From contig JAKLII010000002.1 in NCBI GenBank assembly GCA_022709695.1, positions 346,955 through 410,954 of the forward strand: DNA of 64,000 bases, in the 5' to 3' direction. Position numbers and translations under genes: made by a program. Positions 1-64,000 of the stretch are shown piece after piece; the first letter of the stretch is position 1, and each line of letters opens with the position of its first letter. The notes under the pieces are model-generated. The model did not search any database. It saw only the letters and a list, made by a program, of their open reading frames with translations, and was not told the DNA's origin. The DNA comes from Bacteroidota bacterium. GTDB lineage: Bacteria > Bacteroidota > Bacteroidia > Bacteroidales > SKPS01.

Positions 1-842
1 ACAACGGGGATCTCAACACCAGTGCCCCCTTTCTGATGGCACAGCCCGCCGGTGGCGTCGCCTACCGGTATGTGATTAACCCCCGCTGGGCCTTCAAATT
101 CAACGGATATCTGGGCACGGTAGAAGGAAATGATGCTTTCAATCCCGACGCAGGGCTCAGGAGCAGAAACCTCCATTTCAAATCGATGGTGCTTGAATTT
201 GCCGGCAACATGGAGTTCAACTTTATGAAGTTTGTCCCGGGAAGTGACCGTGACAGGTTTACCCCTTTCATCTTCGGCGGGCTTTCGGTGTTCCGCTTTA
301 ATCCAAAATCGCAGTTTCAGGGCGACTGGTACTACCTGCAGCCACTGGGCACCGAGGGCCAGGGGACCACAGCCTACCCCGACCGCAAATCTTACTCCCT
401 GGTGTCGGTGGGCATTCCCTTCGGACTAGGTGTAAAATTCAGCCTGGGGCAATCGATCGTGATGGGTTTCGAATGGGGGATGCGCAAAACTTTTACAGAT
501 TATCTGGATGATGTAAGCAAGACCTATGCTGATCCCACCGTTTTGTGGTCGGAAAATACCCAGGCTGCCATGCTCTTCGGAAACCGTGTCGAGGAAAACA
601 ATGCGTTGCTGATCGGACTGCAGCTTTCGGCCGAAACCGGACAGGGTGTGGCTGAGGACCTAACCACCTACGCCGGCCTGCAGTCGCCGATGACGGGGCA
701 GCAAAGGGGCGACGAATCCAACAAGGACTGGTATTCATTTGTAGGAATTACGTTCACCTTTCAGATCAAAGGGCCACGGGTAAAGAAGTGCGATGCCTAC
801 CGCGATCATTACTATTACAAAGAATACAGGCTGCGGAGATAA
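1..842 (+). CDS. DUF6089-like porin-type outer-membrane beta-barrel protein, 5' end truncated by the window edge
   Basis: The frame stays open from nt 3 to the first ATG at 36. The ATG-36 product has no signal peptide, so the true start is probably outside the window. It has a Gly/aromatic alternating beta-strand pattern (YRYVINPRWAFKFNGYLG; C-terminal WYSFVGITFTFQI). Its position directly upstream of uppS-bamA is typical for this family in Bacteroidota. Confidence 0.55.
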   Translation, partial: NGDLNTSAPFLMAQPAGGVAYRYVINPRWAFKFNGYLGTVEGNDAFNPDAGLRSRNLHFKSMVLEFAGNMEFNFMKFVPGSDRDRFTPFIFGGLSVFRFNPKSQFQGDWYYLQPLGTEGQGTTAYPDRKSYSLVSVGIPFGLGVKFSLGQSIVMGFEWGMRKTFTDYLDDVSKTYADPTVLWSENTQAAMLFGNRVEENNALLIGLQLSAETGQGVAEDLTTYAGLQSPMTGQQRGDESNKDWYSFVGITFTFQIKGPRVKKCDAYRDHYYYKEYRLRR

Positions 843-874
843 AACATCTTCTGCCGTGCTGACCACCCCCTCCG

Positions 875-1636
875 ATGAGTCTGAAAGAGAAACTGGATCC
901 CAACCGTATTCCCCGCCATATTGCCATCATCATGGATGGAAACGGGCGTTGGGCAAAGCAACGGGGTAAACTCAGGGTTTTCGGACATGAGAACGGTGTA
1001 AAAGCCGTTCGGGCAACGATTGAGGCAGCTTCAAAACTGGGGGTACAGTACCTTACCCTGTATGCTTTTTCCACAGAGAACTGGCAACGTCCGAAATATG
1101 AAGTGGATGCACTGATGCATCTGCTGATCCGCAGCCTTCACAGGGAGCTTGCGAACCTGCATGAAAACAACATCCGGCTGCATGCCATCGGCGATCTGGA
1201 TTCCCTTCCGAAAGAAGCCGCCAAAGGGATGCAGGATGCCATCCGTAAAACTGCTCAGAACACAGGTCTGAACCTGGTGCTGGCCCTCTCCTACAGTGCC
1301 CGCTGGGAGTTGGCGCAGGCTATTAAAAACATCGCTGCTGCCATCAGCAAAGGCGAGCTTGAACCCGGTAATATTGATGAACATACCGTTGCTGCACATC
1401 TCACCACCCGTCAGATCCCCGATCCTGATCTGCTGATTCGTACCAGCGGTGAGATGCGGATCAGCAACTTCCTGCTTTGGCAGATTGCCTATACGGAGCT
1501 TTTTTTCACACCTACCCTCTGGCCCGACTTCAATGAGGAAACCCTCTGTGAGGCCATTTATGAGTACCAGCACAGAGAACGGCGGTTTGGAATGACCAGT
1601 GAACAAATCGGATCCGAAAATCACACTGAATTGTAA
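875..1636 (+). CDS. uppS: Undecaprenyl-diphosphate synthase (cis-prenyltransferase)
   Basis: 253 aa with the motifs [25 protein letters not shown] and [24 protein letters not shown]. It sits immediately upstream of bamA. Confidence 0.95.
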
Positions 1637-1689
1637 CAATACGCGTTATCAACCAGTCTTTATCAGAGCAAAATAACATTACAGCCTGT

Positions 1690-4194
1690 ATGACCCTTGC
1701 CCAAAAATACTTACTTCTTCTCCTGATGACCCTCTCATCAACCTCAATGTTCTCACAAACAGTGGTAGGAGATTTACCCGACTGGGACTATACCAATCCC
1801 AAAACCTACGTCATCGGAGGGATCACCGTTACCGGAGCCTCCTATGCCGATCACAGCCTGATCATTATGGTTTCCGGCCTCAGTGTGGGAGATGCTGTTG
1901 AGGTGCCCGGGCTCCAGATCACCACCGCCATCAAAAGGCTGTGGGAACAAGGGATGTTCGAGGAAATCACCATTTCTGCCACACGGGTGCAGGGAGATAT
2001 CATCTTTCTGGATATCAAACTCACGGAGAAGCCAAAGCTTTCGAAGTTCAGCTTTAAAGGGTTGCGGAAAGGCGAGGTGGACAAGCTGCGCGATGAGATG
2101 AAGATCAAAACCGGAGATCCTGTTACTGAGCATTTTATGCTGAGAAACAAGCAGAAAATATCCAAATATTTTATCGAAAAAGGATACCTCCATGTAAAGG
2201 TCGACCATGTAGCGGTTCCCGACACCATGGTGCCCAACAGTGTGATCATTACCTTCAACGTTGACAAGGGCAAAAAGGTTAAGATCGGTTCTATGGTTTT
2301 CGAAGGGAACGAACATCTCTCCCCCCTGAGGATTCATCTGCTGATGAAGGATACACGACCGAAAAGAACGGTAAAGTTCTGGAAGAAAAGCCGGTATATG
2401 GAAGATGAATACCGCACCGACAAGGACCTGATCATCGCCAGGTACAACAAGCTGGGATACCGCGATGCCACTATTGAGCGCGATTCGGTGTATTTACTGC
2501 CCGATGGGAATATGGCCATCAAGATGGTGATCAATGAGGGGCCGCGCTATTACCTGCGCAATATCACCTGGGTTGGCAACACCAAGTATTCCGATAAAGA
2601 CCTTTCAGCCATTCTGGGGGTCCAGAAAGGGGATGTGTATAACCAGGCGCTGCTCGACAAGAAATTGTACATGAATAATGAGGGGCTGGATATCAGTTCC
2701 CTGTACCTTGACGAAGGGTATCTCTTCTTTAACCTGACGCCGGTGGAGCTTCGGATTGAGAACGACTCCATCGATCTACAGATCAGGATTTCCGAGGGAA
2801 AACAGGCTACCATCAGCAAAGTTGGGGTGATTGGCAATACCCGTACCAACGACCACGTGATTCTCAGGGAGGTGCGCACACGCCCCGGACAGCTTTTCAG
2901 CCGCAGTGATATCATCCGTACCCAGCAGGAGCTTGCCCAGTCGAAGTATTTCAACAACGAAAAACTTGGGCTCGATTACGACCCCAACCCGCAGGATGGC
3001 ACGGTAGCCCTTACCTACCAGGTGGAGGAGCAATCGTCTGACCAGATCGAACTTTCCGGAGGCTGGGGTGGTGGTTACATCATCGGAACCCTCGGTGTTT
3101 CATTCAACAACTTCTCTATTTACAACATCTTCAAGAAAGGGGCCTGGAAACCCCTCCCCTCCGGTGACGGGCAGAAGCTTGCCATCAGAGGCTCCTCCTA
3201 CGGCCTTGGATATTATAATCTCAGCCTCTCTTTCACAGAACCATGGCTGGGAGGCAAGAAGCCCAATGCCCTTTCGGTTACCGCTTATCACAGTGCCTTC
3301 AGCAATACCCTGCCCAAGGATGATCCAAAGCGTTATTCTTTCAAAATCAATGGTTTGGCATTGGGATTGGGCAAGCGGCTCGAATGGCCCGACGATTATT
3401 TTACCCTGTACCAAAATATCAGTTTTCAGAATTATACCCTTGAGAACTACACCCTTATCGACGCTTTCAACAACGGTAAAGCCAACAATTTCTCCTACAG
3501 CTTCAACCTCTCAAGGAATTCCACCGACGACTGGATTTATCCTTCCAAAGGATCTGAGTTTGATTTTACCCTTTCGCTCACACCCCCCTACAGCCTGCTC
3601 AACAACAAGGACTACAGTGAGCTTGACCCTGAGGACAAATACAAATGGATCGAGTACCACAAATGGATTTTCAAATCCTCCTACTTCATCAACATCAAAG
3701 GGAACCTGGTACTGCATACCCGCGCCAAGCTCGGCTTTCTGGGAGCCTATAACAACGAGATCGGTATTACCCCGTTCGAGCGTTTTTACCTGGGGGGCGA
3801 CGGCCTTTCCGGGATCAACCAGTTCGATGGCCGTGCCATTGTCGGGATGAGGGGTTACGATGCCAGCCAGCTTAATCCACGCGACAACAGCGGCAATGCC
3901 ATAGGAGGCACCATATACAACAAATACAGCATGGAACTGCGTTACGCCATCACCAAAAATCCCATGTCGACGATCTATGCCATGGGATATTTCGAGGCTG
4001 GCAATGCATGGGCTGATTATAAACAATTTAATCCGGTTGACCTCAGGAGAACTGCAGGGGTAGGTGTGCGTATTTATCTGCCCATGTTTGGAGTTCTTGG
4101 CCTGGATTATGCATGGGGGTTGAACGAAATTCCCGGAGTTCACGAAAAGAACAAAGGGATGTTTCATTTCTCCATCAACAATTCAATTGATTAA
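1690..4194 (+). CDS. bamA: Outer membrane protein assembly factor BamA (Omp85 family)
   Basis: 834 aa with an N-terminal signal peptide, repeated POTRA-like segments, and a C-terminal Omp85 barrel (ERFYLGGDGLSGINQFDGRAIVGMRGY ... GVGVRIYLPMFGVLGLDYAWG). Sits in the uppS-bamA-ompH-ompH synteny. Confidence 0.93.
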   Translation: MTLAQKYLLLLLMTLSSTSMFSQTVVGDLPDWDYTNPKTYVIGGITVTGASYADHSLIIMVSGLSVGDAVEVPGLQITTAIKRLWEQGMFEEITISATRVQGDIIFLDIKLTEKPKLSKFSFKGLRKGEVDKLRDEMKIKTGDPVTEHFMLRNKQKISKYFIEKGYLHVKVDHVAVPDTMVPNSVIITFNVDKGKKVKIGSMVFEGNEHLSPLRIHLLMKDTRPKRTVKFWKKSRYMEDEYRTDKDLIIARYNKLGYRDATIERDSVYLLPDGNMAIKMVINEGPRYYLRNITWVGNTKYSDKDLSAILGVQKGDVYNQALLDKKLYMNNEGLDISSLYLDEGYLFFNLTPVELRIENDSIDLQIRISEGKQATISKVGVIGNTRTNDHVILREVRTRPGQLFSRSDIIRTQQELAQSKYFNNEKLGLDYDPNPQDGTVALTYQVEEQSSDQIELSGGWGGGYIIGTLGVSFNNFSIYNIFKKGAWKPLPSGDGQKLAIRGSSYGLGYYNLSLSFTEPWLGGKKPNALSVTAYHSAFSNTLPKDDPKRYSFKINGLALGLGKRLEWPDDYFTLYQNISFQNYTLENYTLIDAFNNGKANNFSYSFNLSRNSTDDWIYPSKGSEFDFTLSLTPPYSLLNNKDYSELDPEDKYKWIEYHKWIFKSSYFINIKGNLVLHTRAKLGFLGAYNNEIGITPFERFYLGGDGLSGINQFDGRAIVGMRGYDASQLNPRDNSGNAIGGTIYNKYSMELRYAITKNPMSTIYAMGYFEAGNAWADYKQFNPVDLRRTAGVGVRIYLPMFGVLGLDYAWGLNEIPGVHEKNKGMFHFSINNSID

Positions 4195-4206
4195 TCATCA
4201 AAAAAC

Positions 4207-4749
4207 ATGAACGCTATGAAAAAAACACTGGTACTTGCAGTTCTGCTGATGGCAGGCTTTGCAGGTTATTCACAGAAAATCGGGGTGGTAGACACCCAGT
4301 ACATCCTCGACAACATGTCGGAATACAAAATTGCACAGGAGCAGATCGACGAACTTGCGGTTGAGTGGCAGAAAGAGATCGAAAAGAAATTCAAGGAGAT
4401 CGATGAGATGTACAAGAAATTTCAGGCAGAGGCTCCAATTCTTCCCGAAGATGAAAAGAAAAGGCGTGAAGAGGCCATCGTAACCAAGGAAAAGGAGGTA
4501 AAAGAACTTCAAAAGAAACGGTTCGGGAAAGAGGGCGATTTGTTCAAGAAACGTCAGGAACTGATCCAGCCCATACAGGAAAAAGTATACAATGCCATCA
4601 AGGAGATTGCGGATGCAGAAAATTATGCCATCATCCTTGATAAATCTTCCGGTACTGCCGTGGCCTATGTCCGCTCCAAATTCGACATCAGTGATGATGT
4701 GCTGAAAAAACTGGGGTACACTCCTGGTGGAATGGGAACCGGCAATTAA
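4207..4749 (+). CDS. OmpH/Skp-family periplasmic chaperone
   Basis: 180 aa with a signal peptide (MKKTLVLAVLLMAGFAGYSQ) and a Lys/Glu-rich coiled-coil core (EWQKEIEKKFKEIDEMYKKFQ). Lies directly downstream of bamA. Confidence 0.85.
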   Translation: MNAMKKTLVLAVLLMAGFAGYSQKIGVVDTQYILDNMSEYKIAQEQIDELAVEWQKEIEKKFKEIDEMYKKFQAEAPILPEDEKKRREEAIVTKEKEVKELQKKRFGKEGDLFKKRQELIQPIQEKVYNAIKEIADAENYAIILDKSSGTAVAYVRSKFDISDDVLKKLGYTPGGMGTGN

Positions 4750-4793
4750 TCGGCTAATTATTACTACTTTTGCACCCACTAAAATAATTTTAC

Positions 4794-5405
4794 ATGAGGA
4801 AATCAATTATTGTGATCGCCGTTTTGCTGATGGGCACCGTTCTTCAGGCAAGCGGACAGAAAGGGCTGAAGATCGGGCATGTGAATATGGATTCGATTGC
4901 AACGCTGATGCCGGAAGTGGACTCGATGAAGGCAGCCATAGATGCCAGGAGACTGATCCATCAGAAGACCCTGAGGATTGAAGAAGAGAGCTTTAACAAT
5001 CTATACCTTACATTCAGCGAAAACATGGAAGGTATGCCGACAACATGGGTGGAAGCCAAACAGGAAGAGCTTGTAAGAAAACAACAGGCTATTGAAAACC
5101 TGAAAAAGGTTGACTTCCCGAATGAGCTTCAGGAGATCCAGGAGCAATACCTACAGATCATGTACGACAAGATTATGGAAGCGGTGAAGGCGCTTGCCGT
5201 GGAGCTTGGATACACCTATGTATTCAATTCGGGTGAGGGTTTGAGCGGGGTATTGTATGCTTCCCCGTCGGAGGATATCACCGGACTGGTGATCAAGAAG
5301 CTCAATCTTACTCCCAAACCGGGAAAACCTGCCAGCAAACCAACAGGCAGTGAAATACCGGCTCCGACACCGGCTCCCGCACCAAAAACCGGCACCGGCA
5401 AATAG
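4794..5405 (+). CDS. OmpH/Skp-family periplasmic chaperone, second copy, with a Pro-rich C-terminal tail
   Basis: 203 aa with a signal peptide and a coiled-coil core. The tail reads PKPGKPASKPTGSEIPAPTPAPAPKTGTGK. A tandem OmpH pair after bamA is typical of Bacteroidota. Confidence 0.8.
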   Translation: MRKSIIVIAVLLMGTVLQASGQKGLKIGHVNMDSIATLMPEVDSMKAAIDARRLIHQKTLRIEEESFNNLYLTFSENMEGMPTTWVEAKQEELVRKQQAIENLKKVDFPNELQEIQEQYLQIMYDKIMEAVKALAVELGYTYVFNSGEGLSGVLYASPSEDITGLVIKKLNLTPKPGKPASKPTGSEIPAPTPAPAPKTGTGK

Positions 5406-5428
5406 GCCTGGATACCATCACTGAATTG

Positions 5429-5460
5429 ACCGGGGAAACGTACTTTTCCCGGTTTTTTTA
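5429..5460 (+). terminator. Intrinsic terminator after the uppS-bamA-ompH-ompH array
   Basis: The stem is ACCGGGGAAA (5429-5438) paired with TTTTCCCGGT (5444-5453), with one G-U pair. The loop is CGTAC and the stem is followed by a T-run to 5459. It overlaps the stop codon of the convergent minus-strand gene. Confidence 0.75.
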
Positions 5461-5970
5461 TTGGTACCAGGAGGCATACCTCCTGTAGCTTTCGGCGATA
5501 CGGTGCACCTCCCCCTCGAGGAGTTGCCTGTCGATGGTTTTTAGCAATTTTGCCGGATTACCGGCAAAAACGGAGCCTGACGGTACAACGGTTCCTTTGG
5601 TAACCACGGCGCCTGCAGCAATTATGCAGTCGGATTCCACAACGGCATCATCCATGATGATCGCTCCCATCCCAATCAACACCCTGTCGTGGATCGTACA
5701 CCCATGGATTATAGCGGAGTGGGCAATGGAAACCTGGTTGCCGATATGGGTGGGTGACTTCTGATAGGTTGCATGGATTACTGCGTTATCCTGGATGTTC
5801 ACCAGGTTACCGATGCGGACATGATGGACATCACCCCGGATCACTGCGCCGTACCACACGCTGCAATGGTTGCCCATGATCACATCGCCTATGATGACTG
5901 CCGTTTCTGCCAGAAAACAGTTGTCGCCGAAAGTGGGGGTTATGCCTTGTAAGGGTTTGATAAGTGCCAT
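5458..5970 (-). CDS. Gamma-carbonic-anhydrase-like / hexapeptide-repeat (LbH) family protein
   Basis: 170 aa with left-handed beta-helix hexapeptide repeats (VIIGDVIMGNHCSVWYGAVIRGDVHHVRIGNLVNIQDNAVIH) and a YrdA/PaaY-like C-terminal helix. Confidence 0.85.
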   Translation of the reverse strand: MALIKPLQGITPTFGDNCFLAETAVIIGDVIMGNHCSVWYGAVIRGDVHHVRIGNLVNIQDNAVIHATYQKSPTHIGNQVSIAHSAIIHGCTIHDRVLIGMGAIIMDDAVVESDCIIAAGAVVTKGTVVPSGSVFAGNPAKLLKTIDRQLLEGEVHRIAESYRRYASWYQ

Positions 5971-5974
5971 GGAG

Positions 5975-6045
5975 AGTTATGTTCAAGGTTTAAGGTTCAA
6001 GGTGGTTTACAAGGAGTTATGAGTTATAAGTTATAAGGTATGAGT
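5975..6045. repeat. Short stutter repeats in the tilS / gamma-CA spacer
   Basis: The plus strand reads GTTCAAGGTTTAAGGTTCAAGGTGGTTTACAAGG followed by AGTTATGAGTTATAAGTTATAAGGTATGAG, which are degenerate 7-9-mers in tandem. The plus strand is very C-poor (about 4 C), so the minus-strand leader of the gamma-CA-like gene is G-poor. Confidence 0.7.
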
Positions 6046-6049
6046 GCAT

Positions 6050-7408
6050 TTATTCTGATTTCAGGATGAAGATTTTTTTCGTTTTCGGGGTGATGCGGTA
6101 GCGTTGATCGATCCGGTGGCCGACGATCCAGACGATCTCGCTGCCAGAGAGAATTACCCGCACATTTTCCTTTTCGGGGATTGAGAACTTGTTGTCGGTA
6201 AAGAAATCGCTGAGCTTTTTGGAATTTCGCATGCCGAAGGGGATGAAGACATCACCCGGATGCCAGCGGCGGAGGGTAAGGGGAAATGTAAGTTTGTGGA
6301 AATCCAGAGAAGCCACATGAGGGTCATGGGGTATGGTATAACCGGCTGCATCTGCAACTGCGCAGCTGATATGGACCGGATCCGTGATGGCGGTATCATC
6401 AGCATCTATAAAATACTCCCAGTCATCATCCCTGTCGTTAAGTACTTTTCTGGTGATAATAAGATCGTTCCGGTCTTTGACCAGCCGATGGGTTGCAGAG
6501 TAAAACTGCTTGCCGGAGTGGCCTCTCAGAGCCAATCCGATATCTTCGATGGTAGAGCGGTTGAACCCGTAATCCGATAGCAATTCAAACAGGTACATCG
6601 ACAATGGTTCCAGCTTCAGCAGTCCGGCAATGGAAATCCGCTCAGCTCCGGATTCCTTGCGGATCAAAGTGGCAAGATCCTCTCTTACTTTTTCATGGTA
6701 GAACCTCTCAGTTACCTGAAGATCTACCATTGACCGCAAGATGGTATTTCTGAAACCGGGGTTAATGGATTCGAACAGCGGGATGATTTCATGCCGGATA
6801 AGATTTCTCCTGATATCCAGTGAACTGTTGGTACTGTCCTCGACCCAGGCAATGCCCTTCTGCTGCGCATAGGCTTCAATCTCCTCCCTGAAAAAAGGGA
6901 GCAGGGGCCTGATCACCTTTCCGGATTTGGGCAACATGCCCCGCAATCCGCTGATTCCGGTTCCGCGTGCAAGATTCAGGAACAGCGTTTCGATCTGATC
7001 ATCTGCATGGTGGCCTGTAGCCACCCACCGATAATCCTGATCTGCCAGCAGCTCACTGAACCAGGCATATCGCAGTTCCCTTGCAGCCATTTCGGTGGAG
7101 ACTCCTTCGCGGAAAGCATATTCATATGTGTTCAGGAGTTTCACAAATACCGGTATTCCGAGTTTTGCCGCCAGCTCACGTGTAAAGGCCTCATCACGGT
7201 CAGATTCCTCTCCCCGCAATTGGAAATTACAATGGGCAATGGCACATTCGATGCCGGTTTCCAGCATTAAATGGGCGAGCACTGCAGAATCGACACCACC
7301 GCTCACTGCAAGCAGCACCCTGTCGCCGGGTTCCCACAACGGATTATTTTTCAACGCTTCGTGAAATCTGACAGCTAATTCTGTATCCTTCGTAGATGCG
7401 GTTTCCAT
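6050..7408 (-). CDS. tilS: tRNA(Ile)-lysidine synthetase
   Basis: 452 aa with the N-type ATP-pyrophosphatase PP-loop LLAVSGGVDSAVL, then HCNFQLRGEESDRD and GHHADDQIETLFLNLARGTG. Confidence 0.92.
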   Translation of the reverse strand: METASTKDTELAVRFHEALKNNPLWEPGDRVLLAVSGGVDSAVLAHLMLETGIECAIAHCNFQLRGEESDRDEAFTRELAAKLGIPVFVKLLNTYEYAFREGVSTEMAARELRYAWFSELLADQDYRWVATGHHADDQIETLFLNLARGTGISGLRGMLPKSGKVIRPLLPFFREEIEAYAQQKGIAWVEDSTNSSLDIRRNLIRHEIIPLFESINPGFRNTILRSMVDLQVTERFYHEKVREDLATLIRKESGAERISIAGLLKLEPLSMYLFELLSDYGFNRSTIEDIGLALRGHSGKQFYSATHRLVKDRNDLIITRKVLNDRDDDWEYFIDADDTAITDPVHISCAVADAAGYTIPHDPHVASLDFHKLTFPLTLRRWHPGDVFIPFGMRNSKKLSDFFTDNKFSIPEKENVRVILSGSEIVWIVGHRIDQRYRITPKTKKIFILKSE

Positions 7409-7412
7409 ATGA

Positions 7413-8732
7413 TCAGGGGTTTTTATGTCCGGGGTTCAGCAGGTGAATAATTGCGGATGCCTTGAGCATGCTTTCCCTGTATTCCTCCTCCGGTACCGAA
7501 TCGGAAGTAATGGCACCTCCGGTCTGGAAGGAGAGAATCTTTCTCTGATTACATCCTATCACACTTCTTATTATCACATTCATATCCAGATCACCTTCGG
7601 GGGATAAATACCCTGTGGCCCCGGAAAAAAGCCCCCTCCTGGAGGATTCCAGTTCATCGATCAGCTGCATGGCTCTGATCTTCGGGGCGCCGGTCATGGA
7701 TCCCATCGGGAAGGTAGCGCTAAGCAGGTCTGTGAAATCGGCTTCGGGCCTTACCCGGCATGAAACGGTGCTGATCATCTGGTGTACCTGCGGAAAGGTA
7801 TACACGCCAAAGAGTTCATCAACGCTTACGGTTCCAGGTTCAGACACTCTGGAAAGGTCATTCCGGACCAGATCGGTAATCATCACATTCTCTGACCGCT
7901 CTTTTTCGCTCGCGAGGAGGCGTTGCCGCATAAGGAGATCCTCCTTTTTACCTTTTCCCCTGCCGATGGTACCTTTCATGGGCTGGCTGATCAGCCGGTT
8001 GCAATCCTTCTGGAGAAACCGCTCCGGGCTTGCAGATGCCAGATAGTGGCTGTGCCACCGGCAGAATACCGAAAAAGGGGCCGGGGAGGCTTCTGTCAGC
8101 GATTGCCAGAATTGCTCCGGAGAAAAATCTTCCGGGGTTTCGGCAAAAAATTCCTGGCAGAAGTTCATCTCGTAAATATCACCCTGCTGGATGTATGCTT
8201 TGGCTTTCCCAACGGCTTCCAGGTACCGGGCTTCGGTAATGGCATTATGCACCTGTACCGGCAGATTTTCAGAATTCTCATGGTGTTGCTGCACAGCCTG
8301 CATAAAGGCAGACAGCACTCCGTTGTCGCCACTGGTGAAAAAGGTTCCCATCCTTTGTCCTACCACCGCTGCCGGCCTGAAGAACACCAGATCGGGAAAG
8401 CCGATGCGGTCGGGGTTTTTGGAGCTCAGTTTCTCCATCCCGTTTTTCACATCATACCCAATGCAACAGAATACCCATCCGGGGGGGCCTCCCAGAAATT
8501 TCCGCAGTTTCTTCAGATGGCCTGCCTGAAACGCACCTGCCGGCACTACGAAGGAATCGACACTTCCCAAACCGGCAAGCACTTCGAACCTGCTGTAGGG
8601 GTCGTTTTCATATCCGCAGGAAAACAGAACCATACCCTGTTTCAGCTGCCCGATCACGGATGCTGCTGCCAGGGCGATCCTGCGTGGAGTAAACTCAGGG
8701 GTTGTTTTCCCTGAATTTTTTGAATCCTTCAT
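7413..8732 (-). CDS. pabB: Aminodeoxychorismate / anthranilate synthase component I family protein (PabB-like)
   Basis: Chorismate-binding domain motifs are present: IQQGDIYEMNFCQEF, SPERFL, ISQPMKGT, SEKERSENVMITDLVRNDL, TFPMGSMTGAPK and RGLFSGATGY. The start is ambiguous. The longest ORF reaches 8801, ATG 8732 overlaps the upstream dsbD-like gene by 38 nt, and ATG 8633 gives no overlap. Confidence 0.85.
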   Translation of the reverse strand: MKDSKNSGKTTPEFTPRRIALAAASVIGQLKQGMVLFSCGYENDPYSRFEVLAGLGSVDSFVVPAGAFQAGHLKKLRKFLGGPPGWVFCCIGYDVKNGMEKLSSKNPDRIGFPDLVFFRPAAVVGQRMGTFFTSGDNGVLSAFMQAVQQHHENSENLPVQVHNAITEARYLEAVGKAKAYIQQGDIYEMNFCQEFFAETPEDFSPEQFWQSLTEASPAPFSVFCRWHSHYLASASPERFLQKDCNRLISQPMKGTIGRGKGKKEDLLMRQRLLASEKERSENVMITDLVRNDLSRVSEPGTVSVDELFGVYTFPQVHQMISTVSCRVRPEADFTDLLSATFPMGSMTGAPKIRAMQLIDELESSRRGLFSGATGYLSPEGDLDMNVIIRSVIGCNQRKILSFQTGGAITSDSVPEEEYRESMLKASAIIHLLNPGHKNP

Positions 8733-10794
8733 CGAGAAAAGCAATAAAACCTTCGGTATTTTTGTCGTTTTGCCAGGTACCCGAAAGCATATTGCCTTCA
8801 TGGTCGATGATTACATAGAGCGGGGTGGCAATGGTACCAAAGCGCGTTTCCTGAATGTGCTTGTTGATACGGCCAATGGTCTTTATATCAGAGCCGTCCT
8901 TTGCCTTAATCCACTTATCCTGTGGCGCCTCTTTCCGGTCGTCGGTATAGAGGGATGCGATAATGAAGTTCTTTTTCAGCATTTCCATCACACGGGGATC
9001 AGACAGTACTGTCTGTTCCATAACCTTGCAATTAGAGCATCCATGTCCTGTAAAATCCACAAAAACAGGTTTGTTCTTCTCTTTAGCACATGCGATGGCC
9101 TCTTCCAGAACGAAATATCCCTTCATGTCTTCTTTCCACAGGTGAAGAAAATCGCTGTAGGTGGGTTCACCGCAAAGTACAACTTCATCGGTCACCGGGG
9201 CAGCCGATGTTCCTTTTGACAGATCGAGAGAGAGGGTGGACTTTGGCGGAAGTAGCGAGCTAAGTCTGGTTAGGTCGGCACCGAAGATGCCGGGGATCAG
9301 GTACACCACAAAGGAAAAGGTGGCAATCACAAGCAGCAGTCTGAAAAAGCCGATATGCTGGGTATCTGTATCATGGTGAAACTTAAACTTACCGAGCAGA
9401 TAAAGTCCCATCAGTGTAAATAATACCACCCAGATGCTAAGGTAGATATCGCGGTTGAGCAGCCCCAGGTGATAGGTCTGATCGGGGATGATCAGGAATT
9501 TCATTCCAAAGGCAAGAATTACGAATCCAAATACCACTTTTACGGCATTCATCCAGCCACCTGCTTTGGGCATCTTCTGCATGAGGGAGGGGAAAAGGGC
9601 CAGCAGGGCAAAGGGCACACCAAATCCTACCGAGAATCCAAGCATGCCGATGAAAGGTTTCAGGAGGGATGTGCCATCGGCAGCCTCCACCAGGATGGTT
9701 CCGATAAAGGCAGCTGTGCAGGAAAACGATACCAGCACCAGGGTCAATGCCATAAAAAAGGTTCCGAACAATCCGCCACGGTCGGCCTGGGAATCGGCTT
9801 TATTCACCCATTTGGAAGGGAGCACAAGTTCGAAAGCCCCGAAGAAAGATGCAGCAAACACAACAAAAACCAAGAAGAAAATGACATTGGTAACCCAGTG
9901 GGTGACAATATTGTTCATCGCCTCAGCACCGAAAATCACTGTAATCAGTAACCCGATTACAGAATAGATAAAAATGATGGAGAGACCATAAAATACCGCC
10001 AGAAATTTCCCTTTGGCCCTACCTCCGCGATAGTTCAGGAAGAAAGCAATATTCATGGGAATCATGGGAAACACACAGGGGGTAAAAATTCCTGCAATAC
10101 CAAGCAGGAGTGCTGCCAAAAAAAAGCCCAGCAGCGAAGAGTCCTTTTCTTTTCCTGCACCACCAGCATCTGCAAGGTTATCGCCCTTGGTTTGCTGATC
10201 CGCCATTTCAGATGTCCCGTTTGCATTGCCAGGGCCGGCGGCATTACCACCGATGGCAGATGCAACAGTGCCTGTATCCCCCGGGTTTGTGGCTTCACCG
10301 GTTACTTTGGCCCCTTTGATCTGGAATTCAAAGCGATCCTCAAACGGTACACAAAGGTCTTCGCAGATCTGTCCGCTGAGACTCCCTTTTATCACAAAAG
10401 GGGTTTCGGTATTCACCACAATTCGCTGGGTAAAAACGGGTTTCCCTGCAAACTGGTTGATATATACTTCAAAAATCTCGTCATAAATCCTTTCCGGCTT
10501 CGGGGAGGATTTGATTTTTCCTTTCAGGCTGAAATTTGCTTTGGAGTCATAGGCGATCTCCATTGGAAGCGGGCCTGCGCCAAATTTATACTCCTGGTAA
10601 GGACCATAGAGGTGCCAGTTTGGAGCGACATCGGCCCTGAAGATCAGGTCATACTCATTATCCGATGCCTGCTGTACCGAATAGCTCCAGCGGATGTTAT
10701 CAGCAGCGGCCTTTTTACCCGGTTGGGCGGTGATTACAAACGAATGCACGAGCATCACAACTGCCAGAAGATACCATTTTGCAGGGGTGTTCAT
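8695..10794 (-). CDS. DsbD-family thiol:disulfide interchange protein (membrane electron transporter with C-terminal thioredoxin domain)
   Basis: Has a signal peptide from ATG 10794 (MNTPAKWYLLAVVMLVHSFVITAQP), which lies 13 nt after the nadB stop. A multi-pass membrane core carries the FTPCVFPMIP motif, and a C-terminal thioredoxin fold has the GHGCSNCK active site. The ORF-track extension to 10866 would overlap nadB and was not used. Confidence 0.85.
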   Translation of the reverse strand: MNTPAKWYLLAVVMLVHSFVITAQPGKKAAADNIRWSYSVQQASDNEYDLIFRADVAPNWHLYGPYQEYKFGAGPLPMEIAYDSKANFSLKGKIKSSPKPERIYDEIFEVYINQFAGKPVFTQRIVVNTETPFVIKGSLSGQICEDLCVPFEDRFEFQIKGAKVTGEATNPGDTGTVASAIGGNAAGPGNANGTSEMADQQTKGDNLADAGGAGKEKDSSLLGFFLAALLLGIAGIFTPCVFPMIPMNIAFFLNYRGGRAKGKFLAVFYGLSIIFIYSVIGLLITVIFGAEAMNNIVTHWVTNVIFFLVFVVFAASFFGAFELVLPSKWVNKADSQADRGGLFGTFFMALTLVLVSFSCTAAFIGTILVEAADGTSLLKPFIGMLGFSVGFGVPFALLALFPSLMQKMPKAGGWMNAVKVVFGFVILAFGMKFLIIPDQTYHLGLLNRDIYLSIWVVLFTLMGLYLLGKFKFHHDTDTQHIGFFRLLLVIATFSFVVYLIPGIFGADLTRLSSLLPPKSTLSLDLSKGTSAAPVTDEVVLCGEPTYSDFLHLWKEDMKGYFVLEEAIACAKEKNKPVFVDFTGHGCSNCKVMEQTVLSDPRVMEMLKKNFIIASLYTDDRKEAPQDKWIKAKDGSDIKTIGRINKHIQETRFGTIATPLYVIIDHEGNMLSGTWQNDKNTEGFIAFLDEGFKKFRENNP

Positions 10795-10807
10795 AGGGTG
10801 TAGTGGA

Positions 10808-12397
10808 TTAATTATTAATTTGATTTTCAGTAGGTCTGGGGTAGTCAATTGAGAAATGGAGCCCACGGCTTTCTTTTCGTTCCATGGCCATTTTTATAAT
10901 GAGGTAACCAATATTGATCATATTCCTTAACTCACAGATTTCCGGAGTAAGTACAGAACGTTCGTAAAGCTCTTCTGTTTCATGGTAGAGAATTTCCAGG
11001 CGGTCGAAGGCTCTTTTCAGCCTGAGGTTTGACCGGACAATCCCGACATAGTTGCTCATGATGCTACGCAGTTCCCTGAGGCTCTGCGTGATAAGTACCA
11101 TTTCCTCGTTCAGGACAGTACCTTCCGCGTTCCAGTCGGGGATTTCGTCCCGGAATACGGTGGTTTTGATTTTGCGGACAGCATGATGGGCAGCATGATG
11201 TGAAAAGACCAAAGATTCGAGGAGGCTATTGGATGCCAGGCGGTTGGCGCCATGCAGGCCTGTCGAAGCGGACTCTCCGCTGGCATACAGATTTTCTATG
11301 GAGGTTCTGCTGTCAGTATCCACCTTGATCCCTCCGCAGAGGTAATGGGCAGCAGGCACCACCGGGATAGGTTGTTTGGTAAAGTCTATGCCTATCGAAA
11401 GGCACTTCCCGTAGATGGTGGGGAAGTGGTAAATGAGATCTGTAGCATCGAGATGGGTACAATCGAGAAATACATGGTCTTCTCCTCTGATTTTCATCTC
11501 ATTGTCAATGGCTCTTGCCACAATATCGCGTGGTGCCAGACAACCCCTTTCATCATATTTCTCCATAAACTCTTTCCCGTCGATCGTTCTGAGGAGTGCA
11601 CCGAAACCCCGTAGTGCTTCAGTAATCAGAAACGACGGAGACTCCAGGGGATTGTACAGGGAGGTGGGATGAAACTGGATAAACTCCATCTTTTCCACGG
11701 CACCCTTTGCCCGGTAGACCATAGCAATGCCATCGCCGGTAGCCACCACCGGGTTGGTGGTGGTGTTGTACGCCATACCAATACCTCCGGTGGCAATGAG
11801 GGTTGTTTTTGCCAGAATGGTCATAATCTCCCGGGATTCACGGTCGAGGACATAAGCCCCGTAACAGGTAATGTCGGGCTTGCGACGGGTAACTACTTCA
11901 CCCAGATGGTGCTGGGTAATCAGGTCGATGGCGAAATGGCGGTCGAGCATCTGGATGGAAGGGTGTTTCTGCACCTTCTCCAGCAGGGTTTCCTGAATTT
12001 CAAGACCGGTTTTATCTTTATGATGCAATACCCTGTATTCAGAATGTCCTCCTTCACGGGCAAGGTCGAACAGTCCGGTTTTCCGGTTTTTATCAAACTC
12101 AACTCCCCAGTCGACCAGTTCCCTGATCCGTTCCGGGGCTTCCATGATGGTCATGCGGACTACCTGTTCGTCATTCAGCTCGTCACCGGCGATGAGTGTA
12201 TCGCGGATGTGCTTTTCGTAGGAATCGGGATCGTACATCACGGCAGCGATACCCCCCTGGGCATACCGGGTGGCAGTTTCCAGCGGTCGATCCTTGGTAA
12301 CAATAATAACAGAGCCATGCTCGGCTACCTTGAGGGCAAAGCTGAGGCCTGCAATTCCTGACCCCAGTACCAGAAAATCAGCCTTTTTTCTATGCAT
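10808..12397 (-). CDS. nadB: L-aspartate oxidase
   Basis: 529 aa with the FAD-binding N-terminus DFLVLGSGIAGLSFA. Also carries YAQGGIAA, the succinate dehydrogenase/fumarate reductase flavoprotein-like GGIKVD, and ASGESASTGLHGANRLASNSLLE. Confidence 0.93.
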   Translation of the reverse strand: MHRKKADFLVLGSGIAGLSFALKVAEHGSVIIVTKDRPLETATRYAQGGIAAVMYDPDSYEKHIRDTLIAGDELNDEQVVRMTIMEAPERIRELVDWGVEFDKNRKTGLFDLAREGGHSEYRVLHHKDKTGLEIQETLLEKVQKHPSIQMLDRHFAIDLITQHHLGEVVTRRKPDITCYGAYVLDRESREIMTILAKTTLIATGGIGMAYNTTTNPVVATGDGIAMVYRAKGAVEKMEFIQFHPTSLYNPLESPSFLITEALRGFGALLRTIDGKEFMEKYDERGCLAPRDIVARAIDNEMKIRGEDHVFLDCTHLDATDLIYHFPTIYGKCLSIGIDFTKQPIPVVPAAHYLCGGIKVDTDSRTSIENLYASGESASTGLHGANRLASNSLLESLVFSHHAAHHAVRKIKTTVFRDEIPDWNAEGTVLNEEMVLITQSLRELRSIMSNYVGIVRSNLRLKRAFDRLEILYHETEELYERSVLTPEICELRNMINIGYLIIKMAMERKESRGLHFSIDYPRPTENQINN

Positions 12398-12416
12398 CTG
12401 CTAGCAATAAGGGGGG

Positions 12417-12446
12417 CAAAGTTACGGAAATTCAACGATATTAAAT
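12417..12446 (-). promoter_or_regulatory. Candidate Bacteroidota sigma-A promoter for nadB
   Basis: On the minus strand a TAACTTTG box matching TAnnTTTG occupies 12424-12417, about 20 nt upstream of the ATG at 12397. A weak TTTA lies 17 nt further upstream. Confidence 0.4.
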
Positions 12447-12506
12447 CCACCGAAATAGATCCATGAATTCCCGATCAGGAGGAATAGTATTTTGCAGAAG
12501 AGATTC

Positions 12507-13889
12507 TTACACCATCCTGGATGGATCCACCCACTTGTCGAAGTCTTCTTCGCTTAACAGTCCGAGTTCAAGGGCGGTTTCCTTTAGTGTTTTATGCTCC
12601 TCATGCGCTTTTTTGGCAATCTTCGCTGAGTTTTCGTATCCGATATGCGGGTTTAATGCCGTTACCAGCATCAGAGAGTTGTTGAGATTTTTCTGAATGA
12701 CCGGCAGATTGGGTTCAATGCCTGCCACGCAATGCTCTTCAAACGACATGCATACATCGGCCATATTATTGGCAGCCTGCAGAAAGTTATAGATCATCAC
12801 CGGTTTAAATACATTGAGCTGAAAATGCCCGTTGATGCCTCCGATGGTGATGGCTGCATCGTTGCCGATCACCTGAGCACAGACCATGGTGACTGCCTCG
12901 GGTTGGGTTGGGTTGACCTTTCCCGGCATGATGGAGGAACCCGGCTCATTGGCCGGAAGGATGATCTCGCCAATGCCGCAACGGGGACCGGAAGCGGTGA
13001 GACGGATGTCGTTGGCGATTTTCATCAGGCTAACTGCCAGCCTTTTCAGGGCGCCTGAGGACTCGACGATGGCGTCATGGGCAGCAAGTGCTTCGAATTT
13101 ATTACAGGCAGTTACAAAGGGGAGCCCGGTAAGTTCAGCAATTTTTTCCGCCACCTTCACATCAAAGCCTTTAGGAGCATTCAGACCCGTACCTACTGCA
13201 GTTCCTCCCAGCGCAAGCTCACTCAGGTGATAGAGGGTGTTTTTCAGGGCTTTCAACCCATGGTTCAATTGGGCAACATACGCCGAAAACTCCTGCCCCA
13301 GCGTTAAGGGTGTGGCATCCATCAGATGGGTACGACCGGTTTTGACAATGTCTTTAAATGCTTCGGACTTCTCGGCCAACCGTTCCTTCAGTCTGAATAT
13401 CGCAGGGATGGTCTTTTCAACCACCACTTTGTAGGCTGCAATATGCATAGCCGTGGGAAAGGTATCGTTCGATGACTGTGATTTGTTTACATCATCGTTG
13501 GGGTGGATCACGGTTTTTCCTTCGCCGAGCATACCGCCGTTCAGCACATGGGCACGGTTGGCAATCACTTCATTCAGGTTCATGTTGGTCTGGGTTCCGG
13601 AACCGGTTTGCCATACTACAAGAGGAAACTGGTCATCAAGCCTGCCTTCCAGAATTTCGTCGCATGCTCTGCAGATCAGGTCGCATTTTTCCTGCGGAAG
13701 GACTCCAAGATCCAGATTTGCCAAAGCAGATGCTTTTTTCAAAATCGCGAATGCTTTAATCACTTCATCCGGCATCTTTTCGTTCCCGATTTTGAAATTT
13801 TCGAATGAACGCTGGGTTTGTGCACCCCAGTATTTGTCGGCCGGCACCTCGATGATGCCCATGGTGTCACGCTCTTTTCTTGTTTTCAT
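12507..13889 (-). CDS. fumC: Class II fumarate hydratase
   Basis: 460 aa with the fumarate-lyase signature [11 protein letters not shown]. Also carries [10 protein letters not shown] and [11 protein letters not shown]. Confidence 0.96.
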
Positions 13890-13929
13890 GGTATTATGAT
13901 TGGTTTTGAAATCGGTACGTTGAGAATGC

Positions 13930-13937
13930 CAAAGTTA
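13930..13937 (-). promoter_or_regulatory. Candidate -7 box (TAACTTTG) upstream of fumC
   Basis: On the minus strand TAACTTTG matches TAnnTTTG about 40 nt upstream of the fumC ATG at 13889. The only TTG upstream is 11 nt away, which is poor spacing. Confidence 0.3.
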
Positions 13938-13992
13938 ACACATATTTTCAAGAATTTTACCCCTATATTCGCAGCCTGACAAACACATAATT

Positions 13993-15963
13993 ATGCATCT
14001 GGTACTAACTGACTGGCTCATCATTGGGGCATACCTGGTGGTGATGATTCTGATAACCATTATTTTAAGCCGGAGAGCAGGAAAAAGCACCGGCGAATTC
14101 TTCCTGAGCGGGAGATCTCTGCCATGGTACATTGCAGGCACTTCGATGGTGGCTACCACTTTTGCGGCCGACACCCCGCTGGCGGTTACCGAGCTGGTAG
14201 CTACCAGGGGGATTGCCGGCAACTGGTTGTGGTGGAACATGCTCGTTGGAGGTATGCTCACCGTGTTTTTCTTCGCCCGGTTGTGGCGCAGAGCAGGCAT
14301 CATGACCGACTGTGAGTTTGTGAGTATCCGGTATTCAGGCGGGGCTGCCCGGTTTCTGCGTGGCTTTAGGGCTGTATATATCGGCATTGTGATGAATATG
14401 ATTGTGATTGCCTGGGTGAACCTGGCCATGGCCAAGATCCTGGCGGTAGTATTTCCCGGGTTCACCCTGTTCGGGCATGCCTCGTTTACCCTGTGGGGCA
14501 TGGTGTTCAGTTCCCATCTGATCCTGGTGGGATTTCTTACCCTGTTTGTGGCATTCTACTCATCCCTGTCGGGGCTGTGGGGGGTTACCATTACCGATGC
14601 GGTGCAGTTCGGACTGGCGATGACCGGTTGCATCGTGCTGGCAGTGCTGGCTGTAAACCATGCCGATGTGGGAGGGGTTGCCGGGCTCAAAGCCTCATTG
14701 CCGGCAGAGGTGTTCAATTATTTTCCGGTGGTGGGAAAGGGTTCCCAGGGTGCCGGGGCATTACAACTCACGCTGCTGGCATTTATCGCTTACATTGGCG
14801 TGCAGTGGTGGGCAAGCTGGTATCCGGGTTCTGAACCGGGCGGAGGAGGATATGTAGCACAACGGATGATGTCGGCTAAAAATGAGAAGCACTCGCTGCT
14901 GGCAACCCTGTGGTTCACCATAGCCCATTATGCCCTCAGGCCATGGCCATGGATTGTGGTAGCGCTGGCCGCACTTGCCGTGATGCCCAAAGCCGCTGAT
15001 CCGGATATCCTGAAAGCCGAAAACCCTGCGTATTACGAAGTGGCTGCCAGACAATTCAGCGGTCAGCCACTTCAGGGCGCCGATGTGGTTACTGCTGCCG
15101 AACCTGCGTTTGCAGGGTATTACGACAAGTACGAAAACACGGTGGATCCAGGCAGGATGTATCCAAAACTGATGGTGAAGTATATGCCCAAGGGCTTGCT
15201 GGGGCTGCTGCTGGCAGCCTTCTTCGCGGCTTTTATGTCCACGGTAGCTTCACAGACTGTCTGGGGCACCTCTTACATCATCAACGATCTGGTGCGACCC
15301 TTTATCCGAAAAAACGGAACGGAAAAATACTATGTGCGAATCTCCAGATTTACTACCGTGCTGTTGCTGATCCTCGGTTTTATCGTTACCACACGCCTAA
15401 CCCTGATCAGCGATGCCTGGAAATTTATTCTGGCATGTAGTGGAGGAATCGGCCTGGTGCTGATCTTCAGGTGGTTCTGGTGGCGTATCAACGCCTGGTC
15501 AGAAATTTCCGCGATGCTCGCCCCCTTTATCGTCTATCCGCTGTTGTACCAACCTGCGGTGCTTGAGTTTTTCACCGGAAACACCACCCCCCTTCCCTAT
15601 GAGCTGGTGCTGATCATCATTGTGGTATGGGCCACAATCGTATGGCTGCTGGTTACCCTTTTTACCAGGCCCACCCGGGAGCAAACGCTGCTCGACTTCT
15701 ACCGTCGGGTGCATCCCGGCGGAGCCGGATGGAGGCGCATCAGCAAACAACTGCCTGAAGTTAAGGGCGATACAGGATATGGTTACTTGTTTCTCAACTG
15801 GATCGCAGGATCCGTAATGGTGCTGTTCATCCTTTTCGCCATCGGAAAATTTATCTTCGCAGAATATACCTCAGCGCTCATCTACCTGTCCATCTCCATT
15901 ATAGCTGCCATTTTCATCTATTATTCGATGAAGCGGATCGGGTGGAGCAAAGTGGTGGAATGA
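13993..15963 (+). CDS. Sodium:solute symporter (SSF) family transporter
   Basis: 656 aa and polytopic. SSF-like N-terminal helices are present (EFFLSGRSLPWYIAGTSMVATTFAADTPLAVT) along with later motifs (YVAQRMMSAKNEKHS). A roughly 90-aa soluble insertion sits in the middle. Confidence 0.8.
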   Translation: MHLVLTDWLIIGAYLVVMILITIILSRRAGKSTGEFFLSGRSLPWYIAGTSMVATTFAADTPLAVTELVATRGIAGNWLWWNMLVGGMLTVFFFARLWRRAGIMTDCEFVSIRYSGGAARFLRGFRAVYIGIVMNMIVIAWVNLAMAKILAVVFPGFTLFGHASFTLWGMVFSSHLILVGFLTLFVAFYSSLSGLWGVTITDAVQFGLAMTGCIVLAVLAVNHADVGGVAGLKASLPAEVFNYFPVVGKGSQGAGALQLTLLAFIAYIGVQWWASWYPGSEPGGGGYVAQRMMSAKNEKHSLLATLWFTIAHYALRPWPWIVVALAALAVMPKAADPDILKAENPAYYEVAARQFSGQPLQGADVVTAAEPAFAGYYDKYENTVDPGRMYPKLMVKYMPKGLLGLLLAAFFAAFMSTVASQTVWGTSYIINDLVRPFIRKNGTEKYYVRISRFTTVLLLILGFIVTTRLTLISDAWKFILACSGGIGLVLIFRWFWWRINAWSEISAMLAPFIVYPLLYQPAVLEFFTGNTTPLPYELVLIIIVVWATIVWLLVTLFTRPTREQTLLDFYRRVHPGGAGWRRISKQLPEVKGDTGYGYLFLNWIAGSVMVLFILFAIGKFIFAEYTSALIYLSISIIAAIFIYYSMKRIGWSKVVE

Positions 15964-16413
15964 TTGGCGCTCGCTGGCGCGAGGGTGTTCAAGGTTCAAC
16001 GATCAAGGATCAAAGAAATGTTCCAGATGAATAATGCTGTTGGCCGTTGGCTGTTAGCTCTTAGCATTTTAGTTATTGTAGGAACTTCAGGGCTAAAAGC
16101 AAAAAGATAAAAGCCCATTGCTACTCCAAACCTTATCTGTTATTAACCTTAGTAGCTAATGGGTTTCTGCTCACATCATCAACCTTATTACCTTATTCAT
16201 CGCCATAAGGTAATAAGGTTTTGTTTCTTCTGGTGCCTCATTCTACTAAGGTTAAAGGGGGAATAAGGTTATTAATGGCTGGTTTTCGGGGAGAATGTTT
16301 CACACCTCCGGGGCTCATTGGACATGTGCATGGTGTTTTCCCGGGTCTTACCCCGGGGTAGGGTCTATCGCCCCCTTCGACAAGCTCAGGGCATCGCCTG
16401 CGGGGCTTTTGGG
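15964..16413. repeat. 450-bp convergent spacer made of stutter repeats and hairpins
   Basis: Contains GTTCAAGGTTCAACGATCAAGGATCAAAG (15979 onward), GTTGGCCGTTGGCTGTTAGCTCTTAGC, and GCTAAAAGCAAAAAGATAAAAGC. An imperfect inverted repeat pairs AAAGCCCATTGCTACT with AGTAGCTAATGGGTTT. It also holds the hairpin at 16181-16220, the palindromic pair CCCGGG..CCCGGG (about 16340-16358), and the 15-mer CTTCGACAAGCTCAG (16375-16389). Confidence 0.7.
16181..16220 (+). terminator. Perfect AT-rich hairpin followed by a T-rich tract, a possible distal terminator of the symporter gene
   Basis: AACCTTATTACCTTA (16181-16195) pairs with TAAGGTAATAAGGTT (16206-16220) across a 10-nt loop and is followed by TTTGTTTCTTC. 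It lies 218 nt after the stop codon and the stem is AT-rich, so the function is uncertain. Confidence 0.35.
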
Positions 16414-17250
16414 TCATTTCACAACTGCGGTGTTGTAAGAAACGCCGGAGGCGTGGAAGTAGCCGAGGGCGCCGTTGTTGATGTTCCCTTTTACATTGGC
16501 GGGTGGACCAGCACCGCCCCCCTGATTCCATACCGCTTCGAGCATGAGGGTAACGAGGAAGTCGTAATAGCGCCGTGTCAGTGCACGGGTTTCTACCACA
16601 ATGGTATCCCCGGTTCCCGCTTTGATGTCATCGAAAATGGTGAGTCCCGGAAGGTAGCTGCCATTCACATAGGTATCGTCGATAAAAACCGATTTGTACA
16701 GGGTATCGCTCTGCAGTTTACCGTTAACCCACAGGTTCCATATATAGCAGTCGCCGGTGGTGGAAGGCTCCTTACCCCAACCGTTCACTTTGTAAAGCGG
16801 CGGATTGGTTGCAGGATTCTGCTTCTGGGTAACCACTGAGTCGATTACCCATGCCGGTTTCATTACCTCTGAGGCTGAGTATATCTCATCCTTGCCATCT
16901 CCATTAATATCCACCCCACGGATGGTGAGGGTGTATTCTTTACCCGGAATGCCCTTCACGGAGGGATCAGTCTGGTACACGCCGGGAGCTGTTTCGGTAA
17001 GTGGAAAAATCTGCATTCCGTCGGTGATCTCTACCAAAGCACCCGTAACAGCAGGTGGAGGAGCCGTGGTGAGATAATCGGAGGTGGCCGTCAGGGTAAC
17101 CGTATGTGGTATGGCCCGGTCGGTAATGGAGCCCTCCACCACCAGCCGTGTATAGGTTGAATCGAGTTCGAGCTCTATTTTCTCGCGGCAGGAACTCAAT
17201 ATCCCCATTATTACCATGATTATCAATATATTCAGAAATTTTCGCTGCAT
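16414..17250 (-). CDS. DUF4249-family lipoprotein, partner of the upstream TonB-dependent receptor
   Basis: 278 aa with a lipoprotein signal (ILSSC). The N-terminus ELELDSTYTRLVVEGSITD is typical of DUF4249. It lies 4 nt downstream of the CarboxypepD_reg TonB receptor, which is the usual pairing. Confidence 0.75.
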   Translation of the reverse strand: MQRKFLNILIIMVIMGILSSCREKIELELDSTYTRLVVEGSITDRAIPHTVTLTATSDYLTTAPPPAVTGALVEITDGMQIFPLTETAPGVYQTDPSVKGIPGKEYTLTIRGVDINGDGKDEIYSASEVMKPAWVIDSVVTQKQNPATNPPLYKVNGWGKEPSTTGDCYIWNLWVNGKLQSDTLYKSVFIDDTYVNGSYLPGLTIFDDIKAGTGDTIVVETRALTRRYYDFLVTLMLEAVWNQGGGAGPPANVKGNINNGALGYFHASGVSYNTAVVK

Positions 17251-17254
17251 GGTT

Positions 17255-19609
17255 TCAGAAATTAAAATTGTAGGTGATCGCCGGGATGACGGGGAAAAGA
17301 TAGATCATTTCTGCCTCCATGGTACCCGGCTTTTCCTTGCTCTCATCAAAATTGATCAGAAAGGCGTTATGGCGGTTGTAGGCATTGTATACCGAGAAAG
17401 TCCAGGAGCTCTGCCAGCTTCGGTTATTTTTCCGCACCGGATCCCAGGTAACCCCCAGGTCGAGCCGGTGGTAGGACGGCATGCGGTACGAATTGCGGTC
17501 GCTGTAAACGGGGGTAACCACGTTTCCATATACGAACCTGCCAGTGGGGAAGGTGACCGGTGCGCCTGAGGCAAAAACCCAGGTGCCTGATGCGGATATG
17601 GTTGGGGTGATCTGGTAACTGGCAACGATGGAGATATCGTGGGTACGGTCGTACGGCGACAGGTAGGGTTTCCCGTTGTTGATCCAGGGTGACACGCGGG
17701 TGCTTCGGCTAAGGGTATACCCGATCCATCCGGTAAGGTCGCCACGCTGCTTGCGGATCAGGACCTCAATGCCATAAGCCTCCCCTTCGGCTGTACGGAT
17801 CTCCCCTTCGATCTCGGGATTCAGGATCAGTTCCGCATGATCTTTAAAATCAACCTGATCGTACATTTTCTTGTAATACACTTCCACAGAAGTCTCTATG
17901 GTGTTTGTAAAAAAGTTCCTGTAGTAACCGAGAGCCACCTGGTTGGCCGACTGGGGCTTGATGTTGGGGGACGAGGGAAGATAGACATCGAGGGGTGATC
18001 CGATGGTGGAATTGCTGGCCAGATGGATATACTGCAGCGTCCGGTTAAAACTTCCCTTTACCGATGAAGCATCATCCACCAGAAAAACAAAATTCATCCT
18101 GGGCTCCCAGCCGCTGTACCGGTTGAAAATCTCGTTGCGGCGGTATACCGTTGAATCCAACGCTTCGAAATTGCTGTTGAAATTGTACACCACCCCTACC
18201 CCAACGTTTTGGAACATGGTGAACCGTACGCCGTAATTAACTGAAAATCTTTTTCCTAAAGATTGATCGTTGCTGATGTACACACCGTGCTCCAGAGCTC
18301 TGGCTTCGGGAATCTTCAGCTCACCGAAGATCGTTTCATCCCCTTCGCCCCGGGCAATGCCGGGCCAAAAATCGTGGTATGTGGTATGTGCGCCAAACTT
18401 TACGGTGTTGGATGGATTCAGGTACCACACAAAATCCCCTTTAATGGTATGGTCGTCCATCAGCGAAACCCATTCAAACCCCTGCACATCATCCTCAATA
18501 CCAAGCCGGTAATCGTATTTGCTATACACAAAACTGAAATTGGCAAAGATCTTTGGTGAAAACAGATGGTTCCATCTGAGTGAAACGGTATTGTTGCCCC
18601 AGCCCATTTTGAAAGGCGGAAACTCCTCATCCCCTTTGATGCTTACCACATCCCTGCCGTTATAGGCCGACAGGAACAGGCGGTTGTTGTTGTTGATCAC
18701 CAGATTCACCTTGCCATTCAGGTCGTAAAAGTAGAGGCGGTTGTTTTTCAGTTCTTCACGCTTCGAAAGTTTCAGAAACAAATCAGCATAGGATCTGCGC
18801 CCCGATAACATGAAACTGCTGCGATCCTTGATGAGCGGGCCCTCAACGGTCAGTCTGGATGATATGGTGCCAATCCCTCCACGGGCATCAAACCGTTTCA
18901 TATTCCCCTCTTTCTGGTACACCTCCAGCAGTGAGGAGAGCCTTCCGCCATATTTTGCCGGGATATCCCCTTTGTACAGCTTAACCTCCTTGATTGCATC
19001 GTTGTTGAAGATGGAAAAAAAACCGAGAAGGTGGCTGGCATTGTACACCGAAGCTTCATCGAGCAGAATCAGGTTCTGGTCCTTTGAACCTCCCCTTACG
19101 CTGTACCCCGATACCCCCTCCCCGGCAGCCTGCACACCGGGCAGAAGCTGCAGTGCCTTGATCACATCCACCTCCCCTAGAAGCGCAGGGATTTTTTCCA
19201 CTGCCTTCATTTCCATCTTCACTGCCCCCATTTCCCTGGCGGTGATATTCTCATCGGCCTGCACACCGGTCACTGTCACAGCTTTCAACACTGCAGTCCG
19301 TGGTTTCAGCTCGAAATTCAGCGTGGTGTTCTGTTTTAATGAAAGGGTAGTTTTCTCTGTTTCAAAACCTATATAGGAAATCCTGAGATTGTAATTTCCC
19401 GGATCGAGCGATATGGAATAAAACCCGTACAGGTTGGTAATGGTCCCCGACTGGATCTCTTCCACGTATACCGAAGCACCGATCAGCGATTCGCCGCTGG
19501 TGCCATCCTTCACCTGTCCGCTGATGGTAAATTTCCGGGATTCGGCCTGTAAAACCAATGGGGGTATTACCAGAGTAAAAAGCAATAACCAAAGGGTCAG
19601 TTTTTTCAT
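17255..19609 (-). CDS. TonB-dependent receptor with N-terminal carboxypeptidase-regulatory-like domain
   Basis: 784 aa with a signal peptide and a CarboxypepD_reg-like start (FTISGQVKDGTSGESLIGASVYVE...GNYNLRISYIGF). A plug region follows (IKALQLLPGVQAAGEGVSGYSVRGGSKDQNLILLDEASVYN), and the barrel ends in ...PAITYNFNF. Confidence 0.9.
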   Translation of the reverse strand: MKKLTLWLLLFTLVIPPLVLQAESRKFTISGQVKDGTSGESLIGASVYVEEIQSGTITNLYGFYSISLDPGNYNLRISYIGFETEKTTLSLKQNTTLNFELKPRTAVLKAVTVTGVQADENITAREMGAVKMEMKAVEKIPALLGEVDVIKALQLLPGVQAAGEGVSGYSVRGGSKDQNLILLDEASVYNASHLLGFFSIFNNDAIKEVKLYKGDIPAKYGGRLSSLLEVYQKEGNMKRFDARGGIGTISSRLTVEGPLIKDRSSFMLSGRRSYADLFLKLSKREELKNNRLYFYDLNGKVNLVINNNNRLFLSAYNGRDVVSIKGDEEFPPFKMGWGNNTVSLRWNHLFSPKIFANFSFVYSKYDYRLGIEDDVQGFEWVSLMDDHTIKGDFVWYLNPSNTVKFGAHTTYHDFWPGIARGEGDETIFGELKIPEARALEHGVYISNDQSLGKRFSVNYGVRFTMFQNVGVGVVYNFNSNFEALDSTVYRRNEIFNRYSGWEPRMNFVFLVDDASSVKGSFNRTLQYIHLASNSTIGSPLDVYLPSSPNIKPQSANQVALGYYRNFFTNTIETSVEVYYKKMYDQVDFKDHAELILNPEIEGEIRTAEGEAYGIEVLIRKQRGDLTGWIGYTLSRSTRVSPWINNGKPYLSPYDRTHDISIVASYQITPTISASGTWVFASGAPVTFPTGRFVYGNVVTPVYSDRNSYRMPSYHRLDLGVTWDPVRKNNRSWQSSWTFSVYNAYNRHNAFLINFDESKEKPGTMEAEMIYLFPVIPAITYNFNF

Positions 19610-19627
19610 GCAGGGATGATCTGAAGG

Positions 19628-20302
19628 TTAGTTGCTGCCACGGCTCTGGTTGAAGTAACCGAAATAAAATCCGGCACTGAAAAAGGGTCGGCTGAAATGC
19701 TTTTTGTCGTAATAGAGATGCTCCTCCTGCCCGGGATACTGGTATTTTTTATCGATTCCTGCCACGTACCTGTATCCGATCCCAGCATTGAATTTCACCC
19801 AGGGTGCGAGTGACAACTCTCCTTCGAGCTGCGGGGTTATTACGAATATCCTGTCGGTGGCTTTTCTTTCGTCGAGGGGGCCGTATTGAAAAAACTCATC
19901 CACAAGCGATATCTCACCTCCGCCGAGTTTCAGGCTGAAACCCCCATGCAGTGGTTTGTAATGCTGATGGATATACCCGAGCCAGATTCCGCCGTGCTCA
20001 AAATAGAGTTTCGGTCTCGCAATGCCTGTGACGTCCTTCAGATCTTCACGGTAATGCTTTGTGGCCAGTCCCATTCCGTAACCACCGATAAACCAGGTCT
20101 GGTTAATAAGCAGTGCTCCGCCTCCACCATCGTAGAGGTCAAACTTCTGATCGATGCTGCAAAACTCCGCAAGCGGTCCGCCAAACCCCGACAACACAAC
20201 GTTTTCACTTCCAAAGAGAAACCTGGGCTTTTCAGCCTCCTGAGCCAAAAGGGCACCGGGTACCATCAGTGCCAGTATTAAATTGATAATCCATTTTTTC
20301 AT
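19628..20302 (-). CDS. Hypothetical secreted protein, possibly a small outer-membrane beta-barrel
   Basis: Start taken at ATG 20302, giving the signal peptide MKKWIINLILALMVPGALLAQ; the ORF-track extension to 20362 adds no signal peptide. The protein has Gly/aromatic-rich alternating segments and an aromatic C-terminal region (FFSAGFYFGYF). It lies 18 nt upstream of the TonB receptor. No family was recognised. Confidence 0.45.
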   Translation of the reverse strand: MKKWIINLILALMVPGALLAQEAEKPRFLFGSENVVLSGFGGPLAEFCSIDQKFDLYDGGGGALLINQTWFIGGYGMGLATKHYREDLKDVTGIARPKLYFEHGGIWLGYIHQHYKPLHGGFSLKLGGGEISLVDEFFQYGPLDERKATDRIFVITPQLEGELSLAPWVKFNAGIGYRYVAGIDKKYQYPGQEEHLYYDKKHFSRPFFSAGFYFGYFNQSRGSN

Positions 20303-20419
20303 AGCTCTGTGTTTTTTGGATGAATGGATAACAATCAGAATCATATCTGGTTTGATCAACATTCCTCAAAAAATGTTAAACAAAAGGAAAAGGATTAAAG
20401 ATAGTCCTTTTTCGCGGAA

Positions 20420-20660
20420 GAGTCGCTGAGAGGAAAACCTAATCCTGGAGAAATCTCAGCGGGCAAAGCGGTTCTTTTCGCTCTTCAATCATACAAATTT
20501 CGGATTTGTTAGTTATGTGATTTTATCATAAGTACTTATTTTACTGCATTCAGCGTGAATTTTTTTCCCTCGCTGAAATTCGCAGAAATTTCGCTGATAG
20601 ACGCTGAAATAAACTACTGCGGATTTCTGCGGGTTTCCGCGTGAAATTTTTTTGTTTGCT
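20420..20660. repeat. Cluster of degenerate direct and inverted word repeats (CGCTGAAAT / CTGCGGATTTC type)
   Basis: CGCTGAGA (20423) pairs with TCTCAGCG (20454). CGCTGAAAT-like words occur three times between 20570 and 20610. TCGCAGAAAT (20579-20588) is complementary to ATTTCTGCGG (20624-20633). GCGTGAA followed by a T-run occurs twice, at 20553 and 20639. Confidence 0.6.
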
Positions 20661-20696
20661 GAGCCTCTGCAGAGTATTCGCAGTGGCCAAGAGGTG

Positions 20697-20723
20697 TTGA
20701 TCTTTTTGAAAATTGTACATTTG
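20697..20723 (+). promoter_or_regulatory. Candidate Bacteroidota promoter for dcp
   Basis: TACATTTG (20716-20723) matches TAnnTTTG and lies 45 nt upstream of the ATG at 20769. TTG at 20697-20699 lies 16 nt upstream of the -7 box. Confidence 0.4.
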
Positions 20724-20768
20724 TCTGCGAAAAAGCCTTGAATTCACTTAAAAAAACTATACAAAGCA

Positions 20769-22877
20769 ATGAAAAAGCTGACTTTTTTGTCCTTAGCAGC
20801 CGTCATGGCTCTGGCTGCATGCAAAAACCCAAAACCTGAGGAGAAAGTGATGGAAGAGAACCCGTTTTTTACTGAATCGGCGGCTCCGTTTGGTGCGCCT
20901 GAGTTTGATAAAATCAAAACAGAGCATTATCTGCCTGCCTTTACCCAGGGGATGAAGGCCCATGACGATGAGATTGCAACCATCACCGGGAATACCGCCG
21001 CTCCCGACTTTGCCAATACCATTGTGGCGCTGGACGAAGCCGGCGCTTTGCTGGATCGTGTGAGCGAAGTGTTCTTCAATCTGAATGAAGCGGTAACCGA
21101 TTCTGTGATGCAGGCCATTGCTGATTCGGTAACTCCGCTCCTCAGTGCCCATTACGATGCCATTTCGATGAGCGCTCCGCTTTTTGCCAGGGTTAAGGCT
21201 GTGTATGACCGCAAAACGGAACTTGGGCTGAAGGGTGAAGACTCGATGCTGCTCGAAAACACCTGGAAAAACTTTGTTAGAAGCGGTGCATTGCTCAATG
21301 ATGCGCAGAAAGAGGAGCTTAAAGCCATCAATGAAAAGCTGTCGACCCTTACCCTGAAATTCGGACAGAATGTGCTGGACGACAACAATGCTTTCAAAAT
21401 GTTTGTAAAGGAAAAGGAGGAGCTTGCAGGCTTACCCGAAGGGGTGCTCTCGGCAGCATCTGAAGCAGCAAAAGCCGAAGGAAAAGAGGGCGAATACCTC
21501 TTTACCCTGCACTGGCCCAGCCTGTTCCCTTTTCTTACCTATGCCGAAAACAGAGCCCTGAGGGAAAAGATGTACAAGGGCTATACAAACCGTGGTAACC
21601 TTGGCAACGCGGGAGATAACAATACCCTGGTAGCTGAAATTGCCAATCTGCGGCAGAAAAAAGCAGCATTGCTGGGTTTCGAAAGCCATGCTGCATTCGT
21701 CCTCGACCGGAACATGGCCAAAACACCGGCCACCGTGGATGCCCTGCTGGAGAAGCTGTTCCCGATGGCGCTCAAACGTGCCAAAGGGGAACTGGCAGAG
21801 ATGCAGAAACTTATCGATAAGGAGGGTGGAAAATTCAAACTTGCCCCTTGGGACTGGTGGTACTATGCCGAAAAAGTGCGCAAGGCAAAGTACGATCTCG
21901 ATGAAGAGGCCATTCGCCCTTACTTCGTGATGGAAAATGTGCGCGATGGGGCTTTTGACGTGGCCCGGAAACTCTACGGCATCGATTTCAAAAAACGGGA
22001 TGATGTACCGGTGTACCACAAAGAGGTTGAAGTATTTGAAGTGACGGAAAACGGCAACCATATCGGGCTTTTGTACCTCGATTATTACCCGCGCGAAAGC
22101 AAGAGGGGCGGTGCCTGGTGCACCTCGTTCCGCAGCCAGCGGGTCCGCAACGGGAAAAAGATCACTCCTCTGGTTTCGCTGGTGTGCAACTTCAGCAAAC
22201 CTACCGGTGGCAAACCTTCACTGCTGAGCGTGGATGAGGTGGAGACCTTCTTTCATGAGTTCGGCCACGGACTTCATGGCCTGTTCAGCAACGTTACCTA
22301 CGGCGGCACCTCAGGTACCCCGCGCGACTTCGTGGAGCTCCCCTCACAGATTATGGAGAACTGGGCTACAGAACCAGAGGTGATGAAATCGTTTGCAAAG
22401 CATTACCAGACCGGAGAAGTGATCCCCGATGCCCTGATTGCAAAAATGCAGAACAGTCAGCTCTTTAACCAGGGATTTGCTGCCGTGGAGTACATGGCTG
22501 CCTCGATGCTCGACATGGCATACCACAGCGTTAAAGCTCCCATCACCGTGACAGCCTCCGGGTTTGAAGCCGATGTGGTAAAAAGGATCAGGCTGATGAC
22601 CGAAATCGGATTCCGCTACCGCAGCACCTACTTCAATCACATCTTCTCAGGGGGATATTCTGCCGGCTATTACAGTTACCTGTGGTCCGAAATCCTCGAT
22701 GCCGACGCTTTTGAAGCATTTAAGGAGAAAGGGATTTTCGACAAAGCCACCGCCCAGTCGTTCAGAGATAACATCCTTTCCAAAGGGGGCACCATGGATG
22801 CATCGGTGATGTACCGGGCTTTCCGGGGCAAGGATCCTTCGCTGGAACCAGTGATGAAACGGAAAGGGCTGAAGTAG
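20769..22877 (+). CDS. dcp: M3-family peptidyl-dipeptidase / oligopeptidase (Dcp-like), lipoprotein signal
   Basis: 702 aa. A lipobox is present (LAAVMALAAC) together with the zinc motif FFHEFGHGLHGLF and the downstream EIPSQ-like element FVELPSQIMENW. Confidence 0.9.
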   Translation: MKKLTFLSLAAVMALAACKNPKPEEKVMEENPFFTESAAPFGAPEFDKIKTEHYLPAFTQGMKAHDDEIATITGNTAAPDFANTIVALDEAGALLDRVSEVFFNLNEAVTDSVMQAIADSVTPLLSAHYDAISMSAPLFARVKAVYDRKTELGLKGEDSMLLENTWKNFVRSGALLNDAQKEELKAINEKLSTLTLKFGQNVLDDNNAFKMFVKEKEELAGLPEGVLSAASEAAKAEGKEGEYLFTLHWPSLFPFLTYAENRALREKMYKGYTNRGNLGNAGDNNTLVAEIANLRQKKAALLGFESHAAFVLDRNMAKTPATVDALLEKLFPMALKRAKGELAEMQKLIDKEGGKFKLAPWDWWYYAEKVRKAKYDLDEEAIRPYFVMENVRDGAFDVARKLYGIDFKKRDDVPVYHKEVEVFEVTENGNHIGLLYLDYYPRESKRGGAWCTSFRSQRVRNGKKITPLVSLVCNFSKPTGGKPSLLSVDEVETFFHEFGHGLHGLFSNVTYGGTSGTPRDFVELPSQIMENWATEPEVMKSFAKHYQTGEVIPDALIAKMQNSQLFNQGFAAVEYMAASMLDMAYHSVKAPITVTASGFEADVVKRIRLMTEIGFRYRSTYFNHIFSGGYSAGYYSYLWSEILDADAFEAFKEKGIFDKATAQSFRDNILSKGGTMDASVMYRAFRGKDPSLEPVMKRKGLK

Positions 22878-22895
22878 CCATAGCTTACCTGCTGA

Positions 22896-24197
22896 ATGCA
22901 TCCGGAACCGATCACCCTCCTGTGGTTTCGCCGCGACCTGCGGCTGCACGACAACAGGGCGCTTGAGGCAGCTCTTGCTGCCGGGCGGGATGTGTTGCCA
23001 CTGTTCATTTTCGATCGCCATATACTGGACCCGCTGGACAGGGATGATGCACGGGTATCGTTCATCCACCTTACGCTCCATGGGATGCACCGGCAGCTCT
23101 GCGACCACGGATCGGGACTACTGGTTTGCACAGGCACGCCGGCAGAGGTCCTCCAAAGGCTGGTGCAGCAGTATAACATCGGGACCGTATTTGCCGGAGA
23201 GGATTATGAACCATACGGCATTCGCCGCGACCATAAGGTGAAGGAGCTGCTTGCCGGCAGCGGGATTTCACTGCAGCTCATCAAAGATCACCTGATCTTC
23301 AGGCCCGGAGAAGTCCTGAAGGATGACGGGCAGCCCTACACTGTGTATACTCCCTTTATGCGGAAATGGAAGACCCTGTTTCACAAAGAGATGGCAGAAC
23401 CGATTCCTCCAGCAGTGCATGCCGGGAAATGGCATCGGCACGACCCTGAATTTCCTTCCCTGCGGCAGATCGGATTTTCATCCGCAGAAATCACCGTTCC
23501 GGATTGGGATCTTTCTGAGGCAACGCTGCGAAATTACCTCCATACCCGTGATCTTCCCGCACAGGATGGCACCTCCCATGCAGGCCCCCATCTGCGGTTC
23601 GGCAACCTTTCGGTAAGGGAAGCCGTGCGTGCAGCCCTTAAGCACAGCGAAACCTTTCTGAATGAGCTGATCTGGCGGGAATTCTTTGCCCACATCCTGT
23701 GGTATTTCCCTGAGGTGGTCCATCGGAGTTTTAAATCCGCCTTTGAATTTTTTCCATGGGAAAACGACCCGGAAAAGATCAGCAGGTGGATGAACGGCAC
23801 CACCGGATTTCCGCTGGTGGATGCCGGCATGCGGCAACTGGTGAGAACCGGCACCATGCACAACCGGGTCAGGATGGTCACCGCTTCATTTCTGGTGAAA
23901 GATCTGCTGGTGGACTGGCGTATCGGAGAGGCGTTTTTTGCAAGGCACCTACTGGACTTCGAGCTCGCTTCCAACAACGGGAACTGGCAATGGGCCGCCG
24001 GAACCGGTTGCGATGCGGCCCCTTTCTTCCGGATCTTCAATCCCTCGGAACAGCAGCGTAAATTCGATCCGGAGATGGGGTACATACAACACTGGGTCCC
24101 CGAATACGGAACCTCAGCCTACCCCAGGCCAATGGTGGATCATACGGAAGCCAGGAAACATGCCATGCAGATCCTGAAGAGCCTCCGGGATGCATAG
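22896..24197 (+). CDS. Deoxyribodipyrimidine photolyase / cryptochrome family protein
   Basis: 433 aa with the N-terminal photolyase domain LLWFRRDLRLHDNRAL. The FAD-binding domain motifs are TSHAGPHLRFGNLSVRE, WREFF, TGFPLVDAGMRQL..GTMHNRVRM and NNGNWQWAAGTG. Confidence 0.9.
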   Translation: MHPEPITLLWFRRDLRLHDNRALEAALAAGRDVLPLFIFDRHILDPLDRDDARVSFIHLTLHGMHRQLCDHGSGLLVCTGTPAEVLQRLVQQYNIGTVFAGEDYEPYGIRRDHKVKELLAGSGISLQLIKDHLIFRPGEVLKDDGQPYTVYTPFMRKWKTLFHKEMAEPIPPAVHAGKWHRHDPEFPSLRQIGFSSAEITVPDWDLSEATLRNYLHTRDLPAQDGTSHAGPHLRFGNLSVREAVRAALKHSETFLNELIWREFFAHILWYFPEVVHRSFKSAFEFFPWENDPEKISRWMNGTTGFPLVDAGMRQLVRTGTMHNRVRMVTASFLVKDLLVDWRIGEAFFARHLLDFELASNNGNWQWAAGTGCDAAPFFRIFNPSEQQRKFDPEMGYIQHWVPEYGTSAYPRPMVDHTEARKHAMQILKSLRDA

Positions 24198-24220
24198 TTT
24201 AAATCTAGAGAAAATATTTT

Positions 24221-24327
24221 ACGCCAAGACGCAAAGTATAAAAGACCGCAAAGGTGAATACGCTCATTTCCTTTTACGGCAACAGAGGTTACCGGATCAA
24301 CTTTGAGTCTTCGCGCCCCTGCGTGAA
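24221..24327. repeat. REP/MITE-like imperfect inverted repeat downstream of the photolyase gene
   Basis: ACGCCAAGACGCAAAG (24221-24236) is the near reverse complement of CTTTGAGTCTTCGCG (24301-24315), with 2 mismatches. It is followed by CCCCTGCGTGAA. This is the AKTQ...FAPLRE word type seen as intergenic repeats in many Bacteroidota assemblies. Confidence 0.5.
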
Positions 24328-24429
24328 TTATTGTTCAGGTTGGAACAATTTACCAGCATGAACTGTTGGTATATCAATGTTTTATATCAAATATAATTTT
24401 CCCTGGTTCAACCTAAAAGATCATCCCTC

Positions 24430-24918
24430 ATGACACAATCCCCCAATACCACCATACACCGGTACGGTGCCGTCTGGCAACTCCGGTCAGAAACTTTTAT
24501 CCATCGGCCCATAGATCAACTGTGGCCCTTTTTCTCCGATCCACGGAATCTTGAAAAGATCACTCCGGCCACCATGCGCTTCCGGATTCTGACTCCCCTT
24601 CCGGAACGGGCCTATCAGGGCTTAATGATCTCCTACCGGGTTTCTCCCATGACCTGGTTTCGAACCTCGTGGCTCACGGAGATCACTGCGGTGAAAGAAG
24701 GGCGCTATTTTGTGGATGAGCAGCGCAAAGGTCCCTACGCCCTGTGGCATCACGAACACCATTTTGAAGCGTTTGAGGATGGCACCAGATGCACCGACAT
24801 TGTAACGTACCGGGTTCCCTTTGGTATTATCGGACGGGTGGCACACTGCCTTTTTATCAGGAAAAAACTGCTGCAGATCTTCTCCTACCGGGAAAAAATG
24901 TTGCAACAACTTTTATAA
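24430..24918 (+). CDS. SRPBCC (START/Bet v1-like, cyclase/dehydrase) superfamily protein
   Basis: 162 aa. IHRPIDQLWPFFSDPRNLEKITP and GPYALWHHEHHFE are typical of the SRPBCC ligand-binding family. Confidence 0.65.
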   Translation: MTQSPNTTIHRYGAVWQLRSETFIHRPIDQLWPFFSDPRNLEKITPATMRFRILTPLPERAYQGLMISYRVSPMTWFRTSWLTEITAVKEGRYFVDEQRKGPYALWHHEHHFEAFEDGTRCTDIVTYRVPFGIIGRVAHCLFIRKKLLQIFSYREKMLQQLL

Positions 24919-24949
24919 ACTGTCAACTTAGTACGGTCCCCTTCTCCTA

Positions 24950-25163
24950 AATACTCACACTGTTGCTCACACTCTTCCTGTCCCCTTTGCACTGTCCCCT
25001 ATAGCCTCACCTCACCCCCCAACCCCCTCTCCTGAAGGAGAGGGGGAGTAAAAACACCCAACCTCCTAAGCTATAATAATGACACCCCTCCGGGGTTTTT
25101 CCCTCAATACTCACACTGTTGCTTCCACTCTTCCTTTCCCCTGTTCCTTTTGCACTGTCCCCT
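24950..25163. repeat. Pair of 51/58-bp direct repeats bracketing a GC hairpin
   Basis: Copy 1 (24950-25000) reads AATACTCACACTGTTGCTCACACTCTTCCTGTCCCCTTTGCACTGTCCCCT. Copy 2 (25106-25163) is the same with 3 substitutions and a 7-nt insertion. Between them lies a perfect hairpin, CCCCCTCTCC-TGAA-GGAGAGGGGG (25023-25046). Confidence 0.8.
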
Positions 25164-25260
25164 GTCTCCTGTCCCCTGTCTCCTGTCCCCTGTCTCCTGT
25201 CTCCTGTCCCCTGTCTCCTGTCCCCTGTCTCCTGTCCCCTGTCTCCTGTCCCCTGTCCCC
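25156..25260. repeat. Microsatellite of 15 tandem 7-bp units, TGTC(C/T)CC
   Basis: Counted directly as 105 nt, or 15 units, in the order C T C T C T T C T C T C T C C (C = TGTCCCC, T = TGTCTCC). The plus strand contains no A and has one G per unit. It starts inside copy 2 of the flanking direct repeat. Confidence 0.95.
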
Positions 25261-25262
25261 TT

Positions 25263-25303
25263 AAAAGAAAAGAGCGCCCCGGTCAGGAGCGCTCTTTTCT
25301 TTT
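25263..25303 (-). terminator. Intrinsic terminator of the giant T9SS gene, structurally bidirectional
   Basis: A perfect 15-bp stem pairs AAAAGAAAAGAGCGC (25263-25277) with GCGCTCTTTTCTTTT (25289-25303) across an 11-nt loop. The GC core has T-rich flanks on both strands. It begins 15 nt after the stop codon at 25318. Confidence 0.8.
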
Positions 25304-25317
25304 AGTTTTCCGGCAGA

Positions 25318-28300
25318 TTACTTCACAATGACCTGTTTGGTAATCACATCCGATTTGGTTTGCAGACGTACCATGTAGATGCCCGGAGCCAGGTTGTTCA
25401 GGTGGAATTCCTTCACCATCTCACCTGACAGGGTAAGGTTTTCCTTAAGGACAGCCTGTCCGGCGGCATTCATCAGGGTAAGCATGGCATCGCCCTTCAG
25501 GCCGTTGATCTTCAGGAAGAAGTGGCCGTCGGTCGGGTTGGGCCAGAAGGTGAGGTAATTGGCATTGTTCGGGTCATCGATACCTGAACAGTCTATAGAG
25601 GTGACAGCTACAGCGTCGATCCCTTCGCAACCGGCCGAGTTGGTAACGGTAACGGTGTAGGTAACGGTATTGCCCTGTCCGATTACGGCTCCATCCACCA
25701 CAATGGTCTGGGTGGTAGCTCCGGTTGACCACATGTAGGAGGTAAATCCGGTACCGGCATCAATTACAGCGGTTTTATCGCTGCACACATTGAAGTCGGG
25801 GCCAAGGTTCACGGTGGCCGCCGGTTTCATGCCCACTACAACGGTTCCTACTGACGAGCAGTTGGTAACCACATCTATCACTGTAACGGTGTAGGTTGTT
25901 GCAACAGTGGGAGATACAGTAATGGAGGAGGTTGTGGCACCATTGCTCCAGAAATAGGCCAGGTTCATTACCGGGGGAGCATTATAGGTATGGCTGCCCA
26001 GGTTGGTAAAGTAGTTCTGGGGATACACGGAGTATTGGGCACTGAGGCTGTCGGTACCTGCCACAGCAGTCCAGGAGGTATCTCCATGGGTGATCTCCGG
26101 TTTGCGGATCAGGGTTTTATCAGCGGTAGCATTGTTCACGCCGGCAACGGGCCATGCAGTACCCGGGTCGTTGTTCGGATCACCAATGATGTCGATGATG
26201 GTCCAGGTGAGGCCACCGTCGTTGGTAACTTCAACAGAACGAGCATCATCGCCGTTGTGGTGCACAATACTAGGATATGGAAGCACTTCATCGGCCAGGG
26301 TGGTATCGTAATAGGTAGAGCTTACCTGGTTGGCCACCATGACCCAGGTGGTATGCGGAGCCAGTTTGGCGCCTGCGGGGAAGGTATGGTAGCTTGCCCA
26401 TCCACCGCCGTTTGTTGCCCAACCAATCCGATAGTTGGCAAGCAAAACGGTATCCGGAGTGCCATTGAAGATTTCGATAGCCTTGTTGTTGCTGGAACCT
26501 TCGATGTATTCTGAGAAGAATACACCGGTAGCTGAACCTGGAAGGATTACTTCGAGGGTGGTTGGTGTCCCCGGACAAATGTCGTGGTTGGGGGTAACTG
26601 CAATAGCAGGGCCTGCCAGCACCTCTATTTGTTGGGTGGCATAACCATAGCACAGTGACGTGGAATCCTGATAAGCATAAGTAATGGTATGCATACCTGC
26701 TCCTGCCACCGAGGGGTCAAACAGGCCTGCTGTAACGCCGGGCCCGCTGTAGGTTCCGCCTGTCGGGGTGCCACCTGTAAGGGTAAGTGGTGCGGCACTG
26801 GAGCAAAGCGGGGCAAACGTGCCAAGGGCGACAACGGGAGCAGGGGTAACATTTACCGTAATGGATTCGCCTGAGTTCACGAACACGTTGCCAGCATCGG
26901 CAAATTTTACCACGGTATAGGTGGTGGTGGTGGTGGGGTTTACATACATTACCCAGGGTGAAGTGGGCACATTAAACGTATCGTTGCCTGAGCCATCGCT
27001 GCCGATCATGGTCCATGGGCCTGTACCGGAGAAGCTGATGCTGATCATGGCAGAGTCGCCTTCGCAAATCTGCGAGGTACCGGTAACGGTAGCAAGCATA
27101 ACATTCACACTAACCGTATCGGTAAGGGTACCACAGGGGGTAACGTAGCTGGCCACATAGTTATAGGTACCGGGGTTTGTCCACGGGCCCACCGTGGTGT
27201 CGATCAAGTTGGTGGCAAACACCACTCCGTTGTGGCTCCAGGTAAAGCCCGTCAGGTTGCCGGGGACAGGTACAAATGTTCCGGTATTCACAACACCCGG
27301 GTCCTGAATGATGGTTGCATTTACCAGAGCCCAGCTTGAACCGGTATTATTATCAGGTGCAGTCAAACGGAATCCACTGGTGCCTGATCCACTTGCAGAT
27401 GTTGGTGCTGACCAATCCGAGGAGGGAACATTCGCAGCTGCCGGGAAGCTATAATTACCATAGCCTACTGCATCAACAATGGTATTTGAGGGATCAAGCA
27501 GAACACGGCCCATTGTAGCTGCGGACTGATAGTCTGTGGTATTGGAACCCTGTCCATGATAATAGAAATTAGCAGGGCTTGCAACGCTGCTGCCCATCTG
27601 GCCTACTGCAATAATAGCCGTTCCCGTGGGGCTCATAACAGTACCGGTTGGGAAGGTAAAAGTGCCATCTAAAGCAGTCGACCACTGCTGCAGGGTGTAC
27701 CCTCCAAGGTCAGAATTCGGCACACCTGTTATCTCAATATAGTCACCTGCCATCAGCCAGGTAAGGGCTGACCAGCCTACAGTGGGGGCTCCGGTTGAAA
27801 CTTTATTATGACACATTTCAGAAATATAGAAAGCTCCTCCCGGGAAGAATTTAGACTTGGCCGTAATGGGCACGGTGGCTGTGGTGCTACCTACATAGGC
27901 ATTGGCCGGCTGTACGTAGAAGGGATCATAGACGATCTTGCTCGACATGTTGTTGAGGGTATCGTTGCCCTGGAACAGGTTCACCGAATTTGCCCCCACA
28001 TAGGCACTCAGGGTATAGGTACCGGGCTGTGAAAGGTTCGCACCAACCCCGCCAATGGTCATCGTGGTACCCGGAGCAAGGGTTCCGCTGTTGATCACGA
28101 GTGAACCGTTTGAGTTGACCGGACCAGTTACACTCCAATAGAGTGTGGTAGTTGCAGTGGCGAAGTTTATGGTATTGCCGATTGTATTGGTGATTTTGAG
28201 ATAGAGGCTGTCGCTTGTACTGAGGCACTGCCCCGGAGCCAGGTATCCGCCGGTGGCAATGGAAATATCAGCTGCAATTCCGGTAAATTCAATGGCACCC

Positions 28301-31300
28301 ACGTCAGGAGTGGTTGTTGACCGGATCACACCATTGACATCGGTAAGTACACCCAATGGGGTTCCTATATTGTCAATTGAACCACTGAGTGGAGTAAGGT
28401 TATTGCCCGGCACATTGGAAAATACCGGGTTAGCCTGCATAGATGCCATGTCCATCAGGTTGGCGGTCTGCAATGCAGTTAAATCAGCTCTTGCAGCTCC
28501 CCAGTAGGCCAATGGTGATGCTGTTGAGAAGTAGTTGTTGTAATCGCTACTCAACACTCCGGCGGTTGTATTAATGTAGTATGCATAACCGCCTCCGTTG
28601 TGCGCAAAGATGTTGTTTTTAATATTTTGGTTGGTGCCACCCGACTGATAGAACGCATAGGATGAAGCAGGTCCTGCAAGACAGCTGACGGTGTTGTGGT
28701 AGACTTCGGTGTAATCTGTATAATACATATACAGACCATACCAGGTACTTGTTCCGGTGCCTTTCAGATTGATTACATTGTTGATAATTTTATTGGTTGT
28801 GGTGGCATTACCGGCATTGTAATAATGGTATATTCCGTAATGCGTTGAAGTAGCGGCAAGATTTATCTCATTGCCAATTACTTCAGTCGTATTGCAGTAA
28901 TAAATCCGCAAACCGTAAATACTACCTGAGTTTGCAGCATTCTGGAGGTAGTTGTCGTTGATTTTGGCATTATCGGTGTAAGCCACATTCACCCCATAGT
29001 AATAGAAATCGGTGAAACTGTTCCCAATAACATTGATGCCGTTCCCTCTGGAGGAGGATGACACTCCATAATAATAGATGCCATAATACCCGCCAATAAA
29101 ATCATTGTCCTGGAATACGTTGTTGGTCAGGTTAAGCCCGGAGCAATAAACCCCTATAAAACTGGAGCTTGTAGAAAGGCCCGTTTGGATCACACAATTT
29201 GAGAACTCATTGTTATTCGAATTTGCTCCCAGAATTTCAATCACGTAGCCGTAGGAGGCGCCAGTGGCTTGGAGGGTAACATGCTGGAATTTCAGCCACG
29301 ACATATTGTTGAGGCGAACCACATAGTTGTCACCACTACCGGCAGCAGCATACTGTATGGTGACTGAGGCGGCGCTGTTGGTGGCTGATTTGAAGGTAAC
29401 GGTATTTACGGATGAGGTGCCCAGAATGTTGTTGAAATAGAGGTTTTCCGTATAGGTTCCGGCAGCGATATTGAACACCACCGGACCACAAACGCCGAAA
29501 TTCACCAGGGCCTGTACGGCGGCTGAAACGGTGTTGTAATCGAACCCCGTGCCTGTTCCGATGGTATAGGTACCACTTAAGGATGTCTGGATTCCATTCT
29601 TTACCATCGTATCATTGGCAGGATTCTGGTCGGCTACACTGTTGGGGTTGCTGGTCCAGAACTTGAAATCATACACGGTATTGTTGGCAAAGGTGAATGA
29701 ACCCAGGGTAACGGTGTCAACCTGGCTGGGTGCCATCAATGTAGAATGGGTTAAAGGGGTCTGGTTGACATTGTTGACACTCCAGTTCACAGTAACACCC
29801 TGAAGGTTAATAATTCCATAGTTTTTCACAGAGACCTTAACAGTTACAGAGCCTGCACAGGTGGTCAAAGGTTCTACCATTTCCAGCACCCCTGCATCGT
29901 TGTTATACAGGATATACTCATCGGCTCCCATACAGGGGGTTGAAGCATTCCTGATCTGACCATCAATGTCATCTACCACCAGGGGTCTGGGTGTTCCCAG
30001 CTGGTAAGTAGCCAGAGCACTGTTGTGCAAGTCGGCATTGGATACAAAAGCCGGCATCACACTCAAGGAGTTCATGTCTTTGCTGCTGGCGGTCTGCAAA
30101 GCGGCGAGGTCTGTCTTGTTACCTCCCCAATATACGAAATAGCTGGTGGTGTTTGACTTGTACACATTGTAATCCGAAGCCGACACTTGGGCTGTGGTGT
30201 TGAAATAGGCAGCATAACCTCCTCCGGTATTCACAAAAATATTATTGTAATACGATTGCCCCAGGGTATTACTTGAAGTATTGCCCTGGTAAAGTGCGCG
30301 TGCTGCTGTTGCAGAGCCATTGGTGATCAATACCGTATTAAAGGATGTCTCTGTACCGTTGCAATAATAGGAATAAATCCCGTAATTGGTACCGGTTCCC
30401 CCCTGAATGCTGATCATATTATTGGCTACCAGGCCGTATCCGGTGGGGTTTGCGTTGTAAGAATAATAATTACAATAATAGTCGCGGATGCCATAACAGG
30501 CAGAACTGGATGTACCTACAATATTCACCCGGTTACCCACAATCCGATAGTAGTTAAAGGCATAATTCACATAAATGCCATATGAATAAGGGGCAACACC
30601 ATCGTGTACGTAATTCCCGATCACCTCCACGGAATCGCAGTAGTACATGTAGATCGGATAGTAATAAGATCCTACAATTTCATTTCCTTTTACCACAGTG
30701 CCCTTTTCCCAGGAAGAGCTGCTGACACCATACAGGTACATGGTATAGTATCCCCCTGACATATAGTTGTACAGATACTGGTTGTAGTTATTCAGGGTGT
30801 TACCGTCATAGATGCAGCTGGTGCTGGAGTTGGATGCTCCGCCCGAATAGATTTTGTTGCTTTCGAAGATATTGTAATGGGCACCCCCCGTAAGGTCGAT
30901 AACCCTTCCGTTGGTAGCATCAAGGTTTTTAATGGTCAGATACTTGAATCTGTAATAATCTCCGCCATTCAGCTTGAAGGTGAAATTGGCTGCAGAAGTA
31001 CCTGTAAACTGCCAGATCACATCATCTGCATTTCCGGTAGTGGATTTAAACGTAATGGTATTAATATCGCTGGCTCCCAGAATTTCGGGGAAGGTAAGTT
31101 GCTCTGTATAGGTGCCGGAATTGATGTTGAAAATTACCGGTCCGGTGATCCCCAGGGTGGTAAGATCGGAATGGGCAGCAGCGATAGTAGGATAATCTGC
31201 ACCGGTCCCTCCGATGGTATAGGTGCCAGTCAGTGGGGTAGCAAAATTGGTTGTCATTGTGGCGGTATCATTGGCTGGGTACTCATCGATACCAAGATTG

Positions 31301-32163
31301 GGAGCAGACGACCAAACCTTGAGGGTATGAACACCTCCGGGGAAGGTATAGGAGCCAAGAGATACCGGGGTTGCCGTTCCCTGTCCCTGGGCAAGGCTGC
31401 CTGTCCAGGCAAACGGGCTCTGCGAAACACCGTCAACCGACCAGCCAATGGTGGCTGAGGTAAGGGTAGCCGATCCGTAGTTATTCAACGTTGCTGTAAC
31501 ATTATGTGTTCCCGGGGCGGCAGGAGGTGTTGGGCTGTTGATCATCGACATACCGGCATTCAGCACCATCGAAGGGCCAAAGGAAAGCTTCACATTGGGC
31601 CTTTGCATGGTGTTATTGGTTCCTGTCAAGGCACAAACACCTGCAGCATCCTGGTTAACCCACATGGTGGAGGTGTAGGTAGTGGTACTCTGGTTCATTA
31701 CCGCATTGTTAATGTACGCAGTGTTGTTGAAACAGGTCTCGATAATCAGGCTGTTGATCCCATCCCAGAAGTAAGGGGTGGTAAAGGTGTGGGTATTCCA
31801 TCCGGTAACGTCGGTATACGTCGCCGCATAAAACACGGAGGTAGTTGGCATGGTCTGCCAGGTACCCAATGCCGTTGCAGTGGTAGTTCCGAGTTTGATT
31901 TCGAATGCGGTCATCGAAGCCCCGGAGGGGGTAACGACATCAAACTGCAGTGCATTGATGTTTCCCGTATATCCGCCTGCAGCCAGGATTTCAGAAGCCG
32001 GAATCAGCATCTGATGTCGTGCACCATAGTAATAATTACCATAGGGTGCCGGATAGCCGGTTGCGGTATTGTTTACTGTACCGGTACCGATGGTAACGGT
32101 AATCTGGGCAAACAGCCCATAGCTGCAGCAAACCAGCAGCAAAAGGGTAAATAAACGTCTCAT
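25318..32163 (-). CDS. Giant secreted T9SS cargo protein (2281 aa) with CARDB-like, Tyr-rich parallel beta-helix, lamin-tail-like and Ig-like domains
   Basis: Has a signal peptide (MRRLFTLLLLVCCSYGLFAQ). The C-terminal 80 aa are a T9SS sorting domain (LTFWPNPTDGHFFLKINGL...LAPGIYMVRLQTKSDVITKQVIVK). Three CARDB-like segments end in ..PANDT / QGNDT. Two long blocks of NxxxN/Y-rich beta-helix turns are present. Two LTD-like segments are present: YISEMCHNK...GDYIEITG, and FFSEYIEGSSNNKAIEIFNG. Confidence 0.9.
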   Translation of the reverse strand: MRRLFTLLLLVCCSYGLFAQITVTIGTGTVNNTATGYPAPYGNYYYGARHQMLIPASEILAAGGYTGNINALQFDVVTPSGASMTAFEIKLGTTTATALGTWQTMPTTSVFYAATYTDVTGWNTHTFTTPYFWDGINSLIIETCFNNTAYINNAVMNQSTTTYTSTMWVNQDAAGVCALTGTNNTMQRPNVKLSFGPSMVLNAGMSMINSPTPPAAPGTHNVTATLNNYGSATLTSATIGWSVDGVSQSPFAWTGSLAQGQGTATPVSLGSYTFPGGVHTLKVWSSAPNLGIDEYPANDTATMTTNFATPLTGTYTIGGTGADYPTIAAAHSDLTTLGITGPVIFNINSGTYTEQLTFPEILGASDINTITFKSTTGNADDVIWQFTGTSAANFTFKLNGGDYYRFKYLTIKNLDATNGRVIDLTGGAHYNIFESNKIYSGGASNSSTSCIYDGNTLNNYNQYLYNYMSGGYYTMYLYGVSSSSWEKGTVVKGNEIVGSYYYPIYMYYCDSVEVIGNYVHDGVAPYSYGIYVNYAFNYYRIVGNRVNIVGTSSSACYGIRDYYCNYYSYNANPTGYGLVANNMISIQGGTGTNYGIYSYYCNGTETSFNTVLITNGSATAARALYQGNTSSNTLGQSYYNNIFVNTGGGYAAYFNTTAQVSASDYNVYKSNTTSYFVYWGGNKTDLAALQTASSKDMNSLSVMPAFVSNADLHNSALATYQLGTPRPLVVDDIDGQIRNASTPCMGADEYILYNNDAGVLEMVEPLTTCAGSVTVKVSVKNYGIINLQGVTVNWSVNNVNQTPLTHSTLMAPSQVDTVTLGSFTFANNTVYDFKFWTSNPNSVADQNPANDTMVKNGIQTSLSGTYTIGTGTGFDYNTVSAAVQALVNFGVCGPVVFNIAAGTYTENLYFNNILGTSSVNTVTFKSATNSAASVTIQYAAAGSGDNYVVRLNNMSWLKFQHVTLQATGASYGYVIEILGANSNNNEFSNCVIQTGLSTSSSFIGVYCSGLNLTNNVFQDNDFIGGYYGIYYYGVSSSSRGNGINVIGNSFTDFYYYGVNVAYTDNAKINDNYLQNAANSGSIYGLRIYYCNTTEVIGNEINLAATSTHYGIYHYYNAGNATTTNKIINNVINLKGTGTSTWYGLYMYYTDYTEVYHNTVSCLAGPASSYAFYQSGGTNQNIKNNIFAHNGGGYAYYINTTAGVLSSDYNNYFSTASPLAYWGAARADLTALQTANLMDMASMQANPVFSNVPGNNLTPLSGSIDNIGTPLGVLTDVNGVIRSTTTPDVGAIEFTGIAADISIATGGYLAPGQCLSTSDSLYLKITNTIGNTINFATATTTLYWSVTGPVNSNGSLVINSGTLAPGTTMTIGGVGANLSQPGTYTLSAYVGANSVNLFQGNDTLNNMSSKIVYDPFYVQPANAYVGSTTATVPITAKSKFFPGGAFYISEMCHNKVSTGAPTVGWSALTWLMAGDYIEITGVPNSDLGGYTLQQWSTALDGTFTFPTGTVMSPTGTAIIAVGQMGSSVASPANFYYHGQGSNTTDYQSAATMGRVLLDPSNTIVDAVGYGNYSFPAAANVPSSDWSAPTSASGSGTSGFRLTAPDNNTGSSWALVNATIIQDPGVVNTGTFVPVPGNLTGFTWSHNGVVFATNLIDTTVGPWTNPGTYNYVASYVTPCGTLTDTVSVNVMLATVTGTSQICEGDSAMISISFSGTGPWTMIGSDGSGNDTFNVPTSPWVMYVNPTTTTTYTVVKFADAGNVFVNSGESITVNVTPAPVVALGTFAPLCSSAAPLTLTGGTPTGGTYSGPGVTAGLFDPSVAGAGMHTITYAYQDSTSLCYGYATQQIEVLAGPAIAVTPNHDICPGTPTTLEVILPGSATGVFFSEYIEGSSNNKAIEIFNGTPDTVLLANYRIGWATNGGGWASYHTFPAGAKLAPHTTWVMVANQVSSTYYDTTLADEVLPYPSIVHHNGDDARSVEVTNDGGLTWTIIDIIGDPNNDPGTAWPVAGVNNATADKTLIRKPEITHGDTSWTAVAGTDSLSAQYSVYPQNYFTNLGSHTYNAPPVMNLAYFWSNGATTSSITVSPTVATTYTVTVIDVVTNCSSVGTVVVGMKPAATVNLGPDFNVCSDKTAVIDAGTGFTSYMWSTGATTQTIVVDGAVIGQGNTVTYTVTVTNSAGCEGIDAVAVTSIDCSGIDDPNNANYLTFWPNPTDGHFFLKINGLKGDAMLTLMNAAGQAVLKENLTLSGEMVKEFHLNNLAPGIYMVRLQTKSDVITKQVIVK

Positions 32164-32266
32164 AGCAATTGGTTTTGGTTTTAAATGAGTGAGTTAGTAG
32201 ATATTTCTTGAGAATTCATAAGCTTCGTTTGGCAGGTCCGGAAACTATATTGGTTTTTACAACTAA

Positions 32267-32297
32267 CAAAAGTATAACATTTCGGTTAGTTTCCAAA
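32267..32297 (-). promoter_or_regulatory. Candidate Bacteroidota promoter of the giant T9SS gene
   Basis: On the minus strand TTTG (32297-32294), a 19-nt spacer and TACTTTTG (32274-32267) match the -33 TTTG / -7 TAnnTTTG consensus. The predicted leader is about 95 nt and its last 45 nt are G-poor. Confidence 0.5.
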
Positions 32298-32370
32298 ACC
32301 TGTGAAGATTTTTAACATACAAGTAGGAAAAGATGATTTTGGCAGATTTCCTCAGAAGGGATAGTGTTTG

Positions 32371-32378
32371 TATTTTTG
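32371..32378 (+). promoter_or_regulatory. Candidate -7 box (TATTTTTG) for pgi
   Basis: TATTTTTG matches TAnnTTTG and ends 17 nt before the pgi ATG at 32396, implying a very short leader. No well-spaced -33 TTTG was seen. Confidence 0.4.
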
Positions 32379-32395
32379 CTACAAAATAATAGCTT

Positions 32396-33697
32396 ATGCA
32401 TACCATCAGCATTGATACGCAACAAGTCCTGCAAAGGGCTCATAAAGATACCTTCAACGGGCTTCAGACGGAGCTGCAGTCGGCATTCCATACCCTCACC
32501 GCAGGCAAAGGGGCCGGTGCTGAATTTACCGGATGGCTGCAACTGCCAGTAACTTTTCCCACTGAACTGTTGGGTGAAATTGAGGCAACCGCCCGCAGGC
32601 TCAGTGCACAAAGTGAAATGGTAGTGGTGGTGGGGATCGGGGGTTCCTATCTTGGGGCAAAGGCAGTGCTGGAAGCCCTTGGCAGCCATTTCCACCATTT
32701 TACCGGAGATGGATACCCGCATCTGGTGTTTGCAGGGCATCAGCTTAGTCCGGGTTATCATGCAGAACTGTTAAAGGTGCTGGATCAGAAGGAGTATTCA
32801 GTGATTGTGATCAGCAAATCGGGAACCACCACCGAACCTGCGGTTGCCTTCAGGTTGCTGAAAAAGCATCTGTATGCCAAATATGGCGATGAAAATGGCG
32901 CCAACAGGATTGTAGCCATCACCGACGCTGCCAAAGGGGCATTGCGCACCATGGCTGTGAAGGAAGGGTATAAAACCTTTGTGGTACCCGACGATATCGG
33001 AGGAAGGTTTTCTGTGCTTACCCCTGTGGGATTGTTGCCCCTGGCAGTTGCCGGAATCCCGGTGGCCGGGCTGCTGGAGGGGGCTGCCCACATGCGCAGG
33101 TCGATCCTTGCCGATCCGGAAAATAACCCGGCCTCCCGGTATGCCCTGGCACGTACGGCTATGTACCGTTCGGGGAAGCCGGCGGAGATTATGGTTACCT
33201 ACGAACCCGGCCTGGTATATCTGGCCGAGTGGTGGAAACAGCTTTTCGGAGAAAGCGAAGGGAAAGGGGGGAAAGGGATCTTCCCTGCCTCCGTTACCAA
33301 TACCACTGACCTACATTCGATGGGACAATACATCCAGGATGGGCTCAGAATACTTTTTGAAACGGTCGTTTCGGTCGAAAAAAACAAAAATGAAGTCGTG
33401 ATCCCCTCCGACCCGGATGACCTGGACGGGCTTAATTATCTGGCTGGCAGAAATCTGGGTGAAGTAAACCTGATCGCTGAAGAGGCTACACGGCAAGCCC
33501 ATCTCGACGGCGGGGTACCCAATATGCGGATCATCCTTCCGGAACTCACCCCCGATACGGTAGGGCAGTTGCTCTATATGTTCGAATTTGCCTGCGGACT
33601 CAGCGCCTATATGCTGGGGGTAAACCCGTTCGACCAGCCGGGGGTGGAGGCGTACAAGCAGAATATGTTCAGGATGCTGGGGAAAATTAATAATTAG
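32396..33697 (+). CDS. pgi: Glucose-6-phosphate isomerase (short, about 440-aa type)
   Basis: 433 aa. The sugar-isomerase domains are marked by VVVVGIGGSYLGAKAVLEAL, VIVISKSGTTTEP and GGRFSVLTPVGLLP. Further motifs are LFGESEGKGGKGIFP and FDQPGVEAYK. Confidence 0.92.
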   Translation: MHTISIDTQQVLQRAHKDTFNGLQTELQSAFHTLTAGKGAGAEFTGWLQLPVTFPTELLGEIEATARRLSAQSEMVVVVGIGGSYLGAKAVLEALGSHFHHFTGDGYPHLVFAGHQLSPGYHAELLKVLDQKEYSVIVISKSGTTTEPAVAFRLLKKHLYAKYGDENGANRIVAITDAAKGALRTMAVKEGYKTFVVPDDIGGRFSVLTPVGLLPLAVAGIPVAGLLEGAAHMRRSILADPENNPASRYALARTAMYRSGKPAEIMVTYEPGLVYLAEWWKQLFGESEGKGGKGIFPASVTNTTDLHSMGQYIQDGLRILFETVVSVEKNKNEVVIPSDPDDLDGLNYLAGRNLGEVNLIAEEATRQAHLDGGVPNMRIILPELTPDTVGQLLYMFEFACGLSAYMLGVNPFDQPGVEAYKQNMFRMLGKINN

Positions 33698-33724
33698 AAA
33701 TTAGAAATTGAAATTCAAGTAAAT

Positions 33725-35035
33725 ATGAAGGAGATTGGTGAAAGGCTTCCGTTGATACAGGAGGCTGATTTGAAGGACAAGGTGGTTTTGGTCAGGGTAG
33801 ACCATAATGTGGTGAAGAAAGGGGAAATCCACGACCCGTACCGGATTGATGCTACTATCGGAACCCTTTACCACATTGTGGCGCGGGGAGGCAAGCTCAT
33901 CCTGATGTCGCATGTGGGAAGGCCCAAAGACAAAAAAAGCGGTCAGATCCAGATCAACGACGACAGTTCGGTACAGCCTATCGTGGAATATCTGCAGAAC
34001 AAGCTTCATATCCGCATTGCAGTTCCGGAGTTCAGGGCCGTAAACGGTGAGGGGTACCCCGGCATCGAAACCTCCGTGAACCACTATATCCGTGACCTGA
34101 AAAACCATCAGTACGATGCCATCTACCTGCCCAACACCCGATGGTTTACCGGCGAGGAGAGCAAGGGTGAAGAGGCCGACCGGTTTGCCTATCAACTGGC
34201 CGGACTTGCAGACGTGTTTGTAAACGATGCCTTCGGATCGTGGCAACCCCATGCATCTACCTACCATATCACCCAATACCTCCCGTCGTATGCCGGATTT
34301 CTGATGCAGAAGGAGCTGGAAAACCTCGACCGTATCTGGAATCCGCAGAGCCCGTTCGTAGCGGTGGTAGCCGGATCGAAATTCGACACCAAGGTCGATT
34401 CGCTGTATGCCCTCGTGGATAAGGCCGATAAGCTGGTGCTGGGTGGAGTGATCTACAATGCCTACCTGTGCGCCAAATACGGCTTCTCCATTGCCGGAGT
34501 AGAAGATTCCGACATCGAAATGGCCGGAAAATTCGTGGAATACCTGAAAACCCATCCCGGAAAAGTGGTGGAACTGCCGTATATCATAGAATCGGATCAG
34601 CTGGGCCCCAAGGAGGAAGGGAAGTACAGAATGCACGACATCCGTTTCCTTGCTCCGGATACCAAACTGAACTATGTACTTGATGTTTCGGCAGATTCGT
34701 TCAACCTGCCCGAAGTGCAGGAGGTATTCCTTACAGCCCACAGCATCTTCGTAAATGCCGTGATGGGGTTCACCCCCCACTTCAACGAAGGCACCATTGC
34801 CCTGGATGAGCTGATCGACAAAAACCGTGAGTGCGTGAAGCTTTATGGTGGCGGTGATACCATGCAGGAGCTCAAACGCCTGCTGCCCGGTCTCTACATC
34901 ATGGCCCTCGATAACCCCAAATACTACATCTTCACCGGTGGGGGTGCAGTGCTAAAGGCTATTGAGGAGAACAGCATCGAAGGATTGAAACCGGTGGTGG
35001 CACTCATGGAGAATAAAACGAAGATCCGTAAATAG
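33725..35035 (+). CDS. Divergent phosphoglycerate-kinase-family protein
   Basis: 436 aa with PGK-fold motifs throughout. These are VLVRVDHNV..G.I.D.YRI, LMSHVGRPK, LPNTRWFTGEE, VNDAFGSWQPHAS, VVAGSKFDTKV, LVLGGV and YGGGDT. It is much more divergent than typical Bacteroidota Pgk, and the canonical DAFGTAHRAHAS motif is altered. Confidence 0.7.
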   Translation: MKEIGERLPLIQEADLKDKVVLVRVDHNVVKKGEIHDPYRIDATIGTLYHIVARGGKLILMSHVGRPKDKKSGQIQINDDSSVQPIVEYLQNKLHIRIAVPEFRAVNGEGYPGIETSVNHYIRDLKNHQYDAIYLPNTRWFTGEESKGEEADRFAYQLAGLADVFVNDAFGSWQPHASTYHITQYLPSYAGFLMQKELENLDRIWNPQSPFVAVVAGSKFDTKVDSLYALVDKADKLVLGGVIYNAYLCAKYGFSIAGVEDSDIEMAGKFVEYLKTHPGKVVELPYIIESDQLGPKEEGKYRMHDIRFLAPDTKLNYVLDVSADSFNLPEVQEVFLTAHSIFVNAVMGFTPHFNEGTIALDELIDKNRECVKLYGGGDTMQELKRLLPGLYIMALDNPKYYIFTGGGAVLKAIEENSIEGLKPVVALMENKTKIRK

Positions 35036-35145
35036 AACATCGATCTTACAGATCAGACGGATTTTCATTGATTTGATAACGTATTGATTATTATATCAGT
35101 GTAAATCTTATCAATCTGCGTAATCAGTGTTCTATAAAAAAAAAA

Positions 35146-35175
35146 TTGACATTTCTCTAAAACGATTTAATTTTG
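35146..35175 (+). promoter_or_regulatory. Candidate Bacteroidota promoter for the LamG/T9SS gene
   Basis: TTG (35146-35148), a 19-nt spacer and TAATTTTG (35168-35175) are present, and the ATG at 35196 lies 20 nt downstream. This supports the 35196 start over the ORF-track start at 35127. Confidence 0.5.
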
Positions 35176-35195
35176 GAGTTCAAATTCACTTTGAC

Positions 35196-37271
35196 ATGAG
35201 AACTCTGATCATTATTGTTCTATCAATGTGTGCATTACTGGGAAAATCCCAGTTTACCGGAGCCGGCCAGTGCCTTGAATTCAACGGTGGATCGAAGTAT
35301 GTAAATGTTCCAACATCCGCCTCCCTGAGCCCCACTGCTTCCATCACCGTGGAAGCCTGGATCTATGCCACAAGCTGGGGGGTGAATGCCTGGACCAACA
35401 CCATTGTAAGCAAGGAGGACTGGGCCTCGGGCAGCAGGGGGTATGTGCTGCGTTGCGGCAATTCCGGGCGCCTGTCGTTTAATATCGGCACAGGATCCAC
35501 ATGGTCTGAGGTGGTTACTACCACCACGGTCATGAATCTGAATCAATGGCATCATGTGGCAGGCACCTTCAGCGGCACCCAGCTGAAGATTTTTGTTGAT
35601 GGAATCGAAGTGGCCACGACATCTGTAACCGCCACTATCACTGCCTCACCGTATGATTTCCGGATTGGGGAATGCGCCTATTCAAATGTTTCAAGCCGCC
35701 CCTTCACAGGACGGATTGACGAAGTAAGGGTTTGGAATACTGCTCTTTCCATAACCCAGTTACGTGATTATATGTGCAGACCCATCACCTCCGCACACCC
35801 GGCATACAGCAACCTCAAAGGGTACTGGAAGCTGGATGAAGGGGGGACTGCCACCCTCACTGCCGATTCGTCGGGGAACCTGAATCACGGAACCCTTACC
35901 AATGCACCGGTATGGAACCTTTCGGGTGCAGCACTGGGTGAAATAAGTGCCTACAACTATACCTCCCCTTTTACGGTATCACTCAACAGCACTTCTGACA
36001 GCATTTCGGTAAGCGGATTCTCTCCCGCACCCACCGGGGTCCAGATCTACCGCATCAGCGGGCAGCCTTCCAACCTAACCCTGCCCGCAGGTTATCCGAT
36101 TACAGGCTTCAGCGACGGGTACTGGGGAATCCGTGTAATTGGCAGTCCTAATGCCACCTACACTTTCCATCTGAAACTCAAAACCTGGCCTGCCGCCACC
36201 GGATGTATGCCCGCGCTGATCCAGCGCACCGACAACGGCACTGCCACCTGGAGTATCACAAACAGCTTCCTCGATCCTGCTACCTTATCGGTGACTGCCG
36301 GAAATTCAGGGAGAAAGGAGTTTATGGTGTACTTCGGGAAGAACAGCGCCATCACCTATACCGGACCGGTAACCGGCTGCACCGGCGACAGTATTAAACT
36401 TACAGCCAAAACCCAACCCGGATTCAGTTATCTGTGGATGAAGAACAACCAGCCCATTGCCGGGGCAACTGACTCTGCACTGGTGGTTAAACTATCGGGT
36501 GATTACTCGGTAATCGTTACCAACTCAGGAAACTGTACCGATACCTCTTCTGTAAAAACCCTCACTTTTTTCCCAAAACCCAATGTGCAGATCACCCCTT
36601 CCGGGCCAGTTACATTCTGCGACGGCGGACAGGTAGTACTGCATGCCAGTGGTGCCCTCAACTATCTGTGGAGTAATGCTTCCAATGCCGATTCCATCCT
36701 GGTTACCCAATCGGGTGTTTTCAAACTGTACGGTGCCGATTCCAACAACTGTCTGAATACAGACACCATCGTGATAACCGTTCATCAGAATCCCGCCCCG
36801 GTGATCGTTCAGTCAGGCCCTAACCTTATCACTGCCCAGCCGTATGCCAGCTACCAGTGGTATCTGGGTAACCTGCTGATCCCCAATGCCACGCAACATA
36901 GTTTTACCCCGGTTCAGAACGGGTTGTATAAAGTAGAGGTCACCGACAGCAACGGATGTACCGGAGTATCGGCGAACTTCACCATGAACAACGTGGGGAT
37001 CGGAAACCTGCCCGATCATCAGCCTGACCTGACGGCCACGCCCAATCCAACCGGAGGACTAACGACCTTCACTGTTGCAGGGACAGCCACAGGGGAAATC
37101 GTGTTCGGCATTTCCGATTATCTGGGACGTACTATCATAAACAGCAGCTCCGTTACAGAACTTTCCTCACCCACTTTTACACTGGATTTATCCGGACTGG
37201 CACCCGGCATCTATTTCTATCATGTGGATTATCAGGGGAAAAGAATTACCAAAAAACTCATCATTCAATAA
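35196..37271 (+). CDS. Secreted LamG/concanavalin-A-like lectin domain protein with Ig-like repeats and a T9SS C-terminal sorting domain
   Basis: Signal peptide MRTLIIIVLSMCALLGKSQ. A Laminin_G_3-like region is present (ITVEAWIYATSW...WHHVAGTFSGTQLKIFVDGIEV...GRIDEVRVWNTALS). Cys-containing Ig-like repeats follow, and the T9SS tail reads LTATPNPTGG...LAPGIYFYHVDYQGKRITKKLIIQ. Confidence 0.85.
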   Translation: MRTLIIIVLSMCALLGKSQFTGAGQCLEFNGGSKYVNVPTSASLSPTASITVEAWIYATSWGVNAWTNTIVSKEDWASGSRGYVLRCGNSGRLSFNIGTGSTWSEVVTTTTVMNLNQWHHVAGTFSGTQLKIFVDGIEVATTSVTATITASPYDFRIGECAYSNVSSRPFTGRIDEVRVWNTALSITQLRDYMCRPITSAHPAYSNLKGYWKLDEGGTATLTADSSGNLNHGTLTNAPVWNLSGAALGEISAYNYTSPFTVSLNSTSDSISVSGFSPAPTGVQIYRISGQPSNLTLPAGYPITGFSDGYWGIRVIGSPNATYTFHLKLKTWPAATGCMPALIQRTDNGTATWSITNSFLDPATLSVTAGNSGRKEFMVYFGKNSAITYTGPVTGCTGDSIKLTAKTQPGFSYLWMKNNQPIAGATDSALVVKLSGDYSVIVTNSGNCTDTSSVKTLTFFPKPNVQITPSGPVTFCDGGQVVLHASGALNYLWSNASNADSILVTQSGVFKLYGADSNNCLNTDTIVITVHQNPAPVIVQSGPNLITAQPYASYQWYLGNLLIPNATQHSFTPVQNGLYKVEVTDSNGCTGVSANFTMNNVGIGNLPDHQPDLTATPNPTGGLTTFTVAGTATGEIVFGISDYLGRTIINSSSVTELSSPTFTLDLSGLAPGIYFYHVDYQGKRITKKLIIQ

Positions 37272-37400
37272 ATCAGTCATTCAGGAATAATATTCTCAAA
37301 ATATTTTACCGATTGTACTGGTTCTTATTCGTTTATCGCTATATCAGATGGTGGTCATTCGACTGTGATGGTGCGCATACTTTTTTAAGTCCGTTTCAGA

Positions 37401-37946
37401 TTATTCCGGGGCCTCCCAGATATTTCCAAACCTGTTTTCATGGATCAGCCGGGGTTGAAAACGTTGCGGGAAGGGTTTCTCCTCCATCGGATAACCAACG
37501 GCTATGAGCGACACCGGTACCACCGAATCGGGCAGGGCAAACAGGCGTGACATTCCATCCATCCGCTCATGCCTCCCGAAAACGCCCAGCCAGACGGTGC
37601 CCAGTCCCATGGCACATGCCTCGAGCAGAATATTCTGGGTAGCGGCGGAGCAGTTCTGCACCAGGTAAAGATCGCTGGGGTCTTTTTCGCGGTCGCCGCA
37701 CACCAGGATGGCTGCTGTAGCTTCCCGCATCATCAGCGAATAGGGGTGCACCTCCGGAATCCGGTCGAGGAGTGTCCTGTCGGTAACCACCAGAAACTGC
37801 CATGGCTGCAGGTTTCTGGCGGTGGGGGCATACATGGCAGCACGGATCAGCTGTTCCAGCTTCTCCCGTTCCACCGGCCTGCTTCTGTCGTATTTCCGGA
37901 TGCTTCTGCGCAGTCCGATCGCTCCGATATTGAATTTTTGCTCCAT
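37401..37946 (-). CDS. Nitroreductase-family flavoprotein (cytoplasmic)
   Basis: 181 aa. RRSIRKYD, APTARNLQPWQFLVV and GLGTVWLG are typical of the FMN nitroreductase fold. Confidence 0.85.
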   Translation of the reverse strand: MEQKFNIGAIGLRRSIRKYDRSRPVEREKLEQLIRAAMYAPTARNLQPWQFLVVTDRTLLDRIPEVHPYSLMMREATAAILVCGDREKDPSDLYLVQNCSAATQNILLEACAMGLGTVWLGVFGRHERMDGMSRLFALPDSVVPVSLIAVGYPMEEKPFPQRFQPRLIHENRFGNIWEAPE

Positions 37947-37966
37947 ATTTCAGGGATTAGCCCGGA

Positions 37967-38611
37967 TTATTGCTTTTTCCTGTATCCCACAGGGGTATTC
38001 AACAACGGGTATTGGGTGGGTGTAAGAGCCAGCACTTCCCGCAGTTTCTCATCGTTCATTCCTGCCCTGATGCGGGTTTCAAGCCCTGCGGCAGCACAGT
38101 ATAGCGAGATATTCTGCGCAACGATTCCTGCATCCATGGAAGAAAGGACCAGACGTGATGAATCGGTGCCAAAAGTAAATTTCGAAATGTCAGCCACAAG
38201 GATCAGAAACACCGGAGCATCCAGCACCCATACCTGCCGGTCGGCAATAAAGGTCCGGTAATCACCAGCTGCAACCGTATCAAGCTGGTGTTTCTGCGGA
38301 TTATACCTCCAGATACCCACTTTTGTGGCCACATAAAGGTCGATATCCTGTGCATTTACAGCCGATGCAGCGGTACGCTTCCCTGATTCCGGCCGGTTGA
38401 TGCCGTTGGCGCTCCACAAGAGGGCTGAAAGCTGTTGGGGGGTTATCTGGCATGTATCAAAACTGGTTGCAGAGGCACGTACCTTAAGTGCCTCCATTAC
38501 CGTGGTTCCCTGGCTGAAATCCACAGAATCAAGAACCATCGGGGCAAATGATTGTCCGTGAGATACCGCTGCTATCAATACTATTGCTATGCTAATCAGT
38601 GCTGTTCGCAT
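37967..38611 (-). CDS. Nitroreductase-fold (SagB/ThcOx-like) protein with an N-terminal signal peptide
   Basis: 214 aa with the signal-like N-terminus MRTALISIAIVLIAAVSHGQS. RASATSFD...LSALLWSANGINRPESGKRTAASAVNAQDIDLYV resembles SagB-type nitroreductase-fold dehydrogenases. Confidence 0.65.
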   Translation of the reverse strand: MRTALISIAIVLIAAVSHGQSFAPMVLDSVDFSQGTTVMEALKVRASATSFDTCQITPQQLSALLWSANGINRPESGKRTAASAVNAQDIDLYVATKVGIWRYNPQKHQLDTVAAGDYRTFIADRQVWVLDAPVFLILVADISKFTFGTDSSRLVLSSMDAGIVAQNISLYCAAAGLETRIRAGMNDEKLREVLALTPTQYPLLNTPVGYRKKQ

Positions 38612-38656
38612 TATTATGGTTTTAAAATTGATGCTTCAAAGATAAAATTTGCTGTG

Positions 38657-38664
38657 TATCTTTG
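38657..38664 (+). promoter_or_regulatory. Candidate -7 box (TATCTTTG) just upstream of the TerC-family gene
   Basis: TATCTTTG matches TAnnTTTG and ends 4 nt before the ATG at 38669. That implies a leaderless or near-leaderless mRNA, or use of a later start. No well-spaced -33 element was seen. Confidence 0.3.
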
Positions 38665-38668
38665 CAGC

Positions 38669-39739
38669 ATGAATTGGCATGAAGTAATTTTTTTCGGAAT
38701 GTTCCTGGTGGGTATCATCGGGATTCTGATGTTCGACCTGCTTTTTATCGGAAAGAACAGCCATGTGATCAGCTTTAAAGAAGCGCTGATCTGGACGATC
38801 GTATGGATCGGTTTGTCGTTGTCTTTTTATGTGTTGCTCAGGTACTGGGGCGACTGGCTGCATGATCTGCGTACGCTGGAGGACATTCAGCATAAAATTG
38901 TGCAGTTTCAACATCCCATCCATATCGAAGGCCTTTCGTTCGAGGAGGCCCTGCAGGTGTACAGGAATAATCTTGCACTGGAGTACATTACGGGCTACCT
39001 TATAGAGAAAGCCCTGAGCGTGGATAACATTTTTGTGATCATCATGATTTTTTCCGCATTTGGAGTGCGGGAGATGTACTACAAAAGGGTACTGTTCTGG
39101 GGGATTTTAGGGGCTGTTGTGATGCGGTTCATTTTCATTTTCCTCAGTGCTGCCCTTATTCAGCGCTTTGAATGGATTCTGTATGTGTTCGGACTTTTCC
39201 TGATCTTCACAGGAATAAAGATGTATATATCCCGTAACAAGCACGAAACCATCGATGTACAGCACCATCCGGTAGTGCGGTTATCATCCAAAATTTTCAG
39301 GGTATTTCCCCGCTATGTAGGTTCAAATTTCTTCGTAAAACCCCATCACAAGGTATTCATCACCCCATTGTTCATCGTACTGCTCGTTGTGGAGTTTATG
39401 GATGTGATTTTTGCGGTGGATTCCATCCCTGCCATTTTCTCCATCACCAAGGATCCTTATATAGTGTTCTTCTCCAATATTTTCGCCATCATAGGCCTGC
39501 GGGCACTTTTCTTCATGCTGATACAGGTAATCAACAAGTTCTACCTCCTGAAGGCCGGGCTTGCCGTACTGCTCACCTTTATCGGCACGAAGATGCTGGT
39601 ACACCACTGGCTGGATGAAATCGGATTCACCACCTTCCATTCACTGTTGGTAGTGCTGGGGATTATCACCATCAGTATTGTGGCATCGCTGGTTTTCCCG
39701 AAAAAGGAGGCCGGCGGACAGCTTTCGCTGGATATCTGA
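38669..39739 (+). CDS. TerC-family integral membrane protein
   Basis: Start taken at ATG 38669 (MNWHEVIFFGMFLVG...); the ORF-track start at 38552 overlaps the divergent upstream gene. TerC motifs are present: YITGYLIEKALSVDNIFVIIMIF and VEFMDVIFAVDSIPAIFSIT. Confidence 0.88.
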   Translation: MNWHEVIFFGMFLVGIIGILMFDLLFIGKNSHVISFKEALIWTIVWIGLSLSFYVLLRYWGDWLHDLRTLEDIQHKIVQFQHPIHIEGLSFEEALQVYRNNLALEYITGYLIEKALSVDNIFVIIMIFSAFGVREMYYKRVLFWGILGAVVMRFIFIFLSAALIQRFEWILYVFGLFLIFTGIKMYISRNKHETIDVQHHPVVRLSSKIFRVFPRYVGSNFFVKPHHKVFITPLFIVLLVVEFMDVIFAVDSIPAIFSITKDPYIVFFSNIFAIIGLRALFFMLIQVINKFYLLKAGLAVLLTFIGTKMLVHHWLDEIGFTTFHSLLVVLGIITISIVASLVFPKKEAGGQLSLDI

Positions 39740-39750
39740 CAGCGGATTTC

Positions 39751-41034
39751 TCAGCGGGCAATCATCACTTTACCTCTGTAGCAGGTACCAGAAGCATCTT
39801 CTGCAACCAGCAGGTAACATCCCTGTGGCCACATTTTATCCATTTCCAGACTGAACCTTTCGGAGGGTGTGTCCGATGGCCGGGAGCTTTGCATCAGCCT
39901 TCCTGACAGATCAAAAACCGAGACCGCAACCAGCTCCACCGGATCAGAAAACTGCAGACGGATAATCTGATCAGTTATCCAGATGCGTTTCATCTGATCG
40001 GGTCGGGCCACGGGAATCCCCTGGGTTGATGGGGTAAGTTTCAGTTTCATCACCACGGGAAGATGGTCGGAGGCTTCATACAGGTTCTGGAGAATGACGG
40101 CAGGTACGCTGTTGTTGGAACCGCTGGTAATCGACTGGTTCAGGTGGTTTCCGTCGTTGCCCAGCGCTTTATAGGTTCCGGGGATATACTCGTAAAAGGA
40201 GAGGGACTTTTTCAGTTTTTTATTCAACAGGATGAAATCGAACCGGTCGTCAAGGCCACCTCCGGAAGCGCAGCCGTTTGAGGAGGAGCGGACCGATTGG
40301 GTATGGGTAACGGCAAACAGCTGGTTGTCCTGCCAGGCACCGGACATGCTGACAGGGTCGTAAAACACCTCGCCGGTTGTATCGGCAGGCGAGGTAAAGT
40401 TTTTCCAGGCCTGCTCACTGGCCGTATACAGGTTCATATCGCCCGACAGTATTGCAGGATAGCCGCTCCAGAGGGCGGCACTGTCCATGATGATTTTTGC
40501 CATGGCAGCCCGTTCTGAAGCGTCGGCACTTGTGTTGCCCGCTTTGAGGTGGGTGCATATCACATATAAGAATGCGGTATCCTGATGTAAAGGGAGATTC
40601 GGGTCGTTGTGGTAGAGTTTGATGATATTGATATCACGTGCCATGGTTGCCAGCTGATGTTGCGAATGAAGGACAAGTTTCCGGGTATCAAAAAACACAA
40701 AATTGGCCAGATCGGTGCCACTGATATTGGTCAGTGCTGATCCCTGGTAGTGGCTGATGCCATTGATATTCAACACATTATTCAGGAAATGGGTGGGTGC
40801 AAAGGAGTTGGCGCCCACTTCATTTACCGTAATTATATGGGGGGCCATCCAGGTGCATACCACTCCCATGGCAGCCGCCTTGGTGGTGATGTTGTTGTTC
40901 GTCTGGGTGCAATAGGTGGTGGTATTTCCGTAATTCAGCAGATTCCAGTGCATTATGGTGAGGGTATCCTGTCCATGGATCCCGTTGATCATGCCTGTTC
41001 CAAGGAAGAGGAAACAGATGAGTTTTTTTATCAT
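39751..41034 (-). CDS. Secreted endonuclease/exonuclease/phosphatase (EEP) fold protein with a T9SS C-terminal sorting domain
   Basis: 427 aa with a signal peptide. The EEP start is TIMHWNLLNYGN, followed by internal ILSGDMN and ASDHLPVVMKL motifs. The C-terminal beta-sandwich tail reads VSVFDLSGRLM...GCYLLVAEDASGTCYRGKVMIAR. Its ATG overlaps the upstream DUF349 stop (ATGA at 41031-41034). Confidence 0.8.
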   Translation of the reverse strand: MIKKLICFLFLGTGMINGIHGQDTLTIMHWNLLNYGNTTTYCTQTNNNITTKAAAMGVVCTWMAPHIITVNEVGANSFAPTHFLNNVLNINGISHYQGSALTNISGTDLANFVFFDTRKLVLHSQHQLATMARDINIIKLYHNDPNLPLHQDTAFLYVICTHLKAGNTSADASERAAMAKIIMDSAALWSGYPAILSGDMNLYTASEQAWKNFTSPADTTGEVFYDPVSMSGAWQDNQLFAVTHTQSVRSSSNGCASGGGLDDRFDFILLNKKLKKSLSFYEYIPGTYKALGNDGNHLNQSITSGSNNSVPAVILQNLYEASDHLPVVMKLKLTPSTQGIPVARPDQMKRIWITDQIIRLQFSDPVELVAVSVFDLSGRLMQSSRPSDTPSERFSLEMDKMWPQGCYLLVAEDASGTCYRGKVMIAR

Positions 41035-42281
41035 GACCTGCCAAGTTTGCTGTGGATATCGGCAATATCTGCCTCAAGCTGCCGGATCATAGCCTGTTTG
41101 CGCTCCAGCTCGGCCTGCGATCGTGCCAGCTTCTCCTCAATTTCGAGCTTCATATCCACCGATTTCAGTTCAGCAGGTAATTTTTCAAGACGTAACTGCC
41201 ATTCCGTAAAATGGTTCCGCTCATACTCCATGGCTGCTTCGAGCCGGGAAATCTCTTCCGTTTTCCGTGCAATTGCCTTCTCCATATTCATCCTCCACAC
41301 GGCCTGATTTTTCTGCCATTCGATCCTTTTTTCCTCGAAATGGATCCTCTTCCGTTCAAAGAAATGGTCACAGGCCTCCCTGAAGGATTCCCACAACCGG
41401 TCACCTTCATCTTTGGGCACGGGCCATGCGGCTTTCCACTCCTGTTGCAGCTGTTTGATTTTCTCTGAAGTGTCATTCCATTCAACCGATTCCTTCAGGC
41501 TTTCTGCCATTTTGCAAAGGTTTTGCCGGATGATAAGGTTAGCCAGCCGCTGTTCATCGAGACGATTATTGTGATCGGTTTTGCGTTCAAAGAAATGGTC
41601 GCAGCTTTTTCTGAACCTTTCCCACAGTTCTTCGGTTTTTTCCCTGGGTACCGGTCCGATGTTTTTCCATCGTTCCTGCAGATTGATCATCAGGGGGGTA
41701 ACCTCAGTATAATCTTCACGCTCTGCCAGTGACTCAGCTTCAATGCACAAGGCTTCTTTCAGCCTGAGGTTTTCTTCCCGCTCCCGGTCCTTTTCCTCAT
41801 ACTTCAGTTTTCGTCTCTGGAACGCCATGTCCTGGGCGGATCTGAACCGTTCCCAAAGGGCTTCACTTTTCTCTCTGGGGACAGGTCCGATCTGCTTCCA
41901 TTCTGCGAAGAGTTTCTGCATCTCTTCGGCCGCTTCATCAGGGTCTTCCAGGTTTTGCAGTGCTTCTGCCAGTTCGCAGAGTTCCGTTTTGCGGTAAAGG
42001 TTATCAATCCGTTCCAGTTCCTGATTCTGAAATGCCCGTGTACGGTTCTCAAAGAAGGCATCACACGCTTTCCGGAAGCGGTTGTAAAGTTCATCGGCCA
42101 ATTCACGCGGAAAAACCGAACCTGTGCGCTTCCATTCCTGCTGAAGTTCTTTCAGCTTTTCAGCCGTTTCGCGCCATTCGGTACTGTTCTGCAAACGTTC
42201 TGCTTCCCGGCAAAGCTGCTCCTTTGCCTTTAAGATCTGTTCCTGTGACTCGGGGCTTCGCGGGGGGTTGACATCCGTCAT
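41031..42281 (-). CDS. DUF349 repeat protein
   Basis: 416 aa with at least four copies of an approximately 70-aa repeat, L..EWK..G.VPREK.E.LWERFR.ACD.FFERK. A coiled-coil C-terminus follows, and there is no signal peptide. Confidence 0.85.
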   Translation of the reverse strand: MTDVNPPRSPESQEQILKAKEQLCREAERLQNSTEWRETAEKLKELQQEWKRTGSVFPRELADELYNRFRKACDAFFENRTRAFQNQELERIDNLYRKTELCELAEALQNLEDPDEAAEEMQKLFAEWKQIGPVPREKSEALWERFRSAQDMAFQRRKLKYEEKDREREENLRLKEALCIEAESLAEREDYTEVTPLMINLQERWKNIGPVPREKTEELWERFRKSCDHFFERKTDHNNRLDEQRLANLIIRQNLCKMAESLKESVEWNDTSEKIKQLQQEWKAAWPVPKDEGDRLWESFREACDHFFERKRIHFEEKRIEWQKNQAVWRMNMEKAIARKTEEISRLEAAMEYERNHFTEWQLRLEKLPAELKSVDMKLEIEEKLARSQAELERKQAMIRQLEADIADIHSKLGRS

Positions 42282-42301
42282 AACGTGTTTTACCTCAGCA
42301 T

Positions 42302-43687
42302 TTACTTATGAACCTTTCTGATAAACTCTTCCACTTCAGGCACACCGCCCTGGTACACCAGATAACCGTTGTAGGGTTCGCGGTCGGTGATCTCGCCATT
42401 TACCGGTGTGAGCATCATCCGTTTAACTTCTGCCGGATCGTTGGTCTGGGCCAGCACCCAGCTGAGTTTCACCCAGGCCACTTCGGGCAGCATGTTCCCG
42501 GCAGGGATAATCCCTTTGGCCATCATATCCCTTCCGGTATCGTACACAAACATATGCACATACCCCCAGATGGTTTGCAGGGTCATGTACATGTGCACCC
42601 CTTTGGCGTGTGCCCGTTCAATGGCCGGGTACAGCTCCTTGTTCACATGCCCCAGTCCGGTTCCCACAATGACCACACCCCTGTACCCTGCATTTACCAA
42701 TGCGTCCAGCGTATCCGGCTTCATGCCCGGGTAGTAGTACATCATGGTTACGTCATCTGCAAAATACGGGAAGATATTGACATTGCGGTCTTTCCTGCGT
42801 TTATTGTACTGGGTGTGAATGGGTTTGAAATCGGTCTTGCTGATCATGGCCAGCGGAGTGTCGCCGATGGTTCTGAAGGTGGAGCGGTAGGAGGAGTGCA
42901 TTTTCCTGACCCTGGTCCCTCTGTGGAGGAGCCCGTATTCATCGGATGTAGGCCCGAACATACATACCATCACCTCGGCGATGTCGCCATGTCCGGCGGC
43001 TTTCATCGCATGCTGGAGGTTAAGTGCCGCATCGGAGCTGGGGCGGTCGGACGAGCGCTGGGAGCCCACCAGGACAACCGGTACCGGAAGATTCTGTACC
43101 ATAAAGGTTAAAGCTGCTCCGGTATGATGCAGGGTATCGGTCCCATGTCCCACCACAATACCGTCGATGCCGTTTCGGATCTCTTTTCCGATGGCTTGTG
43201 AAAGGGCGATGTACTGTTTTGGCCCCATGTTCTCGCTGAACACGGCAAAAATTTTCTCGGTTTCGAGATTGCAGATATCCGCCAGTTCAGGAACAGCCCC
43301 GTAGAGTTCTCCGGGGGAGAATGCAGGAATTACGGCACCGGTACGGTAATCGAGACGTGAGGCAATGGTGCCTCCGGTTCCGAACAGCTTCACATTGGGC
43401 AGTCCCGGTGTCACAGGGAACTGTTTCTCGGGAATCTTGTAATTGGCTTTCTTGTAGCCGGTTTCAACCATGGACGTGATGGTCCGTGTATCAATTCCGA
43501 TATTATAGCCTGTGGAAATCTTCATCACCACATGTTTGTCATCGTCGTTTTCGGCCCGTGGGAGCACTGTACCAGAAAAATTTCCCCGGGTGGTTTCCAC
43601 CTCGGCCTGCCCCCATACCCGAACATTGAAACGCTTCAGCATTTCAAGGGCTTCCCCTTTGTATCCCTGAAAAATATCTTCACTCAT
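42302..43687 (-). CDS. gatD: Glutamyl-tRNA(Gln) amidotransferase subunit D, archaeal type (asparaginase-like glutaminase subunit)
   Basis: 461 aa. The GatD-specific N-terminal domain (GTVLPRAENDDDKHVVMKISTGYNIGI) precedes a type-I asparaginase fold. That fold carries GTGGTIASRLDYRTGAV and VVGHGTDTLHHTGAAL. By recall, the layout closely follows archaeal GatD. Confidence 0.85.
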   Translation of the reverse strand: MSEDIFQGYKGEALEMLKRFNVRVWGQAEVETTRGNFSGTVLPRAENDDDKHVVMKISTGYNIGIDTRTITSMVETGYKKANYKIPEKQFPVTPGLPNVKLFGTGGTIASRLDYRTGAVIPAFSPGELYGAVPELADICNLETEKIFAVFSENMGPKQYIALSQAIGKEIRNGIDGIVVGHGTDTLHHTGAALTFMVQNLPVPVVLVGSQRSSDRPSSDAALNLQHAMKAAGHGDIAEVMVCMFGPTSDEYGLLHRGTRVRKMHSSYRSTFRTIGDTPLAMISKTDFKPIHTQYNKRRKDRNVNIFPYFADDVTMMYYYPGMKPDTLDALVNAGYRGVVIVGTGLGHVNKELYPAIERAHAKGVHMYMTLQTIWGYVHMFVYDTGRDMMAKGIIPAGNMLPEVAWVKLSWVLAQTNDPAEVKRMMLTPVNGEITDREPYNGYLVYQGGVPEVEEFIRKVHK

Positions 43688-43699
43688 ACCTCAATACCT

Positions 43700-45682
43700 T
43701 TAATTCTGTTCACTATAATTTCTTACCATCTCCGACAGATCCGAAAGAGCGATGTTCCCGATGGCAGTCGGAATAAGCTGTCCCATAATCCAGTTGTGCA
43801 TATCCCGGTCGTTGGTTGATTTGCGGATGGCATGGAACTTTTGCTTCAGGAACGGGATTTTCGACCGGATATCCTCAGCTGCGGTCCGCTTGAATTTCAA
43901 CAGCGTCAGCACACTGTCGAAGTCCATTTTGGGATGCTGATACCAGACCGGCAGGATTCTGTATGCTATCGCGGGATTCAGATTTTCCTCGCGGAGGTAC
44001 CTGAACATTTCGGAAAGTCTTTCGTAGCTGAAATCGGGGGTGGTTTTGTATTTGCCTTCCACCGATTTAAGGTAATGTCCGAAGAATGTGCCTATATACC
44101 GGGGGCTGAATCCGGTTTCATGAATGATGGTTTCGATGCAGGGAAAAAGGTTTTTACTGAGGATATACACATAGGTATCGCCGGGGATTCCCCACTCAGC
44201 CATTTTTCTGATTCGATCTGCCACATCCTCCGGAAGGTTCTTGCCAAGTTCAGTTATATAGCTGTCTTCGAGGGGGATGGGAGTGGTATCGGTATCAGGG
44301 TACATACGGTCGGCCCCGGGGAGTACCCTTTCGAAAATGGTAGTGCCATCTTCGAAAGATTTCCGGGTTTCGGGGGGTATTCCCTGGAAGAGCATATCAC
44401 CACGTTCCTGAATCACATCCAGGGCGGTTGCCACATCCCCTTCCGGTCCCCAGAAGATGATCTGTGCGTCAGTGTTGGCAGCGCCGAGGCGGCTTGCAAT
44501 CTTCTGCATATCGTCGTTGGCGATCATGGGCACCAGGTCTTCCGAAGTGGCCATGTTGGGCTTTTCGATACATGCAATCACTTTCAGGCGGTCGCTGAAA
44601 TCATTGGCCACACATTTTCCCGGCTGGGTAAAATGGCACAGGACACCCTGAAAGTGCGGAAGATTGACAGCTACAATCTTTTCCTTGCGCTGATGCGCAT
44701 TTTTCAGGGCATCGCAGGGAAAACTAAAATCTGACAGCCTGATCTCCTGATGGGCTATTTTCCATAAAGCCGGATCCGGAATCCTGGTACGCAATGTTTC
44801 GCGTACTGCCAGCAGCGCCCATTGCCTGAAAGCCTCGTTATGGGTAAGTTCTGGAATCCATTTGGTATGGGCTACCCCCTTGATTTCGACACGATGGCCG
44901 CCACGGCAGCTCACATTCACATCCTGCCTGCCGGCTCCTATACCGGTACGGACCAGGCCGGTGCTGCGGTTCAGGAACCTGATATAGTCGCATGCTTCTT
45001 TCACCTCATCGGGATTTACCATATCAGGATAGGTAACCGTTTCGATCAGTGGCATTCCCAGACGGTCGGTCTTGTAGATTCTTCTGTGGCCGATATCAGA
45101 TATTTCGCGGCACGAGTCCTCTTCGAGGCTGAGCTGGATCAGGCGTATCTTTTTATGGCGAAGTGCAATTTCCCCTTCCACACCGATGATGGCAGTACGC
45201 TGAAACCCGGTCGGGATACTGCCGTCGAGATACTGCTTACGGGTTACGTGCACCTCCCCTACGATATTCAGTTTGCTGAGCTGCGAAATGATAATGGAGA
45301 TTTCGAGTGCCTGGCGGTCGATATGGAAAGGGGGCGTATCATCCACCTCATAGGTGCAGGCCGTTTCATTGTTGATACGGTATATGATCTCCTTCCGGGT
45401 TTTGAATTCCATCAGGGCCGTTCCGTCATACTCACCCAGCTCACTGAGGGTAGGCCGCATATGGCGGATAATTTCGGCATTGTAGTTTTCGTGGGAATGG
45501 TATCTTCCGGCCGGGCATTTACAAAACAGCTTCCTCTCCGTCTTAAGTTGCTGGTGTACCTCCAGGCCCGACATAAACCCAATCCTGTCGTAATCGTGTT
45601 GTGTTGCCTCTTTTCGTGTAACGTACCCAATGGCTTTCCGGGTTGCTTCGTAATGTTCCCGGGGATCTGTGATTCTGTTCAT
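43700..45682 (-). CDS. gatE: Glutamyl-tRNA(Gln) amidotransferase subunit E, archaeal type
   Basis: Start taken at ATG 45682 (MNRITDPREHY...), which gives 660 aa. The GatB/E cradle is marked by GLEVHQQLKTERKLFCKCP, RPTLSELGEYDG, CTYEVDDTPP, GFQRTAIIG and DRLGMPLIETVTYPDM. Length and extra central region fit GatE rather than the roughly 480-aa bacterial GatB, and a YqeY-like tail is present. The gap to gatD is 12 nt. Confidence 0.85.
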   Translation of the reverse strand: MNRITDPREHYEATRKAIGYVTRKEATQHDYDRIGFMSGLEVHQQLKTERKLFCKCPAGRYHSHENYNAEIIRHMRPTLSELGEYDGTALMEFKTRKEIIYRINNETACTYEVDDTPPFHIDRQALEISIIISQLSKLNIVGEVHVTRKQYLDGSIPTGFQRTAIIGVEGEIALRHKKIRLIQLSLEEDSCREISDIGHRRIYKTDRLGMPLIETVTYPDMVNPDEVKEACDYIRFLNRSTGLVRTGIGAGRQDVNVSCRGGHRVEIKGVAHTKWIPELTHNEAFRQWALLAVRETLRTRIPDPALWKIAHQEIRLSDFSFPCDALKNAHQRKEKIVAVNLPHFQGVLCHFTQPGKCVANDFSDRLKVIACIEKPNMATSEDLVPMIANDDMQKIASRLGAANTDAQIIFWGPEGDVATALDVIQERGDMLFQGIPPETRKSFEDGTTIFERVLPGADRMYPDTDTTPIPLEDSYITELGKNLPEDVADRIRKMAEWGIPGDTYVYILSKNLFPCIETIIHETGFSPRYIGTFFGHYLKSVEGKYKTTPDFSYERLSEMFRYLREENLNPAIAYRILPVWYQHPKMDFDSVLTLLKFKRTAAEDIRSKIPFLKQKFHAIRKSTNDRDMHNWIMGQLIPTAIGNIALSDLSEMVRNYSEQN

Positions 45683-45713
45683 CTGTAAAATCTTCTCTGA
45701 ATGGATAAGGTGC

Positions 45714-45721
45714 CAAAAGTA
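45714..45721 (-). promoter_or_regulatory. Candidate -7 box (TACTTTTG) for the gatE-gatD array
   Basis: On the minus strand TACTTTTG matches TAnnTTTG about 30 nt upstream of ATG 45682. It lies inside the longest-ORF extension (to 45769), which argues for the shorter start. The nearest TTTG upstream is only 12 nt away, so the -33 element is unclear. Confidence 0.4.
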
Positions 45722-45791
45722 GGGAAAAAACCCCAAAGGGCCGTATTCCCTTTTTCCCGATATTTGCACCGTTAATTAACACCTTCGGCAG

Positions 45792-46664
45792 ATGAAGCTG
45801 GATCCTGAAAAGCCTTTCAGACGTATCATGAGGCGGATGCGAGACCGTTACAGGCTTGTATTCATCAACGACGGCACTTTTGAGGAGAAGTTCTCGTTAA
45901 AGATGACCCGGTGGAACCTGCTCACAGGGCTCCTGGCCGGCATCATTCTGCTGTTCATGTTTGCTTTTCTGATCATTTCCAACACAGGCCTTCGTTACTG
46001 GATCAGCGGATATACCGACATCAGCCAGGAGCGTCTGTTGTATATCACCCAGCTAAAGCTCGATTCGCAGGAACAGGTAATGCAGCAATATGACCTTTGG
46101 CTGCAAAATTTCCAGAAGGTGATTCAGGGAGAGGAAATAGAGGATCCATGGAAGGATACCGGTACTACCACATCCCGCAACTACGACACGATACAGTTAC
46201 GGCGTTCCCCCGAGGATTCTGTCCTGCGAGCTGCCTACAGTCAGGTAGACCCATACAGCATCAGTCGCAAGGGGAGGCTGTCACCGTCGCAGGGGTTTAT
46301 CTTTTTTCCACCCCTGAAAGGGACCGTCATCAGCGGTTTTAACCCTTCAACACGCCATTTTGCCGTCGACATTGCCGCCCGGGAAAATGAAGCCATCAAG
46401 GCCACCTTGTCGGGAACCGTGATAATGGCCGGCTGGTCCTCTGAAACAGGCTGGACGATAATACTCCAGCATGCCGACAATATGATGTCGGCTTATAAAC
46501 ACAACAGCGCCCTGCTGAAAAAACAGGGTGACTATGTGAAGGCAGGTGATCCGATTGCCATTTACGGAGGAACGGGAATACTCACCACCGGCCGTCATCT
46601 CCATTTCGAGTTGTGGCATCATGGAAATCCTGTAAACCCGCAGGATTATATGGTTTTTGATTAG
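45792..46664 (+). CDS. M23-family peptidoglycan metalloendopeptidase, membrane anchored
   Basis: 290 aa with an N-terminal TM helix (LLTGLLAGIILLFMFAFLII). The M23 motifs HFAVDIAA, GWTIILQH and GRHLHFELWHHGNPVNP are present. Confidence 0.88.
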   Translation: MKLDPEKPFRRIMRRMRDRYRLVFINDGTFEEKFSLKMTRWNLLTGLLAGIILLFMFAFLIISNTGLRYWISGYTDISQERLLYITQLKLDSQEQVMQQYDLWLQNFQKVIQGEEIEDPWKDTGTTTSRNYDTIQLRRSPEDSVLRAAYSQVDPYSISRKGRLSPSQGFIFFPPLKGTVISGFNPSTRHFAVDIAARENEAIKATLSGTVIMAGWSSETGWTIILQHADNMMSAYKHNSALLKKQGDYVKAGDPIAIYGGTGILTTGRHLHFELWHHGNPVNPQDYMVFD

Positions 46665-46677
46665 AGATACCGGAGGC

Positions 46678-47826
46678 ATGCAAAAAAAGATCACCATTCT
46701 TGGATCCACCGGCTCCATTGGAACCCAGGCACTTGAAGTATGCCGCAGTTTTCCGGATCGTTTCAGGGTTACAGGGCTTACGGCATCCGATAACCACGAA
46801 ATGCTCATTCTGCAGGCGATGGAATTTCAGCCCGGCAGGGTGGTAATTGCCAATGCAGAAAAATACCAGGTGGTAAAAGAGGCCCTTGCCGGGTATCCCA
46901 TTGAGGTGCATGCAGGAGACGATGCCATTGCCGCAGCTGCCGGGCCGCAGGACCATGATATGGTATTGGTTTCAATTGTGGGATTTGCCGGCCTGAGGCC
47001 CACGCTGGAAGCATTGAATGCCGGTAAAGACCTTGCCATTGCCAATAAAGAAACCTTTGTGGTGGCCGGTGAAATCGTAAACCGGCTGGCCAGGGAAAAA
47101 GGGTGCAGTGTTATTCCGGTCGATTCGGAACACTCTGCCATTTTTCAGTGCCTGACAGGGGAGAAGACCACTGAAGTCGAAAAACTTATCCTGACTGCTT
47201 CAGGCGGACCCTTCAGGGGTATGGATCATGCAACCCTGAGCCGGGTAACACGCGAACAGGCACTTCGTCATCCCAACTGGGAGATGGGGGCAAAAATCAC
47301 CATCGACTCTGCCTCCCTGATGAACAAGGGGCTGGAGGTGATTGAAGCCCACTGGCTTTTTGGCATTCCGGCCAGCCAGATCGACGTGGTGGTACATCCC
47401 CAGTCGGTGATCCACAGCATGGTGCAGTTTACTGACGGATCCATCAAGGCACAGATGGGGCTCCCCGACATGCGCCTGCCCATCCAGTATGCCCTCAGTT
47501 ATCCGGAACGCCTCCCCTCCCCCTGGCCACGCTTCGACTTTGCCCGGTACCCTGCACTTACCTTTGAATCCCCCGACACACAGACATTCAGGAATCTACC
47601 ACTCGCCTTCGAAGCACTCAGGCGCGGTGGCAACATGCCGTGCATCCTTAATGCGGCCAACGAGGTGGCTGTGGCAGCCTTCCTGAAAAACAGGATTTCA
47701 TTCACCGGAATGTCAGACCTCATTGAAAAAGCACTTCACCATATCTCTTTTGTGGCAAAACCCCGTTATCAGGATTACATCGCCACAGACCAGGAAACCA
47801 GAAAATACGCTGAATCATTAACCTGA
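46678..47826 (+). CDS. dxr: 1-deoxy-D-xylulose-5-phosphate reductoisomerase
   Basis: Start at ATG 46678 (MQKKITILGSTGSIGTQAL). Motifs present are LAIANKE, PVDSEHSAIFQCL, LTASGGPFR, HPNWEMGAKITIDSA and LMNKGLEVIEA. Confidence 0.95.
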   Translation: MQKKITILGSTGSIGTQALEVCRSFPDRFRVTGLTASDNHEMLILQAMEFQPGRVVIANAEKYQVVKEALAGYPIEVHAGDDAIAAAAGPQDHDMVLVSIVGFAGLRPTLEALNAGKDLAIANKETFVVAGEIVNRLAREKGCSVIPVDSEHSAIFQCLTGEKTTEVEKLILTASGGPFRGMDHATLSRVTREQALRHPNWEMGAKITIDSASLMNKGLEVIEAHWLFGIPASQIDVVVHPQSVIHSMVQFTDGSIKAQMGLPDMRLPIQYALSYPERLPSPWPRFDFARYPALTFESPDTQTFRNLPLAFEALRRGGNMPCILNAANEVAVAAFLKNRISFTGMSDLIEKALHHISFVAKPRYQDYIATDQETRKYAESLT

Positions 47827-47845
47827 CAAATAATAAACCCAAATA

Positions 47846-49186
47846 ATGGAAGTATTTATCAAGATCGCACAGTTGCTTACCAGCCTCTCTATCCTCGTGC
47901 TCCTGCACGAAATGGGGCATTTCCTCTTCGCACGGCTTTTCAAAACCCGTGTCGAAAAATTCTACCTGTTTTTCAACCCATGGTTCAGCATTTTCAAATT
48001 CAAAAAGGGTGAAACCACTTATGGCCTGGGATGGCTCCCATTGGGTGGGTACGTGAAAATTGCCGGAATGATTGACGAATCTATGGATAAGGAGGCCATG
48101 AAGCAACCTGCCCAACCCTGGGAGTTCAGATCCAAACCCGCGTGGCAGCGGTTGTTTATCATGCTCGGTGGCATCATGGTAAACCTGCTGCTGGGGTTCA
48201 TCATCTACTGGCTGGTGCTGTTTACCTGGGGTGAAACCCGTCTTCCGGTAAAAAGCCTTACCGATGGTGTGTGGGTTACCGACAGTCTGGGATACGACCT
48301 AGGCCTCCGCGATGGGGATAAAATCGTTTCGATGAATGGCAGGGAGATAGAGTATTTCAATGAGATCCTCCCAGAAATGGCCTTTGGCGGCACCCTCACA
48401 ATCGACAGACAGGGTGAACGTGTGGATCTCCCGTTGCCCAAAGATTTCATCGGACAGCTGGTAGACCGGAAAGGTGCCTTTCTGGTAGCCCCAAGGATGC
48501 CCTTCATCATTGCCGAAATCCCGGATACTTCGATTAATGCAGGAAGTGGCCTCGAACCCGGAGACCGGTTGGTTAAGGTAGGCGACATGGAACTGAAATG
48601 GTTTGACCAGTTTTTAAATCAGGGAAAACGGTTTGCCGACACCACTGTTTCAGTACTTGTGATGCGCCACGACTCGCTTCGGGAGATTACTGCCAGGATC
48701 GACTCAAACGGGAAATTTCAGGTGAAAACTGCTTTGCTATCTTACAGCGACCTGATGGACATGGGGATTTACGAGTTCAAAGTAATACGGTACGGTTTTT
48801 TTGCTTCCATCCCCGCAGGGTTCAGAATGGCCTGGGAAAAACTCTCCTTCTATGTGAAACAGATCGGTCTGTTCTTCAAACCCGAAACCGGAGCGTATAA
48901 AGGGCTTGGTGGTTTTGGTACCATCACCAATATGTTTCCGGGGCAATGGCACTGGGAATCGTTCTGGAACCTTACGGCATTCCTGTCACTGATCCTTGCA
49001 TTCATGAATGTACTGCCTATCCCGGCACTTGATGGCGGGCATGTGCTGTTTCTGATTTTTGAGATGATCACCGGTCGCAAACCGGGCGACAAGTTCATGG
49101 AGTATGCCCAGATCGCAGGCATGGTGATCCTGTTCGGACTGCTGATCTATGCAAACGGAATGGATGTGCTGAGGGGCTGCCAATAG
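47846..49186 (+). CDS. rseP: RIP metalloprotease RseP (site-2 protease, M50 family)
   Basis: 446 aa with the zinc motif LLHEMGHFLFAR in TM1. A central PDZ region is present, and the C-terminal motif reads NVLPIPALDGGHVLF. Confidence 0.93.
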   Translation: MEVFIKIAQLLTSLSILVLLHEMGHFLFARLFKTRVEKFYLFFNPWFSIFKFKKGETTYGLGWLPLGGYVKIAGMIDESMDKEAMKQPAQPWEFRSKPAWQRLFIMLGGIMVNLLLGFIIYWLVLFTWGETRLPVKSLTDGVWVTDSLGYDLGLRDGDKIVSMNGREIEYFNEILPEMAFGGTLTIDRQGERVDLPLPKDFIGQLVDRKGAFLVAPRMPFIIAEIPDTSINAGSGLEPGDRLVKVGDMELKWFDQFLNQGKRFADTTVSVLVMRHDSLREITARIDSNGKFQVKTALLSYSDLMDMGIYEFKVIRYGFFASIPAGFRMAWEKLSFYVKQIGLFFKPETGAYKGLGGFGTITNMFPGQWHWESFWNLTAFLSLILAFMNVLPIPALDGGHVLFLIFEMITGRKPGDKFMEYAQIAGMVILFGLLIYANGMDVLRGCQ

Positions 49187-49217
49187 GGGTATCCCCCTCA
49201 TGAAGAGGTGTATATGA

Positions 49218-50138
49218 TCAACCCTCTACCTTCTCCCGTAACGATTTGAACCCTTCGCCAAGGATCTCATTGGCATCTATCACCGTCATGAATGCATTCG
49301 GGTCAACCTGCAGGATGTGGTCCTGCAGAATGGCAAGCTCCCGGCGGCTGACCACAGTAAAAATGATTTGCCGCGAGGCTCCGTTGTACATCCCTTCACC
49401 CTGAATGAAGGTGCCCCCGCGGTTCAGGTCTTTTATGATTTTATCCCTGATTTCCCCATGCCTTTCAGAGATGATAAACAAGGTTTTATCATAGCTGATC
49501 CCTTCAAGGATCACATCGATCACCTTTCCTGTAATGAAGATCACAATCCATGAATAAAGGGGTATTTTCCAGTCCTGAAACGCCAGGAGCCCTACAAGAA
49601 CGATGGCAGAGTCGACCCAGATCAGCAGCTGCCCTACCGGCATCCGGGTATACTTCGAGATGATCATGGCTATAATATCCGAACCTCCTGAGGTAGCTTT
49701 CGATTTGAAGACAACACCCAGCCCCACACCAATCAGCACACCGCCGAACACCGTACTCAGCAGCGCATCATCCGGTACCAGGGCCTGGTAACCCCACAGA
49801 TATGACAAAAGGTCGGTCCAGACCGCTGTCAGCGTAAATCCCACCACGGTTTTTACGCCAAACCTTGGACCCAATACCTTTATACCGATCAGCGTGAGGG
49901 GAATGTCCATACAAAGTGCCACAATCCCGATGGGCAATCCTTCGGGGGCAAAGGAGAACATCCCTTTGGTGAGATGGTGCAGCACGATGGCAATTCCATA
50001 CACCCCACCCGGTGCAAGTTTATGGGGCGAAATGAAGAAAACAAAACCACAGGCCATGATAAAGGTGCCGATCACAATAAAGCTATAGGCCCTGAACCAG
50101 GCTCTGGAGAACAGTTTTTCACGTGTGAGGAATGGCAT
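49218..50138 (-). CDS. YitT-family membrane protein (DUF2179 C-terminal domain)
   Basis: Start taken at ATG 50138 (MPFLTREKLF...). YitT motifs are present (FFISPHKLAPGGVYGIAIVL, ATSGGSDIIAMIISK), and the C-terminal DUF2179-like region reads TFIQGEGMYNG...FTVVSRRELAILQDHI. The predicted promoter lies inside the longer ORF extension. Confidence 0.85.
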   Translation of the reverse strand: MPFLTREKLFSRAWFRAYSFIVIGTFIMACGFVFFISPHKLAPGGVYGIAIVLHHLTKGMFSFAPEGLPIGIVALCMDIPLTLIGIKVLGPRFGVKTVVGFTLTAVWTDLLSYLWGYQALVPDDALLSTVFGGVLIGVGLGVVFKSKATSGGSDIIAMIISKYTRMPVGQLLIWVDSAIVLVGLLAFQDWKIPLYSWIVIFITGKVIDVILEGISYDKTLFIISERHGEIRDKIIKDLNRGGTFIQGEGMYNGASRQIIFTVVSRRELAILQDHILQVDPNAFMTVIDANEILGEGFKSLREKVEG

Positions 50139-50163
50139 AGGATAGGGATTTTGAAAAGGGGTG

Positions 50164-50194
50164 CAAAGGTACAGACTTACCTGATTATTAGCAA
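50164..50194 (-). promoter_or_regulatory. Candidate Bacteroidota promoter for the YitT-family gene
   Basis: On the minus strand TTG (50194-50192), a 20-nt spacer and TACCTTTG (50171-50164) are present. The ATG at 50138 lies 25 nt downstream. Confidence 0.5.
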
Positions 50195-50221
50195 GAAATA
50201 TCGGAAAACCGCAAATCTGCC

Positions 50222-51109
50222 TTACCTTGGTTTTCGGCTGTTTACCATAAATACTCCACCGATGATGATGGAAATCCACACTATATAAACAGGTTTGAAC
50301 ACTTCGCCGTCGGCAATGCCATTGAACATCGCCACGACAGGCATCAGGTAGGTTACCGAAGAGCTGAAAATCACATTGGTTAACCTGATCAGATAGTTAT
50401 GGAGCATGAGGGCCAGTGCGGTGCCTACAATTGCCAGAATGGAGATATACAGCAGGCCCATACCGGCACCGGGCGCTGTGATGGATGACCAGACTGGGGT
50501 AAAGGTTGTGAGAAAAACAGCTGCCACCGGTCCCGTAAACATAAACGCGAAAGCGGTAAAGTGGATAGGGTGCAGGTGAGAAAGTTTATTTTTAATAATA
50601 TTGAGATTAGCTGCATACATCAGGGTTGCCAGCACAATCAGCAGGGCATAGCCGATTCTGAGATCCACAACCCCTCCGTTCACCGAGAGCATCAGCATAA
50701 CGGCTCCTGCCAGCCCAATCATAATGCCGGCTATATTCAGCCTCGAAAAACGCGTTTTGAAAAAGACAGAGGCTATCACCAGTGTAAAAATCGGGGTAAG
50801 GGAATTCAGCACTCCGGCGATGGCACTTGGAACCACCGTTTCGGCATAGGCAAACAGGAGTGAGGGGATCAGGTTTCCTATCATCCCCGATAGAAAAATC
50901 CATCCCACATCCTTCCGTTTCAGGTTGCCAATATGCTTAAGGGCAAAAGGGAGCAGAAAAAGAAAAGCGATGACGATACGGATGGAGCCCACCTGAGCCG
51001 GCGAGAAATATATCAGGCCGTATTTGATCAGAATAAATGAACTGCCCCATACCAGGGCGAGGATTGACAGGATCCCCCAGGCCACAACTTTAGGATCTCT
51101 GTTTTGCAT
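50222..51109 (-). CDS. EamA/DMT-family transporter
   Basis: Start at ATG 51109 (MQNRDPKVVAWGILSILALVWGSSFIL), 7 nt after the upstream stop. It has ten hydrophobic segments arranged as two EamA-like halves. Confidence 0.85.
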   Translation of the reverse strand: MQNRDPKVVAWGILSILALVWGSSFILIKYGLIYFSPAQVGSIRIVIAFLFLLPFALKHIGNLKRKDVGWIFLSGMIGNLIPSLLFAYAETVVPSAIAGVLNSLTPIFTLVIASVFFKTRFSRLNIAGIMIGLAGAVMLMLSVNGGVVDLRIGYALLIVLATLMYAANLNIIKNKLSHLHPIHFTAFAFMFTGPVAAVFLTTFTPVWSSITAPGAGMGLLYISILAIVGTALALMLHNYLIRLTNVIFSSSVTYLMPVVAMFNGIADGEVFKPVYIVWISIIIGGVFMVNSRKPR

Positions 51110-51116
51110 GGCGGTA

Positions 51117-51974
51117 TCACCCCTGCTCATACGGGAGATGGTTCACCAGGTTAAAATCGGCAAATGAGGCTACCGCAGAGGGATGCGTAAGAAGTGATTC
51201 CGGAGTGACTTCAGGGAGCAGGTTGCCACACAACTCCTCCTTCACAAAAATGAAATTGCTGCCATACCGGTTAGCCCCAACAAGCCGGTATCCTTTCTTC
51301 TTCCCCAGCCTGTACATTGCCATGGCAGAAGCACCATGGTACACCGGATGTTTGCCGGGATAGCAATAATCGGGATCGTATGGCACCACGATATTCTGCA
51401 ACCCAAATTCCACATGGGTTTCGATAATCACCACCCTCGGGGTACAAGCTTCAAGGGCATCCCAGATCCAGTAATCATTACCGTCGATATCCACCGAAAG
51501 GAGGTCAATCCAGCCTGAGAAACCTTCCTTTTCGATCAGTTGATTAACGTTTTCACGCTTCACCATGGCACATACAAACCGGGGTTTGTAATGCCACCGG
51601 TTGGGATACCGGTTGTAAAATCTTTCGCCCCTCCTGATACTGCGCGGATTGCCATCGATGAAGAGCCCGTGATATCCGAAATGGAAATAGAGGTTGGCGC
51701 AGTTGCTGTTAAGCCCGTCATCGGAACCGATCTCCACAAAACGTCTGGTTTCCATCCCGATGATGGAAAGGATGTACAACAGCAAACCATCCTCCTCGAA
51801 TTGGGAAAATACCCTGAAGCCTGTTTGATCCAGGCCGGGAAGATCACCCGAGGTGGCTTTATCTCTGTAGTAATGAAACAGTTGAAGCTGCTGAACCCCT
51901 AACAAAGGGGTCATTTTACCCTTCATCCGGAAGTAGGCCAGCCGTGATTTCAGAATATCTTTTATAATACCCAT
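51117..51974 (-). CDS. Hypothetical protein, possibly an FkbM-like SAM-dependent methyltransferase
   Basis: 285 aa. RRFVEIGSDDGLNSN resembles a degenerate SAM motif I, and IDLLSVDIDGNDYWIW resembles the FkbM IDLLKIDVEG segment. The assignment rests on motif recall only. Confidence 0.35.
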   Translation of the reverse strand: MGIIKDILKSRLAYFRMKGKMTPLLGVQQLQLFHYYRDKATSGDLPGLDQTGFRVFSQFEEDGLLLYILSIIGMETRRFVEIGSDDGLNSNCANLYFHFGYHGLFIDGNPRSIRRGERFYNRYPNRWHYKPRFVCAMVKRENVNQLIEKEGFSGWIDLLSVDIDGNDYWIWDALEACTPRVVIIETHVEFGLQNIVVPYDPDYCYPGKHPVYHGASAMAMYRLGKKKGYRLVGANRYGSNFIFVKEELCGNLLPEVTPESLLTHPSAVASFADFNLVNHLPYEQG

Positions 51975-52022
51975 GCTATGATCTGAGTGGAAGCGGCAAA
52001 GGTATTAAATATCAAAAGGTGA

Positions 52023-52586
52023 TTACCAGTCCTCTTCGGCCGGCTTTCCGGGTTTGATCATAAATTCGGTCAGCGATTTGATCAGCTCTTCCATATACGA
52101 CCTTACCTGGAGAAGGTAATCCCGGTTCTTTGGATCATAATAGGGCCCGGAGGGTTCAAGCCACCGTTCAAGGGGGTACCTGGAGGTGGTTTTCAGGTTG
52201 AAATCGGTAAAGGTATAGCGGAACCTACCTTCCTTAAATTCGAGTTTGAACCTGTAGGTTACCACCTTGGAGGGAACACGCGTCCCTTTGTAATCGTCGG
52301 TGAGGCGTATACTGTAACTCCCTTCAATAAGACCGGTTTCGGGGCTGCGGGTGGTGGTTACGGATGAGGGATTCGGAAACTGTTTGTTGATCCATGCAAT
52401 GGCTTTCACATACAAAGAGTCCTTACCAGCATCCTTCACCTCTGTAACAGCCTGCCATACAATTTTCCCCTCGCTGTCCAGGGGTACGATTCCTGTGAGT
52501 GAGGTATCCTGGTTTTCCTGTGCTTTGGAAAACAATGGGAACACAATCCACACAAGTATTGTAAAAAACATTGCATTTTTCATCAC
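52023..52586 (-). CDS. Secreted hypothetical protein, DUF4468-like
   Basis: 187 aa with a signal peptide (MMKNAMFFTILVWIVFPLFSKAQ). The pattern KIVWQAVTEV...LYVKAIAWINKQFPN...GSYSIRL...TYRFKLEFKEGRFRYTFTDF resembles DUF4468 (TBP-like fold) proteins. Confidence 0.45.
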   Translation of the reverse strand: MMKNAMFFTILVWIVFPLFSKAQENQDTSLTGIVPLDSEGKIVWQAVTEVKDAGKDSLYVKAIAWINKQFPNPSSVTTTRSPETGLIEGSYSIRLTDDYKGTRVPSKVVTYRFKLEFKEGRFRYTFTDFNLKTTSRYPLERWLEPSGPYYDPKNRDYLLQVRSYMEELIKSLTEFMIKPGKPAEEDW

Positions 52587-52636
52587 CGGTAATTTATTCG
52601 TTGCGAAAATAGAGATTTCGTCCCAAATCTCCCTAA

Positions 52637-52671
52637 CGAAAAAATCCCGGCCATGGTATTGACCGGGATTT
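52637..52671 (-). terminator. Intrinsic terminator of groES-groEL
   Basis: On the minus strand the stem pairs AAATCCCGG (52671-52663) with CCGGGATTT (52650-52642) across a 12-nt loop. It is followed by TTTTCG, the complement of the plus-strand A-run at 52639-52644. It begins 24 nt after the groEL stop. Confidence 0.75.
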
Positions 52672-52694
52672 CATGTATTCATAAGCCCTGGATT

Positions 52695-54444
<1,750 letters not shown>

Positions 54445-54723
54445 TTAAATAATTGCGTAAATATCAGACTCCCTCATAATGAGGTATTCGGCACCATCCA
54501 CATTGATTTCGGTACCGGAGTATTTCCCGTACAGTACCTGATCGCCGGGTTTCACGGTCATGGGTTCATCCTTTTTGCCATCGCCCACTGCAATTACAGT
54601 CCCCTTCTGGGGTTTTTCCTTTGCGGTATCGGGGATAATGATACCGGAAGCGGTTTTGGTCTCAGCCTGAGCGGGTTCTACAAGAACTCTGTCTCCTAAG
54701 GGTTTGATTTTAACGTCTGCCAT
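54445..54723 (-). CDS. groES: Co-chaperonin GroES (10 kDa)
   Basis: Start at ATG 54723 ([17 protein letters not shown]...), giving 92 aa. The mobile-loop region reads [21 protein letters not shown]. The ORF-track extension to 54789 is not homologous to GroES. Confidence 0.95.
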
Positions 54724-54835
54724 AATCTTGCTATTTAGGGTTAATAAATTCGGTAGTCGCGCCATTGACGAAATGCGTGCCAACCACAAATGAGGTGCGT
54801 TTAACTGTCAGGGTTGTCAATTTCAACCATGAAAT

Positions 54836-54871
54836 AAAAAAAATGTCAGATGGTTTCTGCCATTCTGACAT
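54836..54871 (-). terminator. Intrinsic terminator after secG
   Basis: On the minus strand ATGTCAGAATGG (54871-54860) pairs with ACCATCTGACAT (54854-54843), giving 11 bp with one bulged A and a 6-nt loop. It is followed by a T8 run, the complement of the plus-strand A-run at 54836-54843. It starts 31 nt after the secG stop. Confidence 0.85.
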
Positions 54872-54902
54872 TTCTATAGATGTGTGATATTCCCTATCAG
54901 GA

Positions 54903-55307
54903 TTATTCAGCAGGCTGGGCAGGTTGGGCAGGCTGAACGGGTTCTGTAGCCTGGTCCGTCTGGGCCTGTTCCTGTCCACCTCCCACCAAACCGGTGTTTT
55001 CCTGTCCTGTCTGTGCTGCCGGAGGAACGGTTGCTGTAGGCATATCTGTAATCTGCTTCAGGTCGGTTCGCAATCCGCCACCCGGGCGTTTGATGGCCAT
55101 AACGGAAGCCAGGCTGAGCACGAGCAGGGCTATCGCCAGTGTCCAGGTAGCCTTTTCAAGGAAATCGGCGGTTTTCCTTACGCCCATGTATTGGTTCGAA
55201 GATGAAAAATTTGATGCCAGGCCGCCACCTTTTGAGTTTTGTACCAGAACTATGAGTACCAGCAAAATGCTTACGATGATAATCAGAACGGTAATAACAG
55301 CGTACAT
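54903..55307 (-). CDS. secG: Preprotein translocase subunit SecG with an extended low-complexity C-terminal tail
   Basis: 134 aa. The SecG core reads MYAVITVLIIIVSILLVLIVLVQNSKGGGLASNFSSSNQYMGVRKTADFLEKATWTLA. The Q/P/A-rich tail reads ...GGGQEQAQTDQATEPVQPAQPAQPAE. Confidence 0.88.
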   Translation of the reverse strand: MYAVITVLIIIVSILLVLIVLVQNSKGGGLASNFSSSNQYMGVRKTADFLEKATWTLAIALLVLSLASVMAIKRPGGGLRTDLKQITDMPTATVPPAAQTGQENTGLVGGGQEQAQTDQATEPVQPAQPAQPAE

Positions 55308-55331
55308 ACGATTTCTCCTCAGATCTTTAAT

Positions 55332-55961
55332 TTACAAACTATTGGGCAAACTTTTTATTTCCGCAATGCGGGCTGCAAAATAACTGCTTTTTTCCGGCAT
55401 AGACAAGGACAATTTTTCCAAAATTTTGATCGCCTTGCTTTTGTTCCCCTGCTGCAGATACACATTGGCCAATGTTTCCGTAACAAGGTCGAATACAGGT
55501 ATATTGCTCTTTTCGGCCAGTTCCACAGCACTTTCAAATGAGCCTTCCCGCGGAACGATCCGGGGTTCTGCCTGAATAAACTGTTTGATCAGGTCGGCTT
55601 TCGGATCTTCTTCTTTTTTTGCCTCAGGTGCGGTTGCAGACGTAACTTCCACCACAGGCTGAGGCTGAGGTTCAAGCTGAGGTTCAGGGTCCTTCGGTAG
55701 AGCTTGCCGAATCATTAATTCCGGAGTGTGCAGCAGATGCCAGAGGATCTTACGGTCGGGGACAAACCAGGAAGAGCGATGCAACTGACCTGTAAAGGAG
55801 GGATCGGCATCTGCATGCATTTTTTTCAGCAACAACAGATGCAAACCCTGGAACCAGGGATAGGCATCCAGCCATCTGCGGAGTGTGGTGACATCTGCAG
55901 CCTCCGGCATTTCTGGTGCGCTAAGTGCCTTTAGCAGGATTTCCCGGTCATTTGGATTCAT
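55332..55961 (-). CDS. Hypothetical protein with a C-terminal TPR-like motif, conserved neighbour of lptE/secG in Bacteroidota
   Basis: 209 aa. The C-terminal segment TLANVYLQQGNKSKAIKILEKLSLSMPEKSSYFAARIAEI looks like a TPR. The central linker is Pro/Glu-rich. Confidence 0.5.
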   Translation of the reverse strand: MNPNDREILLKALSAPEMPEAADVTTLRRWLDAYPWFQGLHLLLLKKMHADADPSFTGQLHRSSWFVPDRKILWHLLHTPELMIRQALPKDPEPQLEPQPQPVVEVTSATAPEAKKEEDPKADLIKQFIQAEPRIVPREGSFESAVELAEKSNIPVFDLVTETLANVYLQQGNKSKAIKILEKLSLSMPEKSSYFAARIAEIKSLPNSL

Positions 55962-56015
55962 GCAGGATGGTATTCATGGTGTTCACTGATGCTTTCATTC
56001 CCCTGATTTCACGGT

Positions 56016-56531
56016 TTACCAGTTCACGAGTGCCCGGTTGAAGATGTCCTCCACAAGCTCAGCATTGATCTGATCGATCAGCCGGTCTTCCACCACAGAA
56101 AGGCTTTCTGTGGTTGCATATTTCTGGAATCTTGAAAAACGGGTTTCGAAGTCTTTGGAAGGGTCTATCCGGTTGAAAAAACGGACATTCAGGGTGATGG
56201 TCAGGCGGTTCATGGCAGCCTGTTCATTTCCCTGGATGGCTTCCGGTGTAGTGGTATATCCTGTGATTTCCCCTTCGAAATGGAGGTCGCCACTGCCGCT
56301 TACCAGTTTGAGGCGGGTCTGGGAAGATATCTTGTCGATGAGGGCATTGGTAACCCTGTTACTGAGGGCAGGCTGGGCCAGAGGGGCATTGTTCTGAAAA
56401 TACCCCACCGAAAAGGTAGTGGCCTGCGCAGGAATGGAAGCCCCGCTGGTGGTATACCGTATCTTCAGGCAGCCCGGAGAGGTACAGATCCCCAGAAGCA
56501 CAATGGCAAAGAGGATTATCCGCGGTTTCAT
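56016..56531 (-). CDS. lptE: LptE-family lipoprotein (LPS assembly)
   Basis: 171 aa with a lipobox (GICTSPGC). Its size and its position between the sigma-54 activator and secG match the Bacteroidota LptE locus. Its ATG overlaps the upstream stop (ATGA at 56528-56531). Confidence 0.6.
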   Translation of the reverse strand: MKPRIILFAIVLLGICTSPGCLKIRYTTSGASIPAQATTFSVGYFQNNAPLAQPALSNRVTNALIDKISSQTRLKLVSGSGDLHFEGEITGYTTTPEAIQGNEQAAMNRLTITLNVRFFNRIDPSKDFETRFSRFQKYATTESLSVVEDRLIDQINAELVEDIFNRALVNW

Positions 56532-57781
56532 TCCTTGATGTTGTATTCGTTGATTTTCCTGTATAAGGTCCTTTCCGATATTCCGAGCTCAGCAGCAGCA
56601 GCCTTCCTCTTCCCCTGATGGCGGCGGAGGGCCTTGCGGATGAGTTCAATCTCCCGCTTCTCAATGGAAAGGGATTCTTCTATGATCTCACTCTCCTCAT
56701 CAAAGGGGTCCTCCTCCCCGAAGGCATCTTCAGCCACGTGATATGCCGGAGTGTCTCCGTGAAACGGTATTACCACCCCTTCGGCAGGTTCCTGCCCGAA
56801 CCGCTTCAGCAATCCGGGATCCGACTGTTCAAGCCGCTGCATCACCACAGGATCACTCATCAGGTGCATCACCAGCGACTTCAGCTCATGCACATCCTTT
56901 TTCATGTCGAACAGCACCTTATAGAGCAGATCCCTTTCGTTTACCGCATCAGCAGAACCGGGGCCTCCTCCCCTGAACAGCACCGGCAACTGGCTGGTCT
57001 GGCTGTCGGGAAGATACTGCTGCAACACCTGCTGCGAGATATGGCGGTTCCGTTCAAGAATGGAGAGCTGCTCGGTGATGTTTTTAAGCTGCCGGATGTT
57101 TCCAGGCCAGCGATAGCGCATCAGGAGCTCCTGTGCCCCCTCGTCGAGGGTAAGCTCCGGAACCCGGTACCGCTCGGAAAAATCAACGGAAAATTTCCTG
57201 AACAGCAGGATGATGTCTTCTTTCCGGTCGCGCAACGGTGGTACATATACCGGAACGGTATTCAGACGGTAGTACAGATCTTCGCGAAACTTACCGTGGC
57301 TGATGGCTTCCGGCATATTGACGTTGGTGGCTGCCACCACACGAACGTTGGTCCTGATCACTTTTGATGAACCCACCCGCATGAATTCGCCCGACTCCAG
57401 AACCCTCAGCAACCTCACCTGGGTCGATAAGGGCAATTCCGCCACTTCATCCAAAAAAATCGTACCTCCGTTCACCACTTCAAAATACCCCTTCCGGGCT
57501 TCATGCGCTCCGGTAAAGGAGCCTTTTTCGTGCCCAAAGAGCTCTGAATCAATGGTCCCTTCGGGAATGGCACCGCAGTTTACCGCGATGTACGGACCAT
57601 GCTTTCTGGCACTTAGGTGATGGATGATCCTCGGAAAATTCTCTTTTCCAACGCCACTCTCCCCTGTGATCAACACCGTAATATCCGTAGGGGCCACCTG
57701 TATGGCTGTTTCCAGAGCACGGTTCAACCCTGCCGAATGACCAATGATTCCGAAACGCTGTTTTACCGACTGAACATCCAT
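56528..57781 (-). CDS. Sigma-54-dependent Fis-family transcriptional activator (AAA+ and HTH, no receiver domain)
   Basis: 417 aa with Walker A at GESGVGKE and the sigma-54 contact loop GSFTGA. Also carries Walker B at GGTIFLDEV, RVVAATN, and a C-terminal Fis-type HTH (AAAELGISERTLYRKI). Confidence 0.92.
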   Translation of the reverse strand: MDVQSVKQRFGIIGHSAGLNRALETAIQVAPTDITVLITGESGVGKENFPRIIHHLSARKHGPYIAVNCGAIPEGTIDSELFGHEKGSFTGAHEARKGYFEVVNGGTIFLDEVAELPLSTQVRLLRVLESGEFMRVGSSKVIRTNVRVVAATNVNMPEAISHGKFREDLYYRLNTVPVYVPPLRDRKEDIILLFRKFSVDFSERYRVPELTLDEGAQELLMRYRWPGNIRQLKNITEQLSILERNRHISQQVLQQYLPDSQTSQLPVLFRGGGPGSADAVNERDLLYKVLFDMKKDVHELKSLVMHLMSDPVVMQRLEQSDPGLLKRFGQEPAEGVVIPFHGDTPAYHVAEDAFGEEDPFDEESEIIEESLSIEKREIELIRKALRRHQGKRKAAAAELGISERTLYRKINEYNIKE

Positions 57782-57803
57782 ATCCCATTACCAAAAAGGG
57801 CAG

Positions 57804-57835
57804 CAAATATAAACATTTTCAACCGTTTCTCCCAA
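57804..57835 (-). promoter_or_regulatory. Candidate Bacteroidota promoter for the sigma-54 activator-lptE-secG array
   Basis: On the minus strand TTG (57835-57833), a 21-nt spacer and TATATTTG (57811-57804) are present. The ATG at 57781 lies 22 nt downstream. Confidence 0.45.
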
Positions 57836-57877
57836 CGGCAGCATTTTCGGAAACGTATCCCATATCTTCAAAAAAAC

Positions 57878-57885
57878 TATCTTTG
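57878..57885 (+). promoter_or_regulatory. Candidate -7 box (TATCTTTG) for fbaA
   Basis: TATCTTTG matches TAnnTTTG 112 nt upstream of the fbaA ATG at 57998. No well-spaced -33 TTTG was seen. It predicts a leader of roughly 105 nt. Confidence 0.4.
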
Positions 57886-57949
57886 TGCAACAACCCATCC
57901 CTTCACCTGTTTTAACCTTCAAACAATCTATCCCATCACCAATACTTCA

Positions 57950-57989
57950 CAATTGACCATTAACAATTAACAATTAACCATTAACAACC
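57950..57989 (+). repeat. Stutter repeat inside the G-depleted fbaA leader
   Basis: The sequence is CAATTGACCATTAACAATTAACAATTAACCATTAACAACC, a run of degenerate (C)ATTAACAA units. The whole predicted leader (about 57892-57997) contains only 3 G by my count. Confidence 0.8.
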
Positions 57990-57997
57990 AATAGCTT

Positions 57998-59077
57998 ATG
58001 TCGAAGAAAGTCCTTGATTTCATCAAACCCGGAGTGGTTTCGGGTGATGATCTGTCGCTGCTGTTTGCCATTGCCAAAGAGGAGGGTTTTGCCCTTCCTG
58101 CTGTTAACGTGGTGAGCACAGGCTCGGTGAATGCCGTAATGGAATCGGCCAGGGTGGTTAAGTCGCCGGTAATTATACAGTTCTCCAACGGGGGAGCCCT
58201 GTTCTATGCAGGGAAAGGGGTACCGAACGAAGGGGAAAAAGGGGCGATTTTGGGAGCCATCAGCGGGGCCAGACATATCCATCTGTTGGCTGAGGCTTAC
58301 GGGGTTCCGGTGGTAATCCATACCGATCATGCCGCCCGCAAACTCCTGCCCTGGATCGACGGCCTGCTCGACGAAGGGGAAAAACACTTTGCCGCAACCG
58401 GAAAACCCCTCTTCAGTTCCCACATGCTCGACCTCTCAGAGGAGCCGCTGGCGGAGAACATCGAGACCTGTAAAAAGTACCTCGAACGAATGAGCCGCAT
58501 CGGTATGACCCTCGAAATCGAACTGGGTGTTACTGGTGGGGAAGAGGACGGCGTTGACAATACGGGCATCGAAAGCTCAAGGCTCTATACCCAACCCGAA
58601 GAAGTGGCATATGCCTACAGGGAACTGAGCAAAATTTCCAACCGGTTTACCATCGCGGCTTCTTTTGGCAATGTACATGGTGTTTACAAGCCTGGTAATG
58701 TGAAGCTTACCCCGGTAATCCTGCACAATTCCCAGGAATACATCCGGAAGACCTTTAATACCGCTCCGAAACCGGTGAATTTTGTATTCCATGGAGGATC
58801 AGGTTCGAGCCGCGAAGAGATCCGTGAAGCCATTTCCTACGGAGTGATCAAGATGAATATCGATACTGATACCCAGTGGGCTTTCTGGGATGGGGTCCAT
58901 CAGTATTACAACAAATACAAAGATTACCTGCAGGGTCAGATCGGGAACCCCGAAGGGGACGATAAACCCAACAAAAAATACTACGATCCGCGCCGTTTCC
59001 TCCGTGAAGGGGAAGTGGGTATGATCAGCCGTCTGAAAACGGCATTTGAGGATCTGAACTGCCTCGACCGGAACTGA
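57998..59077 (+). CDS. fbaA: Class II fructose-1,6-bisphosphate aldolase
   Basis: 359 aa with GFALPAVNVV, PVVIHTDHA, LEIELGVTGGEEDGV, FGNVHGVYKPGNVKL, FVFHGGSGS and KMNIDTDTQWA. Confidence 0.95.
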   Translation: MSKKVLDFIKPGVVSGDDLSLLFAIAKEEGFALPAVNVVSTGSVNAVMESARVVKSPVIIQFSNGGALFYAGKGVPNEGEKGAILGAISGARHIHLLAEAYGVPVVIHTDHAARKLLPWIDGLLDEGEKHFAATGKPLFSSHMLDLSEEPLAENIETCKKYLERMSRIGMTLEIELGVTGGEEDGVDNTGIESSRLYTQPEEVAYAYRELSKISNRFTIAASFGNVHGVYKPGNVKLTPVILHNSQEYIRKTFNTAPKPVNFVFHGGSGSSREEIREAISYGVIKMNIDTDTQWAFWDGVHQYYNKYKDYLQGQIGNPEGDDKPNKKYYDPRRFLREGEVGMISRLKTAFEDLNCLDRN

Positions 59078-59157
59078 TAAGCCCCATTGGGCCATTTATT
59101 TGCATCGGGTTGTAATAAAACAGCCTCTGGTGCATTATACCAGTATACTTTCATGAA

Positions 59158-60414
59158 GTGAGAAGTATACCCCTCTGTGTGATAATGCTCTTCCCCGCTA
59201 TTGTGTGGTCGCAACCCGACAACAGTGCTGCGGAGGAGATAGTATCTGTCATCACCATCCGCAAACCTGAATTCAGGATCCTTTCGGATGCCTACACCCG
59301 GTTACAGCCTGTTTCTTCCGTGCCCCTCCTCACAGATACCACGCGGTTTGAGGAGAGGTACGAGGATTTTGACTATTGCCGGATCACCCCCAGGCAGCTT
59401 TCAAGAAATTCGGCAAGGATCCGCAATGCTTATTTCAATGTGCGACTGGTACGAAACCGCATCGACAGCAACCTCTGTTTTACCTTTTCGATGAAACCGG
59501 GGGTCCATATTTCAGGAGGCAAAACGTACATCAGCCCATCCAATCACCTTGATATAACCATGTTGTGCCCTGAAATGCGCACTTACAGGGCCTACACCTG
59601 GATCGTGGCCGACCCATATACCAGGAAAGAATTCCGGAGCCTGATAAGGGGGAAACGGTGGTATGATCTGCGTATCTGGTACCAACCCGAAAGCAGGCAA
59701 TACACCATGACTTTAAAGGGAGCCGACGACTCCATCGACCTTCAGGTATATCCGGTAAGAAACCACCGGTATGTGCCGGAGTCCCTGCGCCGGCCGGATC
59801 CAAACAAACTGCACAGGCAATACAGCAGGATGCTGGGCCGGATACGGAAACGGTTTGATGCCAATATCGACCGGCAGATCAGGAGCTGGAGACAAAGGGA
59901 TCTGGCACTGAACCCCCTCCCGGACGAGTATTTCAGCGAAGCCGAAAAAGCCATGACGCAGGAGCAATGGATGGAATATGCCACAAAGGTACTCGCCAAT
60001 GAGCAGGAGTATCTCCCCGATGCCCCCTTTTTCCCCGCCCTTTTCATGCGTTACCTTCGCTATCAGGGGTTCGGGGAGAAAGCGGGCTTTGACAATTCCG
60101 GCATTCCGCCTGCCCGTTGCAGGCTCAGCAGCGACACCCTTACCGGCAGTATCCAGCAGTTCTTTATTCTGGACAAGGTTACCATGGTGATGCATCGTCA
60201 GACGATGGTTACGTTCGACTCCCCTGAAACCTTCATCACCACCTTCCGGCCCGGGAAAAACCGCGTGGCGGTGTTCTGCCTCAAAGATGGCTCCCTGGCA
60301 CTGGCATCAGACTGTTCCTGGAATGCATCACGCAAAGAATTCATTTTCAATACCGAGATCTTTGATCCTGAACTGATTACCATCAGCGTTGTGATCGATT
60401 ACCTGGGATTGTAG
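59158..60414 (+). CDS. Hypothetical secreted protein, no recognised family
   Basis: 418 aa from a GTG start, with a plausible signal peptide (MRSIPLCVIMLFPAIVWSQP). An alternative ATG lies at 59185. It is Arg/Tyr-rich and shows no motif I recognise. It lies directly upstream of an ECF sigma / putative anti-sigma pair. Confidence 0.45.
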   Translation: MRSIPLCVIMLFPAIVWSQPDNSAAEEIVSVITIRKPEFRILSDAYTRLQPVSSVPLLTDTTRFEERYEDFDYCRITPRQLSRNSARIRNAYFNVRLVRNRIDSNLCFTFSMKPGVHISGGKTYISPSNHLDITMLCPEMRTYRAYTWIVADPYTRKEFRSLIRGKRWYDLRIWYQPESRQYTMTLKGADDSIDLQVYPVRNHRYVPESLRRPDPNKLHRQYSRMLGRIRKRFDANIDRQIRSWRQRDLALNPLPDEYFSEAEKAMTQEQWMEYATKVLANEQEYLPDAPFFPALFMRYLRYQGFGEKAGFDNSGIPPARCRLSSDTLTGSIQQFFILDKVTMVMHRQTMVTFDSPETFITTFRPGKNRVAVFCLKDGSLALASDCSWNASRKEFIFNTEIFDPELITISVVIDYLGL

Positions 60415-60461
60415 TGTAATATCTGCCATCCTTCAGCATATTCCCTATAAAGCGCTTCGAT

Positions 60462-61028
60462 ATGGAAACCGGGTTACAGACCAAGCCTCCGCCAGCCACC
60501 GATGCCGAGATTATCAGCCGGGCCCGGAGTGATATGCAGTTCTTCGAACCGTTGTACAACCGGCATTTTCCGTCGGTTTTCAGATATGTGTACCGCATGA
60601 TGGACGACCGGGAGGATGCAGCGGATCTCACGGCCAATGTATTTGTCAAAGCGATGGGATCGCTACATTCCTACAATGAGCACAGGAGCCCCTTCATCCA
60701 CTGGCTGCTGGCCATTGCCAGAAATGAGGTGTACGGGTTTTACCGTAAAAGAAAGTCGGAGATGCGGTACCATGCCAGCCTGGAAGGGATCGACCTGATA
60801 AGCCATGATAGTGAATATGAACCTTCGGAAGGGTTTTTCCCGGTAAAGAAGATCCTGGAGATGCTTCCACCTGCCGATTTTGAGCTGATAGACCTGAAAT
60901 ATTTCGGGAAAAAATCGGTGAGGGAAATCTCAGAGATCACCGGCATGAATGAAAATCGCATCAGGGTAAGGATGCACCGCATCAGGGAACGGATGGGAAA
61001 AATGATCAGAAATATCAAACAGCTATGA
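60462..61028 (+). CDS. ECF-type RNA polymerase sigma-70 family factor
   Basis: 188 aa. The region-2-like sequence is FEPLYNRHFPSVFRYVYRMMDDREDAADLTANVFVKA. The region-4 HTH is KSVREISEITGMNENRIRVRMHRIRERM. Confidence 0.88.
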   Translation: METGLQTKPPPATDAEIISRARSDMQFFEPLYNRHFPSVFRYVYRMMDDREDAADLTANVFVKAMGSLHSYNEHRSPFIHWLLAIARNEVYGFYRKRKSEMRYHASLEGIDLISHDSEYEPSEGFFPVKKILEMLPPADFELIDLKYFGKKSVREISEITGMNENRIRVRMHRIRERMGKMIRNIKQL

Positions 61029-62581
61029 AACGATACAGAACGGTTGAAACAGGCAGAGTGATGCCGACAGACGAAGAGATTGCCAGCTTGAAACCTCCGT
61101 TTGAAGAGGTGCTGAAGAGACCGCAACCCTCTGTGTGGAAAGGACAGGGCGGTACCATCCGGTGGATGATTACCCTTGTGGCCGGTGCGGCGGCCGTGGT
61201 GGCCGGCATCGTGTTCTGGCAGTCCGGCAGAAATGCCGGCGATCCGGTGGATCCTGCGCCCCTGCAGCTGGGGCAGGCGATTCCGGCACCCCGGATAAAT
61301 CCCCCCCACCCCGGCATGGTACACTATGAAAATTTTACGGTATCCCCGGGGAAAAAGGGGGTATTCACCAGCCGCAAAGGATCAAAAATTACAGTACCTC
61401 CCAACGCCTTCCGGTATGCCGACGGCACCCCTTGCGTTGAGCCGGTTACCGTGCAGTTTGCGGAGTTTCACAATGTGCAGGAGATCTACCTGAGTGGTAT
61501 TCCCATGCAATACGACTCTGCAGGGATCAGCTACACCTTCGAATCGGCCGGCATGTTCGATATCGGCGCCATGGCTTCGGGAAACCCGCTGGAGCTGGCT
61601 CCCGGAAAAGGGATTGATGTGGACCTGGTGTCGGAGGCAGAAGGGGTTTACAATTTCTACTATTTCGATACCACAGGCAATGGCTGGGAATACCGCTACA
61701 CCGAGCCTGCCGGGAAGGTACAGGGTGGTCCTTCAGCTCCTGCACTGCCTTCCGGAAAAACCGGAAAAGCACAAAGTGGTGCTGCTGCGGCAGCCACCGT
61801 TGCGCAATCCGTGGCAGCATCTCCCGATCCGGTAACAGAACTGCCTGACATTAGCCGCCGCAACCCGAAAAACTTCGCCTTCAGGGTCGATGTTGATGAA
61901 AAAACCTTCCCCGAACTGGCAGGGGTGAAGGAGCTGCTGTTTGAGGTAATTGACAACAGCGCCGACAAGAAATACCTGCGGGGCACCTGGGACAGCGTAT
62001 CCCTGGCCCGCGGCGATAACGACGCCTATACGATCAGCCTTTTCCGCCTCAGCAAAGGCTACACCTTCAGGGCCCGGCCGGTGCTCGACACCAAAGCTTA
62101 CGAAGAAGCCCTGCAGCAGTTCAACACTGCCGAAGCCCGACGCACTGCAGAACGGGAAGCCCGCAGGGAACAGGCTTTAAACAGCATCGAAAATACCACG
62201 ATACAGGATCAGGTAATCAAAGGGGTGGCTGCCACGCGTGGAGCCACTATTTACGACCTCGGCACCTGGAACTGGGACAGGCCGGTACCCGAACCCAGGC
62301 ATGCCATTGCCGGAAACGGGGGATTTACCGATGACCGGGGGAACCCCCTCAATCCCCGGATGATCTACCTGGTGCAGAAAAAGGTGAATATCCTGTGGAA
62401 CTACAGGCCCTACCAGCGATGGATGTACAGCCGTACCCAGGAAAACCTGCTCTGGTTTGTGCTGCCCAACGGCCGCTATGCACTGGTGGCGGATCAAACC
62501 CTGAAAAGCCGTGAGGCCACGCTGCAGGCACGTATCGTACCGGCTTCGGAAGCCCTGGAAGAGATCGGACGTTTTATCTGA
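61025..62581 (+). CDS. Single-pass membrane protein, putative anti-sigma factor partner of the ECF sigma
   Basis: 518 aa. Its ATG overlaps the sigma-factor stop (ATGA at 61025-61028). It has a short cytoplasmic N-terminus, one TM helix (IRWMITLVAGAAAVVAGIVFW) and a large extracytoplasmic domain with no recognised family. No zf-HC2 motif is present. Confidence 0.45.
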   Translation: MKRYRTVETGRVMPTDEEIASLKPPFEEVLKRPQPSVWKGQGGTIRWMITLVAGAAAVVAGIVFWQSGRNAGDPVDPAPLQLGQAIPAPRINPPHPGMVHYENFTVSPGKKGVFTSRKGSKITVPPNAFRYADGTPCVEPVTVQFAEFHNVQEIYLSGIPMQYDSAGISYTFESAGMFDIGAMASGNPLELAPGKGIDVDLVSEAEGVYNFYYFDTTGNGWEYRYTEPAGKVQGGPSAPALPSGKTGKAQSGAAAAATVAQSVAASPDPVTELPDISRRNPKNFAFRVDVDEKTFPELAGVKELLFEVIDNSADKKYLRGTWDSVSLARGDNDAYTISLFRLSKGYTFRARPVLDTKAYEEALQQFNTAEARRTAEREARREQALNSIENTTIQDQVIKGVAATRGATIYDLGTWNWDRPVPEPRHAIAGNGGFTDDRGNPLNPRMIYLVQKKVNILWNYRPYQRWMYSRTQENLLWFVLPNGRYALVADQTLKSREATLQARIVPASEALEEIGRFI

Positions 62582-62588
62582 ACCGGCT

Positions 62589-63491
62589 TCAGGGTTTGGC
62601 TTTGGGTGGCAGCAACGCATCAAACGGATTGGTAAGACCCGAGAACGAAGTGAGTTCCATCTTCACATTACCCACAATCACACCGGTTTTCATCAGGATG
62701 GGGAGCTTGTTGCGGTCGTCGGTCACATACAGCTCCATGGCATAATCGTCCTTGAAGACCGTTCCGGTGATCAGCCGCGGTTTGATTTTAATGCAGCGGA
62801 TTTTCCCCAGCGAAGTTTTCAGGATTTCACGCCCCAGGATCTCCATCGAGGATGAATACACGGTGTCGTCAATGAGAAAGTTAAAGCTCCAGGTATCTCC
62901 GGGTTTCGACCGGGAGAGGTCGATGGTGCGGGCATAATAGATCAGGGAGAGAACATCGTGTATGTTCTCGGGGGTTTCCACCACAGCGGTGCGGCCCCGC
63001 TTGATGTCCTGAAAAGTGGCTTTTTTCGATTCCTGATGAAACGTAACATTCTGTTTGATGGTGTAACCCCCTTCACTGACCCTGCGCACGAAAAAGCGGG
63101 GGATCAGAAGCTCTTCATCCACATAGGTCTCGTAGCGGTCGTCGACCTTGTAAAAGAGGTTGAACGCCCCCTTCGTTTTGCCAAGCACCTGGATGTGGTG
63201 GGTATTGCGGCCGTTGATCACCCGGGATCCCTCCTTTACATGGAAGGTGACCTCACCGGCTGTGACCTTTCCGGTAAGGATGGCATCGTAGTACACACGA
63301 TACACCAGTTGCTCCCCCTTGCCGTATGCACTATTGGCTCTCTTCGGCACCGAAGGGGGAGCTATAAAACCGGCAGCCAGTACCATCAACGGAAAAATCA
63401 GCAGAGATAAATATCCGCTGTGCAACCCATTACCCTTTAACAAGCTGTACATACGATTGTAAACCATCGCTTTTTTCATGATCATGCCCAT
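62589..63491 (-). CDS. DUF3108-like protein
   Basis: 300 aa; an alternative start at 63479 gives MKKAM.... It has an N-terminal hydrophobic anchor. GEQLVYRVYYDAILTGKVTAGEVTFHV...GRNTHHIQVLGKTKGAFNLFYKVDDRYETYVDEE resembles DUF3108. Confidence 0.6.
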   Translation of the reverse strand: MGMIMKKAMVYNRMYSLLKGNGLHSGYLSLLIFPLMVLAAGFIAPPSVPKRANSAYGKGEQLVYRVYYDAILTGKVTAGEVTFHVKEGSRVINGRNTHHIQVLGKTKGAFNLFYKVDDRYETYVDEELLIPRFFVRRVSEGGYTIKQNVTFHQESKKATFQDIKRGRTAVVETPENIHDVLSLIYYARTIDLSRSKPGDTWSFNFLIDDTVYSSSMEILGREILKTSLGKIRCIKIKPRLITGTVFKDDYAMELYVTDDRNKLPILMKTGVIVGNVKMELTSFSGLTNPFDALLPPKAKP

Positions 63492-63530
63492 TTAAACGAC
63501 CGTTTGAAGCAAATAGTGTTCCTTCGAGGG

Positions 63531-63656
63531 GGCGGAGCGAAGCCGAGCGAAGCGAGTCCCGAGAGCGAAGCGATTCGGGATTGAGGAGGTTTAGTTGTTT
63601 AGTCATTTAATTGTTTAGCTGATCCGTGAAAATCATCCGCCGGCTGGCGGATCAGC
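63531..63656. repeat. Composite spacer of GCGAAG stutter repeats, GTTTAGT stutter repeats and a competing-hairpin motif
   Basis: GGCGGAGCGAAGCCGAGCGAAGCGAGTCCCGAGAGCGAAGCGATTCGGG occupies 63531-63579. GGTTTAGTTGTTTAGTCATTTAATTGTTTAGC occupies 63589-63620 and has the same word type as 54337-54362. GCTGATCCG (63618-63626) and ATCCGCC (63635-63641) are both complementary to GGCGGATCAGC (63646-63656). Confidence 0.7.
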
Positions 63657-63752
63657 GTTACCTGTGCTGAGCCTGTCGAAGTACCTGCGTTCTATCCTCT
63701 TTGGCAACGGTAGGGTCGGTGAACAGATGATAAGGGTTCGGGGCAGGTTTCG

Positions 63753-63783
63753 TTGTTTCATGGAGAATAAGTATGTATCTTTG
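63753..63783 (+). promoter_or_regulatory. Candidate Bacteroidota promoter for the right-edge gene
   Basis: TTG (63753-63755), a 20-nt spacer and TATCTTTG (63776-63783) are present. The ATG at 63920 lies 136 nt downstream. Confidence 0.45.
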
Positions 63784-63919
63784 ATGGTCAGATTCAATAA
63801 AGCATCAACGGCCAGCGTTTGCGGAGTATCTACAAACAAAACGGACAGGGGGGCAGGGTAAGGTCGTATCTTAAAAAACATTACAAAGAAAGAATCTTAT
63901 TAAAGTGAAGACTTACTTA

Positions 63920-64000
63920 TGAGCAATATCAAATTATTTGAAAGTAACCAGATCCGCTCTGTTTGGAATGAGGCCGAACAGCAATGGTACTTCTCTGTAG
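63920..64000 (+). CDS. 5' fragment of a gene running off the window, with an N-terminus resembling Bro-N / antirepressor-like DNA-binding proteins
   Basis: It is not in the supplied ORF track because it is open at the window edge. Its translation is MSNIKLFESNQIRSVWNEAEQQWYFSV. The F-x5-IR-x8-W(Y/F)FSV pattern is recalled from N-termini of Bro-N-like and phage-antirepressor-like proteins. Only 27 codons are visible. Confidence 0.3.

Follow-up and report, generated by a model that had tools for sequence, protein, structure and literature searches.

An archaeal-type GatDE amidotransferase operon in a Bacteroidales genome belongs to a large bacterial branch of the family

Introduction

How does a bacterial chromosome come to carry a gene pair resembling the tRNA-dependent amidotransferase GatDE, and what would its product do there? 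GatDE converts Glu-tRNA(Gln) to Gln-tRNA(Gln), its glutaminase being dependent on the tRNA substrate. Reviews of 2008, 2021 and 2022 describe it as an archaea-only enzyme, it is cited as a signature of archaea, and the failure of archaea to acquire GlnRS has been attributed to the co-evolution of GatDE with their tRNA(Gln). An initial annotation of a 64-kb stretch of Bacteroidota DNA (referred to here, at its full length, as the window) proposed that two adjacent open reading frames encode GatD and GatE, that they are an old, ameliorated inter-domain acquisition, and that they either replace the GlnRS or GatCAB route or have been recruited to another substrate.

Results

Both reading frames were found on the minus strand with the coordinates, lengths and 12-nt spacing initially assigned to them (Table 1), and all of the GatD and GatE motifs that had been quoted are present in the translations. 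The promoters of Bacteroidota carry a -7 consensus, TAnnTTTG, known from Bacteroides promoters. The box TACTTTTG, which had been placed about 30 nt 5′ of gatE and does lie there, matches this consensus. The gatE frame remains open beyond the ATG at 45682 as far as a GTG at 45769, but the position of the box argues for the ATG as the start, with which the homologue lengths (653-661 aa) agree. The two genes form one operon; of 87 sequences examined (86 fetched loci and the window), 79 have gatD directly after a co-oriented gatE, with gaps mostly between -8 and +84 nt, and no terminator-like site was found between gatE and gatD. The DUF349 gene is possibly co-transcribed with gatD but is not a conserved partner, its place behind gatD being shared only by the closest relatives (L002 and L003).

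Table 1. Features of the gatE-gatD locus, in positions of the window.
Feature	Position	Strand	Description
-7 promoter box	45714..45721	minus	TACTTTTG; 31 nt upstream of the gatE ATG; read directly
gatE	43700..45682	minus	660 aa; tRNA-binding kinase/transamidase subunit of Glu-tRNA(Gln) amidotransferase
GatE central insertion, AspRS-like / GAD-type	44384..44761	minus	residues 308-433; gapped in all GatB sequences aligned
GatE C-terminal helical and tail region, divergent YqeY-like	43703..44254	minus	residues 477-660
gatE-gatD spacer	43688..43699	minus	12 nt; operon
gatD	42302..43687	minus	461 aa; glutaminase/asparaginase subunit, ammonia supplier
DUF349 gene	41031..42281	minus	20 nt downstream of gatD; Pfam DUF349, 273 bits

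The GatD protein scores 493.7 bits against TIGR02153 and 493.6 bits against NF003217 (cut-offs of 324 and 310 bits, respectively), compared with 360.7 bits against the type I asparaginase subfamily model and 154.5 bits against the type II model, the latter below its cut-off. Its Pfam domains are those of the proposed GatD architecture, with GatD_N (PF18195, residues 29-70) followed by the N- and C-terminal asparaginase domains (PF00710, 98-287, and PF17763, 312-425). The protein is 45-46% identical to the GatD chains of 2d6f and 1zq1, and T104, T183, D184 and K262 are conserved with these chains; catalytic roles of the Thr nucleophile and the Thr-Lys-Asp triad are documented (PMC2330236).

The GatE protein passes the cut-off of TIGR00134 (389.9 versus 319.55 bits) and misses that of NF003107 by 5 bits (450.9 versus 456 bits), in an alignment that reaches residue 656. 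An identification of the 660-aa product as GatB was rejected, with no GatB model exceeding 115 bits where 315 bits or more are required (the best, 114.7 bits with a cut-off of 338; TIGR00133, 110.2 bits with a cut-off of 314.8) and an insertion that GatB lacks; for the pair as a whole, the GatE and GatD models score far higher than the combination of GatB and a stand-alone asparaginase. The best PDB sequence matches are 2d6f_C and 1zq1_C, and the AlphaFold model (pLDDT 85) superimposes on the archaeal GatE structures 1zq1_C and 2d6f with TM scores of 0.78-0.81 on the target (0.81 for 1zq1_C), ahead of all GatB chains. Residues H43, E187 and E214, which correspond to the Mg2+ ligands H15, E157 and E184 of Methanothermobacter thermautotrophicus GatE (PMC2330236), are present, the sequence equals the consensus at 70 of the 70 columns conserved in the bacterial and archaeal clades alike, and in neither subunit is any known catalytic residue missing from the alignments.

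In a joint alignment, about 200 residues of GatE have no GatB counterpart (1-28, 70-106, 308-433 and 447-458). The central insertion matches Pfam GAD only weakly and below the cut-off (E=0.059), and the matches to AspRS in a fold search are likewise weak; PF02938 is precomputed for many relatives in the bacterial clade. The match of the tail to GatB_Yqey, obtained with the fragment alone, is similarly weak (E=0.025, 14.9 bits, cut-off 27 bits), the region itself being all-helical and confidently modelled, and full-length GatB chains align with the GatE model over 655-666 columns, which cover the tail. The GatE architecture proposed for this protein is thus borne out by its profile score, its insertion and its fold, the YqeY-like tail being a weak match in Pfam.

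GatDE is not restricted to Archaea. At least 80 species-level genomes of the Bacteroidales/Lentimicrobiaceae/Salinivirgaceae carry the gatDE operon, with GatD identities of 76-89%, and the wider bacterial GatE clade includes members named Calditrichia, KSB1, Latescibacteria, Krumholzibacteria and Aminicenantes; the gene context was bacterial in all six of the non-Bacteroidales clade members checked. An archaea-only criterion concerns distribution rather than structure, so the assignment of these proteins to the GatDE family is unaffected. The named bacterial carriers are limited to Bacteroidota, a few other phyla of the FCB group and a handful of further lineages. The gatDE genes of the window belong to this large bacterial branch and are not a private acquisition. 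The pairing is not universal, GatE being shortened to 571 aa with no gatD nearby in one relative (L088), and gatD being present with no gatE within 10 kb in two genomes (L039 and L074).

The genes that flank gatDE in the window are typical of Bacteroidota, and the GC content, GC3, codon usage and tetranucleotide composition of gatD and gatE fall within its normal range, in keeping with the native flanks and the lack of a compositional break first noted by eye. Both genes are under strong purifying selection, with dN/dS values relative to L002 of 0.073 for gatE and 0.014 for gatD, the lowest of nine genes; the GatD proteins of the window and L002 share 97% identity, compared with 89-94% for Dxr, RseP and TerC.

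In neighbour-joining trees, the sampling of which is biased to query-like sequences, the bacterial GatE clade is recovered in 100 of 100 bootstraps as a clean split when unrooted and in 52 of 60 with a GatB outgroup, whereas the archaeal set is monophyletic in none of these 60. With this outgroup the bacterial clade is nested among archaeal sequences, nearest to GatE of the Asgard type (sister support 47-72%), and the Bacteroidales sequences form its crown. Midpoint rooting separates bacterial and archaeal GatE, and the mean internal identity is 0.43 for the bacterial clade and 0.41 for the sampled archaeal set. Seven cradle-domain positions are fixed differently in the bacterial clade and in mainstream archaeal GatE, while Asgard-grade GatE and the bacterial clade have the signature residues Y111, Y151, I/V156, P157 and D463 in common. 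Among four archaeal GatDs compared, that of Heimdallarchaeota is the closest.

No glnS, gatCAB or gltX gene and no tRNA(Gln) was found in the 64-kb window or in 87 Bacteroidales-type loci, and no gatB was found near gatDE at any gatDE locus examined. Three other bacterial lineages (L126, L142 and L163) have a genuine glnS no more than about 6 kb away from gatDE, and in L142 gltX is beside gatDE as well. Simple replacement of GlnRS by GatDE, as initially suggested, therefore fails as a general rule for the bacterial enzymes.

Discussion

The bacterial enzyme shares with archaeal GatDE (2D6F, M. thermautotrophicus; 1ZQ1, Pyrococcus abyssi) the same two subunits, the GatD_N and type I asparaginase domains, the GatE cradle, AspRS-like insertion, helical region and YqeY-like tail, the Mg2+ ligands and the Thr and Thr-Asp-Lys catalytic residues; the gatE-gatD order recurs in a Thorarchaeota locus (L090). 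It differs in its bacterial host, in sequence (GatE is about 30% identical over trimmed alignment columns), in the seven altered cradle positions and divergent tail of GatE, and in the tRNA(Gln) expected in its host, U1-A72 rather than A1-U72. Furthermore, related bacteria combine GatDE with GlnRS, which occurs in no archaeon, the archaeal hosts of GatDE relying on a non-discriminating GluRS. By score (379 bits), tree position and signature residues, the nearest archaeal relatives are the Asgard proteins of Heimdallarchaeota (P0165/P0279) and Thorarchaeota (P0191), and the window protein has the motif RKQYLDGSIPTGFQRT in exactly the form of the Heimdallarchaeota protein, although identities are only about 36% for GatE and 43-49% for GatD. 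Taken together, we give a probability of roughly 60% to the joint reading that this is a working host GatDE that makes Gln-tRNA(Gln) beside GlnRS and that descends from an old, Asgard-like transfer into bacteria.

As to origin, the position of the bacterial clade beside Asgard-type GatE, with the Bacteroidales at its crown, suggests an old transfer from archaea to bacteria that reached the Bacteroidales by way of other bacteria. The phylogeny points to an archaeal link far deeper than the Bacteroidales, and since the Bacteroidales genes crown a multi-phylum bacterial clade, their immediate source was probably another bacterium. A single ancient transfer from an Asgard-like source would have been followed by dispersal across phyla of the FCB group and others, mostly uncultured, by later arrival in the Bacteroidales and by complete amelioration there. 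The initial proposal of an old acquisition accordingly survives as regards amelioration and a phylogeny that fits an archaeal origin, but not as an event specific to this chromosome. An alternative is that the bacterial clade is not nested inside Archaea at all. It is as diverse internally as the archaeal set and separates from it in the unrooted and midpoint-rooted trees, GatDE has been proposed for LUCA on the basis of published phylogenies, and Y151 and P157 look ancestral because GatB has them too, so that the states shared by Asgard and bacterial GatE may themselves be ancestral. We nevertheless consider this alternative unlikely, given the absence of archaeal monophyly with the GatB outgroup, the emergence of the bacterial clade beside Asgard-grade sequences, the few named bacterial lineages as opposed to universal presence in archaea, and the proximity of Heimdallarchaeota GatD.

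As to function, the bacterial branch is evidently functional. By analogy with archaeal GatDE, GatD and GatE would assemble into a heterotetramer (α2β2) acting as a tRNA-dependent amidotransferase of the Bacteroidales host. GatE would bind Glu-tRNA(Gln), the predicted substrate made by the host GluRS, and phosphorylate the γ-carboxyl of the attached glutamate with ATP and Mg2+ (held by H43, E187 and E214); GatD would hydrolyse glutamine or asparagine by means of the Thr104 nucleophile and the Thr183-Asp184-Lys262 triad, and the ammonia would pass through an internal tunnel to GatE to yield Gln-tRNA(Gln). Because three other bacterial lineages keep glnS, and one of them gltX, next to gatDE, we infer that the pathway operates alongside or backs up GlnRS instead of replacing it. 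The tRNA(Gln) of archaea is recognised by GatDE through A1-U72 and features of the D-loop. In bacteria this tRNA typically carries U1-A72, which requires either a change or a relaxation of specificity. A tentative extension is that a large bacterial group, made up of the Bacteroidales and several mostly uncultured phyla that belong largely to the FCB group, uses Asgard-derived GatDE alongside GlnRS as an unrecognised second route to Gln-tRNA(Gln) or to clear mischarged Glu-tRNA(Gln); if true, a core translation enzyme passed from Asgard-like archaea into bacteria and adapted to bacterial tRNA(Gln).

A change of substrate would offer a different account, in which GatDE amidates Asp-tRNA(Asn), the role of GatCAB as an Asp-AdT, or both mischarged tRNAs, thereby providing tRNA-dependent synthesis of asparagine, and GlnRS supplies Gln-tRNA(Gln). 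In its favour, the presence of glnS beside gatDE in three lineages makes a pure Glu-AdT role seem redundant; no gatB lies near any gatDE locus; and the seven altered cradle positions lie near the catalytic pocket, two of them, Y151 and P157, being in the state of bacterial GatB, which handles both substrates. However, Asgard GatE has these two residues as well, which rules out an adaptation peculiar to bacteria; the 70 shared conserved columns are all kept, and gatDE clusters with gltX and glnS rather than aspS or asnS, which argues for the Glu/Gln system and makes the change of substrate doubtful. Recruitment to a non-tRNA task, in which only the fold is retained and the pair serves, for example, as a coupled glutaminase/kinase for a peptide or small molecule, is less probable still. 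The partnership of GatD and GatE can loosen, as L088, L039 and L074 illustrate, and the YqeY-like tail in the window is too divergent for the Pfam cut-off; against this stand the retention and confident modelling of the cradle, AspRS-like insertion, helical and tail domains, the extreme purifying selection, the conserved operon and the adjoining glnS and gltX of other lineages. Archaeal contamination or a chimeric assembly that placed archaeal genes in a bacterial contig, in favour of which no evidence was found, is refuted by L002 and L003, two independent assemblies of different samples with identical gene order around gatDE, and by the occurrence of the operon in at least 80 genomes of Bacteroidales type, among which are Mb-scale contigs as well as assembled chromosomes. 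These findings show that the contig is not chimeric, and the artefact is further contradicted by native composition, a Bacteroidota-type promoter box and a separate bacterial clade only 30-46% identical to archaeal proteins.

The novelty first claimed for the locus is reduced by the frequency of GatDE in the lineage and by public records that already auto-annotate such genes as GatD or GatE; what stands is that no paper describing a bacterial GatDE was found in the literature, where reviews say archaea-only, and no activity assay of any bacterial GatDE was found in published papers. A large and conserved bacterial branch weakens the status of GatDE as an archaeal signature and makes gatD and gatE unsuitable as archaeal markers in contamination checks of MAGs. 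It also constitutes a natural experiment on the adaptation of an amidotransferase to a tRNA whose first base pair differs, and it raises the question of why a GlnRS-bearing cell should retain a Gln-specific indirect pathway.

Bacterial GatCAB resembles the system described here in its tRNA-dependent kinase, ammonia tunnel and transamidation chemistry, and GatE and GatB are paralogues with cradle and tail domains in common. In contrast to GatCAB, the window enzyme has some 200 additional GatE residues, including the AspRS-like insertion, takes its ammonia from an asparaginase-type GatD where GatCAB uses an amidase-type GatA, and has no GatC. An amidotransferase beside GlnRS, as in L126, L142 and L163, is also found in Deinococcus, Thermus and Bdellovibrio, but there it is GatCAB (linked to asparagine supply in the Bdellovibrio paper), whereas the related bacteria have a Gln-specific, archaeal-type GatDE clustered with glnS and gltX. 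At some bacterial loci, the genes are arranged as a gatE-gatD / glnS-gltX cluster.

Identity of the GatD and GatE proteins

The window encodes a bacterial member of a known enzyme family, the archaeal-type Glu-tRNA(Gln) amidotransferase GatDE, which on sequence grounds is real, predicted to be functional and ordinary for its lineage. The initial annotation had placed both reading frames correctly in position, strand and length (see table), and its assignment of their products is upheld, with the GatD and GatE models outscoring those for asparaginase and GatB (the bacterial paralogue of GatE) and with all catalytic residues present. GatD scores 494 bits with both curated GatD equivalog models (cut-offs 324 and 310), compared with 361 bits for the type I asparaginase model, and comprises GatD_N, asparaginase N and asparaginase C domains in Pfam. 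GatE scores 390 bits with TIGR00134 (cut-off 320) and 451 bits with NF003107, slightly under the cut-off of 456, versus 115 bits for the top GatB model (cut-off 338), and its Pfam GatB_N cradle domain is split by an insertion. Among solved structures, the archaeal GatDE complexes 2D6F and 1ZQ1 are nearest in sequence.

The GatD nucleophile and triad (T104, T183, D184 and K262) are retained, as are the GatE Mg2+ ligands H43, E187 and E214, which correspond to H15, E157 and E184 of the Methanothermobacter thermautotrophicus enzyme, where mutation of any one abolishes activity (PMC2330236). The consensus residue is present in the window GatE at all 70 of the 70 columns conserved in the bacterial and archaeal clades alike. 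Relative to GatB, the segments found in GatE only are residues 1-28, 70-106, 308-433 and 447-458; taken alone, the central insertion gives a weak GAD match and the tail a weak GatB_Yqey match. The AlphaFold model of GatE (pLDDT 85, pTM 0.83) matches archaeal GatE chains with TM scores of 0.78-0.81 on the target, and all GatB chains rank lower. Residues 70-106, a cradle-domain segment absent from GatB, are modelled at a pLDDT of 30-59; despite this very low confidence, they include residues invariant in the aligned bacterial GatE sequences, and may form a flexible element that is ordered upon tRNA or GatD binding.

The two genes are separated by 12 nt. The gatE open frame extends upstream as far as GTG 45769, which was rejected as the start since it lies 5' of the putative promoter box TACTTTTG, a match to the Bacteroidota -7 consensus (TAnnTTTG), and since GatE homologues are 653-661 residues long; the box position and these lengths support the 660-residue start. 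Scans for sigma-70 promoters, a consensus ill-suited to Bacteroidota, and for intrinsic terminators gave nothing above shuffled expectation.

Coordinates of features in the window and in fetched loci of relatives (L-handles)
Feature	Sequence	Coordinates	Strand	Description
gatD	window	42302-43687	minus	ORF, 461 aa
gatE	window	45682 (ATG) to 43700	minus	ORF, 660 aa
TACTTTTG	window	45721-45714	minus	presumed -7 box, 31 nt 5' of gatE ATG
DUF349 gene	window	41031-42281	minus	20 nt downstream of gatD
427-aa ORF	window	39751-41034	minus	two genes 3' of gatD
T9SS cargo gene	window	25318-32163	minus	ORF, 2281 aa
glnS with gatE-gatD	L142	102-7595
glnS with gatE-gatD	L126	249-5283
glnS with gatE-gatD	L163	2018-11377
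gatD without gatE	L039	10001-11386
gatD without gatE	L074	10001-11386
split gatE	L046	8021-9984		three reading frames
GatE homologue	L088	10001-11716		571 aa
GatD, Cys variant	L090	7953-9302		Thorarchaeota

Genomic setting and authenticity

The window is a stretch of ordinary Bacteroidota chromosome, with genes for UppS, BamA, two OmpH proteins, TilS, DsbD, a TonB-dependent receptor and several T9SS cargo proteins, together with Pgi, Pgk, Dxr, RseP, GroES/EL, SecG, LptE and a sigma-54 activator. The earlier description of the flanking genes as Bacteroidota-type is thus borne out by BamA, OmpH, the T9SS cargo, the TonB-dependent receptor and GroES/EL, and the impression that there is no compositional break is confirmed by k-mer and codon usage analysis, in which gatD and gatE cannot be told apart from their neighbours by GC, GC3, synonymous codon usage or tetranucleotide composition. 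The gene order of the window recurs in two independent assemblies from different samples (the closest relatives, L002 and L003), with GatE 90% and GatD 97% identical; a chimeric contig, which had been raised as a concern, or contamination is therefore excluded, the gene order being kept and the composition native. Both genes are under strong purifying selection, the dN/dS value against L002 being 0.014 for gatD, the lowest among nine genes compared, and 0.073 for gatE.

No tRNA gene, glnS, gltX or gatCAB occurs in the 64-kb window. A conserved third gene was sought, and synteny past gatE-gatD proved restricted to the closest relatives. The 427-residue ORF, which overlaps the DUF349 gene by 4 nt and has no Pfam match, has homologues of about 43% identity in 16 other gatDE loci, and in locus L001 a 428-residue gene with a faint Por_Secre_tail match immediately follows gatD. 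Among the T9SS cargo genes of the window, one encodes a 2281-residue protein with lamin-tail domains and a T9SS C-terminal sorting domain.

Distribution in bacteria

Searching about 5.8 billion proteins reached saturation; the top 120 clusters share 65-90% identity with the window GatE, and those that are named come nearly all from Bacteroidales, Bacteroidota or Bacteroidetes MAGs and already carry the GatE label from NCBI or JGI. When one genome was scanned for each GTDB species, at least 80 loci emerged, all those listed having GatD 76-89% identical, with titles of Bacteroidales, Lentimicrobiaceae, Salinivirgaceae, Marinilabiliales and similar, and including assembled chromosomes and Mb-scale contigs. 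Large sequences bearing gatDE include OW818690.1, JAXHMP010000001.1, CAVVMO010000004.1, Ga0208462_1000001, Ga0228535_1000001, a 5.98-Mb contig (P0341) and a 4.13-Mb contig (P0405). The order gatE then gatD on the same strand is found in 79 of 87 sequences (the window and 86 fetched loci); six of the eight exceptions are truncated contigs, and the remaining two, L039 and L074, carry gatD with no gatE within 10 kb. Operon neighbours are otherwise not conserved across loci.

Both gatE-less loci belong to Bacteroidales genomes, one of them an assembled chromosome (OY781965.2), and the upstream neighbour of gatD is an MjaI-type restriction-modification pair in L039 and an arginase-family gene in L074. 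The gatE of L046, from a long-read Bacteroidales MAG, is broken over three frames, which probably reflects assembly indels rather than a pseudogene. Bacteroidales- or FCB-type GatD or GatE of high identity also occurs in MAGs titled Chlorobiota, Saprospiraceae, Lentisphaeria, Omnitrophica WOR_2 and Clostridiales (L021, L069, L070, L083 and the protein entries P0081 and P0347), which points to mis-binned or mislabelled sequences or, alternatively, to recent transfer. L088 encodes a GatE homologue with no gatD in the flanking 10 kb, in a Gram-negative bacterial context (HU, ClpS, KdtA, sulfatase, fucosidase), and this protein may be orphan or repurposed. A plasmid search found a GatE-like gene on no bacterial plasmid, the sole match being a Natrinema megaplasmid.

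These data divide the novelty that the initial annotation had claimed. GatDE is ordinary for this lineage, and hundreds of bacterial MAGs already have these proteins labelled GatD and GatE by public pipelines; reviews of 2008, 2021 and 2022, on the other hand, treat GatDE as a signature of archaea or as confined to them, and full-text literature searches found no paper on bacterial GatDE, although most subscription-journal papers were outside reach and an earlier report is possible. As regards how tRNA aminoacylation evolved, the interest of bacterial GatDE is moderate to good, and it is not special to this window.

Phylogeny of GatE

Among 1.84 billion 50%-identity representatives, searched exhaustively, 585 clusters match the GatE family at E<=1e-30, with scores grading from Bacteroidales-like sequences through about 35 full-length clusters at 41-53% identity to the bulk at 28-38%. 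A neighbour-joining tree (Kimura distances) of 127 sequences, a sample biased to query-like sequences, resolves two groups, one containing both solved archaeal proteins, with four members verified as archaeal, and the other containing the Bacteroidales nested among the intermediate clusters, with bootstrap values of 100/100 for the latter group and also for the Bacteroidales subclade. Inspected contigs of non-Bacteroidales members of this clade are bacterial in six of six cases, with neighbours including sigma-54 activators, HPr kinase/PTS, RND efflux with an outer-membrane factor, RlmN, MurC/MurD, MraZ, RsmH, Lnt, HU, ClpS and KdtA. A profile search adds further named members from Calditrichia, KSB1, Krumholzibacteria, Latescibacteria, Aminicenantes, Desulfaltia and CSSED10-310.

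When rooted with five authentic GatB sequences from the PDB, the tree keeps the bacterial clade as a monophyletic group in 52/60 replicates; the archaeal sequences form one in 0/60. Branching from the root proceeds from a few unlabelled sequences to mainstream archaea, a group with Thorarchaeota, Heimdallarchaeota and then the bacterial clade, of which the Bacteroidales form the crown on a long stem. Of the archaea, Heimdallarchaeota lie closest to the bacterial clade in 72/100 replicates when the outgroup is omitted and in 28/60 when it is included. Independently of the tree, seven Asgard-grade sequences carry the bacterial-clade states Y111, Y151, I/V156, P157 and D463, the mainstream archaeal residues at these positions being V, V, N, T and E, and the motif RKQYLDGSIPTGFQRT is identical between Heimdallarchaeota and the window GatE. 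Some of these shared states may be ancestral, because Y151 and P157 occur in GatB too.

Two Asgard loci are archaeal by context, one with an archaeal ribosomal protein cluster and the other with DNA polymerase D, and the Thorarchaeota locus likewise has the gatE-gatD order, with a 2-nt gap. Comparison of GatD sequences gives the same picture as GatE, the window protein sharing 58-86% identity with other GatDs from bacteria and 43-49% with four from archaea, Heimdallarchaeota highest.

Coexistence with the direct glutaminylation route

A metagenome scan for the non-Bacteroidales clade yielded 80 further loci, three of which (L126, L142 and L163) carry a full-length glnS, encoding GlnRS of the direct Gln-tRNA(Gln) route, 0-6 kb from gatDE (TIGR00440 scores of 702-783 bits, cut-off 426). 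In L142 a bacterial-type gltX (the GluRS gene) lies immediately 5' of glnS, so that gatE, gatD, glnS and gltX fall inside 7.6 kb. The three represent distinct non-Bacteroidales lineages, with GlnRS identities of 65-68%, GC of 0.49-0.63 and unlike arrangements. For any one single-copy gene, the chance of turning up in at least 3 of the 168 fetched loci is about 0.01-0.045, a figure that is suggestive, not decisive. Bacteria can thus keep GatDE together with the direct pathway, and GatDE does not as a general rule replace GlnRS.

Searches elsewhere were negative. An E. coli GlnRS sequence used as bait for glnS and gltX found nothing in the window and the first 86 fetched loci (1.43 Mb); the bait works, having later recovered the genuine, NCBIfam-verified glnS of the three metagenome loci. 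Five authentic PDB GatB baits matched gatE genes alone across all loci, at about 30% identity, and revealed no gatB close to gatDE in any of them. The tRNA genes in the window and 140 fetched loci, where tRNA-Gln was sought especially, are for Ala, Val, Leu, Arg and Met only, none linked to gatDE. When the exact lengths of contigs with GlnRS matches and of those with GatE matches were compared, as a sign of glnS/gatDE co-occurrence on Mb-scale contigs, the query's own contig was the sole one to agree, and two Bacteroidota-labelled GlnRS matches come from assemblies outside the gatD-bearing MAG set.

Predicted mechanism and tRNA specificity

Canonical GatDE activity is the best-supported reading of the predicted enzyme. 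By analogy with the mechanism summarised in PMC2330236 (a GatE kinase, GatD-derived ammonia and a connecting tunnel), GatE would bind Glu-tRNA(Gln) and phosphorylate the glutamate side chain, GatD would release ammonia from Gln or Asn, and the ammonia would be tunnelled to GatE, completing the amidation. Archaeal GatDE recognises tRNA(Gln) by the A1-U72 pair and by features of the D-loop; in bacterial tRNA(Gln) the corresponding pair is U1-A72, which bacterial GatCAB recognises. Because this pair is U1-A72, not A1-U72, bacterial GatDE must tolerate, or have adapted to, the change at 1:72, and seven clade-specific cradle positions of GatE are candidate adaptation sites. Among its possible contributions to a GlnRS-bearing cell, GatDE could clear Glu-tRNA(Gln) that is mischarged, serve as another supply route or have shifted towards Asp-tRNA(Asn).

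At the catalytic threonine nucleophile of GatD (the window T104 column), the Thorarchaeota protein of L090 has a cysteine, from which the other nine GatDs compared differ.
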